Below are positions 1-64,000 of a DNA stretch of 64,000 bases, piece by piece (the first letter of the stretch is position 1; every line of letters begins with the position of its first letter). The stretch is from Podarcis cretensis (lineage: Eukaryota). The position numbers and the translations under genes were made by a program. The DNA lies in contig OX638154.1 of NCBI GenBank assembly GCA_951804945.1, positions 44,888,001-44,952,000 on the forward strand, in the 5' to 3' direction. The notes beneath the pieces are model-generated. The model was not told the origin of the DNA and did not search any database. It saw only the letters and a program-made list of their open reading frames with translations.

Positions 1-562
1 GGGTTTCCTCATCTCAAATCGTTGCTGTATGCGGCTCCTCCCAAGCGTAAGGTCAAGATTTCCCCTTGCATTAATGCAGTTGCCTTGGCAGTAGCATTCT
101 CAGTCACATGCAGGCTAGTGCATTCAAAGTGGGGTGGGGTTCAGTGTACTGCTGAACACTTTCTAGTGCTATGACATAAAAGCAATTAGCCTTCAAAGAA
201 AGTTCTAGAACAGTGCAGACCCCATTTTTCAAAAGCCATGCCAGGGACACCCTACATTTGAAAATTTTGATATCTCTGTGGTAGTTTTTGTTCATGTGTG
301 TGGGGGGGGGCAAGACACGTCTTCTGACCTACTTAAGAGCACTGCCCCCCCCCTCCATGGGATATCCTGGACAATTGACAAGTACGTTCCACAGACCAAC
401 CAATTGAGAAGCACTGTTCATGGTCTTATATTCTAAGACGGGCTTATAGACTATAATGGAAGCTTTGCACGGCTGGGGAGTGGGTGAATGGGGGGGGGGC
501 TGAATATATTGCATGTGTGGAGTAGCTAGGGTTGAAACCCTACATCTTTCAGGTACTTAATA

Positions 563-880
563 CAGTGGTGCCTCGCAAGACGAAATTAATCCGTTCCGCG
601 AGTCTCTTCGTCTAGCGGTTTTTTCGTCTTGCGAAGCAAGCCCATTGACGGCTTAGCGGATTAGCGCTATTAGCGGCTTAGCGGATCAGCTGATAAGCAG
701 CTTAGTGGCTTAGAAAAGGGGGGGGGGAGGAAAAAACCCTGCAGGAACTCGCAAGACATTTTCGTCTTGCGAAGCAAGCCCATAGGGAAATTCGTTTTGC
801 GAAGCGCCTCCAAAACGGAAAACCCTTTTGTCTAGCGGGTTTTCCGTCTTGCGAGGCGTTCGTCTTGCGGGGCACCACTG
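563..880. mobile_element. Tc1/mariner (Tigger/pogo-like) MITE, family A, copy 1
   Basis: TIRs CAGTGGTGCC(T/C)CGCAAGACGAA, flanked by TA on both sides (561-562, 881-882). Confidence 0.9.
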
Positions 881-1519
881 TATAGCAATCAGTGGTTTGG
901 GGAGGGAAAATTTTTTCAATGCCTTACTTGTCCGTGGAAATGTTTCCATTTTCTAAATTCCTTAGTAACAAGCATGGGTGCCAGTTGCAAATAAGTAAGA
1001 GGCAAGCTTGGCAGTTTTGAAGTTATTAGCTTTGCATAATAAATACAAGTAAAATAAACACACTTAAATTAGATCACTCTCTAGGATAGGGTTGGGGAAT
1101 TGGATCTGGCTGGTGGGCCAGATCTTTATCTCCATGCCAAGGCCCCCCCCATGAGTGAAGTTTGACAGGTGGGTGGGGTCACCCACTTGTCAATCAACTG
1201 ATGTCACAGTGACACCTGGTGATTCCCTTTTTGCCTGCGCAGTTTGAAACCAAACCACAAAGGTAAAAAAGTGGACAGCATTTCCCTGTCACTGACTATC
1301 AGCTGATTATTGTTTCTTGGGAAGCACTGAATGCAGAGCTTGCAAATCCCATTGCACAGGACTTCCTAAGTGCCAGCAATCAGCTGGTTAACACAGCTTT
1401 GCAAGCCCTGAGCAGAAAAAGCAATGATAAGGACTAGGGCAAATTCTGACTTCACATAAAAGTTTGTAAGGTGTGAAGTCTTAGTGACTGACCAGGAATG
1501 AGATTTTGGTGTGTTAGGT

Positions 1520-2010
1520 TGAATAAAATGTTAACCCAGTGTACAGCAGTTCTAAAAAGGGCAAAATCTGTATTAGGGAGCACTAGAAAAACGGACTAAC
1601 AATCAAACTGCCAAGATCATAAAAGTGTTACACAAACACATGTTGTCACTGCACTTGGACTGCAGTTTTCAGTTATGGTGGCCACATCTCAAAAAGGATA
1701 TCATAGAGCTGGAGAATGTTCAGAAAAGGGCAACTCACTAGTGAGGAAAAATTACAACATTTGAGGTCTTTTATGTTTAAGAACAAAGGCAAGTAAGGAG
1801 GAGCAGGGTAGAGGCACATTAAATTTTGCAGAGTGTAGAGAAACGAAACAGAGAAGTCTCCCCCCTCCTTTCATAATACCAGAACTAGAGGTCATTCAAT
1901 GAAGCTGAACACGGGAAGGTTCAGGGCAGACAAAGGAAAGTATTTCTTCACACATAAACTGTGAAATTCGCCCCTACAGGATATAGAAATGGCTAGCAGC
2001 TTGGGTGACT
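1520..2010 (+). mobile_element. Degenerate CR1 LINE fragment
   Basis: Recognisable CR1 ORF2 3' motifs (AAAAAGGATATCATAGAGCTGGAGAATGTTCAGAAAAGGGCAAC; AGAACTAGAGGTCATTCAATGAAGCTG). Bounds are approximate. Confidence 0.7.
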
Positions 2011-2702
2011 TTGTACCGCCTCCATTCTCAGAGGTGGCATCTCTGAGTACCAGCTATGGTGTTGCTCTCTTGTCCTGCTTGCAGGCTTCCCAAAAGCACC
2101 ATGTTGGCTACTGTGAGATCTAGATGAGCCTTTGGTCTGATCTAACGGGCATCGTAGTCCTGAGAACTGCAGACTGTGAGACTATTGCCATTGAATTTTT
2201 TAATGAGTATTTTCAAAAGGCTCCAAGGGAAAGACTCACAGAAGCCGCATTCAGACTCAATATTTGCTAGATGTGTGGAGGCACAACTGTAGGGTAATTT
2301 AGCCTGCTGGAATTCATATTTGAAACACTTAATTTTTTTCAAGTAGAGGCAAAGTCTCCGCCGTCAGGTACTGGTCACCTATATAGAATGCTTGAGCCTG
2401 GTCTCAGGCTTAGGATACAGAACAAGGATAAGGTATTTCTAACCCTACTTCATAAGACCTTCCTGTTCATACATATCTAAGAATAATAGAATAATCAGAA
2501 CTCTACTAGGATGCTAGTTGCCCCGCAAACCCCTTTGCATGATATTGAAGAAAAAATTCACTGTGAATGTGCTCCACTGGAGCAGAAAAGCCTATCCTCC
2601 GAACCAACCAAAGCATAGATGTTTGAAGGAGCTCTGTTATTGCTGCAGTGAAAATTTTAAGTGGAAATGAACAGCACCCCCTTCTTCTCTCTTCTTTCCT
2701 AG

Positions 2703-2873
2703 GACTGCCTGAAAGCTTGTCAGGAGCAGATTGAGGTGGCCTTAGCAGAGAACCTGAAACAGACCTCACAGCCTCAGCAAGAGTACAGCCCCTCCAAGGA
2801 TGCCGTTTACCCTGACAGCCAGGATGTCAGCCTGACCAGCACACCTACGGATGTCACAGACATCAACCTGTGA
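2703..2873 (+). CDS. CCND3: Cyclin D3, terminal coding exon (upstream exons lie outside the window)
   Basis: Polypyrimidine tract plus TAG acceptor (2700-2702), then DCLKACQEQIEVALAENLKQ...SLTSTPTDVTDINL*. This is the D-cyclin C-terminus with the TPTDV phosphodegron. The tail-to-tail position with BYSL matches known CCND3 synteny. Missed by the ORF track because it has no ATG. Confidence 0.93.
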   Translation, partial: DCLKACQEQIEVALAENLKQTSQPQQEYSPSKDAVYPDSQDVSLTSTPTDVTDINL

Positions 2874-4660
2874 CCAGCCCCTCCCTCCAATCACCCAGCT
2901 CCCAGCAAGTAGAACTTAACGCAGGAAAAGAAGCCTCCCAGAACATTCTGCCTGTGCCATGTGATCACTGAAGAATAAGGGGAGTGGGAGAAAATGACCC
3001 CATGAGCATAACCTTTGTAATGAGACCGTGTGGGATTTGGGTCTTGGAGGAATGGCGTGGGAGGGACTCCAAAAGGGAATAGGCCCCTTGCAGTTGGACT
3101 GTTTCTGCCTTGCTAGCCTGGTTTTTCCTAGGATGAGGGGACCTTCCTGTGGTGTTTTGAGCCACGCTTGAACTCGGGAAGGATAGGTGAGCTTAGCGTC
3201 AGTTCAAAAGTTCTTCAATTTGGGTTTGCTTCGTTGGAGGACGCGCTGCTGATCACTGCTGTTTTGTCCCAATCTTTGCTGCATGCCTGTTGCATGTGTG
3301 TCAAGAGAGAAAACGCACTTTTGTTATATAGACCGCCTTCACCTTAACATGAAGAAGTTGAAACATGCACCTGAGACATCCTTGGCTGAAGCCGCTCTGC
3401 TCACCCAGCCATGTGTGGGCACCTGGTAGAGAGAGACCAGGCTATATTTAAAGTCCAGCACTGGAATCTCTTTACCAGTCCCAGGGAAGTCTTAGTTCTC
3501 CTTTGATTATTAATAGTATCACAATCCATTAACCCTTCAGAGTCTTTTAGCCTGTACAGGAGAAATAAGTGGGTTTTGGCTCGCTTTTTGTAGGTGCTTG
3601 TAAAGTGCTGCTTTCCAGATAAAATATTGGGGGTTGGGGAGAATCCCCTCTTCACTAGAAACCCAAGGGGGAAATTTCTACTTGATGCACCAGTTGCCTT
3701 CTCTTACTCCTGTGAGACCCGAGTTACTTTATTTATTGTGAGGATCAAACCTTACAAAGCCACAAAGCACGATCAGAAGCTCAGTAGGGTATGTTGTCCT
3801 GATTCATCCCTTTTGCCATATAACAGAGTGCCTTAATGTCCTTCCTCGTCCTCCTTCATACCTCTCTGGGCTGCTTACTTTGATAGAGTCAAGGTCATTC
3901 CCGATCAGAGTACACCCAACAAGTGCTGCTATACTTGTATGTACAAATCCCTCCTGTCTTCACTGCCAAAAAAGAAACAAAAAAGGGCAGGAGAGCTACA
4001 TGCAAGGGATGGGTGATGGAGGAGAAGGAAGTCCAGCTATACAAATCTATTCTGAGCAAATAAAAAGGGGGTTAAGAGTGATCTCTTTCCCCTAAAGAGT
4101 TTACAATATAATGAGCTGCGACTGCACTGGACTAGAGAGTTGTATTGTTCTTGTGTGTTTTGTTCAGGAAAAAGGTGTGTATGTGTTTTTCCTAAATGCT
4201 GCTTTTATGAGAGACTTTAGAAACCTTTGGTGTGGGGGAACTGTAGCAATGGGAGCAAACTTTGTCTTTTGAATTCTAGTGGCATTTCATTATTCAACCC
4301 TCCAGCTGGAAAAAGAAACATGAACTGATGCTACCTAAAACACCACTGGAGACCCGTCACCTTGGCCAACAGGAAAAAGCCTCTCTCTTACTATGTTTTT
4401 GCCTTTCCTTTTCCCTCATTGTGCTTACGCCGATTAGTCAAAATTAATGTGCTATCAGCATTTCTGATAAGTAAGTCTATTGGAACAAGTTTGAAGACGA
4501 GAGGAATGTATTCTATAGATACATCCACCCAACTATATATTAGAGCTTTGAATAAAGTTTGTCAATATGATAGTCACTGTCACTCGAAACCCTCCTGTTA
4601 AGGAAATTATACCTTTCTGATATTTTACCATACTGCAATAAAGCATTTTTTAAAATTGGC
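2874..4660 (+). other. CCND3: Probable CCND3 3' UTR with polyadenylation signals AATAAA at 4551-4556 and 4637-4642
   Basis: Repeat-poor stretch after the stop codon, ending in two AATAAA hexamers followed by U/GU-rich sequence. The 3' end is approximate. Confidence 0.6.
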
Positions 4661-6419
4661 ACTCTCTTGTCTTCTTTCCTGGGTGATGGAAATAAGACTG
4701 AAAAGAACCAAATGCATCTAAAATACAGCTTGCTTGACTTGTTCCTCTAAGAAATCGGCCTGTTGAGAATAAAAGACAAGAACGCTTTCTTGATTTCTGC
4801 CTTGCTAACGTAATCCACTTTTAACAATTTGATTCTGACAAGCTGATTTCAAAACACAGGAGGCCTCTTGGCTGTAGCAACTTTGGCTAGCTGTTCTAGA
4901 TAGCTGGCTAGCTGTTCTATATAGGTTTATAGCAACCGGTATTCTTGTAAGACCTTTGTGTTATGCCTGTCTCTCTTCATGAGTCTTTCCCCCTCCTACC
5001 CTATTTACTTCATGATTTTTGCAAGGACACAGCTGCTTCTTCCTACAAGCAATACAAAGGAAGTGACCCAAGACACTGATGCAGTCAGCTTGCTGGCCAT
5101 CCTTCTGCTCTACCCTAAGCCACTTGCTGCCCTAGCATACAGAAGAGCTTTCTCCTTAGCTTGACATCTTTCTCCAGTCCGAAACCCATCCTTGCAGGTT
5201 TGTCTTGGGCACTAGGCATGGGAGATCTCCAGCCGTACCAGCACTAGGCGGCTTCAGCAGGCTCATTTACCAGCTCTGCATGGAGTTAACAGCTTTCGCC
5301 TGTGACCGCTTCGGCTAAGTGATGCCAAGTAGATAGATGGGAGACGTGCAAATTGTTCTGTAATCTGCGCTCGGGCAAGAGGCTGTCCTAGGGGACATCT
5401 TCCCAGTGCAAACAAACTTACTGCACAGAGGAGCCACTCAACCAAATCTCCCCTGGAGCTAAAAGCTGTTCAAAACCAATTACTCTTCTCTACCCAGCTG
5501 CTGCTAGAACAGCACTGAGCGCGTCTGCTTTGTGAACATGGGCATCAACGCTCAGACATTTAATGCGGCCCTAGGGCTGCAAAGCACAGGAGGCCAGCAA
5601 TAGGAGAGGGTTGCCCTCTGATATCCTCTCCTTGTTAACCAAGGTTAGAAACGTGGCTGCAAGACCCCGAGCATCTAGATAGAGCAAGGATGGGCAGCCA
5701 GAGGGCAGCACAGAGCCTTCCTTCACTCCCCCAGTGGCCTGGCAAGTCCCCAGAGAGCTGTGCCCACTTTCCCCCACTGCCTAGCTATCAAGCTGGGAAA
5801 AGATTGCCGTTCTCATGCTGCTAATAGAGGGAAGCCAGGGAAAATATACCGTGGAAAGAAGCCACTATGGGAACAGGCTTGTTAAAGCACCACAAGTGAT
5901 TGTTCACAGCTGTTTCTTGTTCTCAGGGGACGCCTCAAATTCAGCAGCACAGAAACCTAAATGTTGCTGCAACTTGAATTATGGTCCAATTTACCAGACC
6001 ATTTTGGTAACGAGGGAGGAGGGAAGTGGTGGGTGGGGTGGGCACACACAAGTTGTAAAAGACTAGAGCCACTCTCTTTAGTCACCAAATGTGGTTGGTG
6101 TATTTAAGAAGCCTTTGATCACTTAACAAGGTGCCCTTGATTAACTGGGAAGCAATTGCATTTAATAGTGCAGGAAGAAAACACCATCTTTTGAAGAGGC
6201 ACTTTTCTCCTCCCACAAGAAGGAATAGGCAAGAGCTTTGAGCCACAAGCCTCCAGTGGAGCTCCTTCACCTTGAACAGTTGCGTGACAGGCAAAAATGC
6301 AACATGCAAAACTCCTTGCACCTGGAGATGTGGTTGAAGAGCCATGTATGCTCTATATGTATTCTATACTGGAACATCCAGGGCTCTTTACACATATGTT
6401 CTGCCACAGCAATATGTGT

Positions 6420-6930
6420 ATTGAGCATATTACACCAATCCTGGCCAGACCACTGGCTGCCAATTAATTTCTGGGTCCAATCAAAGTGCTGGTTTTGACA
6501 TATAGCGCCTTAAAACAGCTCAGGATTGCAATACCTCAAGGACTACCTCTCCCCACATGAACCAACCTGGGACTCTTGTGATCATCATCTGAGGCCCTTC
6601 TTCATGTTTCCCCTCCACAAAAGGTCCAGAAGGTGGCAGTACAAAAACAGGCCTTTTCTGTGGTGGCTCCCCATTTGTGGAATGCTGTCCCCATGGAGGT
6701 TCATCGGGTGTCTTCATTACATATTTTTAGGTGCCAGATCAAAACCTTTCTCTATAAATAGGCCTTTGTCTGATTAGCATTCCATGACCTTTTAAATGTG
6801 TTTGTGAGAGCAGGATTATTGGCTTGCTTTTGTTTTATTATGTATTTTGTGTTCTCATTGTGTATTTTTCTGTTGTGAACTGCCCTGTGCTCTTTGGATG
6901 AAGGACAATATACAAATTTAATTAATAACT
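6420..6930 (+). mobile_element. Degenerate L2 LINE 3' fragment
   Basis: HITP..HWLP motif, YLKDYLSP, AFSVVAP.LWN-like segment and an AT-rich tail. Bounds are approximate. Confidence 0.72.
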
Positions 6931-7571
6931 TTTCTGAAAAAAGGTTGCTGGTTACTCAGATATTTATTCTGGGCATTACGTGCAATTTCAAACTTATGCA
7001 CCTCATTTGGGTTTATATACCAGTAGTATGGGCATTAACCAAGCTCTAGCATGCCTTTATTTTTAGACCTGTACTATGAATAGCCTAGCCTTAGAAACCT
7101 AGAAAGCCAAAAATCTAATCTTCAAATGTATAAATACCCAGCTGACAGATTTAGCTATGAACATCTACCTAGATGGGACAGGGAAAGAGACAAGAATATG
7201 GGGTGCTCAGCTGCAGTAACCTGATGACATACATGATGGCTGCTGCTTATATGGGAAAACAACAGGAAGCGCATCAAATTAACAGAGGGTGGGGCAGCAG
7301 GGACTCGGTGCATCTCAATTGGCAATGGCTAACTTGTTCCAGGGGTCCAAGTCTTCTTCAGCCAGTCTAGCTATGGGGGGTTTGAGCAGCCCAGCCCCAA
7401 CGCCCGAGGTGACTTCATATCATCATAAAAGATCCCTGGAGCACCTCTCTATTCCAGTGCTGGAGACCGCCCAGCTCAGAGGCAGCATACAAGCCTCAGG
7501 CAAGTTGTGCTGAGCTGGGTGTAAGATGGTTTCCCAAAGACTTGTTCAGAGAAACAGCTTAGGCCTAGCTC

Positions 7572-7710
7572 AAGGTTGGGGAGCCTATGGCCCTCTAGAT
7601 GTAGCTGGACTACAACTCCCACCATACACGGCAATTTGCAACGCTGGCTGGAGCAAATGGGATGCGGGGATTCCTATAACATCTGGAGGGCCAGAGGCTT
7701 CCCACCCCAA
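7572..7710. mobile_element. Short hairpin-forming hAT-type MITE (related decayed copies at about 13750-13890, 46965-47095 and 55740-55840)
   Basis: Imperfect palindrome with the recurring core CAGATGTTGCTG(G/A)ACTACAACTCCCA...CAACATCTGGAGGG. Confidence 0.6.
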
Positions 7711-8438
7711 TGCAGTTTTCCCCAACTGACAACCAGGAAAGCAAGTGGACGGCCAGTTTGGGAGTTTATGGCTCTCAGGCACAATGTGTGGTGCTTGGGC
7801 TGTGTCACCCTCAAAAGCAAAGCAGGCCACATTCATCACAGAAGTGCAACGGTCAACCCAACAGCCCCTGCGAGACCAGCAGCAACATGCCAGACGCCAC
7901 CTGTGAGCCAAACGGGCCAGAAAGGCTGGATACAGCTCACGGGCCACCAAGACTGGTCCCCCCTGCTGTAAAAGAGTAAGATTCTTGACTACCAATATTT
8001 CCATTGAAGGCCAGATCCTACAGAGCAATTACAACCCCCTGCAGTTGGTAGATGCTCTTTCCTCCCTACTAATCTGCAGCTCAATGGTATATCTCCCTGC
8101 TGTTGATCAGAAACTTGCATCCACCAGGACCTCAAAAGGGGCAAGTAGTCACTGCAGCCCTTTAACAGCAGCTCTGTTGCAAAAAGGGGGACCCATTTCT
8201 CATGAGAGGGATGCTGGTTTCTAATCACCATGAATGCATGTCGAGTCAAAAGGGGGCAGAGGGCTTACAAATACTTTCAACCCTGCATAAATAAGGCTTC
8301 TGTGGATCAAAGCAGTGAGGGTACAAACCCTATTTGTTCGCCAGCGTGCTGTAGCTTCAAGTTCAAACCAGCAGCTGCCTTTGACTCAGAGGTTCTCCTG
8401 TGATCACAATCTGTGGAGTCCCCCTTCCCATCCTCCGT

Positions 8439-8787
8439 TCACTCCATTGCCACTGGCTGCATCCCCTCCACATCCCGGCACTTGGAGTTCACTAGCTCCC
8501 TGCGGATCTCTGGAGAGATCTGGGGGTGGCTGTGAAACTTGAGCAGCTCTAAGAGGGCTTCTTTCTGCTCTGAGGACAGGTCCTCTTTGTATCGCTGGGC
8601 AAAGGTCAGGAGGCACTGGTGCCAGAGGACAGGCAGGGTGCGTCGGTCCGTCCGGAAGGCGAGGAAGTGAAAGACCAGGGCATCCACCACACGGAAAGGC
8701 AAGGCGTACTTCTTGTCAATGAGCAGGCGGAGAAAGATGCTATTGGCGCCACTGTACTCCATCTCAGCAATCTTTAGCATAGCAGCC
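8439..8787 (-). CDS. BYSL: Bystin exon 7, terminal coding exon (349 nt)
   Basis: CAG acceptor; [41 protein letters not shown]...[12 protein letters not shown]. The seven exons sum to 1341 nt = 446 aa plus stop with consistent phases. Confidence 0.97.
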
Positions 8788-9249
8788 CTGTGGGGGTGGA
8801 GGAGGGGAAGAAAAGGAGGAGCAAATGAGGCTTTGTTGCAGATCCACATCAATGGATGACCCTCCATTCATGAAAGCCAAGGGAAGAGAAAAAGTGACAC
8901 AAGGAAATTGCCACAGTTTAGTTAAGGTTCCTTTGATAGTCACACTGCAGACCCTCAGCCCAGCTACAAGCGTGGATTCAGAATACAATCTGTAATGGGG
9001 AAGCCCATGCAGGCTTAGGAAGACTTTCCCCAAGACAGCAAAGGTGTTTCTGACCCCCCCCCGGGGGGGGGGGGAGGGAGAGAGAGAGATGCATGGGAGA
9101 AAAGGCAGGAAAGTCTATCCAGTCCTACCATTCCAGAGTGGCTGGGGAAACACAGCCAGATGGGCGGGGTATAAATAATAAAATTATTTATTATTGTTAT
9201 CATTAGTGCAATTTCCCTTCCACCTCGAAATTAGCCTAACTCTTCTTAC

Positions 9250-9352
9250 CCAGAGTGAAGGACAGGGATGGAACACTTGGTGAGGATGCTGCCCACAATG
9301 ATGGCTTCTCGCAGTGTGCATGTTCCTGACTCACATATTGGGAGGAGGATCC
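9250..9352 (-). CDS. BYSL: Bystin exon 6 (103 nt)
   Basis: TAG acceptor, GG|GTAAG donor; [33 protein letters not shown]. Confidence 0.96.
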
Positions 9353-10158
9353 CTAGGGAGATGACGGGGGGAGGGGGAGAAAGGAGCATCATATAGATAT
9401 CTCTTATACAGACACAGAAAATATTTCATCAAAGGCTAAAACTATTTTTTAAGGGGGGCGGGAAATCATTCAGTTCTTTCGCATCTAGAAGGCTGATGCA
9501 AGAATATGCAACACACACATACCACAGTAACAACACCTCTGCACAGTTCAGTATTATTTATCAATAAAATAAAGTTTAAGAATAATTCACCAAACCCAGA
9601 AGCAGCTTCCCCTTGAGGCTTTCCTCCTAGCCTGTCTTACTTCTGGGACTGGAGCCTATCAGAGAGAAAACTGCCAACTTTTTTTTTTTTGGGGGGGGGG
9701 GAGGAACAGGACTGAGCAGCAGGAATGAGCAATTTTCTTTGTTTCCACTTTGTGTCAGGTTGGTAATGATTTCACTCATAATTCCATTCTGTATTTGGGG
9801 TTTTGTTGCTGAAAAACAAACCCTCACAAAACAAACCATCACAAAATATGTGATAAATGCATATTTATCGAGTGCATATTTTGATAATTTTAAACTACCG
9901 TGAACTGTGTTCCAGAGGCACCAAAGCTTCCAAATGCCAGTTGCTGGAAACCACAGGAGGGGAGAGGGCTCTTGTCTTCAGATTCTGCTTGAGAGTTTCT
10001 CTCAGGCCTCTGGGTAGCCACTGTGAGAACAGGATGCTGGACCAGATGGGTCGTCAGCCTGATCCAGCAGGCTCTTGTGTTATTATAGTGAAATATATGA
10101 ACCCCTGGATAAACCTCATTTCCATGTATTTGTCCTCCAAGGTCAACTTTCCACTCAC

Positions 10159-10319
10159 CTTTGAACCAGGCTCCAGGTTTGAACAAGGCCTTCTTCAACG
10201 CCATGTAAAGATGGAAGTTGAGGCGCTTATATTCAGCAATGTCATCTCTGACTCGCGGGAGAAGCACCAGATTGTAGAACCTCTGGGCCATCCTCTCTTT
10301 GAGGTTAGAGGAAAAGATC
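10159..10319 (-). CDS. BYSL: Bystin exon 5 (161 nt)
   Basis: TAG acceptor, G|GTGAG donor; [53 protein letters not shown]. Confidence 0.97.
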
Positions 10320-12023
10320 CTAGGGAAAGGAACAAAGGCATTTGGGGAGAGAGGGTGGAAATGGAGAAAAAGAGAAGCAACCTGAGTTAGGATAGTTGGA
10401 GAACTGGTCAACTTCCCTCCTTGTGCTTGCACTATGCAATACATGTATAACTGCAGCATTCCACATTGCCGCCCCCCCCCCCCCCCCCATCTTGACTTTA
10501 TACTTCAAGCTTTTGAGGCTGCGGAATCATTTTTATTTATCTACACATTTCTATGCTGCCTTTTCAACCTAACCCTTCACAGTTTTGGTTCCTCTTTACC
10601 AAATAAAGCGGCAAATTACAACGGTATAAAATAAAAATACAATCCGAAACAAGGACAGCAGCACACACAAAAAGCCAGATCCTCAAATTATTTTGTTCTC
10701 ATAAAAAAGAAAAGAGATGTCCATGCAAGATATATCAGAGTCAGGCAACTAGCCATGCACCACCAACACCAATTCCTAATGGTTTATGTGTAAGAGGAGA
10801 TTCGTTTTAGGAATGGCCTGTGTCTTTCGCCAGAGCTGCACACTGCACTGTGTATCACCAAAGAGGAAGAGGAACCAAAGTTCTCTCTCCGAGAGAACAC
10901 GGAACAAGCATCAGATGCATTTACACTTGTGGCTTCCTCCCAGGGCCCACTGTGCTGTATCTCAAGAGCTCTGGGTCCTAATGCTCTGTTTCAGGTCCTC
11001 CTGGCTGAAAGACATGGTGCTAGAAAGGTCTCTCCCCCCCCCCCATTTTAAATACTTTATTGAAATTCATAGATAACATACACAATATACCAAGATGAAA
11101 ACAATCATGTACTAATAATCTTATATAGGTTTACAAAAATCAAATTTAAATTAAGTTTATGCAATCTCTTTTTTCCTATCTTTTTGCTAACATAGAATAG
11201 ACTTCCTATCATTTCCCGATGCATATAACTTTTCTGGTGATGAATGTACTTATCATTATTTCCTTACTCTTTCTGTACTTTCTAATACTTTCTTACAACA
11301 ATTCGTACCTTTTTGCTAATTTCTTAACAGTTCATTTAAACAAGGGTCATTGAAACGCTGCCATAGATAGAAAGGTCATTTTTTAATCAGACATTGCATA
11401 TTCTCTTTGTTCCTGCTTGGACACGCTTTGTCAAATAACAGGTTTCTTTTTACAAGAGGAGCCTCATGAACTGCAATACTGGGCATGAGTAGTTGAGTAG
11501 ATGGGAGGAGGAGTGCTGGTGGTGAGATCAAAGCAACCTGACTGCCCACACACTGGGGAGTGGGGCAGGGGGCAGAATCTGATCTCGTGCCCAGGAATAT
11601 GATGGGGGGGGGGGTTCCCACTTCTGAAAAGCAGCAAACTTAAGCGCAGGGTGATGTGTATGTGCATGCATTAAAAAGTGCAGTGTAGTGCTACGATCCC
11701 CAAATGAAAGAAAAGGAGCTATTGGAAATATAAACACGAACTGCTCTGTAATCAATCCACACATTTACTTTTCCCATGTGTAGGACAGTGATATTGCAGA
11801 AATAAGTATCAGTATTATTGAAACAAGGACTTTCATTTCTGTATGTCACTGAACATAAGGACTCATCTGCTGCATAGTGCTGTATTTTGGCTATTCGACC
11901 TACTGAAGGATGATCAGAGCAAAAAGCAAGAATCAAAGGAATTGTGGCAGCTCATGGGATGGGGCAAGATGAAACCTTCAAGACAACACATTATTCCCTG
12001 CAGTGTCACAGATGGAGTCCTAC

Positions 12024-12157
12024 CTTGTTGCCTGGTACATGGCAGCTGCTGTCCACGTTTCAGGCTCTGTGATATACAGGATCTGCTCCCAGTTGGACAA
12101 GGCTGGGATGATCTTGAATGCCTTAGGCAGTTTCCCACTCCTATATTTTGACAGTAC
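12024..12157 (-). CDS. BYSL: Bystin exon 4 (134 nt)
   Basis: CAG acceptor, AG|GTAGG donor; [44 protein letters not shown]. Confidence 0.96.
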
Positions 12158-12584
12158 CTGAAAAAGAAATGGGGGGGGGGGGGGAGAGATGAATTTAACA
12201 CGGACAAGCAGACAAGGCTACTTTATTCCAGGGTTTATACCTATTGTTTAAGAGATCTTCAGTGAATGTATTTTAAGAAGCATTCAGATAGGATATTCTT
12301 AATTTTCCACATACTAGCAAAATCTGTACCACTCTATCAGCATGGAAACAAATTCTAGTTAATATTCATATGTATAATGCATCATCTTAACCTATAGTGC
12401 CAGTACGGAAACACGGCCATTAGCTGTTCCCCACCCACACCATTCATGCTATGGGTGGTGAATCAGAGCAAGCAAAGAGTTGCCCAAAACTAAGATTTCT
12501 AAACGCTGCAGCAGCTGGACTAAGTCCAACCTGATGTGTGCAGAAGCACACACACCTATTTGCCAGAAGTAGCATTATTCTTAC

Positions 12585-12723
12585 TTCTTTGACACCCTTG
12601 TAGACTTCCAGGACACGGGGATTAAGCTGTGGCATGGGCAGACCAGATATTTCAGACATCACAGTTTCCACCTCTGTCTGCTTCTCAGTGATCTTCTCCA
12701 TGATAATGTCTGCCAAGGTGCGC
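12585..12723 (-). CDS. BYSL: Bystin exon 3 (139 nt)
   Basis: TAG acceptor, GAA|GTAAG donor; [46 protein letters not shown]. Confidence 0.96.
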
Positions 12724-14119
12724 CTAATGGGTATCCAGAGGAAACAATATGGATCAGGGAACTTAGAAAGCTCATTGGCAAATCAAAGCAGCAGAGGCAA
12801 CAATAAGATTGATTCCCAGCCTAGCGTTTAACAGGGGAGATGAAGTTTCCACATGTGATATCCCTTGTTCACATGGCTACCCACCTTTGCTAAGTGAACT
12901 GTCTGCCATACTGGTACTGTTCGGTGAAAATGGCTGCTGTGCAATACAAATAAGACTGAAGGTGGCAACAGGCATCTGCTGAGGAACAAGATCTTGGGGT
13001 TCTAACTCAATGAAGATATTGACAACAAGAACGGGCAGCTCTCAAAAGTTTTAAAGGTTAAATTAAAATTTCAGTTCACAAAAATAACGTGATGCCAAAA
13101 GAGAGGTGTCAGTCCAAATCTATTTTGCGTGAAGAAATTCTAACGTGGGTAAGTCATATGAGGGCCATAGGTTCCTGCTCTGCATTCCAATCTTGGAGAA
13201 AGGAAACTTGGTCTTTACTGGGCATGCCAAACAGAATGGGCTGAAAATTGGGCTTCCTGCTACCCGTGCAGTATCAAAGACGGCATGCCTAAAATAATAA
13301 CTAAAGCACCATCTGCTGGTTAAAACAAAAACAAGAACAGAATTGAAAAGTATACTTGGGTGCTAGCTTGCTTTACTTATTTGCTGAGAATCTGATGAAA
13401 TCATGCCAGTTCCATAAGCAAAGCAGTGCCAGAATTCTTAGATGAGATATTCTGTTAAGGGTCAGTTCACACATAAAAGTATCACTGTAATACTAAATGG
13501 CTTCTACTCAATTGTTCCCTTCTCCGCATACATTAGCAAAAATGTGCAGATAGTCCGATATAGAAAAACACAAGGTACCTAGCCACCTGGGGGCCTAAAA
13601 AAATCAAATATTTTTCCTGTACACAGCTTGACAACAAGTTTTAATTCCCCTACATAAGACTGCAGTTGTTGCTGGGATGTCAGTGGCTTCAGAAAACAGC
13701 ACCAAGATCTGCTGTGTGTACAGAGACTACCAGCTTATGTGGAACTCTATCAGAGGTGGGCAACCTTTGCCCCTCCAGATATTGCTGAACTACAACTCCC
13801 ATCATCCCTGGCCATTGGCCATGCTTTCTGGGGCTGATGGAAACTGCAGTACAGCAACTTCTGGAGAGTCAAAGTTTATCCACTCATGGACTATCTGCAT
13901 GTACCACAGGCACATAAAACACCACAAATGATCATAAGGAAGGAAAACAGCCACTGTGAAACTCTCTCATATTCTCTTTCTTCACTCTGAACCCTCTCAA
14001 GTATAACCAATACAAAATAGGCACTTGCACCCAGGGCTCACTGAAGTGATGAAACTCAGGGTGGAGGTGGAGGTAAAACCATACAGCAGAGATAACTTAG
14101 TCTCTGTATAGTGTTGTAG

Positions 14120-14459
14120 GTAAACGTAAAGGGACCCCTGACCATTAGGTCCAGTCATGACTGACTCGGTTGCGGCGCTCATCTTCGTTCATTGGCCGAA
14201 AGAGCCGACATACAGCTTCCGGGTCATGTGGCCAGCATGACTAAGCCACTTCTGGTGAACCAGAGCAGCACACGGAGACGCCATTTACCTTCCCGCCGGA
14301 GCGGTACCTATTTATCTACTTGCACTTTCAAACTGCTAGGTTGGCAGGAGCAGGGACCGAGCAACGGGAGCTCACCCCGTCACGGGGCTTCGAACCGCTG
14401 ACCTTCTAATCAGCAAGACCTAGACTCTGTGGTTTAACCCACAGTGCCACCCGCGTCCC
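14120..14459 (-). mobile_element. Sauria SINE
   Basis: Reverse complement of the GGGACGCGGGTGGC...GTTCGAA tRNA-like head, core GTAGATAAATAGGTACCGC and (TTTACC)-type tail; TSD GTATAGTGTT(G/T)TAG. Confidence 0.9.
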
Positions 14460-14526
14460 TCGTATAGTGTTTTAGCACCTGCTAAAAACATTTATGTTTA
14501 GGGAAGCCTATCCAGTCATGTAAAAT

Positions 14527-15369
14527 CATAGCTGTCAACCGTCCCTTATTTGGCGGGAAAGTCCCTTATCCCAGCGCCGTGTCCCGCTGCTGTCCCTTAT
14601 TGATGATGTCCCTTAAATTTCCCGGGTTTCAAAGGAAGCAGCTCCTCTCCCTCCCTCCCTGCCGGCCAGGGTGGAGGGAGGCTCCAACTGTGTTGCTTGG
14701 CTGCGTTGCTCACCCAATAAGGAGTCCAAGAATGACTGGGGGATGGAGCTTGCATGCCTTGTGCCGATCAAATCAGCCACGTTGCCTGGGGACTCGCCTT
14801 TGCTCAGCGCTTCCCAGCGGAGAGTGGTGGTGGTTTTCCTTGCTGCATCCCCTTTGCTGGGTTGCTGCGCTGTGGGAACCACCGCTTGAGGCTTTGTTTG
14901 GCTGCTGGCTGGGCTTTCTGCCTTTGGCTTGGAGGGGCTCAGAAGTTGAACATACCTGTGCTCTGAAAATCCCTTATTTTGGCTGCTGATCCCTTATTTT
15001 CGAGGCTGCCGGTCCCTTACAGTGGTGCCCCGCAAGACGAATGCCTCGCAAGACAGAAAACCCGCTAGACGAAAGGGTTTTCCGTTTTGGAAGTGCTTCG
15101 CAAAACAAATTTCCTATAGGCTTGCTTCGCAAGACGAAAATGTCTTGCGAGTTCCTGCGGGTTTTTTTTCCTCCCCCCCCCTTTCTCTAAGCCGCTAAGC
15201 CGCTTATCTGCTTATCCGCTAAGCCGCTAAAAGCTGCTAATAGCGTTAATCCATCAATGGGCTTGCTTCGCAAGACGAAAAAACCGCTAGACGAAGAGAA
15301 TCGCGGAACGGATTCTTTTCGTCTTGCGAGGCACCACTGTATTTTCAAATCTGTAAGCTGACAGCTATG
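14527..15369. mobile_element. Non-autonomous hAT-type DNA transposon
   Basis: TIRs CATAGCTGTCA.../...TGACAGCTATG, 8-bp TSD TGTAAAAT/TGTAAAGT, and subterminal TCCCTTA repeats. Confidence 0.82.
15020..15339. mobile_element. Tc1/mariner MITE, family A, copy 2 (inverted relative to copy 1, nested in a hAT element)
   Basis: Same TIRs and internal sequence as 563-880 in reverse complement; TA duplication at 15018-15019 and 15340-15341. Confidence 0.9.
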
Positions 15370-15388
15370 TGTAAAGTTGACATGTATA

Positions 15389-15390
<2 letters not shown>

Positions 15391-15430
<40 letters not shown>
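15391..15430. repeat. (GT)20 microsatellite
   Basis: Direct reading. Confidence 0.95.
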
Positions 15431-15432
<2 letters not shown>

Positions 15433-15573
15433 AAAACTGCTGATTTGATTTATATTTTTGTTTGTCAACTTGCTTTTCATGTCTAACTTTTTACCACTAA
15501 GCAATCTATAAATACTGCAACATAAAAAATAAAGTCTAAGCAACTGCCAGGATTTGAGCACTCCGGTGTTTAC

Positions 15574-15736
15574 CTCAGTGGTGGATTCTTGTTCATGAAC
15601 ATCTCAATAGCTTTTTCATCCTCTGGATTCACGGTTACCTCATCACAATACTCTCCCTTCCCCATGGCTGCAGCTTGCTCCAGTGTTGGCCACTCATCAT
15701 CATCTGTATCTGAATCTCTGTCCTTTGAGGCAGGTC
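15574..15736 (-). CDS. BYSL: Bystin exon 2 (163 nt)
   Basis: CAG acceptor and AG|GTAAAC donor; encodes ...[17 protein letters not shown]...[16 protein letters not shown], in frame with exons 1 and 3. Confidence 0.95.
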
Positions 15737-15789
15737 CTGGAAAGAGTAGAACAAATACAGGTTTGGATATTTAATCAGAATAAACAAAT

Positions 15790-15955
15790 CCTGGCTCAGT
15801 GGTAGAGTGTCTGCCCTGGTTTGATATTTGGCATCACTAGATAAGGCTGGGAATGTCCCCTGTCAGAAACCCCAGACAGCCACTGCCAGTTGCTGTCGAA
15901 AACACTGAGCAAGATGGAACAATGGTCTGACTTAGCATAATGCAGCTTCCTATGC
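15790..15955 (+). mobile_element. tRNA-derived SINE (degenerate)
   Basis: GGCTCAGTGGTAGAG head and GCAGCTTCCTATG tail; homologous to 55940-56343. Confidence 0.65.
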
Positions 15956-16044
15956 AGCTATTTCTTTCAGGTCTCGGAAACTTAACAAAAAAGAGTTATA
16001 ACTATAACACGTGGAACCTGCAACAAAGCACTGAAGTGTGAAAT

Positions 16045-16358
16045 GCTCCTTCTTCAAATATCTAAAGGGCTGTCACACAGAAAATGGAGCAAGTTCGTTT
16101 TCTCCTGCTCTGGAGGGTAAACCTCAAACCAATGGATTCAAGAAAGGAGATTCCAACTAAACATTAGGAAGATCTTTCCGTTGGTAAGACCTCCGATAGC
16201 GGAATGGACTCCCTTGGAAAATGGTAGACTCTCTTTTTAAAGCACAGGCTGGATGGCCATCTGTCAGGTATGCTTTAGTTGAAATTCCTGCAATGCAGGG
16301 GGTTGAACTAGATGATCCTCAGGGCCCCTTCCAACACTATTCCAAAAATTCTATGTTT
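16045..16358 (+). mobile_element. CR1 LINE 3' end
   Basis: CTTCAAATATCTAAAGGGCTGTCAC...GGGTTGAACTAGATGATCCTCAGGGCCCCTTCCAAC...ATTCTATG terminal motif. Confidence 0.78.
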
Positions 16359-16504
16359 CCCATTCTCTTGTCACTTTTTTCTATTCCTCCCCCAACCAAG
16401 TGGGTTAGCATTCTCTGACCATTAAGCACTGCCTATTGGGTTTGTCCACAGGCCTCCCAGAGCTTCATAAGCTACAAGTCCCACCAGCCCCACTTATGAT
16501 AAAT

Positions 16505-17093
16505 TAATAAATAATAATAATAATAATTTATTATTTGTATCCTGCTCATCTGGCTAGGTTTCCCCAGCCACTCTGGGCGGCTTCCAACAAAATATTAAAA
16601 ATACAATTAAACACCAGATATTAAAAACTTCCCTAAACAGGGCTGCCTTCAGATGTCTTCTAAAAGTCAGATACAGTGGACGCTCGGGTTGCAAATGTGA
16701 TCCGTGCGGGATTCACGTTTGCAACCCGCAGCAGCGCATGCGCGCACGTGTGGGTTGTGATTTGGTGCTTTTGCGCATAGCGCGATTTAGCGCTTCTGTG
16801 CATGTGTGACTGCCGAAACCCAGAAGTAACCCGTTCCGGTACTTCCGGGTTTCGGCAGTCCGTAACCCGAAAAAACGCAATCTGAAGTGTCTGTAACCTG
16901 AGGTATGACTGTAGTTGTTTATTTCCTTGACATCTGCTGGGAGGGAGTTCCACGGGGCGGGCGCCACTACGGAGAAGACCCTTTGCCTGGTTCCCTGCAA
17001 CCTCGCTTCTCGCAGTGAGGGAACCAGCAGAGGACCCTCGGAGCTGGACATCAGTGTCCAGGTTGAACGATGGGGGTGGAGACGCTCCTTCAG
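16505..17093 (-). mobile_element. L2-clade LINE 3' fragment interrupted by a MITE
   Basis: Minus strand encodes LKERLHPH...RVFSVVAPAPWNSLPADVKEINNY, continuing after the insertion as LTFRRHLKAALFREVF (L2 ORF2 C-terminus), with an (ATT)n tail. Bounds are approximate. Confidence 0.8.
16674..16911. mobile_element. Tc1/mariner (Tigger-like) MITE nested in L2
   Basis: CAGTGGACGCTCGGGTT...AACCTGAGGTATGACTG imperfect TIRs with TA duplication. Confidence 0.8.
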
Positions 17094-17285
17094 GGATAGC
17101 ATTAGCAAGCGCAGATGTTGCAGCCCAGCGACACCTGGAGGGAACCAAGCGGGGCTGGTGCTCAGAGAGGGGTCCTTCCCAGCCCCACCTGACGGTGCAG
17201 GGGGTTGGAGTCAAGCAAAGCAAGTGACCCCCCACCACCCTGAGCTGGCGAAGAAGAGACCCCGGCGAGCCCACGGGACGCTCAC

Positions 17286-17577
17286 CCAGGACGGTGGTCT
17301 TCGCCTTCTCGGGCTCGCCTCCGCCCGCGGCGCCGTGCTCGGCCTCCAGCTCCTCTTGCTGGATCCGAGCCTGTTCCAGGATCCTCCGGGAGAGCCTCTC
17401 GTCCACGTACTCGTCTTCGCCCTCGCCGCCGCCGCCGCCATGCTTCCCCGCTTTGCCCCGGCGCTTCACCCTCGTCACGGGCTTCACGGAGTCGCCCTGG
17501 AGGATCTGCTCGGCCAGCGGAACGGACGCCGCCTTCGCCGCCCCGCCGGAGCCCCTCGAGCGCTTCACTTTCGGCAT
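17286..17577 (-). CDS. BYSL: Bystin exon 1 (292 nt coding)
   Basis: ATG at 17577 in good context (ACCATG); MPKVKRSRG...EYVDERLSRRILEQARIQQEELEAEHG...TTVL; donor G|GTGAG, phase 1. Confidence 0.95.
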
Positions 17578-17619
17578 GGTGCCCCCCGCAGCTGAAGAGC
17601 CGGCACACGTGTGAGGAGG

Positions 17620-18330
17620 GGCAGTTGCAAAGCGCATGCGCGCTCGCCGAGAACCCTTCCGACTACAGAGCTATGAATGCAGAGAGACGCGTCGTTGCCC
17701 GGATAGACGATTTCCGGGGTCCTACAGCAGAGATTATTGTGGCATCCCCGGCTATTGAGGCATAGTAAGCCTCACTGTTTATGGCGAAAGCTGACGGTCA
17801 AATAAATTGTGTTAGTCTCCTTTGGTGTGAGAGAGGTTGGGGTTGGAACACAAGCGAATAGTAAAGAGAACTCGCACAAGCGACGCTGACACAAAAACCC
17901 ACAAATACATTAAGTAGAATACGTAGAAGCATTGCCCCCCACCCCTACCTCACTCACCATGCCCCCCACCTCTTCCCCCCTTTTCTTCCTAAGGTAACAC
18001 TAATGTCTCAACAAATGAAACTGATCTGTAGAAAATGTAACTTGAAAAAAGAGACATTGCACATCCTTTTGCAAACCAAGAAATCTTTAATATAAAAATG
18101 TTTAATATACAAATAAACAAATTGTGTTAGTCTTTAAGTGAGTCTTTGTGAGTTTCCCCGAGTGTGGGCCACCCTCTTGGTTTCTGCTCAGAGAAGCCAT
18201 TTTAAAATGCCCCTCGGGGCCGGAAGTGACAGCTGCCCATAGCAATCAATGGAGGAATCCCAAGATCTCACGCTGGCGGCGCTGCGGTGTCTGCTATGGG
18301 GCAAATGGCCGCGGCAAAGTCGGGCGTGCT
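17620..18330. promoter_or_regulatory. BYSL/MED20 bidirectional CpG-island promoter
   Basis: CpG-rich region between divergent genes. NRF1 palindrome GCGCATGCGC at 17632-17641, ETS-like ATTTCCGG at about 17710, YY1-like GCCATTTT at about 18196, ETS/GABP CCGGAAGTG at 18220-18228. Confidence 0.8.
17819..18118 (+). mobile_element. 5'-truncated non-LTR retroposon 3' end (L1/Tx1-like) within the bidirectional promoter
   Basis: 15-bp TSD AAATTGTGTTAGTCT (17804-17818 and 18119-18133), A-rich tail, and clear similarity to 28108-28571. Confidence 0.8.
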
Positions 18331-19143
18331 TTCCCTTGCCGAGGGAGTGCTTATTTCGTACGAAGAAGCATCCCCCCACCCTCAAAGGACCCCCCCCCTA
18401 TGAATAGCTCTGCCTGTTCAGACTTCCGTGGCCATGCAGCCCCCTGTCTTCACACTGCAGATCCGTGTTCAAGCCGAGGCGGAGAAAAAACATGCCCCAC
18501 CACAGCTCTGTGGTGTTGACGTTGGGGGCTTGACAACAACCCTGCGGTGTAGGAATACTCTCAGTGTAGGTGGGGTGTGAAGCTGGAGCGCATGGCAGCA
18601 ACACAACCCTGCAGTATCATCGCAGGTTAGAGCTGGCGCGGAGACTGGTTTGGCTTTGCAGACCAAAATCCCGCTCAATTCATACTACGGCTTATAGCTG
18701 TAGCACTTATTTATTATATTTTTTAATTTTAAAAAAATCCCGCCTTTCTTCCACCGTGGGGGGTTTCCTTCTGCTCCCATTTCATCCAGGTACTGATCCA
18801 GACCCGGATCTTCATCGGGCAGGATGGCTTCATAGATGCCCATTGCTCCTCTCTGGACGATGCTTCTGCATTACTTGCTTGGAGCACCAGGTGGCTGGTT
18901 CTGGATGGGGCCTTTCTCAGCTCGGTTGCATCACTTCCTTTTGGCTTTCTTCTGTGAGAGCGTGGAAGGCGAGGCTGTTTCTTCGTCCCTGTTCCGGCAA
19001 GGAGGCTCCTGGGCAGACGCCCCGAAGAGCATTATTTGCACGCGTTTAAAAGGGCAGGAGGGAAGCGCCTTGGAGCCGCGATCGATCTTTTTTCTTGTCT
19101 TTTGCAAGGACTACCCCAGTCTCTCTTGGAGGCCGTCGGAAGC

Positions 19144-19157
19144 ATGGGAGTCACCTG
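19144..19157 (+). CDS. MED20: Mediator subunit 20, first coding exon (14 nt, MGVT + TG)
   Basis: AGCATGG Kozak context; ATG GGA GTC ACC TG|GTACGG; joins exon 2 to give the known N-terminus MGVTCVSQMP. Confidence 0.9.
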
Positions 19158-20609
19158 GTACGGCATTTTGACTCGGGTATTGATTCATTTGCAAAATGCT
19201 GCCGCAGAGTTTGTAGCAGGTTGGTGGTGCTTGGGAGACGATCAGTAGCCGAAAAGACTTCGAAAAGGAGTTGGGGAAGGATAGGTTTTAGAACTGTAAC
19301 GTGTGAACACGCGGTCGGCGGGTTTTGTAGTAGAATTGGCGAGTCAAGATGCTCGTGAAGCAGCAGCAGCGGGAGGCAGGGTTTTTCAAATAGATGCAAC
19401 TGCCGTTGAGACCCCTTCAGCAGCGGGGAGGGTGTAAGTAGGTGACCTGGCTGTGTGAACGAATTGTGTTTCCCCTCAAACGGGGGGTTGTTGCAATAGC
19501 CGAGGCAGTTGCCTGATTATGAGAAAGGAGGAGATCGGTTTGTGACATTCTGGCTGAGAAGATGAAGGACGCAGAGAGTCAGGATCCTTGGGTGGATGCA
19601 TTTAACATTAGAGGCTGGATGCAGGCAAGCATGGGCTTGCTGGTACCACCACAGCTTCACGGCACCCCTGCCCTGGATTCAATAATACCCTGCCCATCTG
19701 GCTAGGTTGCCCCATTAGTAACACATCCTCTCAACCTAGGTGGAAACTCAAGGCAGGAGATAAAAAGGGAGAAGACAATGGACAATGAGGTCTAACAAAG
19801 GGTCATCTGGGATCTGGTCAATTATTGCTGTTGACTTACCTTTAGATATATAAATTACAGATTTTTAGTATTTTATTGCAAGTCCACCTTTCTTCCAAGG
19901 TGGCAAGTGTTGTTTGTTAAAGTGGTAAACACAGTTCTCTTTCCCCATTTTATTCCCATGAGAATCCAGAGAGTCCAGTATTATGGGCATAGCAATCCAA
20001 GCCTCCTTGAAGTTCTGGGGAAGGGCTGAGCTGAATCCGGAAACAGCCCCACTGATATCACATGACAGAATTGAGCGTGATTGCTGTGCTAGCTCCAGGC
20101 TGCCACAGCAAGTTGCCCCCTTCTTTCCCCCACCAGCTTGCGTGAGACAGGCACTGGTTGTGGTTTGGATTGCACCCTAATTAATTAAAAATAGTTAGCC
20201 TTTCCACACTAGTTTACAGGAGAATGATGTAAAAATATAGACAACAATAAAAAATATTTTTATACTACAATTAAAATATACCGGTACATATTGAAGTAGC
20301 TAGTGTCACAACTGGGGGCTGCTGGGTTGTTGTTGATCCATTACAGGGCCTTCTCAGTGGCAGCTCCTCACCTGTGAAATGCCCTCCCTCATTATTGATT
20401 TTTAGGAGGAATTTGAAAAGATTCCTCCTTACTGAGCCAATGGATGGCTGAAAGATACTGTTCCGGGAAATCCTGAAATCATTAGCTTAGACCAGTCTAC
20501 TGTTTTTAAACTATTTTTAGAATGCTTATAAACTAGAATGTTTTTGACTTTCAAAAAGTAATTCTAATGACAGTGTTTCTATGATACTGTTGCTGCACTG
20601 GGCTTCTTT

Positions 20610-20772
20610 TCATGTAAGGGCAGGCCCACTGGAGAGTTACATTGCCAGATGTGGCTGTAGAGACCGATAAGGGAGAGATATGTTTTATTGCAGGTGGGGC
20701 AGATGAAGGCATCTGGACTTGGCGCTAAAGGGGCACCATGGTGTTTCTTCTCTCTGCGTTCCTCCCAGTGGT
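20610..20772 (-). mobile_element. RTE-clade LINE 3' fragment
   Basis: Encodes FICPTCNKTYLSLIGLYSHIWQC, the C-terminal zinc-finger-like motif typical of RTE ORFs. Confidence 0.68.
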
Positions 20773-21808
20773 ACATAAAGGAAAAACAAACCAAATGCAA
20801 CACATCAGTCTCAAGAACTAGTAAATATAAACAACAAGAGCATCCTTATGCTATCTATGATGAAAAGCTCTTTCAAATAAAACCATTTTACATTAGCAAA
20901 AAAAGAGGTGTCAAGCAAATATTTCTTCTTCAACCTGGGCATATGCTCATGAGAAGGTCTTGTCTATGCTTCAAACTTGGGGCTCTCAGATAGGACCTTG
21001 GGTGATAATCTTAGTAAATGGGCAGGTTCAAAACAAAGAAAAAACACTGTGTACCTTATTTCTCTTCTAATCGTGTCTATGCTAAATGTATGTTTCTTCA
21101 CTAGTACACCATTACAAGTGTGTGTGTGTGTGTGTGTACATCTACCAACCTTGAAAACCAACTGAATAAATTATTGTCAATGTGTTTAGTTTTGCGCCTC
21201 ATTGCCAGTGATACCCAGGGCATGGCACATTCAAGGTGTGTAGGAAAACATCTGAAACAAGCAGATTTTGTCTGGTCTACCTCACTCTCAGTCTCATTCA
21301 AATGCTTTATACAGCCTTGCAAATAATATCATAAAAGTTACCAGGCCATAAATGTTTACTCACACACTTGCAGTACCTCAGTTACTTGCGGCATATCAAC
21401 ACAGCCAGTGGGAGAACAGCAACTCTCTTCTAGTTTCCAGTCTGTCTTCCTAGTTGTAATTATTGCAAGTAACTATTAATAAGTCTGTATTTGTAGTTAC
21501 AGAATGCTCTTGGTTATAAAGCAGATTCCACACAGTATGAGAATTTTTGTGGCTTGAGTTAACACTCCACACTCTTCCATGTCAGTTTAGCCTATATACA
21601 TAAGTCCCCATTTATTAATTATTTGAGGTTTTAGAAGTGGCTTGAGATAAATTGTGTGATATTCTACAAAAACCAGGTATGTCTCCCACACTATTGAAAT
21701 TTAGATGGTAAGCCTCTTGGGGCAGACAATTTTTTTGTTTTGTTTATTTACTTCTTTATCACTGCCCATGAAACATCCCAAAGCAGTTAGCAATTAAAAA
21801 TAGATAAA

Positions 21809-22035
21809 GAGTGGTACCTCAGGGTTAAGAACTTAATTCGTTCTTGAAGTCTGTTCTTAACCTGAAACTGTTCTTAACCTGAAGCACCACTTTAGCTAAT
21901 GGGGCCTCCTGCTGCTGCTGCGCCACCGCTGCACTATTTCTGTTCTTATTCTGAAGCAAAGTTCTTAACCCAAGGTACTATTTCTGAGTTAGCGGAGTCT
22001 GTAACCTGAAGCGTATGTAACCCGAGGTACCGCTG
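21809..22035. mobile_element. Tigger-like MITE, family B
   Basis: Near-identical to 60520-60745; TIR GTGGTACCTC.GGTTA. Confidence 0.85.
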
Positions 22036-22065
22036 TAATAACAACTTAAATTTGTTTTTACTACA

Positions 22066-22339
22066 GATAGGTAGCCGTGTTGGTCTGCCATAGTCAAAAC
22101 AAAATAAAAAAATTCATTCCAGTAGCACCTTAAAGACCAACTAAGTTAGTTCTTGGTATGAGCTTTCGTGTGCATGCACACTTCTTCAGATACACTTCAT
22201 GATACAGATACATGATACAGATCTTCAGATACACATGAAGTGTATCTGAAGAAGTGTGCATGCACACGAAAGCTCATACCAAGAACTAACTTAGTTGGTC
22301 TTTAAGGTGCTACTGGAATGAATTTTTTTATTTTGTTTT
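22066..22339. mobile_element. Penelope-like element remnant forming a perfect 106-bp inverted repeat
   Basis: Arms 22096-22201 and 22234-22339 are exact reverse complements; flanking direct repeat TTTGTTTTTACTACA (22051-22065 and 22332-22346); contains the CTGAAGA...GAAA motif typical of Penelope pseudo-LTRs. Confidence 0.8.
22242..22279 (+). ncRNA. Minimal type I hammerhead ribozyme motif (mirror copy on - strand at 22156-22193)
   Basis: GTAT-CTGAAGA-A-GTGTG-CATG-CACAC-GAAA-GC-TC-ATAC: 4-bp stem I, core CUGANGA, stem II, GAAA, palindromic AGCU in place of helix III, and a UC cleavage site. Confidence 0.7.
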
Positions 22340-22517
22340 TACTACAATCTAGTTTGCAAAGGGGTCATATGCACTGGTTGTGCTATGTTAATATTGACAA
22401 TAAAGATGTTACAAACATGGGCTTCCTTGGGTAGCATATAAAGAACTAAAGTACATAGTGGCTATGATTTTGATCAATGAGGGGTTTTTTTTGTTGAAAC
22501 CATTTCTCCTGTATTAG

Positions 22518-22672
22518 TGTTTCCCAGATGCCAGTGACGGAGGGGAAGAGTGTCCAGCAAACAGTTGAAATTTTAACAAGAAAGCTTGAGCTGCTTGGAG
22601 CAGAGAAACAGGGAACCTTTTGTGTAGACTGTGAAACGTACCACACTGCACCCTCCACAATGGGCAATCAAG
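22518..22672 (+). CDS. MED20: Mediator subunit 20, coding exon 2 (155 nt)
   Basis: TAG acceptor 22515-22517, G|GTAAG donor; [51 protein letters not shown]. Confidence 0.95.
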
Positions 22673-25135
22673 GTAAGCATTTAATTTCCTACAATTTAAA
22701 TCTACAGCAGGTCAAACCGCTACTGTTCATTCTCTTTATTTACCAAAAAGGATTTGAGCCCTTAACAAGGGTGTACCCATTTTAGTGTTTATGCAAGTAG
22801 CAACAACCCATCCTCAAGAATCTCCCTATTTCCCCCCCCCCCCCCCCAGGATGGAAAAGCTTAATTAATTCTCCTCTCACAAACCATGTTTCTGGTACAG
22901 TAGCCGTAACTGCATTTTCCTAAATAAATACATAAATCCAACACATCCAGAGGCTGGCTAACAGTCCTGGACTACACTGTAGGGTTGTCATACATTACTA
23001 TCCCCTCCCCCCCCCCACACACACAAAAAGAAAAAAAAGTACGGCAGCACTAGAGTACTTTGCAGGGCTGTAACTCATGCTTTCTCAAACACCATATCTA
23101 GCCCCTGTATCATCAATATACTAATGATTGATTTTATTTGTATTTGTATTAGCAGGGTATTTTTCTTAAATATACACATACTCAGAAAAATAGCAGTTTT
23201 GGCATGAAACTGAACCTGAGTCAGAAAGAACATGAACTCCTGTCTTTGCTGCTACCTTTTGCAACTATCACTTCTCTACTAAGGAATCTTGAGAACATCA
23301 CTTCCATATGAACTGGTTTATTCTCCATTGTAGGAATTTAGAGAGAGAAATTTAAAGTGGCCAAGGAAGTCCTAAAAACGGCTTCAGAATGAACCAGGAA
23401 GTCCTTTCTCTGGACAGTGAAGGAAGGACTTCCTGGGTCATTCTGAAATTGTTTGGGGGGTCTTCTCTTCAAGTTGTATGAATCTAAATTTCTCTCTAGC
23501 ACTCAGCGATCACAGTGGGTTCATATCTCACAAAGCAACGGGTTTTGAATGGCACCTATACATTTTGCTTCATAATCTTTGTTCTAAAAGGGATCGAGAC
23601 TTACTTAAAAAACTAAAATCTCATGTACCCACTGTCCACTGGCTTTGGGCTGGTATAGATGTACCTCTTTGCACACACACACCCTTTTCAGCATCCTTGC
23701 TTGTTCCATTGACTGCAGTGGAAACAAAGTTCAGTGGACCTTTGCATCATTAGTCAGGATCCAACCCACTAGTGCCAAGCACTTTTAGCATCATCAGATA
23801 AACCCTGCAAGTAAGTCTTTGAAAGAACAAAAACTTGTTGACAAATGAACTTTTCAGCAATGTTTGTGTCTTCCAAATGACATATGATTGATTCAAGGTT
23901 CCATTAATCTAAGCAAAACATATTTTACAAGCTATGTGATGCTTGTTAGACCTGAATTAAATTCATCTGGAAGATAATTAGCAGAGCTGAGGTTTTACAG
24001 AGGTAGCTGAAGCCAGACTTCCTGAAGGAACTTGGAAACGTTCAGTGTATTCCTCATCACCATGGAATATGGCTCAGGGAGTTTGCCGTTCTGGATTGCC
24101 AGCAAATGTTCTTTGCTACTTTCTCATAAGTTAATTATTTTTCACTCTAGATGTCAGCAGTGTACTTGGGCGCCCATCCTTTTGCCTCAGGTTCATAAAC
24201 ATGGCTGGATCCATGGTTGCTAGCATGGAGATACATATATTTCTGCAGTTCCTCAGTAGAGCTTGAATCAATGCCCTACTCCTGGCTTTCACTAAGCACA
24301 TTAAAACTGTGGAGGAAAAACAGCAAAACACCACTAGAGCTGTACTGTAAGCATATCTGGGAGTAAGCCCTATTAAACCCAGTGACAGTGAGCATCTGAA
24401 TTAAAAATAGATCGGATTAGGCTGCCTGTATAACTACTAGTTTAATCTGGAGCGAAACCCTGCAGTGATTTTTTAAAGAGGTATTTCTAAAGCCTCATTT
24501 AGATTACCAGTAGTTATAAAGATGCATCTTATTTGGAATCCTAAAACAGTTGCAGCACAGAGGACAGTTGCATCAGTTGCTAACACATCATTGGACATGC
24601 CTTTAAAAAAAAAACCCAGACCAACTTACATTACAGACATTAAAATCAGATATAAAAACAGAATAGAATGAAATCTAAAATCACATCCATTCCAAACATA
24701 TATAAAAGACAGGTCTAATACAACCCACACCACTCAAAACTGGAAAGAAATATGCCACAAATATACCCCACATCCTGCAAATTCAAATTATAGTCGAACC
24801 CCTCTTCTCTCCATCTTGCAAAAGAATGTTGTTGAGTGTACTTTTGTAAGGAGGTTAAGCGGATGTGTATCTGAAGTATATATCGGTACTCTAGAAAGAA
24901 CAAATGCTCATTTATCTCAAGATCGTGGTTCTTTAAGTAAAATAACATTGATTGCGTTTTGCTAGCCTGGAAAAGCCATTCAGCGACCAGTGCGACATAG
25001 AGATTCTGTAACAGCCCCAGTGGTTGTCAAGCAGCAAAGAGACAAAGGAAAATGTAACAGATGTTTCATTTTAAAGCATCTTAAGAGGGAAGGAATAACA
25101 ACCTTGAAGTGAAAGTAATGCTGCTCTTGTTTCAG

Positions 25136-25389
25136 GGCAGGCTGCCAAGCTGATGTATGTGATGCACAATTCCGAATATCCCCTCAGCTGCTTCGCTCTC
25201 TTTGAAAATGGTCCTTGCCTCATAGCGGATGCCAACTTTGACGTGCTTATGGTGAAGCTGAAAGGCTTCTTTCAGAATGCCAAAGGGAACAAGATAGAGA
25301 GCCGGGGAACCCGGTACCAGTACTGCGATTTCTTGGTGAAGATTGGCACTGTTACCATGGGGCCCAGCGCCCGTGGTATATCTGTGGAG
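25136..25389 (+). CDS. MED20: Mediator subunit 20, coding exon 3 (254 nt)
   Basis: TTTCAG acceptor, GAG|GTAAGG donor; [28 protein letters not shown]...[10 protein letters not shown]. Confidence 0.96.
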
Positions 25390-26399
25390 GTAAGGATGCT
25401 CCTCAAACGGGGGGGAAGTCAGCATATGAGGTAATATATTACATGGCTCCAGCTCAGGACAGGTATAGCAAACAGTTTACTGAATCAGGAAACATATCTA
25501 ATAAGTATATAGGAGGTGAGACGGTCTTCATGGGCCTTTGAGGTGGTGTGGACTGCATGCTAACTGGGGTCTTGGGAGCTGGAATTAAACAACATCTGAA
25601 GTGCTACAGGTTCCCCAGTCCTTCCATAGGACATTACAGTACCTAGTTTCTCCCCTCAGAGCCTAAAGCTGGGTGTGCACACAGGCAGGGCACCAGGGTG
25701 GTCCAGAGTTCATGAAACCTACACAAACCCTTCCCATATCCCTGTCCAGACCCCCACCCCACCCCACTTTGGTTAAGGGGTTGTATCTCAAAAAGGGGAT
25801 TGCTATGTTGTACTCATTTTTTCTCCACACATGCTGAGAAGCCTTTCTTTCCCTTCATGATCTTTTATCTCTGTGCAAAGCCGTTACTATTTCAACCTGA
25901 GGGTCCACAAGTTGGTTGATTTGCTTGGCACACAGGCTTTAAAAGAAGTGATCCCGTTACAACGAGCTTACTAAGCACCAGTTGTAGCACATTAGCTGTG
26001 TAACTGTTCTCCATAGAGTGTTTTGTATGCATTGTATAACATGAGCTTTTTAGGGGGCGAATATATGCCTAGTTCATGAAAAATGAAAACTGGATGGATG
26101 GATGGATGGATGGGCAATTCTTGGCGGAGCAGATTCAGACAGCTGACAGCTCGAGGTCACTGAGCTGCTTCAGTTGAGGGAAAGCCTGGTGTCAGTGGGG
26201 TGACATCCTTGGGCAGTTGTCAGTGCCCCAGCAGAGTCCACTGCTGCTTTTCCTCAAGACGTTTTAAAAAGCTAACGCATACCAGTGCTATCGTGGAGTT
26301 TATGGCAGTGCCCCAGAAGTTGAGCAGTCTTGGAGCAGTGTAATGGTGTGTGTGTGTTGGTGGCTGTTTTTACACTGCTAGAGTCAGACTTTGCCATTT

Positions 26400-26895
26400 C
26401 TATCTCTGATGCCATTAGGGGCTATCACTGGGGCAAATGGAGCAAGGTGCCATCAATATGCTGGTGACACTCAGCTCTAGTTGTCCATAGCCTAGTTGTC
26501 CATTAAAAGCAAGAGGCAGTGAAGATCCTGGGCCAGTGTCTGGATGCAATGGTGGGCTGAATGAGAGGGCATAAGATGAGACTGAATCCTGGCAAGAAAG
26601 AGGCTCTGTGGGCAAGTGGTTTTTGTGTCTGAGAAACTGGTCCATTGCCTGCTACAGATGGGGTTGCGCTCCCTCTGAAGGAGCAGGTATGTAACCTTGT
26701 CCTTGGTGGCAAAGAGGGCAGACAGCTGCAACCATTCCTGCACTGAGTCATCTTGGTAACTTCAAGGCTACACTACTTGAATACACTCTACATGGGGCTT
26801 CCCTTGTGCTTGGTCCAGAGACTGCCATTAACGCAGAATGCTACAACAGAATTGTTGACAGGAGAGTCTCTTGGCATATTACACCTGTGCTCAAA
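26400..26895 (+). mobile_element. Degenerate L2 LINE reverse transcriptase fragment
   Basis: CHQYAGDTQL (decayed YADD) and LVTSRLHYLNTLYMGLPL..VQRLPLTQNA motif. Confidence 0.72.
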
Positions 26896-28107
26896 GTGTA
26901 AACCATTTGTTAGAATTGAGGTTATGTTACTAATTGAACTTTGGCTCGGCAATCCAGACAGTTAGGTCTTTTAATTTCAACAATTAAAAAAAAGTATTAT
27001 CAAAGACCTAATTCTGTTTACAGATAAAACGTTTTCCTGTGAACAGGATGTGCTATCTTTGGTTCTGAACTAATCAAAATGCATTTGAGAGGGTGTGATT
27101 CACAAATTAAATTTGAGTTGTTTATGCCGATTTATGGGCATGGTTTTGATTTTTAAACAAGGCTAGTCCAATGCCTTTGGAGAACTGACTGGGTAGTGGT
27201 TAGCAAGCTCTGAACATAGACATACATACACAAACCTACACAAAGCTTTTCTTTTGGATTTGTAGCGTTAAACCTTTGTTGTGCAATGAATGCCAATTAA
27301 AACAAATGACAAGGTGGCCTTGTTGATCTCAGCCAAAGACATGATCCAATGATCAGAACCAAAGGCATACGCTTGAAAAGCTGAGACTTTCATATTGCTA
27401 CGGTACCTAGTACTTATTTGCTGTGTCACTTTGTCAATTACCTAGGCATTGTAGCTATGCTGTATAAATACTACTTCCACCTCTGGGTTCAGTAATTGTC
27501 TCTAATCAGCTGATAGCTGTGTCTCCATCTGCTGAGGATGAACAGTAAAATCCTAGAGGGAGGTAACTTGACTGGCAATTCCTCAGCTTTGGAACCATTT
27601 CTCCCCACCCCCGAGAGGTTTGCCAAAGCCTGGATTTGATCAGAATCCAGAATTAATACAACATTTGTGACATGAGCAAATGTTTTGTGACTTTGGCTAA
27701 TTTTAGTCTTATGCTTATTTATAATAAAAAAAATTGCTATGTGTCAGAAAGAAGGGGGTTGCTTTATAATATTCACACTTCCAGTATTCTGGACTCCACC
27801 CCAAAAAGGCACTGAATTTGCCCTTGCTTTTGGCTTTTGTTCTAATCTTGCAGTGATAAGCCCATGCAAGCTTAAGGGTTGTAGCCAGTGCTGCATGACC
27901 AGAGTTCTGTTTGCACAGTGGGAGTTCCCCTTCCTCACACTATGCGATTCCAAAATCTATTCTGGAGCGCCCCGCAACCATATGGAGCAGATTTTGAGGG
28001 TACACGGGTGGGGGCTGCAACGGAGAGGAAATTTCCATAGTACAAATGCTTGAACGAAACAGCAGTGTTTGATACAACCCTAAATAGAGCTAGAACTTGA
28101 GAGTGTC

Positions 28108-28571
28108 CCCTTCACCCTGGTATGGCTCCCCTTTATCACATACACAGCATAACAAGACGACAAAAACCCACCAACAACATACAAACCAATATGGGTAACC
28201 TGATCCAAAACACCCACCCCACTCACACATGAAAACAAAGACCACCACAGCCAACCACAAATGAACAACCACACCCTAGACCAACCCCAACCTCTCTCAC
28301 CACCAAAGGAACACAAGCAAACAACAAAGCAAACTACACAAACAACGCTGACACCAAACCCTACATATAGTAAGTAAAATAGTAACACCGTCGCCCGACC
28401 CCATCCCCACCCATCTCTCCCCCCCTCCACCTCTTTCCCCCTTTTCTTCCCAATGTATCAACAAATGAAACCTATTTGTAAAAATGTTACATGGGGGGGG
28501 GGGAATAGGAGAGAGACATTGCAAACACTTTTGTAAAACAAGAAAATCTTTAATTAAAAAAAGACTAAAAA
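28108..28571 (+). mobile_element. 5'-truncated L1/Tx1-like LINE 3' end in MED20 intron 3
   Basis: 16-bp TSD AGAACTTGAGAGTGTC; begins with an ORF2-end-like peptide PFTLVWLPFITYTA*; A-rich tail. Confidence 0.78.
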
Positions 28572-28785
28572 AGAACTTGAGAGTGTCTGCTTGAAAGTTC
28601 TCAAGTGCCTCAGGATTTTCACGATCTCCATTAACCCCCAGCAATCTTTCTTGCAAAGAACGGGTGAGCCTCTCCACTGCTACTAAACATTATGCTTTTT
28701 GAGAGGTTGGGATGGAATCGTAACTGCCCGCTGAAGAGTTCTTGTTGGCTGCTGGCTGCTTCAGAGCTTTTGTTTCTGTTGCCAG

Positions 28786-29001
28786 GTGGAATACTGTCCG
28801 TGTGTGGTAGCCAACGACTGCTGGAACCTGTTAATGGAGTTCATGCAAAGCTTCATGGGAAGTCACGCTCCTGGAATCCCTTCTGTGTTTGGCAATAAGC
28901 ACGACAGCATCTACAGCTCGGCTGACACAATGGTCCAATACATGGAACTCTTCAACAAGATTCGCAAGCAGCAGCAGGTGCCTGTCGCAGGAATCAGATG
29001 A
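28786..29001 (+). CDS. MED20: Mediator subunit 20, terminal coding exon (216 nt)
   Basis: CCAG acceptor; VEYCPCVVANDCWNLLMEFMQSFMG...KIRKQQQVPVAGIR*. The four exons sum to 639 nt = 212 aa, the expected MED20 length. Confidence 0.96.
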   Translation: MEYCPCVVANDCWNLLMEFMQSFMGSHAPGIPSVFGNKHDSIYSSADTMVQYMELFNKIRKQQQVPVAGIR

Positions 29002-29604
29002 GGAAAGCTTCGTAAGGCCTTATTTCATGGAAGCAATCATTTTGCTGAACAGTCGGTTGAAATTGCAGTTCCATCCCAGTAGTCCAGATCGCAATTGTTT
29101 CCCATTAAATCAATGCAGTCTGTCTCCCTAAGAGAGGTAGAATTAATTCTGTCTCATCTCAAACCTCCAGGGGTATGCCTCTCTTATAATAATGGCATAC
29201 TTTGCCTTAGACTGCTATCTCAGAGATCTGCCTCCCGCTCTTGAAGCAAGATTCCTGCCCCGAGTGGAAACTGGAGGAAAACAATCATCTTGAAGGAGCA
29301 CAGGTTGAAATTGCATAGAAATGGGCTTTGGGGGTTCTTCATTTCCTTGACTGGCTACGAGTGAACATGAAATTTCTATGAGAATGAAAATATGTTAATA
29401 TGGCTTTTATTAAAGGAACTTTAATTTTGCATATTAATGTTGTAGATGTTATCTATTTTATAGATTCTATCCTATAATTTGTGGGAGATTTATATTTTGG
29501 GTTGAAACGTAATATCTCATTGAAGCAAGGAAGATAAATTATCTGTTGGCTTATCTGTGTTTAAGTTATTGGCATCTTACTATCTTCAAAAAGCATTTGA
29601 GAGG

Positions 29605-29610
29605 AATAAA
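29605..29610 (+). terminator. Candidate MED20 polyadenylation signal AATAAA
   Basis: Canonical hexamer about 600 nt after the stop, with U-rich downstream sequence. ATTAAA variants also occur at about 29409 and 29889. Confidence 0.5.
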
Positions 29611-30865
29611 ATGTTTGGGCTTTAGTTTCATTTCACTGAAGTCTTAGGGCTTAATTCCTCTGCCTTACTGACTAATGTTTTCTGCTGGAACAGATAAAAG
29701 CCCTGACAGTGCAAAACTTGTACAGAGCAAGATTTCAGTCAAAATCACTAAGGCATCATTATCTTTTGAAGACGATATCAAAAAAATGCACAACATTTTC
29801 ACCTTATTGTATTTGTTTGTGTTTTAAAACTTGTTATGTTTTGTTACTTCTACAGTTTGTTGTGTTTACTGCATTTAAAGCTTCCCAAATTAAAAAAACC
29901 AAACACAAAACTAATCTAGGACCCTCTGTTCTTTATTAACGGAGTCCAAATCTTGATAAAGAATTTGGACTGGCTGTGTAAACCTCCCCCCCCCCCCAGC
30001 CTTACAATTGCCTCCCCCTTCACCCTGACCTATTTGTGTATGAGCCTGGTATTGTGCTATTCTGTGAAGTAGCAACAGGCTGTAGGCTTCAGCCCCAGGA
30101 TCCTTGTAATAGTGTGCAGGTAAGGAAACTCTGTACCTGTGCTCCAGTAATGGAAATTTGTGCCACCATTGTGCTGAGATAGCAATACATTTGGTACTGT
30201 TGGGCTGGTGCTGTTGAAACCACTACACAGCGTATGACGATTGTGCATGGCACTTGAGGGGGGAGCAGAAGGCAGAGGTAGGAGTTATTTGTGGCAAATA
30301 AGTGGTTATCATAAGGACTATGGGAACATTTCTGCCCATTAACATTGACATGCTTGCCCTGAAATGTGTTGAAGGGGAAGTGGAGTATTTTTTTTGGGGG
30401 GGGGAGGATATTTTGCTTTAATTTTTGTAGGGTGCATAGAGCCAGTCAGAGTACCAACCACACTTGGTGATCCAAAACTTATTTTGATGAAAAAGGGATG
30501 TGCCTTGTGTGAGTGCAGGCAGTTTTGGTTTACAGATCACACTAAGCCCAAACATGGCTTAGTGCAAATATGTAGGCTCCCAGAGAGGAGGCGACAGCCA
30601 CTTTGCCTTAGTTTAGTGTGGCATGGAAGTAAAAAATACTTGAGGAGAAGCAAAGTCTGGCTTAGTGTGTTTTCTTTACCTGGGGCCATGGTTTAGCTCT
30701 CTGCCCAACTAGCTACAATCTGTAAACCTAGAACAAACCTTGGATAGAGCTCTTGATTAGTGAGGATAATTCTTTACTACAAGCTTGATAAGTCAAACCT
30801 TGGTCTAACTCGGTGCAGCTTGAGAGTAAAAGAGACTGGGGAGGAGAAAAACAGCTATGAGGTCC

Positions 30866-30908
<43 letters not shown>

Positions 30909-31020
30909 TTATTATTTATACCCCTCCCATCTGGCTGGGTTTTCCCAGCCACTCTGGGAGGATCCCAACAGAATATTAAAAACACGATAAAGCATCAAAC
31001 ATTAAAAGCTTCCCTAAATA
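30866..31020 (-). mobile_element. L2 3' end with an expanded (AAT)n tail
   Basis: (AAT)~14 followed by sequence homologous to 16505-16640. Confidence 0.75.
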
Positions 31021-31118
31021 AGCCATACATTCCCTGATAAGCCATATTTTGGCTTACTATGACATGCAAATCAGGCTGCTGTGTGCATAATGTGGCATAT
31101 GGCACAGCGAGAGGCGGG

Positions 31119-31143
31119 GAGAGAGAGAGAGAGAGAGAGAGAA
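31119..31143. repeat. (GA)n microsatellite
   Basis: Direct reading. Confidence 0.9.
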
Positions 31144-33633
31144 GTCCAGAATGTGGTTTGCCATAGTGATTCCTTGTTTTTCAATACAGCACTGGAAAAA
31201 TCAAACACTTCTCTTTCCTTCACCCCAACTTAACTGAGTGAAGAGTGCATGGTAGCAACTGCTTTTCATTTCTGCCCATATATGGATTCTGCTGCAAGTT
31301 CAAAATGTAAACTCTGAAAATGTAGTGCCTTTACTGCATGTGAGGCAGAATGTTTAATTTACAGGATTGGAAGGGGACTTTTTTGGAGAGTCAGAGGGGG
31401 AAATTCTGTATTCCTGCTCTGAACAAAATGCAAATAGTACTTTTTGGATCCAGGTGCATTGAAATGTATGTTAACCTTTCTCCCAACTTACGTGCAGATT
31501 GATCATTTAAAAGAAAGCTATTGGTAATCAGAATTTGCATTTGGGCAAAGTTGTAAAAACTATATAAAACATCTATTCTGAAAAAAGACAGTTATAAGTT
31601 TGACTGGAGAATATTTACTTTGACTTGCAGCACTAATTATATTTGATCCATTGACCTCCAGCTGCTAGGAAACATTAGAACTATACAAATAATAAGGAAA
31701 TACAATGATCACTGTTATTCACTGCCTACAAAGAAATTCTGCCAAAGCTATTAATTACATATGATTTTTATTGGTAGGCAATCATTTCTTAAGCCTGCAT
31801 ATCTAAACATTAAGGCACTTAGAAAAGCTTCTTGGTATTTTCAATCCTATCCATTGGCTATGAGCCCAGAAAGATCTGACAAGTTGATTCATAACATGTG
31901 CGGAAAATGGTTTGTACTGCAAGTAAATTTAACATATTAATAACCAAATTGAACCTGATCTATGAACTATACTTCATTTGACTTTAATAAGTTTTGATTC
32001 CCGTGCTTACTGATTAATTGCAGTGGGTAAGTGCTCAAGGCTCAGACCTTTGGCTTGTTGATGTTGTGCCTTTTAAAGGAGTTAACATAAGCCTCTGTTC
32101 TAAAATGTGTTTGCGTGGGGAGGTGGGGAGGAGAAACATTAGCTTCTGTGAGATGGGCTTGGGTGATGTAGAGATATATTGCCCAGGACCAGTATGAGGA
32201 GCAGACTGCGATGTTGGTTTCACTCAGTGGTATATCTCTGCTAGCAGCGCAACTTCATCCAGGGGGTGCTGCTAGCAGAGGGACTCAGAAGAGCGGTGGT
32301 TTTACCAGCGATATACCACTGAGTGAAAAAGACATTGCAGTCTGCCCTCATATGGGGCAGTGGGAGAGACAAGCTGCATTTAACGGATCCCCCAGTCCGG
32401 CGCTGGCTTGCCAAAGCCAGCAATGGTGTGGGGGCTCTGTGAAACCGTCCCCCCCATCAGAGCAACCACGACGCTTCAACAGCATCGTATTGCTCAGCTG
32501 GGGCGGGGGGGCTTTTTCTACACAACAGCTGCGCGAAGCCTGATGCTACTGTGGCGTCGCATCGCTCAGATGGGTGGAAGAATCCTCCCCCCACCCCAGC
32601 TGAGCAATCTGATGCTGTTGAGGCATCAGGGCTCGCTCAGCTGGGGGGAGGGAGAGCCCCCCCCCAGCTGAGTAGTGGCATGGGCCAGCTGCATTGGCCC
32701 TAGCCTGCGGGGCACTGGGGTGAAAGGGGCCCAGTTCTGGTGGCGAATGTTGCGGCACTTTCACCCTGCATCTAGCTGGCTGGGGCCAACGCAGCTTGTT
32801 TCAACATTGTGGTATATGGCCAAACAGCAATGTGACTGGTGCTACATTGCGATGTTCAACATCTAACACCACCCAGCAGTACTATAAGAGTTATGAATAA
32901 GCCGGAATGTGTAGGGTTGGGACCTTACTTGGCAAAAATCAAGCTTTCTCACCAAGCTGGTTTTTGTAAATAAACACCAAGGGACACATTCAACTACATC
33001 GGAGTTTGGAAGTGTCTGAAGAAAGCAGATTTATATACCCACATGTATTTATTTAAAAGCATTTCTAAACCACTTCATGTTTTAAAAATCTCGTTAAGTG
33101 TACACTGTGAGGGGACCTGATAGCAAATCTTCAAATACCTGAAGGGCTGTCACATAGGAAAGGGTGAAGGTGTGGTCTCTGCTATGCTAGAACACAGCAC
33201 AATATCTAATGGGGCTTCAGCTAGAGGAGGATGGCTTACCTAAGTGCTTTTCTACTCTTAAGATTCTGCTTGTACCCAGACTTCCACCCATATTTAAATG
33301 AATGCTTAAATAAATAAATAAGCAAGCAAGCTTTTTATAAGAAATATAACAAACTCGCAGACCATCCAAGTGTCCCTATCTTCCAGGGACAGTCTTGGAT
33401 TTGATCCTGGAATGTCCTGTTTTTCCTTAGGACGTCCCTGTTCTGAGAAATGTTGGAAGGTATGGTAGGAGCTCCCTATTTTCACTGGAAAAATGTTGGA
33501 GGATATGGAGTTATCCAATACCTGAGCCATTTGAAGGCAGTCCTGCATAGGGAAGCTTTTTTTAAATGTTTAATGTTTTATTATGTTTTTATATATATTG
33601 GAAGCCACCCAGAGTGGCAGGGTATAAATAAAA

Positions 33634-33660
33634 TTGTTGTTGTTGTTGTTGTTGTTGTTG
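33634..33660. repeat. (TTG)9 microsatellite at an L2 tail
   Basis: Direct reading. Confidence 0.9.
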
Positions 33661-35394
33661 GTATAGAATAGGCCATTGCTATTTTCATTGGAGAAACGTT
33701 GGAGGGTATGAAATTGCCAGATGATCTTTGTGAGGCTGTATAATCAACACAGGAAGAGTGAAACTGCATTTTATTCAAGCCCTTGACCTGAGTTGGTAAC
33801 CAAGTTTACAGCTAGCATTATTTTGGTAGATTTCAGGCAAGGGTTACTAATTAATGTGCATATCCAAGCAGCTAATGTCCCAATACTTTCCCCTTGAGAA
33901 GTATAATGAGATGTGTGGAACTGGCCTCCATTTTTCAGATATAGCACCGACTAGCCTTGCTCAGTTGAAAAATCTGTTACTGTCAGGTACACTGAAGGAA
34001 GCCCTCAGTGTAGAGATATTCTGGTAAAACTTCTCACATACTTCAAGGCCCTAGGAAAAGCCATTTAACTGCCACTAAAACTGTCACAACTCATAAATTA
34101 CACCCTCTCAGCCCTTCCCCTTGCATAAAACATTATGCAAATAAGTCTGGGGGTTTCTTAAGTTCGTTTGTTTTGCCTGTGACCACATACAGTAGTAAAA
34201 TTTGCTTTATTTAAAATATTGATAACATTCTCCCAAATGGTATAAATGCAAAATTATGTCACTAAATTGTATTTTAAAAATACAAAAGTAAGCAGCGTTA
34301 CTTTAAAATCAGCCGTTACAGTTTTTCAGCAGCATGTCTAATGAAAACACGCAAATAAAGACACTTGAGAGGGTTTTTTTTAAGCCTTTTTGAATGTTCT
34401 GCATATAACTGGATTTTCTTGCCTTCATCCTTTGATGGCACTGCATCAAACTAAGCGCTGGTGGGTTCTGCAAGCATTCCTTTACCACAAGGGAAGATGC
34501 TACTACTGAATAAGTCTGATGTCCAAGGCAGAAGAGGGGGATATTTGAAGCAATTGGCACATATAGCATTCTAGAAATGGAAGAAAACATGGGACAGCTA
34601 CTCTCAACTGTTCACTGCAAAAGCAGGCTGCAGGTCTCTCTCCCCCTCCCCCCCCCATTCAGTCCTCAGTTGGGGGGGAGTTTCTAATTTAGAGATCTAC
34701 ACTTAGTCTTGCCACGTTTTTATTTCAAAAATACCAGACCCTGGGTTAGAACTTTGGTATATGGGAGGAAGAGAGCCGGACTGTTCCCAAAGTGGAGCTA
34801 CCACAAAGCATGCCATGGCATGATGGAAGCTGGCAGGTCAGTGGTAGAAACTGACTAATTGTGGATAAAGCTTAGTGGAATCTAAGCTGGTCTGGTGAGG
34901 GTCTAAATCAAAACCCTTTGTTGGGCCAGAACAGCAAAGCAATGGTGTTTGTGTGTGTATGAGAGAGTGTTTAATGTAACAAGTGAAATAGCCTACTGCA
35001 GGCACCTATAATTAGCCAGATCATAGTAGGGGAAAACTACCCCAGATCCGATCACTTCTGTGCATCCTTTTGCATATTGTGTATTGCACACTATATGAAT
35101 CTTTGTGTGAACAAACCCTTAGATGAGCTATCGGCTTTGGGTGCGAGGAGAGAGTTCAGCTGCCTTACAGAAATAGAGGCAGATGTTAGAATCAGCTTTT
35201 GTAATGTAATTAAAATTAATACACAACCCCCCAAAAAAAACCTTCCCCGATGCTTTTTTAAAAAATGAACGGGCTAGAAAGGCTGTCTGCTCTTCATCTC
35301 CTGTTATAGAAACAGAAACTAAATCATGCCGCCTCGTGTACAATGGTGACTGAATTAAAAAAAAAAAATCCCTTAAATTCCCACAAAGGACAAA

Positions 35395-35800
35395 TCTCCG
35401 GCAGTCGGTTCTCTCCCCCCCCCCACTTCCCCGCCTTCCTGTCCATAATTTTGGTCGTTGCCGTGGCAGCCGAGAAGAAGGGGCGGAGCCAGGCCTGAAG
35501 AAGGCGACGAAACTCCGCCCTTCGCCTCCAGTCTACAAGTACTGTACCCATTGAGAAGGGGGACGAGGCCCCAGGAATGCGTCCACCTTGCCGGGCCAGT
35601 CATTCTTAGATCTTTGGGAGTGAGGGCGGAATCCCCCGCCCTAGAAATGTTAGAGTCGCAGATGATCGCCGTCCTTCTTGCCATTGCCGATTAAGGACTG
35701 AGCTAGCTTTCCCACTCTTAACGGCCAATACAAATCGTTAGGTTTTTCACAAAGACCGCAGAGGTTCTTCTTCCACCTCCTTTCGCTCCGTTGTCCCTTT
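35395..35800. promoter_or_regulatory. Orphan CpG-rich promoter/enhancer-like element
   Basis: Local CpG enrichment in an AT-rich background; four GC boxes, X-box-like GTTGCCGTGGCAGC at 35457-35470, and TAACGG + CCAAT at 35719-35729. Confidence 0.55.
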
Positions 35801-37451
35801 TAGAACCAGGCGACTTATTTGCTGTCTCTCAGCCTTTGGAGTTTAGTCAGAGTGACATGCTTTCTTCCCTCAAGTGTTTTTTTGGGGGACCAGCTTATTC
35901 GCTTGTTGTTATGTTACATCAAGCATTTCCACTACTGCTCCAGAGCAAAAAAGGTTTGTATCCGGCATTTTTTTAAAAAAGTTTTAAAAATGCATAGAGT
36001 GTTTAAAAAGCAAAACATGTAAACAGCATGCCAAGCGAATGCCCAGTAAACACAAGTCAGAGAGTGCACCCTAAAACCTTGCAGGTTACAGGGTGCATTT
36101 CTTGCTGGGCAACTTGAAAACAACAGCAACTGCCTGGAAATTGGAACATGCGTGCGCGCACACACACACACACCCCTTTGGGGCAGGGGCGGGCCTTTAA
36201 AAGTTACGTTTCTTATGGCTCCTAATAAACTGCTACCAAGGATCTGAAAAATGCTCAGTAAAATCCACAGTGTGCTTACAAACATGCTCAAAATCAAAAA
36301 GGTACTTATCAATCCTACCATTCCTGGTTATGGAACATTTATCTGATTCTTATTAGTTTGTGATTCCATGCATGTATTATATGTCTTCCGTTAATGAATT
36401 TTGATATAGTGTTATAAAAATATTGTCAGTATATTATTAGCCGTGTTGCTTGTCGTTCAGAATCAAAGAGGTGACTGACAATGCCCTGACTTGGTCAGCC
36501 TAAAGAAGCTTATCTTCATGGATGGCCACCTCACATCTTTTGGCACCCCTGAAGTGGCATTGTTAGGGAATGGCCAATGAAGGTCATGCTGTAGTCTTTT
36601 GCTGCAGGCCCTGTCTGAAAACAAGCTTGCATCCAATGTAGCGCTAAGTAACTGTCCTGCCTGGAAAAGAATTTATGCTTGTGTGATAAGACTTCTCCTC
36701 GCTTGAGTACTCTGCATGCTCCCCAGATCTGCTCCAAAGAACCTAAAGAACCCCCAGAACTGTTTTAGGGGGACCTGTCAGGGTAGGGGAGAAAGTCCTG
36801 TTGCACAACTGTAGACCCTTGCACTGACAGAAGAGTTGTTTAGCGCTGTACTGGATACATTACATTTTAATACTCTGCTAATATGGCAGAAGAATGCCAT
36901 GTGGGTGGAATTCCAACCACCTGTTACCTTAATTTTCCATAGGCACCAATGCATATGCAAAATGTACACCATTTTGGGTCATGAATCTGTGACTGGAGTC
37001 CCCGCATCCTTGTTACTTCACATGGTTCTTGTGAGTTTTGGGTTCACTGGAGCTATCACCACTTTATCATGAGGGACTTTGGCCCTGTGCATGCAAAGAG
37101 TAAAGTTTATCCATTTGATGACTGGCAATCGTGCCTATCTTTTCTTGCTTTGAGGCTTCAGACAATGTAGGGCATATTGACACATCCCATGTGTCATATC
37201 TCGATCCTGAGCTGTTTGTTTTAAATGGCAGAATAATGCTTTAGTGTTATGAAGTGTCTCCTCCAAATGAAAACCAGTTCCTTTAATTTCTGATCTATTC
37301 TGTCAAATTATTCATCTCTGTGTAAAACTGTGGCACTTTGATAGCATGAGAAGCATTTGTGTTCCCCAGCTGTATCACCTCACTCTGAGTTTTCTGCTTA
37401 AGGTGACCCCCCCCATCTTTTGTCTTTTGTATCTGCTGAGGCAATTCATGC

Positions 37452-37484
<33 letters not shown>

Positions 37485-37989
37485 CACACACACAAAAGTT
37501 TATGTAAAACAGCTGCTTTCTGCTGTTTCCTGGTTAGCTTATTATTAGAAACCAGCATTCTTAAGACTAAATAAACATGCTGTTTAATAAGCGTAATTTT
37601 TAATAAGAAGTTAAACCAAGCACTTTTATCTTGATGAAAAAGCAATCCCCGGGGGCTGATCCTGAACATGCCCATAATTTGCGGTGGGGTGGATTTGATC
37701 TCTGTTTCCTGTTGACACCCCTCTCCCACTTTGCCAGCAAAGGTTCAGTTTACTGCCAGTGTTTGCCATTGAAGTGCTTTATTAAACTAATCACTTCTTA
37801 ACAAATCTTCCATTCCTACTTCAGTACTTCTCCAAGAGGATTCTCTCAGCCTCCTGGGAGCAGGATCACAGATTTCATCACTACCTGCCATTGTGTTAAA
37901 AAGTTGAAACTGCTCTAAAATTGTGATATTTTAAAAATGTTCTCTGTATATCTGAGAAAACATTTTTAAAGAAGAGCAAAGACTTAAAT

Positions 37990-38311
37990 GGGACACGGGT
38001 GGTGCTGTGGTCTAAACTACAGAGCCTACGGCATGCCGATCAGAAGGATGGCGGTTCGAATCCCTAGCAGTTCGAAAGCGCATCAAAGTGCGAGTAGATA
38101 AATAGGTACTGCGCTGGCGGGAAGGTAAATGGCGTTTCCGTGTGCTGCTCTGGTTCACCAGAAGCGGCTTAGTCATGCTGGCCACATGACCCGGAAGCTG
38201 TCTGCGGACAAATGCCGGCTCCCTCGGCCTATAGAGCGAGATGAGCGCCACAACCCCAGAGTCATCCACGACTGGACATAACGGTCAGGGGTCTCTTTAC
38301 CTTTACCCTTT
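37990..38311 (+). mobile_element. Sauria SINE with an internal deletion of about 45 bp
   Basis: Same head, core and tail; TSD AAAGACT(T/G)AAAT; the segment after GTTCGAATCCC seen in the other copies is missing. Confidence 0.9.
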
Positions 38312-40745
38312 AAAGACTGAAATAACAGATTTGAAACTGCCCTCTCGCTAACACAGTTTTTTTTGTGGAACACACCTAGGAATTCAAATTTTTTACTTCC
38401 GTGCCCTTGGATTTATTTTATCAGCCAACTGAAAGTACCAGAGTGAGCAGAAAGTTTATGATTTTTATTCAGGGTGATCTGTGCCCTGAACACCTCAATT
38501 AATTAGCCTGTCAATAGTCCTTTCTTCTGCAATCGATCCTCAAGTGGGTGTGCAAACCCTCCTTGCATGAATTTCAGCCAAAAAGGAATGCACACCTAGA
38601 TGCTTTCAAACACTGGCAAGATTTATTTTGGGGTCAAGAAAAGCCCCAAGGAATTTAGACAAGCAAAGCAATAGTATGGTAACTCAGATGTTACAGAACA
38701 AATAAGATATGTCTGGGATATTAAACCTAAATTATTGCTGTAGCTAACCAATTAACATAAAATAAAATGAAAATCAGACAGTACACAGAGAAAAAAGCAA
38801 GATGTTTCATAGCCATGATTATTGCTATTGCAGCTGTAGTGCTCAGCTGGCAACCTTCATCGCAGATGGTGGACTATGACAGGAATCTTCACTTCAGTGC
38901 CTTGTTTGTGGATGGCGGCATCTCTTATAATCCCTAACTAAGATCTTCTCACAGGGCCATTAGGCAGCGTCTTTTCAGGTTTCAGATAGATCTCTCCCAA
39001 CACAACACTCCCCCCCAAGTTGGCCTAGCCCCACCCCCTTGCCCTCTAGTTCACATGGCAACCAGCAATCAGAACTATAATCAGCCTACCATTCACCCTG
39101 GGTTAACTTTCAGTTGGCCAATCTTCACACAAGGTGCATTACACTACTTCTCATACCCCTTGGAGAGGGAGTGGAAAGTAAAAGTATGATCTAGTTGAAT
39201 TAAAGGATCCCGCTGAATTTGCATTATTTTTGTACGCACACGACAGTTCAAATCACAGTTCACATTCTTCCCCATAACAACCATGGATCTAGCAGTTTGC
39301 TGTGGTGCAAAAACATGGACCTGGAGCTCATCAGAATGGTTTCTCAATAGAAATGGTCCAAATCATGAGTCACATCCGTATTCACAAAATGTGCTGCCAA
39401 AATCACAGACCCATGACTTCATGTCTCCATCAGAGTGCTAAACCAAGGATCCTAGACCCTCATGGTTTCTCCCTGAAGGCTTCCCAAATCAACCATCACT
39501 ATACATGGATCTAGTCCTTATGTTACCACCACAAAACAAGAATGTAGATCCAGGGCAATTCCTCTTTCTTTCTTATTTTAAAATTGTTACACCATAAAAG
39601 TGTACCATCTATTCATAGCTCAAGCCCATCCACACAGATTTCACTGTAAAAATTACAGCTCCATCACAGTGTCGTCTGGGCTGCCCAGGACCACCTCCAT
39701 ACACACTGCCCAGGCTTGTGCCCCAGGGAGGTTTGACTTCATCCCAGAGGCACACTCTCAAGACAGAAGGATGACAACAATACAACAAGCACAGTGACAC
39801 AATCACATGTATCTGAGACATGGCTCTCCTGTAGATGATCGGAGCTCATATCTATGTGCACAGACTGAAGACTAAATTTCAGGATCAAGAAGTAAATCAG
39901 GACCAGATGACAAAACAGTAGGAAGAAACATCAAAAGTCATGACCAAACAATAATCAAACATACAGGAACAAACCAGAGCTCAGGAAGACCTTGTTGCTC
40001 AACAAGATTCAATTGCAACAGAAGGTTATAGATCCAATGGGAAGCATGGGTGGATGAAGTAAGTCCAGTGCTAGAAGGTTCTTAATTAAGAAGGTTGCAA
40101 TAATTGCAACATGCAGTTTAGTGATCCACCACATGGCTCAAAGGAACAAGAGCATTCAGGCAACAACACCAGCTGCAGAAGATCAGCCTAGACTGAACAG
40201 GATATAGCTCTTCACTTTGTTCTGACATTGAAGAAGAACTAATCTCCTTCCTATTCCCTTTACTTCCATTTACCTTGTGTGTTCTTTTAGTTTCTAGTCC
40301 TGATAACAGCTCTACCTCTTTTTAAAATTGATGTCAGCCACTTTGGGTGACAATAACAGTCTAAAAGGTTGCATAAAACAAATATATCAATACGGGACAC
40401 CTGCATACAAGTCTGGCAGCATCTGATATGCTGATGCCATCATCAAGTAAACAGCCTGCTTTTCCACAATGGGGAGTGGTGCAGCAGGTAAGTTCAGGTG
40501 CACTGGTCAGAACTCTGCTCAGTGCTATTGCTATAGGCAGCCATCCCACAAACAAGCTGGTCCCCACTAAGTATGCAAGGTGGCCCATTGAGAGCAGCTT
40601 GCCTAAAGTTTCCCCAAACCTGGAGTAGGGACTAATAACCTATGAATCTGGTTCATACTTTTGCATCACACCACAAGTTTATAATGCACTTCATAGACAT
40701 GAATGTGATTTGTGATTTGATGGCAGATAGGGCGGAATTCTAGGT

Positions 40746-41108
40746 GGGACGCAGGTGGCGCTGTGGGTTAAAGCCTCAGTGCCTAGGGCTTGCCGATCGA
40801 AAGGTCGGCGGTTCGAATCCCTGCGGTGGGGTGCGCTCCCGCTGCTCGGTCCCAGCGCCTGCCAACCTAGCAGTTCGAAAGCACCTCCGGGTGCAAGTAG
40901 ATAAATAGGGACCGCTTACTGGCGGGAAGGTAAACGGCGTTTCCGTGTGCGGCTCTGGCTTGCCAGAGCAGCGATGTCACGCTGGCCACGTGACCCGGAA
41001 GTGTCTCCGGACAGCGCTGGCCCCTGGCCTCTTAAGTGAGATGGGCGCACAACCCCAGAGTCTGTCAAGACTGGCCCGTACGGGCAGGGGTACCTTTACC
41101 TTTACCTT
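40746..41108 (+). mobile_element. Sauria SINE, divergent subfamily
   Basis: Full head, (ACCTTT)3 tail, perfect 15-bp TSD TAGGGCGGAATTCTA; many CpGs are retained, suggesting a young copy. Confidence 0.92.
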
Positions 41109-41989
41109 TAGGGCGGAATTCTATTGGGGGAGGAATAAGGATCAATACGGGTCTGTGCCTTTGATCTTTGTTATCTACAACAATGCTAGATCTACAAAAA
41201 GTAAAGGAATCTGTCTTAGTTCATTACAATAATTCCAAAATCCAGTCAGGTAATACCTGGTTGGGACTGGCCCAAATATCAGAATTACCAGGCTGGATAT
41301 TAAGGAAATCTAGAGCTGTGGTTTTTATTTTGGAGTCCATGGAAATGGATGCAAGCAGTGATTTGATTGTGGCTTTGGGAGCATTCCATGCTTTATGCTA
41401 TTGTGGCCATGAAGTGCTTAATCCCTTACTGTATTTTTTGCAGTATAGTTTGTGGATGAATGCAAGCTGTGATTTAACAACAAATTTGGCATTTGGGGAA
41501 CCTCTGCATGTTAACTTTAATAATGAAGATCCATGCTTTTATGTCACAGTAGCATCACAAAGCACTGGATTTCTATACTGCAGTCAACTGATATAGATGT
41601 GAGCTGTAATCTGGTATATTTGCGGGGAGGGCTTTCACACAAAAATGCTAAGGTCCGATCGGTATAAATCTTGCATTTCTCCCCCCTGAAAGTGCACATT
41701 ACCACATGCTTTTCCCCCAGAAAGATTCATTGAAAGAGGATTTTTCTGAATAAATTTGCCGACACCTCTGCTGCAAAGTTATTCTGTACGATACGTTAAT
41801 TTCTCCCATTATACATACAAGCATACAAGGAGATTCAAAACGGCCGCAACGGAGCCTGCTTTTCTGTCCCTGCAGTCTCTGCCTGCCTCAGATTATTCAC
41901 CTGCTGCCATGTCATCAGTTCCTTCCTGACGATAAAACGAGGCAAAAAAAAAAAAAAAAGCCACATAATATCTGTTTAAATTATATATA

Positions 41990-43600
41990 CTTTAAAAAGC
42001 GGCAAGTTTCACATTTTGACGCCGTGTGGGTTCCTTAGCCCAGTTTCTATAGCGGCGCTTGGAGCAACCCGCGAAGCAAAAGGCGCTCCAGCCGGACCTG
42101 TGACTGGAGAGGGGAACGGGGCGCAGGATTCGGCCGCTGCTCCGCGTGGCGCCCGCCAGGCAGTGACCCTGCGGGGCCGCGCGCACGCTGCGTGTGTGTA
42201 TACACGTGTGTTTGCACATTGGGCCATGTGAACGTGCCAGCTGCTGCCCCTTCCCTTGTCTCGGGAGGCCGTCGCGGAGCAGCGACATTCGGGAGCCTTC
42301 TCTTCCCCGTCCCTTGCGAGCCCTCAGCCCCGCCGCGAGACCAAAGCTCGCCGGCCAGGCCCTCCGCGACGCTCCGGAGAGACAGGCGGGCGACCGACGA
42401 AATGGGGTCCTGCGTCTTTAAGAGCCCCTTTGTCTCTGAAACATCCTTATTTACCCTCCTGTGATTCAACCAAACTTAACCCCCCTCTTCCTCCCCCCGC
42501 GATTCACAAAGCCCACGGATGTCACAGCTCCGGGGGCGGAGCTAACGTATTCCCCGGACCCTCCTTCCGAGACTCCGCTTCTGGTTTTTATAGGATTTGG
42601 TTAGCTTCCGCAAGTGCCGTAAACTAGCAGTTCGGGGGAACAAGAGACGGCAAACGCGTCTGCTTTAGCTGCCACGCCGTTAGGGACGAACTGTTCCGAA
42701 GAATCTTCGGATTCTCGGGAAAACTAAAAACAACAACAACAACAACCACCCCACACAATCTAACGCGTCACTAGCGTAAATCAGTGAGAGGGTTCCCGCT
42801 CTTTCGTGTTACGTAGATGACGCCGAGAAGAAAAGGAACCGTTCAAGAAAACTCTCGGGAGCCCCCTTGCGCAGGTAGCGTAAACGTGCTCGCTGAATGG
42901 CGACTCGTCGTAGGGCGGTCCAAGCCGGGGGTGGGAAGGAAATCGTGTCTGGCGGGCGGTTCAGCCAACGGCAGCGCGGGGCGGGGCGAGCTCGGCGACC
43001 AATGGCGGCCGGGGGGGCGTGTCAGGTGCCGGTTGGGGTGTCTCGCGCTTGGTGACAGCTCGCGCGTGCTGATGATGGCGGTAAATAAAGGGGCCGGAGG
43101 GGGGGAGGGGGCTTTACCCCCTTGGGGGCTCAAACCCTAAATGTGGGGGAAGTGAAAGGCCCACAGCTGGGGTGGAGAGGGGTGCTTCATGCGCGGCCCA
43201 GGGAGGCTGAGGGTAGAAGGGGGGCTTGACCCCCGATTTGGGGTGGGAGGTTTGAGGGGGCTCCACCCCTTTGGGGCTCAAATTCCATATTGGGGGTGGG
43301 GGTTGTGCTGCTTCAAGCCCCTCCTCCCTGTTTGGAGGGAATTTCGCCTCCTTGCTTGGCCAGGCCGACGGAGGGGAAGAGGTCTTGACCCCTAAGAAGC
43401 AGAGGGGCTGGAGGAGGAATTCCCCCCCCCCCGCCAGTGGGAGGTTGCGCGCACCGAAGGGGAGGCGGGCATGGACCTCCTCTTGGGGAAAGAGGTCCAG
43501 GGAGCTTGCCCTGCGTGAGGGCAGAAAAGGGCACCAACCTCACCAACTGGGGGGGGGGAGAGCGGCTATGACAGGATTTGCCGCCTGTGGCTGAACAGGC
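41990..43600. promoter_or_regulatory. CpG-island promoter, probably of USP49 (+), with candidate non-coding exon 1 ending at 43080
   Basis: Dense CpG; GC box GGGGCGGGGC 42978-42987; CCAAT 42999-43003; ATGGCGG (YY1-like) motifs; donor-like GCG|GTAAAT at 43081, followed by more than 20 kb without a recognisable host coding exon. The USP49 assignment rests only on the conserved gene order after MED20. Confidence 0.65.
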
Positions 43601-46600
43601 AAAGGCAGCAGCCAACTAACTGGTTTTTTAAATGCTCAAGCCAGACTGCCTCGGTTGGAGAGACACAGGGTTCTTGTACAATCTGAGCGCCAGGGGAATA
43701 TCAAGCCCTTGTTGGACAGGGGGAACCTGAAGGCTCAGGCAGAGAAACAAAAGCGAAAAGAAACCCGAGGGTTGGGAGGACCGAGTCAGGAACAATTTAG
43801 AAATTAAAGTTGTAGGGACCCTTAAAGGAGGCATTGGAAGGGGAGAGAGGAAATTAAGGGCTGGTGTGTATGGTATAGCTGCTGAGATCTAAGACAAGAA
43901 GCTCCCCATCTTAATGCTTGTGAAATGAATAGGGCCCTTAATGGCTAGAAAGCAGCAGCAAGAGAGTTAGAAGTTTGAGGATGCCAGACTTGGAACAAGG
44001 ATTGTAGTGAGGAATATTACATTGTTGCGGGTGCTAGCACAGGCAGCGTGGAAGAGAGCTAAAATAACGATGGGCAAGCAGGGTGGTGCACGTTGGTATT
44101 GCTAAGCTGCGTGCAGTTCTTTGTTTGCTGGAAGATGCTTAGGTGGTTCACTTCAAGTGTGATGTTTCTAACTTCTTTTTTCAGAGCATTGTGCTCTGAC
44201 TCGCACTGATCTATTATTACTTAATCCCACAGCGTTTCCTTCCCTCTGCTCCAAGTTAAGAACATTAGTATGAAATCGGTTTGAGAGAAAGCATTGTACT
44301 AAAGTACTTTTGAACTCATTTCTGTTGTTGGTTTGATTATATGTGTAGCAGTGCTGAAGAAGTTGTTCCAAGGATGGAACCATATGATGGAACTTGGGTG
44401 TCCCTAGAGTTAATGCAAATGAGAACACTTAGCCTTACAGGATGCTTCCAGCTTTCATAATAACTCATTTGCAAATGCTGTTTGTCACACAGCAACTATG
44501 CTATTGAAGTCAGTGCTGTTATGCTGCCCTTGTATGAAAAAAGAATGGGATTCTGAAGATAATGATTTTCGTGTAGTGCTGTTCTCTCCCCTTTTATAAA
44601 TAAATTGTATATATTACCACATTAAAGTTAAAGGAAGGTTTTACATGCTTTAAAAAGCATTTTTATTGAACGCATCAGCACATGTGAAAGAATGTTAAAA
44701 GTCTGTTTTATGTTACATTAACTAGTTTTTTTGCCAGATGAGCATGATCTTGTAGGGAGAAAGCAGCTAGTGAGGAGCTGTGTGTTTCATGCATACTTAA
44801 AGCTTGCAGTGTTAAGCCTGACGTTCTTGCTATTTCAGAATGTGTTGGTTCTTTGATCTTTGAGAGAAGGAAGTAAGACTTTTTGTTTACTTCATCAAAG
44901 TTTTCCATTTTTCTGTGTCCCCCCCATTGTTAGTGGGAAAAGGGGTGGGGCTAAGCGTTAACTTTAAACTAGGTGGTTTGTTAAATGATGTCAAAAAAAT
45001 AAGAGATGTCAAATCAGGCATCTCTAGTTCCTTTCAATGTTCCTAAGCCTTTTGAGAAGCCTTGTGTTTTTCTTTGGTTGTGTTAAGCCCAATTTTATTG
45101 TGAAGAAACAAGTTTTATCCCTCCCCCAATAAAGCAAGTTTTAATTTCATGCTATAATACTGGAAAATTTAAACACACACACCAAATTAGTAATATTTGT
45201 TAACGAATTTTTAAATTCCTGTTTGAAATCTATTTTCTCCAGTTTATTTAGAACTGAAACATTTTTAGGATATAGGTAGGAAAATGTTTTATTTCTAAAT
45301 AAAGTGCAGAATATGAATGTACCATGTTTTTAATGATACATGTTTCTTCCTTACCCCTTTACTAATCTGTAAATAAATAAATAAATCAGGATTTCATGTT
45401 ATGTTCGTATCTATTCAAAATATATAGAAAAATAAGGGATATCAAACATCATGATTTTACATAGGTTCATTTTTAGATAGTCTTTTAAAAGGCGATAACA
45501 GCAAATACTTTTTAATATAATTTCAACTTAATTCAAATTTAAGTTTAGTTCTATCCCTTACCTCATATCAACTCATTTAAAACCTAAAACTTTTCTTATG
45601 TAAACCTCCATACCACCTTATACAGATATAAAGGAGTCAAATTAAAACATAGAATATGGACTTTAAAAAAAAAAGTTTTGTAAATTTACCAAAAAAAAAA
45701 AAAATGCAGCTGTTTTTCATTGGCTAAACTTCTGTGACATAAAAAAAACCCATTGAAGAGCAGATAAGAGGTTGGCTGATAAAGGAAGTTAAGCACTCAA
45801 GGAAAAGGAGTGAAAACAGAAGAATCTGGGTATTAGTGTTATCAGGGACAAGTAAGAAGGAATTGGCAGGAAGTAATATCTGGCAGCACAGAGGCCCCCC
45901 CCCCAATAATTTGACAGTCCTATTAATTTTAAAATAACTTAAATACAATAACTGTCTGACTATATATCACCCAAACATTTGTTGAGCAGTTGTACCCCAT
46001 AATATTTTAGAAGAAAAACCTAATATAGCCTAACAAACAGAAGGAACTGGATGCTGTTGATGGGAAGAAGCAAGCAGAGCTGCATTTGCAATGTACTCCT
46101 GAGTTTCCCCAAGTGTGTTCTGTCTTTTGATAGCTGGTATTATTGTTAGAAAACTGAAGAAAATGCTTCAACACCTGCACATGTGCTCTTGTCGGGAAGG
46201 GATGTGGAGAAGACTGAATTTAGATTAAACCAATTAGACTAAATGTTTCTTTCATCCTTTTTGGCTTCTATTTTAAATATATTAAAACCTTCAGAAAACA
46301 GCCTGCCATCTAGAACTGAATTAATATTGCCAGTTTTAGGTGCCCATGTGACTAGGCCTCTAGGATTATTTAAGCCCTACCTTCATGATTTAAAGCTGGT
46401 TCAGTATATTTCCTTGCTTCCTGAATAACCAGGTTAGGGCACTGGGAAATTTCTATAAAATGCATGTTTTCTAGAGCTGGACTAACAGCACCAAAAGCCC
46501 ATGATAGACAAGATGTGGAAGATCTCTCCACTTCTTCTCCTTAAGTCATAGGGAGATTTTAATTCTTCCCAAAAATGCCATTTTCATGAATTTAATTATA

Positions 46601-47932
46601 TCCCCAACCAAAAGGTGCTGTTTGCCCACTGGGGAGAACATACAGGTATGTTTTTCCCAGTGGGGCAGTAGCAGCTTTGTGTGTGTGACAATTTGAGTTT
46701 GCGAAAACAGTATGAGGCGTTAAAACCTCCTTCAATGCTGTGGCCCTTATCAAATGCTGCCAGCACCCCCCTCCAGTTGCTTTTAATCAAAAAGGCAATG
46801 GCAGGGGATGTGAGTACAGATATCTCACATCTCATCTAGTTTAGTCCTGCAAGTACATGTACATGTATTGTGTTTCCTTCTGTCTGTATAAAAATTGACA
46901 TTATCAAAGGATCATACCATTAAATTTTAGATATCGTTCCTATATTTTAGATATTAAGGCAAAATTTGCTAACCTGGTATCTTCAAGATGTTTTGGACTA
47001 CAACATTTATTAGCTTCAGCCAGCAGAGCTGTGCTGACTAGGGTTGATGGGAGTTGTAGTCCAAGACATTTGAGCATACCTAGGTTGGGGAAGAATCTGT
47101 TGAGGAGCCCAGCTGTTGAAAGCCTCTTGCAAGAAAACCAGCATCTTGAACTGCGCTGTGAAAACAGGCAGCCATCATTGTTCTTCACATTGTTATAAGC
47201 AGTACCTACATGAGGACACTCTGCAGGCTCTTGGGTATCCCATAAGAGAAAAGGAGCAGTTTTTTCCCTTATAACAACATGTTGATGCAGCATGTGTCTA
47301 ATGACTCTTCTTCATCAAGACAAAGGCTGTCATATTCCATTCCAGCTGTAACTTCTGAATAGCCTTTCATAATAATGATTCATCATACACTTAATTAAAT
47401 CACTTCAATAACCTTGTGTGGTTATATGCTAATAGTTACTAGCTCTAAACTGGAGACAAAGCATTTCAGTTTTGTGCCCATGAGTGTGATTGGTGAAAAG
47501 TCTTCAAGGCTGCCACAGGAACCTAAAGATTTAGCATCACCCAAAAACCCCCACACATGAGTTACTAAGGGAGGACAAAGACTATCAATAATGGTTGTGC
47601 CCTGGGACTTCTTGAATGGGGTAGGGGCCTTGCCAATCAGTAGTTAGATTTCTTGCTTGGATTTCACTTCTATCTGTCCATCTTTGCCCAGTCCTTACTA
47701 GCAATCAGATGCTATATAAGAATCATGATTGCAGCATCATTTTAAGCCCAAGTCTTGGGCAACCTTGGATGGTTTGAAAGCTCAGAGTACATAACCACAA
47801 AATAATAATAAATAACAATGATAGGGAGCCAGGACTGGCACACTCACTGAGCAAGTAGATGCCCTTTCCATTCCCCAACCTGACTGTTGTTCCTCCACAT
47901 GGTAAATCCATGTTGTTAACCACCACTTAATA

Positions 47933-48173
47933 CAGTGGTACCTCGGTTTACAAACTTAATCCATTCCGGAAGTCCGTTCTTAAACAGAAACCATTCTTAA
48001 ACTGAGGCACACTTTTCCTAATGAGGCCTCCCTCCGCCGGTGCCCTTCCACCGTTCGGCTTCCGTTCTTAGACCAAGGTACAGTTCACAAACCGGGACAC
48101 TACTTCTGGTTTTGCGGAGTTTGCAAACCAAATAGTTGGTAAACAGGGCTGTTCTTAAACCGAGGTACCACTG
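47933..48173. mobile_element. Tigger-like MITE, family C
   Basis: TIR CAGTGGTACCTCGGTTTA with TA duplication. Confidence 0.88.
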
Positions 48174-51100
48174 TATAGGATGGATTTCCAGTACACATTT
48201 AATGGAGGAGCTACCTGTGCAGTATTACAATTCCAACCTCTAAATACGAAGCTGCAGTGGAGGAGAGATGAAGAACTCTCAACCTCCCCCTTGCTATTTT
48301 CTGGTGGTACACTCAATTTCACTTTAGCTTAGACTGTAAACATTGACTGTCTGTTGCCTGTCAGTGTACCAACTTCCATAGCTGCTGGCTGAACCGCTGT
48401 GATGTTACAGTAGCCTGGAGGAGAACTGGATAGGCATGGAGAGTAGTGGAGACTGAAAGGTTGAAAGGAAGTACCAGGTCCTAAATATAATGGATTTGGG
48501 GACAAAGGGGGGCAGTGAAAACAGCAGAAAGCAGAAAGCATAGAAAAGAAATGTTGGAACCAGGGGGACTAAGAGAACAATGATGAGAGCAGGCAATATG
48601 CTTAGGGAAGTGGGGACTGAGGAAATTTTACTAAAAGGTCAGTGGGTGGAATCCTCTCTACCCCCACCCCATTGTGGATTCAGTTGCTGTGATAACACAA
48701 TATTCTGGTGGAAGCTATTTCACATGGAGAAAGGCACAGAAAGAATTATGTTCTTTGGATGGAAATGGATATTGGAAAGGCAAAGAGGACTGCGGAGACA
48801 CCCATATTTCTTAGTAGCTAGCTGTGGATGAATTAACCCCAAATTTAGAAGAGTTCCAAAAATCTCAATTATAGCATTAACTTCTCTAACCTTCGTTTGT
48901 CTGGGAGATGAGTGTATGTGACTTTTCGATATGCTGTACTTGAGGCAAATCTGAAGAGTTCCAGGTGAGGAAGTAGAATTGAGATGGTTCAATATATAAT
49001 TTTGCAGTGAGAGTGAAGCTGGACGCAGTGAGAGTAAAACGGACTGTGTGCTGCACATGCACATGCAATTCTTTTAAAGCAGCTGACACAAGAGGAAAAG
49101 AAATTTCACTAATCACTGACCAAGCGCCAACTTGACAATCCAGGTTCTTGGGAAGAGTACTGTTGTAGGCCGTGTATATATCCAGACGGTAAGCAGAAGT
49201 TGATGCCTGAACAAAAAGAGACAAAAAAAGCATAGAGGCCTGGAGGAGGCAGAGCCCAGCAGCCCATTCTCAGTGAAAGCATTCCTTCCAGTGTTTCACG
49301 GGCTTGAACTAATACTACTTGTGAAATGTTTAGCAAATATGTAGTAAATGATCATGTACTACACTATTAGATTGTCTGTTACCCAGGTTTCTGGAGGTTG
49401 ATAAACATACTTTTGACAGGTTGCCTTACTTTTTTGAAGCATTAGCTGGATGTTTTTAATAATTGGTAGAAGGAATTGTCTTATGCTTTATGTGACCTAG
49501 TTTCCCGTTAGCAAGGCTTGCTGGGGCTTGGCTTGAATAGCGTTTGCAACTGATGTAGCTGCTTTGAGGGTCCTGTGGTAGAAAAATGGGACCTATTTAC
49601 ATACCAAATCCTTCATTTGATCATTTGAAATTTCTTTAGCATTTCCTTCTTGACCCTACCAGGGTTTTACTGCTTTTTCTTTTTAATTAGGTGTTCACTG
49701 AACACCTCTTCATGCAATAATCTAGGCACATTGTCAGCTCTTCTAAAGGTTGTGCATGCACACTCAAGTACTAGAGAAAGTATGAAACCCAGAATGTGCT
49801 GAAAGCCAAACCTTGTTTTGGTAGTTAGAGACAAGTTTCTGACCAAGAATTTGGGGCGAAGCGGGGGGGACCACACAAGCCTTTCAGGCTGCTACAATAT
49901 ACCCAGGTGGTTATGTGAACAAAGATCCTTAACTGTAAGCTCTTTTTACTAGCTATGTTAGAGGCAAGATATTTTAAAAATGGTTTAAAATAAATAAATT
50001 GGCTGGGATAGCCTAAATGGGCCTTTTTTTCTTTTTTGCTTGATTTTAAAATGTAGATGCAGATATAGTTTTCAAAATATCTTTAACTATGTACCGTAAG
50101 GACTTCTGTGATAAGATCATAATTCTCTTAGAAGTGGTTGATCTTATTCAGCAAACAAGGTGGAATGGTATTATTGCTGCTGCAGCTGAATCAGAGGTTG
50201 AGCTGCCAATAGATAAACTCCAAGTTGCATCTAGTTCTCAGCCTGCAGCCATACTGTGCATACCCAATATGCTTCTGCCTGCATTGCAAACAAACAAGAG
50301 TAGCAATCAGAAGTTGCTTAAGTGTATGCAGTTACTATGATTGTTTCTGCCAAAGAATGCAGAAGACTAGGAACATCACAGATGGAAACATGCTCTAAAA
50401 CTGTGCCATTATCTTGAAATATTTGCCTTCATTGATCATTGCAGTGGTGTATCTGTTGTTTCACATAATTTCAGCTAAAATTGTACTGTTCAGTGACAGC
50501 TTTTGCTACTTGCTGAATTAATCTAAGTCTCTATTTCAATAATTCATACCGATTGTATGGTTTTACATTTAGGAATGTTCCCCTCCCCCCACTTCCTATA
50601 GTATCACATTTAATGGTTTCATTGTATAAGTATCCTGTGGACAATGTAATTAGGTTTTCATGGAATCAGATTTTGCTGCTTCCTTTCACTTTTGCAGACT
50701 CTTTGGGCAGGAAAAGCTTTGACTGCTAGAGAATTGTGCATCACAGTTTAAATTAAGTCTAGCCTCCTCTATTCTTTCTGAAATGTGATCATGAAGTGTT
50801 AAGATAACTGTTGTAATATTTGCTTTGTGAATGGGTAAAAACATAACATGTTTGTTCTGTGTTCTCTGGTAGCTAGTATTTCAAACCACACAGAATGTTC
50901 TAAAATCTTGGATAGATAATAACTGCTCTCATAATCTGACATGCCTGCTTATTTAGTGAACAACAGTATAAAGGTTCTAAATTTTAACTCAATTTATAAA
51001 TATTACATATGGGATTAACATATCTGAAACTTTCGATTGCATGAATTTGTTTCCAAAAAGTGTATTTGAAGACCACTACTTTTGTACAAACTACCTCCTT

Positions 51101-53316
51101 TTTGAGAGTCAATCAGTGTAGCCCTTACTGTTGAAAGAGGAAGAAAAAAGTAGACAACCCATATCAATTTGCAGCTGAGCTGTTGGCACACAACAAAATT
51201 AACAGTTCAGGACTCCAAACACTTGTCCTTGATTAGCAGGCTGTTAATGTGCTTCTCTCCCTTACTCCCAGTCCCACCCCATGGTCTTATAGTTGCAGGG
51301 TGAGGTGCTAAAATAAACTTTTAAAAAAATACTGTTATGAAACTGTCGCAAAATGCTATATACAAAACATGCTTGAAATTGGTAGCTTTTAAGAACAGGA
51401 TTTAAAAGGTTAGGGTTAACTGAGAAAGTTGAATTCTACTTCAGTGTTTATTATATCTATATGTTCTGAATGATACTTCTACCCAACTTTTAAAGATCAA
51501 AAACTGTGCTTTTAGATAGCCCCTGGCAAGCTGGAAAAAAAAATTTGGTTCTTTGTAGTCTGATACAGAACTCCATTGTTTAATCTCACACCTGGCAATG
51601 TTAGCATTGCTATGAAGGCTGAACAGTTTCATTGTTGTGGTTTAATCACTTTGGGTTGTATTCAATACTAGTCCTACTTGGAGTTGACCAATTGAAATTA
51701 AGGAACCTAAGTCATGCCCATTAACCTCAGTGAGTCTGTTGTGGGGTATGGATACTTTTCTGATGAGATAACATATACCTCTTCAACCCCAGATAGGCCA
51801 AATTTAGCAGGTGTGTAAGGCTTCCCTTACACTATGACATCAGGTGATTCTGTGCTTTGAAGTCCCAGAACATCCAGTTTTGCTGTTTGCAGAGGGCTTT
51901 CAAGACAGTTCATGTGCACCTGTTTGAGCCTCCGGAGGCGCAAATAAGAGTATGGTGGTAGTGGTGGCAGCGCTGCCTGAAAGCCTTTTGCAAAAGCAAC
52001 TGTTTTTGTGTACTCCCTATCTCCTGTTCAGAACAGGGGCAGCCAGGTGCCTTTTGGGAGTATCAGCTGCCCACAGGAGAAGTTCTATGCACAGCCTATC
52101 TTTCCAAAAGACAGCTTCTTCCAAAAGGGGTTGCTTTCTTTGGCTGTGCATGCCTTTTCCCCAAGAGGGAACAGGCACGCACAGCCAAAATGAGCCCTTT
52201 ACAAGTTGCTCCATGCTGCTCCTTTCAGTTTCTGATTTTGAAAGTTGAAAGGAGCTTCTTCAAAGAGCACCACTGGGAGGAGGAAGAAGTGGTTTCCCTT
52301 CTTGAGGAAGGCAGGCTCCTACTGCCCCACAGCTGAAGGGCAGGTGGGAATGCCCTTGCTGCAGCAAATGAATGACGGAGCCCACTTTAAGCCCAGGTAG
52401 CTAGAAGCAGCTTTGGCCAGCTATAACTGTTCCTAGGCCAGAGGACATTGACCACAGTAGTGTAGGTATTGGTGACTTGAAGACTGGATTGCTGCAATGC
52501 ACTCAATGTGGGGCATCATTTGCGCTTGACCTGGAAGGTCCAGTTATTGCAGAATGCTCTGGCATAGTTGCAGACAGCAATTCAAGACCCTGTCTGTATA
52601 AAACAATTTTCCAGGTGGCCCAGCCTGGAGTTAGAATAACAAAAAAAGACACCAACTTTCTCCTCCTTTAAAACCTGCTGCTGTGCTCAGCAGAGTTTCA
52701 TACACCTTGCCACTCCGTTCTGCCTCACTGCTCCATGACCAGAAATACATTTGCTCTATAAATCTAATTAAAGGATTTTAATGCTGATAGCATTTCTGTA
52801 TTCAGGCAAAGGTGTGCAATTTCCCAAAAAACACATTGTGTTGCTTGACCAGTTTCATGTATGTTTTTTCTTTTCTTTTAGAGAACTGCATCTTTATATA
52901 GTAAATTCCTATGCAATAAAGTTGATATGTATTCTAAATCTGAAGCTGCTTCTGTTGCTTAATAAAAAGTTGGGTTCTTCACAGATCACCCATTTTTGCT
53001 AAAGGAAGTTTCTTTTCATTGTATCTGATTTCCATGTTGAGTGTTTTCTGCTTATTGCATCAATTTTTCAGTACTGCTTATCTCTCTTGGTTGCCAACCA
53101 TTTTAGTACCTCTGCTTTTGTAATTTTAAAAGCCATCTGATAAGTGGAAAATAATCAGGTGGTAGAGATAAGGCAACAACAAAAGCTTTTCCTATTTAAG
53201 TTTTGTGTGCTAGGCTGCTGCTAAGGCACAGGGTCAGTTAAAAAAGGTGGCAACTCTACTGTCCATGCCCAGATCTGCTTAGGGGTAGCAGTGTATGTAT
53301 CTTCATAGTATTTTCT

Positions 53317-53487
53317 GTAGTGTCCCGGTTTGCAAACTTTACCTCGGTCTAAGAACTGAATTTGAACGGTGGAAGGGCACCAGTGGCAGAAGGCCTCATT
53401 AGGGAAAGCGCGCCTCGGTTTAAGAATGGTTTTGGTTTAAGAACGGATATCTGGAACAGATTAAGTTCGTAAACCGAGGTACCACTG
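53317..53487. mobile_element. Truncated Tigger-like MITE, family C (inverted)
   Basis: Reverse complement of part of 47933-48173; only one TIR is present. Confidence 0.8.
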
Positions 53488-54364
53488 TAAATCATTTTTA
53501 GCTTACCAATCATGTGGTCTTTTTCTATGCTAGGGGAAGAGGAAAACTTTGCAAGGAACTCGGAAGGGCATATTTTAAAGGTCTAACAGCCTATATTTGC
53601 ATGTTTTACTTTGCTGCATATTTTGTGATTTTAAATCTCTGCTGGTATTCTCTCATCAAAGAGTACTTGCCTGAAACTTGGACCTTGGCATCTAGGAATT
53701 CTCCTTACATAACTACTTTTTGCTTGAACCAAGACCTCAGACCTTGTTAGAATACCCTTAAGGCCAGCACAACTGTGGGGATGAGCCCTTGCCCTCTTCC
53801 CAAGCTTACCAGAGGGGAAACTTGCCATGGTAGGTGCATGTGTGGAGCCATGTATAGCACTGAAGGGCTAGGTAACAACCTGTTACTTTTAGGTAGGTGT
53901 CCATAACTTTTATGTTGAAAAGTAGCAATGGCAGAATCTATGCAAGTATTTCAAAACTAAACTCTCCCCTTTTGGCAGAGGTGCTTGTCGTACTCATTAT
54001 AATTATTTTCATATTCAGTAATAAAATTGAAATATATGAATATTAACAGCTGCATTAATGTTAACATAATCAATTTTGTTATGTAGTTTGTCTGTGAATA
54101 TCTCAGACAGTGCTTCTCCCAGTATGTCACCCTGCCCTCTCCCACATTTCAGGTTCAGTTGAAGAGTTCCCTTTTTGTTAAGCACATATGTGAATACTGA
54201 AGCAGAGCTTTCCCTTAGGCTTTTATTAATGAGCTTCATTAATCATCTTAGGAAGTGTGTAACTTCTGTATTGACATACATTTTAAAATCAGGATTACGT
54301 AATACTATGTGTTCTCTCTAGACGATCCTGTTCAGTTGAAGTCATATGTGGATATCCTATAGAG

Positions 54365-54671
54365 CATGGGTAGGCAAACTAAGGGCTGGATCCGGCCCAA
54401 TCTCCTTCTAAATCCGGGATGTGAACCAGCATGTTTTTACATGAGTAGAATGTGTCCTTTTATTTAAAATGCATCTCTGGGTTATTTGTGGGGCCTGCCT
54501 GGTGTTTTTACATGAGTAGAATGTGTCCTTTTATTTAAAATGCATCTCTGGGTTATTTGTGGGGCATAGGAATTTGTTCATTATTTTTTTTTCCAAAATA
54601 TATTTCGCCCCCCCCACAAGGTCTGAAGGACAGTGAACCGGCCCCCTGCTGAAAAAGTTTGCTGACCCTTG
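54365..54671. mobile_element. hAT-type MITE with an internal duplicated block of about 60 bp
   Basis: Ends CATGGGTAGGCAAACT/AGTTTGCTGACCCTTG; 8-bp TSD CTATAGAG/CTGTAGAG. Confidence 0.82.
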
Positions 54672-55939
54672 CTGTAGAGTAAATTTTCTTCTACACTACA
54701 AAGAAACATATTGTTGTGATTTTGCTGCCTTGTATTGTTTTGCGACTGATGGATATAGTTGTAGTCTACTCTGTATATTGTTTAATATACTGTTCACCAC
54801 ATTTACAAACCTTTGGGCTGAAAAGGAGTATATAAATAAATTGTAATTGTTTGACATGGCTAAAGATATGCAGTAAATGGGAAAAGTTGTTCCCAGTCTT
54901 ATATTGCTTGCATTACTAAACAGTGTATGTGCTAATGTAGCATTCTTTTTTTAAAAAAGGGGGAACCCATATTCCTGTTCTAATCTCCGTCTTTTATGCC
55001 TACTCAGAGGAAGTGCCAACAACCATTTATGAAGCAGTAATTTAAGATTGCTACCCAATCTTTATGGTTTTGCCAGGTTTTGAGGATAACTTTAATACAG
55101 TACTCCATTGCTTCCCCAGAGTTCTGATCAGGTACCTGGCAAAACTCTCTTTTCCTCATTGCCTGGAAACATATACAAATGATTTACCAAGTGGTTATAT
55201 GTAGCAGGCTACCACTGTGTAATGGTCACCTGTATTATCACCATCATCACCATCATTATCATCATTGTTCCATAAATGTATATTCCCTTTTGGTATGAAA
55301 GATATAGGAGTTGAGTATTAAGGATAGACACTTCATTTGTTAATTTGAAGTAAGGGCCAAACTAGATGTTATGTGGCATGAGGAATTCAACATTGCAAGG
55401 TGGGTTTTTCCCTGGCTTAATCCTGTGCAATTTTTCCAGTTAAAATGATCTCCTCTCAATACTTCTGGTTTTGAGACTGGTGCCATAACAGGGCTAAAGT
55501 AAGAGCTGTTGTTATTATTATTAGTGCTTTTAATGGTAAGCAGCATGTAAGTTACTATATATACTTGCTTATGGCAATGTAAGAAAAGTCTTCAGATTGG
55601 TATAGTTTTTAGAACAGCTTATTCTATGGCAATTGTTTTCATATTTGACAGATCTTTCCCATATTGTCGTCTTTGCTGTGGAAATTTTTAATACAGCCAA
55701 GGTTCCAGGGGCATGTTATAGAGAAGCCTTTTTAAATATATGGAACCCCAGATGTTGTTGAACTACAATTACCATCATCCTTTGTCAATGACTTGGGATG
55801 ATGGGGCTGTAGTCCAACAACATCTTGGGGACCCAAGTTGAATAATTTTTTCTAGTGTCAAAGTTCAATGCAGGGCACTTTTGTGACCCTTGTTGTCTCC
55901 ACCATTGTACTTCCTAGACTGAATGTCTGCCTTAGGAGG

Positions 55940-56343
55940 TGGGCTCAGTGATTGAGCACATGTTTTTCATGCAGACGTTCTGAGGTTGGATCCCCAACAT
56001 CCCCAGGCAGGGCTAGGAATGTCCCCAGTCAGAAACCTTGGAGTCACAGGAGTTGGTGTAAACAATACAGTCAAACCTCGACTCCTGAACGCCTCTGTTT
56101 TGGAACGTTTCGGCTCCGAAACGCTGAAAACCTGGAAGTAAATGCTCTGGTTTTCGAACGTTTTTCAGAAGCTGAATGTCCGACACAGCTTCCGATCGAG
56201 TGCAGAAAGCTCCTGCAACCAATCAGAAGCCACGGTTTGGTTGTCGAACATTTCGGACGCCAATTGTTTGACAGCCAAGGTTCGATTGTACTGAGTAAAA
56301 TGAACCAATAATCTGACTATATAAAACAGCTTCCTATGTTCCT
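55940..56343 (+). mobile_element. tRNA-derived SINE interrupted by a mariner-type MITE (56068-56288)
   Basis: GCTCAGTG A-box-like head and CAGCTTCCTATGTTCCT tail as in the copy at about 15790-15955; insert bounded by TA|CAGTCAAACCTCG...CCAAGGTTCGATTG|TA. Confidence 0.72.
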
Positions 56344-58610
56344 TAGAATACAACCAGCACTCTGTTGCACATTGCAATAGGCATGTTTTCTTTCAGGGAT
56401 GTTTATAATCCATTGATGATCTTCCCTAATAAGCTTTAATAATAATCCATTAATAATGGATTTATAATCCATTGATGATCTTCCCTAATAAGCTTCTAAA
56501 ACAAACAAGGACTCCCCAGAATCCTGTTCTGTGGGGATAAACGGTATTCGGATAATGATGTGAGGACCTGAGAAATTCATCATTTTCATAAAAAGTGTCA
56601 CACAGCCTTAATCAGTAAAAGTTGTTAGGTATTGAACAGCTGATCATGGAAAATAAAACAAAATGTTAACATGGCAGATCAGTCTGGTTACTACTTTGCA
56701 CGAAAGAGGGGATGGACATATGTAGTAAGATTCCCTGCATTTGTATTATTTCTATCCATTCTGTGACAGCTCAGATCAAGAAAGTGGGCCACAGCTGTGT
56801 GCCTGCTTATATGACTGCCATCGGATAGCAGCTGAGCAATTTTAACAAATAGTGAATATGGCTATTTTTCCTTGTTCTGTATGCTTTTCTGTGAAGTGCT
56901 GCACTGCATTCATAATCTCCGAGTTCATTTCAGTGGGTGGCGTTAGACCTAATTGAGAAATGCTGTCCTACAGCTGAATTTACTCTCTCTTTCTCACAGA
57001 GACAAGTCTTGCTATAAAAAGAAAACCACACAAGATACGTCTGAATATGTTTTTATTATTACTGATTTTAAAAAGTCAGAGGGTGGAAAGCTTTCCTATG
57101 GAATCTCTTGAGCATTCAGATGACTTAAGAAGTGACGTGTGATCAGAAATGTTAAATGAATAATTTGAGAAAGGAATCTGGTTTGCATTTCTGTTTCACT
57201 AGTGCTTTGTTCCCCAGGCTTCTTCAAAAGATCAGCAGCTGTGACCCCAAATAGTCTTTATTCCAGTTCCAAAATAATCTCAAAATAGTCCTTCATTTAA
57301 AAAAAGGAACTAGATTAAAGCATTCCGTCTTGGCATAAATGTGGTGTGAATGGGTTTGACACTTGCTCTGGTACTATGTGTATTTAAATAAGGGGTGGAT
57401 TTTAAAGCAACAGAGTTAAGACATTGGCGTTATGGTTCTAGAGACTAATCAAGTTGTACACTGAACGTGCACTGTCATAAGGCAATTTATACAGAATTTG
57501 TAGATAACGTACGGACATTTCTGTCTGATTGTGGAACAGCAATTTGAAAGTATTTATTCATTCATATGTTGCCTTTCTGCAAGCTGGTCATTTTTTTTTA
57601 ATAGGTCAATAAAGCCAGATGAATTCTGGCACTTTACTTATTTAGCAAGTGAGATTTGAAATGGAACAACCAGATTTTTAGCATTATTTGATGGTGCACT
57701 TTAGAGCTTGTTCTATTTCCATTCATTGAAGTTAACTGTTCTACCACCAAGTGTGTTATCCTATTTAATACAATCTGAAGCATAAAAATGATCAGGACAG
57801 AGCTTTTAGTATCTTTTTTAATTTCTTCAGGTTCTTGCATGCTTAATGAGGAAATTATTCTCTGGGACAATTGCTCACTTTATATAACAGTTTTCCCCCA
57901 ATTAATTATTACAAAGAAAGATGAGAAATGTGAAGAAAATTGCTTCACTCCAAACTGGTTTCGGAACTATTTAGAGGAGAGGGTCTGTCCCATACTAGAA
58001 GTTATCCATCCATCCAACAGGGTCAAAGTTTCTGGGATAGAAGCTGTATATGTGTGTGCGTGAGCATGTGCATGCACTTTCCTCTTCTGACGGGGAGGAA
58101 AGCGCATGCACATGCTCGCGCACACACACACACATTATCTTGCTAGCTTATAACCTGTCCCAGGTGCTAATTACATTACATATTTCATCACTGTCCCATT
58201 TTAACTGGGAAATTATATAGCAGCTTGGTACTCTTTTCATTGTTCCTCTCACTTTGCAGCAGTATATGCATGGCTTCTCTCAGAGGTCTTGCACTACTGG
58301 CTTCCTGACAACCTTCCACTTTATATTGAAGTCCTTGAAATTCCATGCTTTCCAACTGTTAACGACACTACTTGAATTCAGAATTCATTGCCTGTGAAGG
58401 TTTGACATGGCCTGTCTACTTCTATTTTAAAAAAACTAGACCTGGATACATTCTATGTACTGAGCCTTGACAGATCTGTATTTTTCCATGGACTTTTCTT
58501 TTGAACTATGGCACATAATTGTGCTTAGCTGTAAACTAGAAAGGCTTACTAATTGATTTACAATAAAGGATCATTATCTGGCATAATTCCACTAGATCAG
58601 AAGTGTACAC

Positions 58611-58612
58611 AT

Positions 58613-58644
<32 letters not shown>

Positions 58645-60170
58645 ATGGCATACCACCAACATTAAGGAAAAATATAGTGCTGAGTAGCATGAAATCAGCA
58701 ATAAAATTACATTCATAAAACATGTACAAAATATATCACAAACAATTAGATCAGATTAATACATCACTATAGCTGGATCACCCCCTCAGAGAAAGACTGG
58801 GTGAACAGTTGAGTTTTAAGCAGGCACCTAAATGCCAGGGGACGTAAATGCACCGGGGAGGCACCTAAATGCACCAGGGATGCGGGTGGCGCTGTGGGTT
58901 AAACCACAGAGCCTAGGACTTGCCGATCAGAAGGTCGGCGGTTCAAATCCCCACGACGGGGTGAGCTCCCATTGCTCAGTCCCTGCTGCTGCCAACCTAG
59001 CAGTTCGAAAGCACCTCAAAGTGCAAGTAGATAAATAGGTACCACTCCGGTGGGAAGGTAAACAGCATTTCCATGCGCTACTCTGGTTCGCCAGAAGCTG
59101 CTTAGTCATGCTGGCCACATGACCCGGAAGCTGTACGCCAGCTCCCTCGGCCAATAAAGGGAGATTTGCGCCACAACCCCAGAGTCGTCCACAAATGGTC
59201 AGGGGTCCCTTTACGTTTACCTAAATGCCAGTACTATGGGTGTGTGCCTGATGTTCATGGGAAGCACATTTCAAAGGGCAGCTTCTGCCAAATGAAAGAT
59301 TCTGGTCTTAGTGGACATAAGACAAATTTCTGGAGCATAAAGCACTACTAAAAACTTCTCTCTTGAGGATTGAAGTGTCTAGGCAGGGGTATAACGAGGA
59401 CAGGTGTTCCTGGAGGTAACTGGTCCCAAGTTCAGGACTTTATTTGCCAGTGGCAAGATCTTAAATTTGCCCCAGTAGCATATTGGAAGTCAGTACAGCT
59501 CTTTCAACACAGGTTTTATGTGGTGTTAATAGGGCATACCCTTCAACCGCCTTCTTGCAGCATTCTACACTAGATGCAGTTTCTGAACAACCCTTAATGT
59601 TATCCATGCCTAGGTTACCATAACTAAACTATCCCAATGTTTCACCAACTGAAGCTAGCAGAAAGCAGTCCTAGCCACTTGGGCCCCCAGTGAGAAGCAT
59701 GGATCGAGGAGCACCTTCAAGCTATGTATCTTCCCCTCAAAGGAAGTGCAGCCCCATCCAGAACGGGCAACAGGCAACTAACTGATCTGTTTCCCAGACT
59801 TGGGAACTACTCATCCACAGAGCTTCTATCTTACTAGGATTCAAGCTCAGTTTATTGGCTCTTGTCCAGTCCACAACTGCATACTGGGCCAGTTCCTGCA
59901 CAGCCTCACCTAATTAAGAGAAGGCTATGGAGAAATAGAGTTTCATTGGCGTATTGTTGACAATGTGTTCCAAATCCCTTAATGATCTCTCCCAACAGCT
60001 TCATGTAGATGTTAAATAGCATTGCAGATAAAATCATACCCTGCAAAACAGTGCTGTCCTCGAGAACTGAACCTGGAAATAGAAGTGGAATCACTGTAAT
60101 ACAGTGCCCCCAATAACTATCCCACATAGATGGTTCAGGAGGGCACCATGGTCAGTGGCATCAAAAGCAC
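58611..60170 (-). mobile_element. Degenerate L2 LINE fragment (hosts a Sauria SINE)
   Basis: (ATTT)n tail at 58611-58642; minus-strand VLQGMILSAMLFNIYMKLLGEII..FG..CQQYA reverse transcriptase motif near 59940-60050. Bounds are approximate. Confidence 0.7.
58877..59218 (+). mobile_element. Sauria SINE inserted into an L2 fragment
   Basis: Full-length copy; TSD ACCTAAATGCCAG (58826-58838 and 59219-59231). Confidence 0.92.
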
Positions 60171-60423
60171 AGAGAGATGAAAGAGATAAAGCAAAGTCAC
60201 ACTCCTGTTGTCTTATTCAGCTCTGGGAAGATCTCGCATGGACTCTAGAGGCATCACGAGATCTCGGATGGCACCATGAGATCTCACAAAGGCCTCCAGA
60301 GGCCAGTTAGCAACGCAGAGAGCTTAACAGCACTTTCCACACCAGATGAGCTTTTAAACTCTCTGCCTTGTGTGATTGCGTACAGGTCGGTGGCCAAGCA
60401 TGTAAAGCCAGCATAGTGTAGTG

Positions 60424-61580
60424 TGGTGATGGTGAACATTTGAGAGACCGAGTGTCCAAACAGCAACCCAAAACCACTTCTTGATCACTAAGTGCCAATG
60501 CAGCAATTTAACTGGAATACAGTGGTACCTCGGGTTAAGTACTTAATTCATTCCGGAGGTCCGTTCTTAACCTGAAACTGTTCTTAACCTGAAGCACCAC
60601 TTTAGCTAATGAGGCCTCCTGCTGCCACTGCGCCACTGCCGCCCGATTTCTTTTCTCATCCTGAAGCAAAGTTCTTAACCCGAGGTACTATTTCTGGGTT
60701 AGCGGAGTCTGTAACCTGAAGCGTATGTAACCCGAGGTACCACTGTACTGAGGTTTCAGTTTAGAAAAAACAACTGCTACAACGCTAGGATAAGGATATG
60801 CCTTGCAGGTTTCCCGATGGCTTGTAAGATTGTGTGCAAATGTTGTGGAATTTTCTAAATGCATTTTTTCAATTTGGAAAATATTTCAGCTGTCCAAGGT
60901 CTCTTTCAAAAACCTGCAGTTTTCTCTGCAAGGTTTTGCTATCACAAAACATCCTTTCTGCCGTTTCCCCTACATCTTGTGGTTGTCTGTTCAGTAATTT
61001 TATCCTTATTTGGGAAATCATGAAAAAGGGAATTACTCCAAGACAACATAGCCGTTTTGATAAAGAGAGTTGCAAAAACTTAAGATACTGGGAATGGTAT
61101 TTCCCCTGTTTCCCTTTGAGAAACTCTTTTGTTTCAGTTTCACCAAGCTGGGCAATGCTTTTGTGGTTGGTGTCAAAGTGCCATCTGACACTTGATGTGT
61201 GACACACAACACTTTCATTGCACAGAAGACAGAACGCTTTCCTATTGCATTCAACGATCTTCCACTCTCTGTTCTTGCTTTTTTTCTTTCTTTCTTTTTT
61301 GCTGTATTCCTTTGTAGGTGTTCCTGACTTGGAGTCTACAAAAATTTTGAACATAGGAATATAAAGCATGCTGCATGAGAAAATCATAACAAAGATTACA
61401 ATTCTGAGCAAAATAATAAAGCGCCCAATACAAATCTATCCCTGTGTTTGCGTCACGATGGCGAGCCTCGATTCCTGGCTTTCTAGTAACGAACTCTGTG
61501 CTGGGGCAACTGCACATGTGCCCACAGAGAGAGTTCTGAGTGCCTCCTCTGGCACATATGCCATAGGTTCGCCACCACTG
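60424..61580 (-). mobile_element. Internally deleted hAT (Charlie/Buster-like) transposon with a transposase remnant
   Basis: Perfect 8-bp TSD GTGTAGTG (60416-60423 and 61581-61588); TIRs close to CAGTG(A/G)TGGCGAACCT; ORF 60869-61411 contains KAFCLLCNESVVCHTSSVRWHFDTNH, a BED-like zinc finger of hAT transposases. Confidence 0.85.
60520..60745. mobile_element. Tigger-like MITE, family B, nested in a hAT element
   Basis: Perfect TIR CAGTGGTACCTCGGGTTA with TA duplication. Confidence 0.9.
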
Positions 61581-62364
61581 GTGTAGTGTTTAGAGTGATG
61601 GACTAGGACCTGGGAGACCAGGGTTCAAATCCCCACTCAGCTACGAAGCTCACTAGGTCACTGTTTCTCAGTCTAACTTACCTCAATGGGTTGTTGTGGG
61701 GATTACAAGAGGATGGGGAGAACCATGTAGACTACCTTGAGGTCCATAGAGAAAAAGGTGGAATATAAATGCAATAAAATAAATACAGTCATGTAATTTA
61801 AATGTGTGTAAGTTTCAAGTTGACTGTAATTTTAAGCGTAGTGAACTGCCTATACAGTATTTAAGTTCTATTTGTTTTTCATTGAAACTTATCCCCCTCA
61901 CCACAAACCCTTCTGCTTCTTCCTAACAGAAAAGCCTAAGCTTTGTGTGTGTGTAAGAAACTTACTTCTGAGTGTATACACTTACCATTTTACTGTAAGT
62001 TAACTATTCGGAGGGCATGCCTAAGTCTCTTTGCAAAGTTTTCACATTTTCATTTACCATAGAGGGGGGCTGGTTGTGTGTTTAACATCCACTCGCATTT
62101 ATCGTGCGGTAGCATTCATAGAAAGTACCATAACTTCTAGACAAGGGAGCATCAGATCTCAGATGAATCAAGCATAGGAACACTGTATCCTGGTGGCTAG
62201 AAAGGAAGGAAGGGCAAAGGGGGAAATCTATACTCAGTCTTTAGAACTAGTACATTGACACCAAGGATTAGAAAACTATAGTAGGCGGGAAATGTGCACT
62301 AAAGGGGAGAGGTAAATAGTAGCTCTCTAGGCCTCCAGAAATTTCTAAGGCCTTGCATCTAAAC

Positions 62365-62689
62365 CATGGGTAGGCATAAGACCCAGGGACCGGATCTGGC
62401 CCAATTGCATTCTCAATTTGGATCGCGGACGGTCCGGGAATCAGTGTGTTTTTACATGAGTAGAATGTGTGTTTTTATTTAAAATGCATCTCTGAGTTAT
62501 TTGTGGGGCCTGCCTGATGTTTTTACATGAGAAGAATGTGTGCTTTTATTTAAAATGCATCTCTGGGTTATTTGTGGGGCATAGGAATTTGTTCATTTCT
62601 TCTTCTTCTTCAACAACTTATAGTCTGGCCCCCCACAAGGTCTCAGGGACAGGGGACTGGCCCCCTGCTGAAAAAGTTTGCTGACTCAT
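62365..62689. mobile_element. hAT-type MITE, second copy of the 54365 family
   Basis: Same ends and the same internal duplicated block TTTTACATGAG..GAATGTGT..TTTTATTTAAAATGCATCTCTG.GTTATTTGTGGGGC. Confidence 0.8.
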
Positions 62690-64000
62690 CAATCAAGTTC
62701 TGACTTCACTCATTAGTTAAAAACACTGAGGGGTGGTAGTAGCCAGACTAACTTATCTCAAAGAAATCACTTAGAAGGTGCTTGCAGATTTTGCCTCATA
62801 ATTTCCCATCTCTGAGGACTAGAGACTGGCTTACTTTTTTTAAAAAAAAATACATAATCTGGGCCCGCCTTGCAGGCCATTCTAATCCATCCATGCCTGT
62901 GAGAGTCTGAAAGGCATTTTTGCAGTGTGCAGTGTGCACAGCAGACACCACATTGTTTTTCCTCCTGCATAGTGTGCTCTTTCTCTGTGTCAATCTAATT
63001 GACAGGTATACTTACCAGCAATTCTAATGCTAACTGAGTAATCGGTGTTGCCCATTTCTCCATGCTTTAGAAGAGCTGTTGGACTGCATGTACATTTCAT
63101 TGACTGAACTTCCTATGTGGTTGTCTTAAATTGCAAAATTGCCCTGGGGAGGAGGGATTGTGACATCATATGTGCCAGCCAATCAACACTTTGCAATCTA
63201 GCTTGTACTACAACCTGGCAGAGCCAGTTTTCCCTGAGTTTGATCCTTGAGGGAGTAGTAGGTATGTTTTTGAGAATGTGTGGCGTGTTCTTCCAAAATG
63301 GCTCAGCTCTCCTAATAATGCAAAAATTTATGCAATCTTGATTAGTTTTTCCTAAATGGATCACAGCAGAAAATGTTCTGTTCAGGAAAGCACAGTGGAA
63401 GAATAATTTATTTGAGATCAGTTTACTCACTGACACCCGGGTTGTATCAATCAGTGAAAACATAACATTTTTTTAAACTTAATTTATAAGTAATGCAAGA
63501 AAATTGAATGTTTTCTTCTTTGTTTGAATCCTTATCTAATCCTCATGGCTATTGGTATTAAAAGCAATAGATAATGTATACAAATTCAGGCCAATTTTTC
63601 AACAATAGGACCAGCACTGCTAAACATTTCTACATTGTAGTCAAACAAACACTTTCAACTGGCATTAAAAGCTGATATGTGCCTTCTCTGCCTTCTTATC
63701 AGTTCTACTAGTCTATGTGTTGCCCACTCTTAAAAGAATTTTCAGTAACCCCTATTTTCCTCCATCTGTTGAACAGCATCAGTGACACTACCTCTGAATC
63801 CCACTTTAAAATAAAGTTGGCTGTTTCTACCAGGGTTTTTTATGGGAGCAGGGAATGTGATTTTTTTATTTGTTGATTTGCCCAGAAATGTATGCCTCTG
63901 TTTACTGAGGTTATATTTGTCCCTTAGAATGTCTAAAAAATCATTACAGAAGCTTACTGCCATACTAGATAAGCAGCAATGTTTTTAACAGACTAGAGAA

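Follow-up and report, generated by a model that had tools for sequence, protein, structure and literature searches.

The locus examined here lies in the first intron of MED20 in Podarcis cretensis, within a window of 64,000 nucleotides (contig OX638154.1, forward strand) to which all coordinates below refer. It raises the question of whether a perfect 106-bp hairpin with a hammerhead ribozyme motif in each arm is a self-silencing device of the gene, as an earlier sequence-only reading had suggested, or what a mobile element leaves behind on insertion.

Anatomy of the insertion

The arms, 22096–22201 and 22234–22339, separated by a 32-nt loop, were checked and found, as first described, to be exact reverse complements; their pairing extends to 111 nt at 99% identity (hairpin fold −198.7 kcal/mol, z = −32 against 200 shuffles). 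The earlier span of 22051–22346 was kept, its boundaries being those of a 15-bp direct repeat which had gone unnamed; the insertion comprises 266 bp plus one duplicated 15-bp target (target-site duplication, TSD; Table 1). Exon 2 starts 243 nt past C22275, and its translation matches Med20, which bears out the placement in MED20 intron 1, about 240 nt before the acceptor.

Element positions were numbered from an A 30 nt below the TATA-like box in long copies. Both arms of the MED20 copy begin at +1. The long (left) arm ends at +131, or at +135 if 4 nt in common with the TSD are counted, exceeding the right arm by ~30 nt, to 22066, and the short arm reaches +101/+106 if TSD-shared letters are counted. 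The inner 5 bp of the 106-bp duplex are junction filler, not element, and this filler holds a third antisense fragment (22221–22233) able to pair with 22240–22252. At the presumed priming sites, the target ends match the RNA over 4 nt (tail end) and over 8 nt, or 12/13 (other end). Movement of the hairpin as a unit was rejected, as the junction of the MED20 copy occurs once in the genome (searched with a 26-nt piece).

Table 1. Features of the MED20 insertion and flanking exons, in window coordinates.
Feature	Position	Strand	Basis
MED20 first coding exon	19144..19157	+	pattern ATG...TG before GT; in-frame join to exon 2
MED20 second coding exon	22518..22672	+	translation; Pfam Med20 E 7.7e-12
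TSD, left copy, 15 bp	22051..22065	+	direct repeat; single copy at empty site in X5, X7, X10, X11
TSD, right copy, 15 bp	22332..22346	+	direct repeat; empty-site comparison
Long arm, pLTR +1 to tail	22066..22196	-	100% to family copy L004 over +1..+135
Tail (30–40-nt type), long arm only	22066..22094	-	arm alignment; tail as in PMC8557442, PMC11167929
Minimal hammerhead motif, antisense to MED20	22156..22193	-	reverse complement of 22242–22279
Junction filler, 42 nt, short arm-end pieces	22197..22238	.	sequence; fold of 22202–22346
Short arm, pLTR +1..+93, without tail	22239..22331	+	99% to L004 over +1..+106
Minimal hammerhead motif (type I), sense to MED20; cleavage predicted after C22275	22242..22279	+	sequence; fold; without Rfam match

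Family identity

A 35-nt core of the element had 7,659 exact matches in the genome, against 0 for the control. Copies reaching further 5′ carry a GIY-YIG domain (L004), and a 773-aa frame in L096, without a 5′ start of its own, scored above the Pfam cut-off for both RVT_1 (44.3 bits) and GIY-YIG (24.9 bits). The pLTR with the hammerhead motif lies directly 3′ of the frame in L004, L096 and L100, and the 5′ end of L096 is a short inverted pLTR piece. Since the L096 frame lies upstream of the same pLTR, and the arms of the MED20 copy, itself without a coding part, are 99–100% identical to L004, the Penelope origin proposed earlier was upheld. Found together in the family were a reverse transcriptase (RT) frame with C-terminal GIY-YIG, a 3′ pLTR, an inverted copy with a tail at one end, and a TSD, which are the marks of endonuclease-bearing Penelope-like elements. 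A direct 5′ pLTR was seen in 0 of 5 long copies examined, and no copy was seen to read past the tail into the frame start.

A CX4CxxC linker occurs at residue 633 of L096, with a CxxC at 677 and two later histidines, by eye a CCHH arrangement. A CX2-5CxxC linker between RT and endonuclease is given in PMC8557442 as typical of the Neptune/Nematis clades and missing in Penelope/Poseidon. The protein sequence supports assignment to a Penelope-like retroelement with a Neptune/Nematis-type linker, and we infer Neptune rather than Nematis from the vertebrate host. One further copy, L006 (C2:120860267-120863397), has a partial endonuclease and lies ~500 bp from a GC-rich, gene-start-like stretch.

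An inverted pLTR tailed at only one end belongs to the published signatures of Penelope; PMC8557442 and PMC3846280 describe an inverted, 5′-truncated copy with a 30–40-nt tail at one end. Pen2a_Av of Adineta vaga (PMC3846280) and the scheme in the Fig. 2 legend of PMC8557442 resemble the family here in the head-to-head inverted 5′-truncated copy, one-end tail, TSD, and TATA-like box plus initiator-like site in the pLTR. Compared with Pen2a_Av units, the arms of the MED20 copy are cut to ~100–135 nt and have no coding sequence, the entire insert being the hairpin; minimal units of this kind occur in very large numbers in this genome. Poseidon_Ac (PAc) of Anolis carolinensis (PMC11167929) is alike in the hammerhead near the pLTR end, in the two 3′ ends bounding the tail, and in apparently using uncut RNA as template, but differs in the linker, which is absent from its clade; inverted insertions are not discussed in that paper.

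Hairpins as the usual insertion product

The claim that the arrangement is special was examined on the first 100 exact 35-nt matches on contig C1, within the first 9.7 Mb of one chromosome, a sample that favours young copies and reduces to 81 loci, two of them segmental duplicates. Among the 100 matches, 19 neighbouring pairs lay within 3 kb of each other, all 19 head to head. By alignment, 46 of the 81 loci were head-to-head pairs and 35 were scored as single, a few of the latter having very short or far-upstream partners. Genome-wide, at least 584 head-to-head sites have cores within 13 nt, a set that excludes the MED20 copy, with 56 nt between its cores. The hairpin is the default insertion product of the family, and the counts gave no support to the idea that the arrangement is special or was selected as self-silencing.

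A perfect hairpin is also ordinary, since the arms are identical over +8..+83 in 30 of 69 pairs with at least 60 nt of overlap, a set including loci chosen for likeness to the MED20 copy. One tail arm and one tail-less arm were combined in 44 of 46 pairs (binomial p 3e-11 against 0.5), and an end repeat of at least 8 nt was found in 86/94 pairs versus 5/94 controls (median 13). Two loci on C1, 44 kb apart (L045, 1390–1601, and L046, 1411–1615), share an odd junction in which stem II is skipped, with unrelated flanks and with tails on opposite arms, and could have arisen through conversion between neighbouring loci or from a shared hairpin source.

Arm ends and shared variants

Arm 3′ ends were counted over 80 loci, with one duplicate dropped and a reference that stops at +138; 62 of 119 lay at +87..+107, 50 at +132..+138, and none at +108..+124. 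Single copies of either kind, with or without tail, have their own TSD, and the tail-less ones (L106, L112, L128, L131) indicate that a tail-less end can start an insertion.

Arm 5′ ends lay at −3..+10 in 43 of 105 cases and had no foreign leader in common, a pattern suggesting an uncut RNA whose 5′ end lies here, with a transcription start at +1 as the preferred reading. The pile-up at +1 was also considered as a splice acceptor (pyrimidines followed by CAG), which was rejected because arms starting at 0..+8 have no common upstream exon. The ribozyme cut as template 5′ end was likewise rejected, with 1 of 90 pairs at +38, such arms being visible as partners only. A scan with bacterial promoter models, which are not applicable to a vertebrate, gave no match.

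Paired arms shared minor variants 25 times against 2.3 expected (maximum 10 in 2,000 permutations), and disagreed 22 times against 71 for shuffled partners, so that the arms of a pair come mostly from one source and sometimes perhaps from two; the 22 discordant calls, all at segregating sites, imply two templates, or later mutation, for some of the pairs.

Mechanism of insertion

In LINE-1 twin priming, cDNA synthesis is primed from both ends of the target, which leaves a 5′ inversion within one TSD; there the two parts cover mostly different RNA stretches and the second site is variable, whereas here the arms are copies of one and the same stretch, begun at two fixed positions. We favour, as somewhat the better bet, a form of twin priming in which both cut target strands prime reverse transcription, mostly on the same RNA, at two fixed sites; that this is done by one complex on uncut RNA, with start sites 35 nt apart and one per target strand, is thought probable to a similar modest degree. 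The element nuclease would cut the two target strands ~13 nt apart, one end would prime at the tail end (+136 to +138) and the other at the pLTR end (~+101), helped by short target/RNA matches (4 nt and 8 nt in the MED20 copy), both cDNAs would run to the RNA 5′ end near +1, 30 nt below the TATA-like box, and the two cDNA ends would be joined with templated filler. The priming steps are reconstructed here from genomic scars.

A biochemical counterpart is given in PMC11167929. In vitro, the anole Penelope protein cut both strands, extended them, and began copying at two positions on the RNA, one at each boundary of the tail; the ribozyme depended on the protein for cleavage, a step that insertion could do without. 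The start site reported there is equal on top and bottom strands, so the strict one-of-each pairing is not explained by that paper alone, and later insertion steps are left unvalidated there. For this existing in vitro system, the counts predict one strand starting at each of the two sites.

The main rival to twin priming, to which we give a limited chance of being right, is fold-back, in which the second arm results from self-priming and back-copying of the first cDNA or of an antisense RNA, as in the PMC3846280 model of self-priming on antisense RNA. Fold-back yields the same head-to-head shape, identical arms and variants common to both arms; junctions are often near-palindromic, and PMC3846280 interprets palindromes of this kind as self-priming events on antisense templates. 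However, the tail arm should then reach furthest 5′, whereas, of 44 pairs, it was the tail-less arm that extended further by 10 nt or more in 24, the tail arm in 12, and neither in 8, which argues against fold-back of tail-primed cDNA. Further points against it are the different subfamily variants on the two arms of some pairs (L101, L143) and the tail-less ends that also start single insertions with a TSD. These counts bear on fold-back of tail-primed cDNA, not on the antisense-RNA version.

The inverted ends and one-sided tail are attributed to self-priming in PMC3846280 and to nuclease resolution in PMC8557442. Twin priming, if true, would account for a long-known but unexplained feature, the inverted pLTR that has its tail at one end only, and the hundreds to thousands of 100-bp perfect hairpins in this genome would be a dense record of the reaction, as well as a large intronic pool of double-stranded RNA. 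A literature search joining Penelope-like elements and twin priming, mostly outside subscription journals, gave three matches that look unrelated by title.

Consequences for MED20

Four of four relatives compared at the right junction had an empty site (X5, X7, X10, X11; organisms B, C, D, E; three studies), with contigs in which the left flank runs directly into a single copy of the 15-bp repeat. Three organism A samples (X1, X2, X4; one study) carried the insertion, with a unique contig entering the element to 22310–22313. The presence/absence comparison proposed by the sequence-only reading was thereby made, and the empty site in relatives together with the insertion in organism A contigs indicates that the insertion is real and lineage-specific.

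Folding of the pre-mRNA gave pairing of the sense core with the antisense arm at a probability of at least 0.998 at 7 of 7 positions checked, in agreement with the earlier view that the antisense copy would lock the sense motif. The antisense arm would be made first, and the sense motif would zip into duplex while emerging. On this model, no activity of the ribozyme motif is expected in MED20 pre-mRNA. The insert makes no difference to the predicted pairing around the exon 2 acceptor; splicing of the intron is most likely normal, and neutrality of the insert for MED20 is assumed.

A long duplex of any kind may plausibly be edited by ADAR or diced, which would be passive and not a function of this copy. 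A rival reading has the hairpin selected or co-opted by MED20, as a self-silenced ribozyme or as an ADAR/Dicer substrate tuning the gene or silencing the family. The predicted 106-bp duplex speaks for such a role, as do the seemingly homozygous state of the insert in the three organism A samples and the siRNAs that Penelope inverted repeats yielded in transgenic Drosophila (PMC3681739); against it, the insert is missing in the four relatives, an equal shape occurs at 46 of 81 loci regardless of place, and the acceptor pairing is predicted to be unaltered, leaving co-option quite improbable. A literature search joining Penelope, A-to-I editing and hairpins, with subscription journals mostly beyond its reach, found none.

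The insert is likely transposon debris and not a control switch of MED20. The MED20 insertion is very probably a one-off, non-coding event of two short 3′-end Penelope-like copies, placed head to head within a 15-bp TSD and likely neutral. For MED20 it is a lineage-specific intronic insertion, probably without importance, and at most a presence/absence marker.

Three other observations were made around the insertion. It gives rise to a pyrimidine stretch that ends with CAG at 22066, and a donor-like GT lies at 22156; a cryptic exon of 89 nt is possible, which would shift the frame and have its donor hidden within the hairpin. The next MED20 intron contains a weaker inverted repeat (23376–23454, 34-nt arms, 85%). 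To the left of the insertion, 21810–22040 is a very high-copy ~230-bp repeat with inverted ends, presumably resembling a non-autonomous DNA transposon, with a second copy in the window at 60521–60747 (91%) and a contig depth ~10x that of the Penelope stub.

The hammerhead motif

On the + strand, the motif consists of GUAU (22242–22245), CUGAAGA (22246–22252), an extra A (22253), stem II (22254–22267), GAAA (22268–22271), GC, UC (C = 22275) and AUAC (22276–22279). All elements of a minimal hammerhead were found, namely the core CUGANGA...GAAA...UH, an extra base after 9, the G10.1–C11.1 pair, a palindromic 15.2–16.2 and a helix I of 4–5 bp, and the motif is without helix III. The minimal hammerhead anatomy reported earlier in each arm therefore stands, with core letters intact and matching the description in PMC4209133, where metazoan Penelope-like minimal type I hammerheads have the same core boxes, an extra base between 9 and 10.1, the G10.1–C11.1 pair, palindromic 15.2–16.2, a 4-bp helix I and no helix III. 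Minimal Penelope-like hammerheads were also treated by Lunse et al. 2017, as cited in the review PMC6765202. In Schistosoma, dual motifs occur on opposite strands, 100–700 bp apart (PMC4209133); helix II there is 7–8 bp, versus 5 bp with a 4-nt loop here, where it forms a perfect 14-nt palindrome.

The Rfam search that had been proposed as a check gave no match to hammerhead families at E up to 10 in the three regions scanned (20000–25000, 22205–22345 and 22236–22290). A microRNA precursor was rejected, all Rfam matches being below gathering score (MIR1222, 66.9 versus 90) and of the generic hairpin kind.

Cutting of MED20 pre-mRNA by the sense ribozyme at C22275 would be consistent with the intact core letters, with the folding of the isolated motif into stems I and II, and with an older family in the genome that retains the same core with another stem II (among 92 matches, control 2). 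It is nonetheless highly improbable, given a duplex of ~−199 kcal/mol versus ~−8 for the motif, and arm 5′ ends that show no accumulation at the cut site (+38). In PMC4209133, such motifs are inert as monomers and weak as dimers, and in PMC11167929 the anole motif was cleaved only with the element protein; the predicted duplex pairing and this lack of monomer cutting together make cutting of the pre-mRNA unlikely.

Stem II and its loop (22254–22267) form a perfect 14-nt palindrome through which two copies cofold; in the older family stem II is not a perfect palindrome. Cofolding of two motif copies gave a stem-II-swapped dimer, which is not the active form, and such folding cannot judge activity. 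The palindrome could aid pairing of two element RNAs. Five tandem ~49-nt copies (+7..+54), each with a whole hammerhead motif, precede an inverted arm in L010 (1632–1961), a layout in which dimers could form.

Assembly and age

Perfect inverted repeats are liable to mis-assembly and none of the contigs compared spans the entire insert, yet an assembly artefact has virtually no chance of being the explanation, as contigs from independent runs cover the loop (X2 record 14, 22172–22263) and the left junction (X4 record 21, 22012–22087) with 0 differences and also enter the right arm, and the TSD agrees with the empty site.

The flanks in the organism A samples are ~1% different from the window, so these samples were not the source of the window sequence. 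The earlier argument from zero mismatches to a very recent insertion proved weak, since 0 mismatches in 106 bound arm divergence only below ~2.8% identical arms are common among the pairs, and the insertion is present both in the window and in samples ~1% diverged in the flanks.
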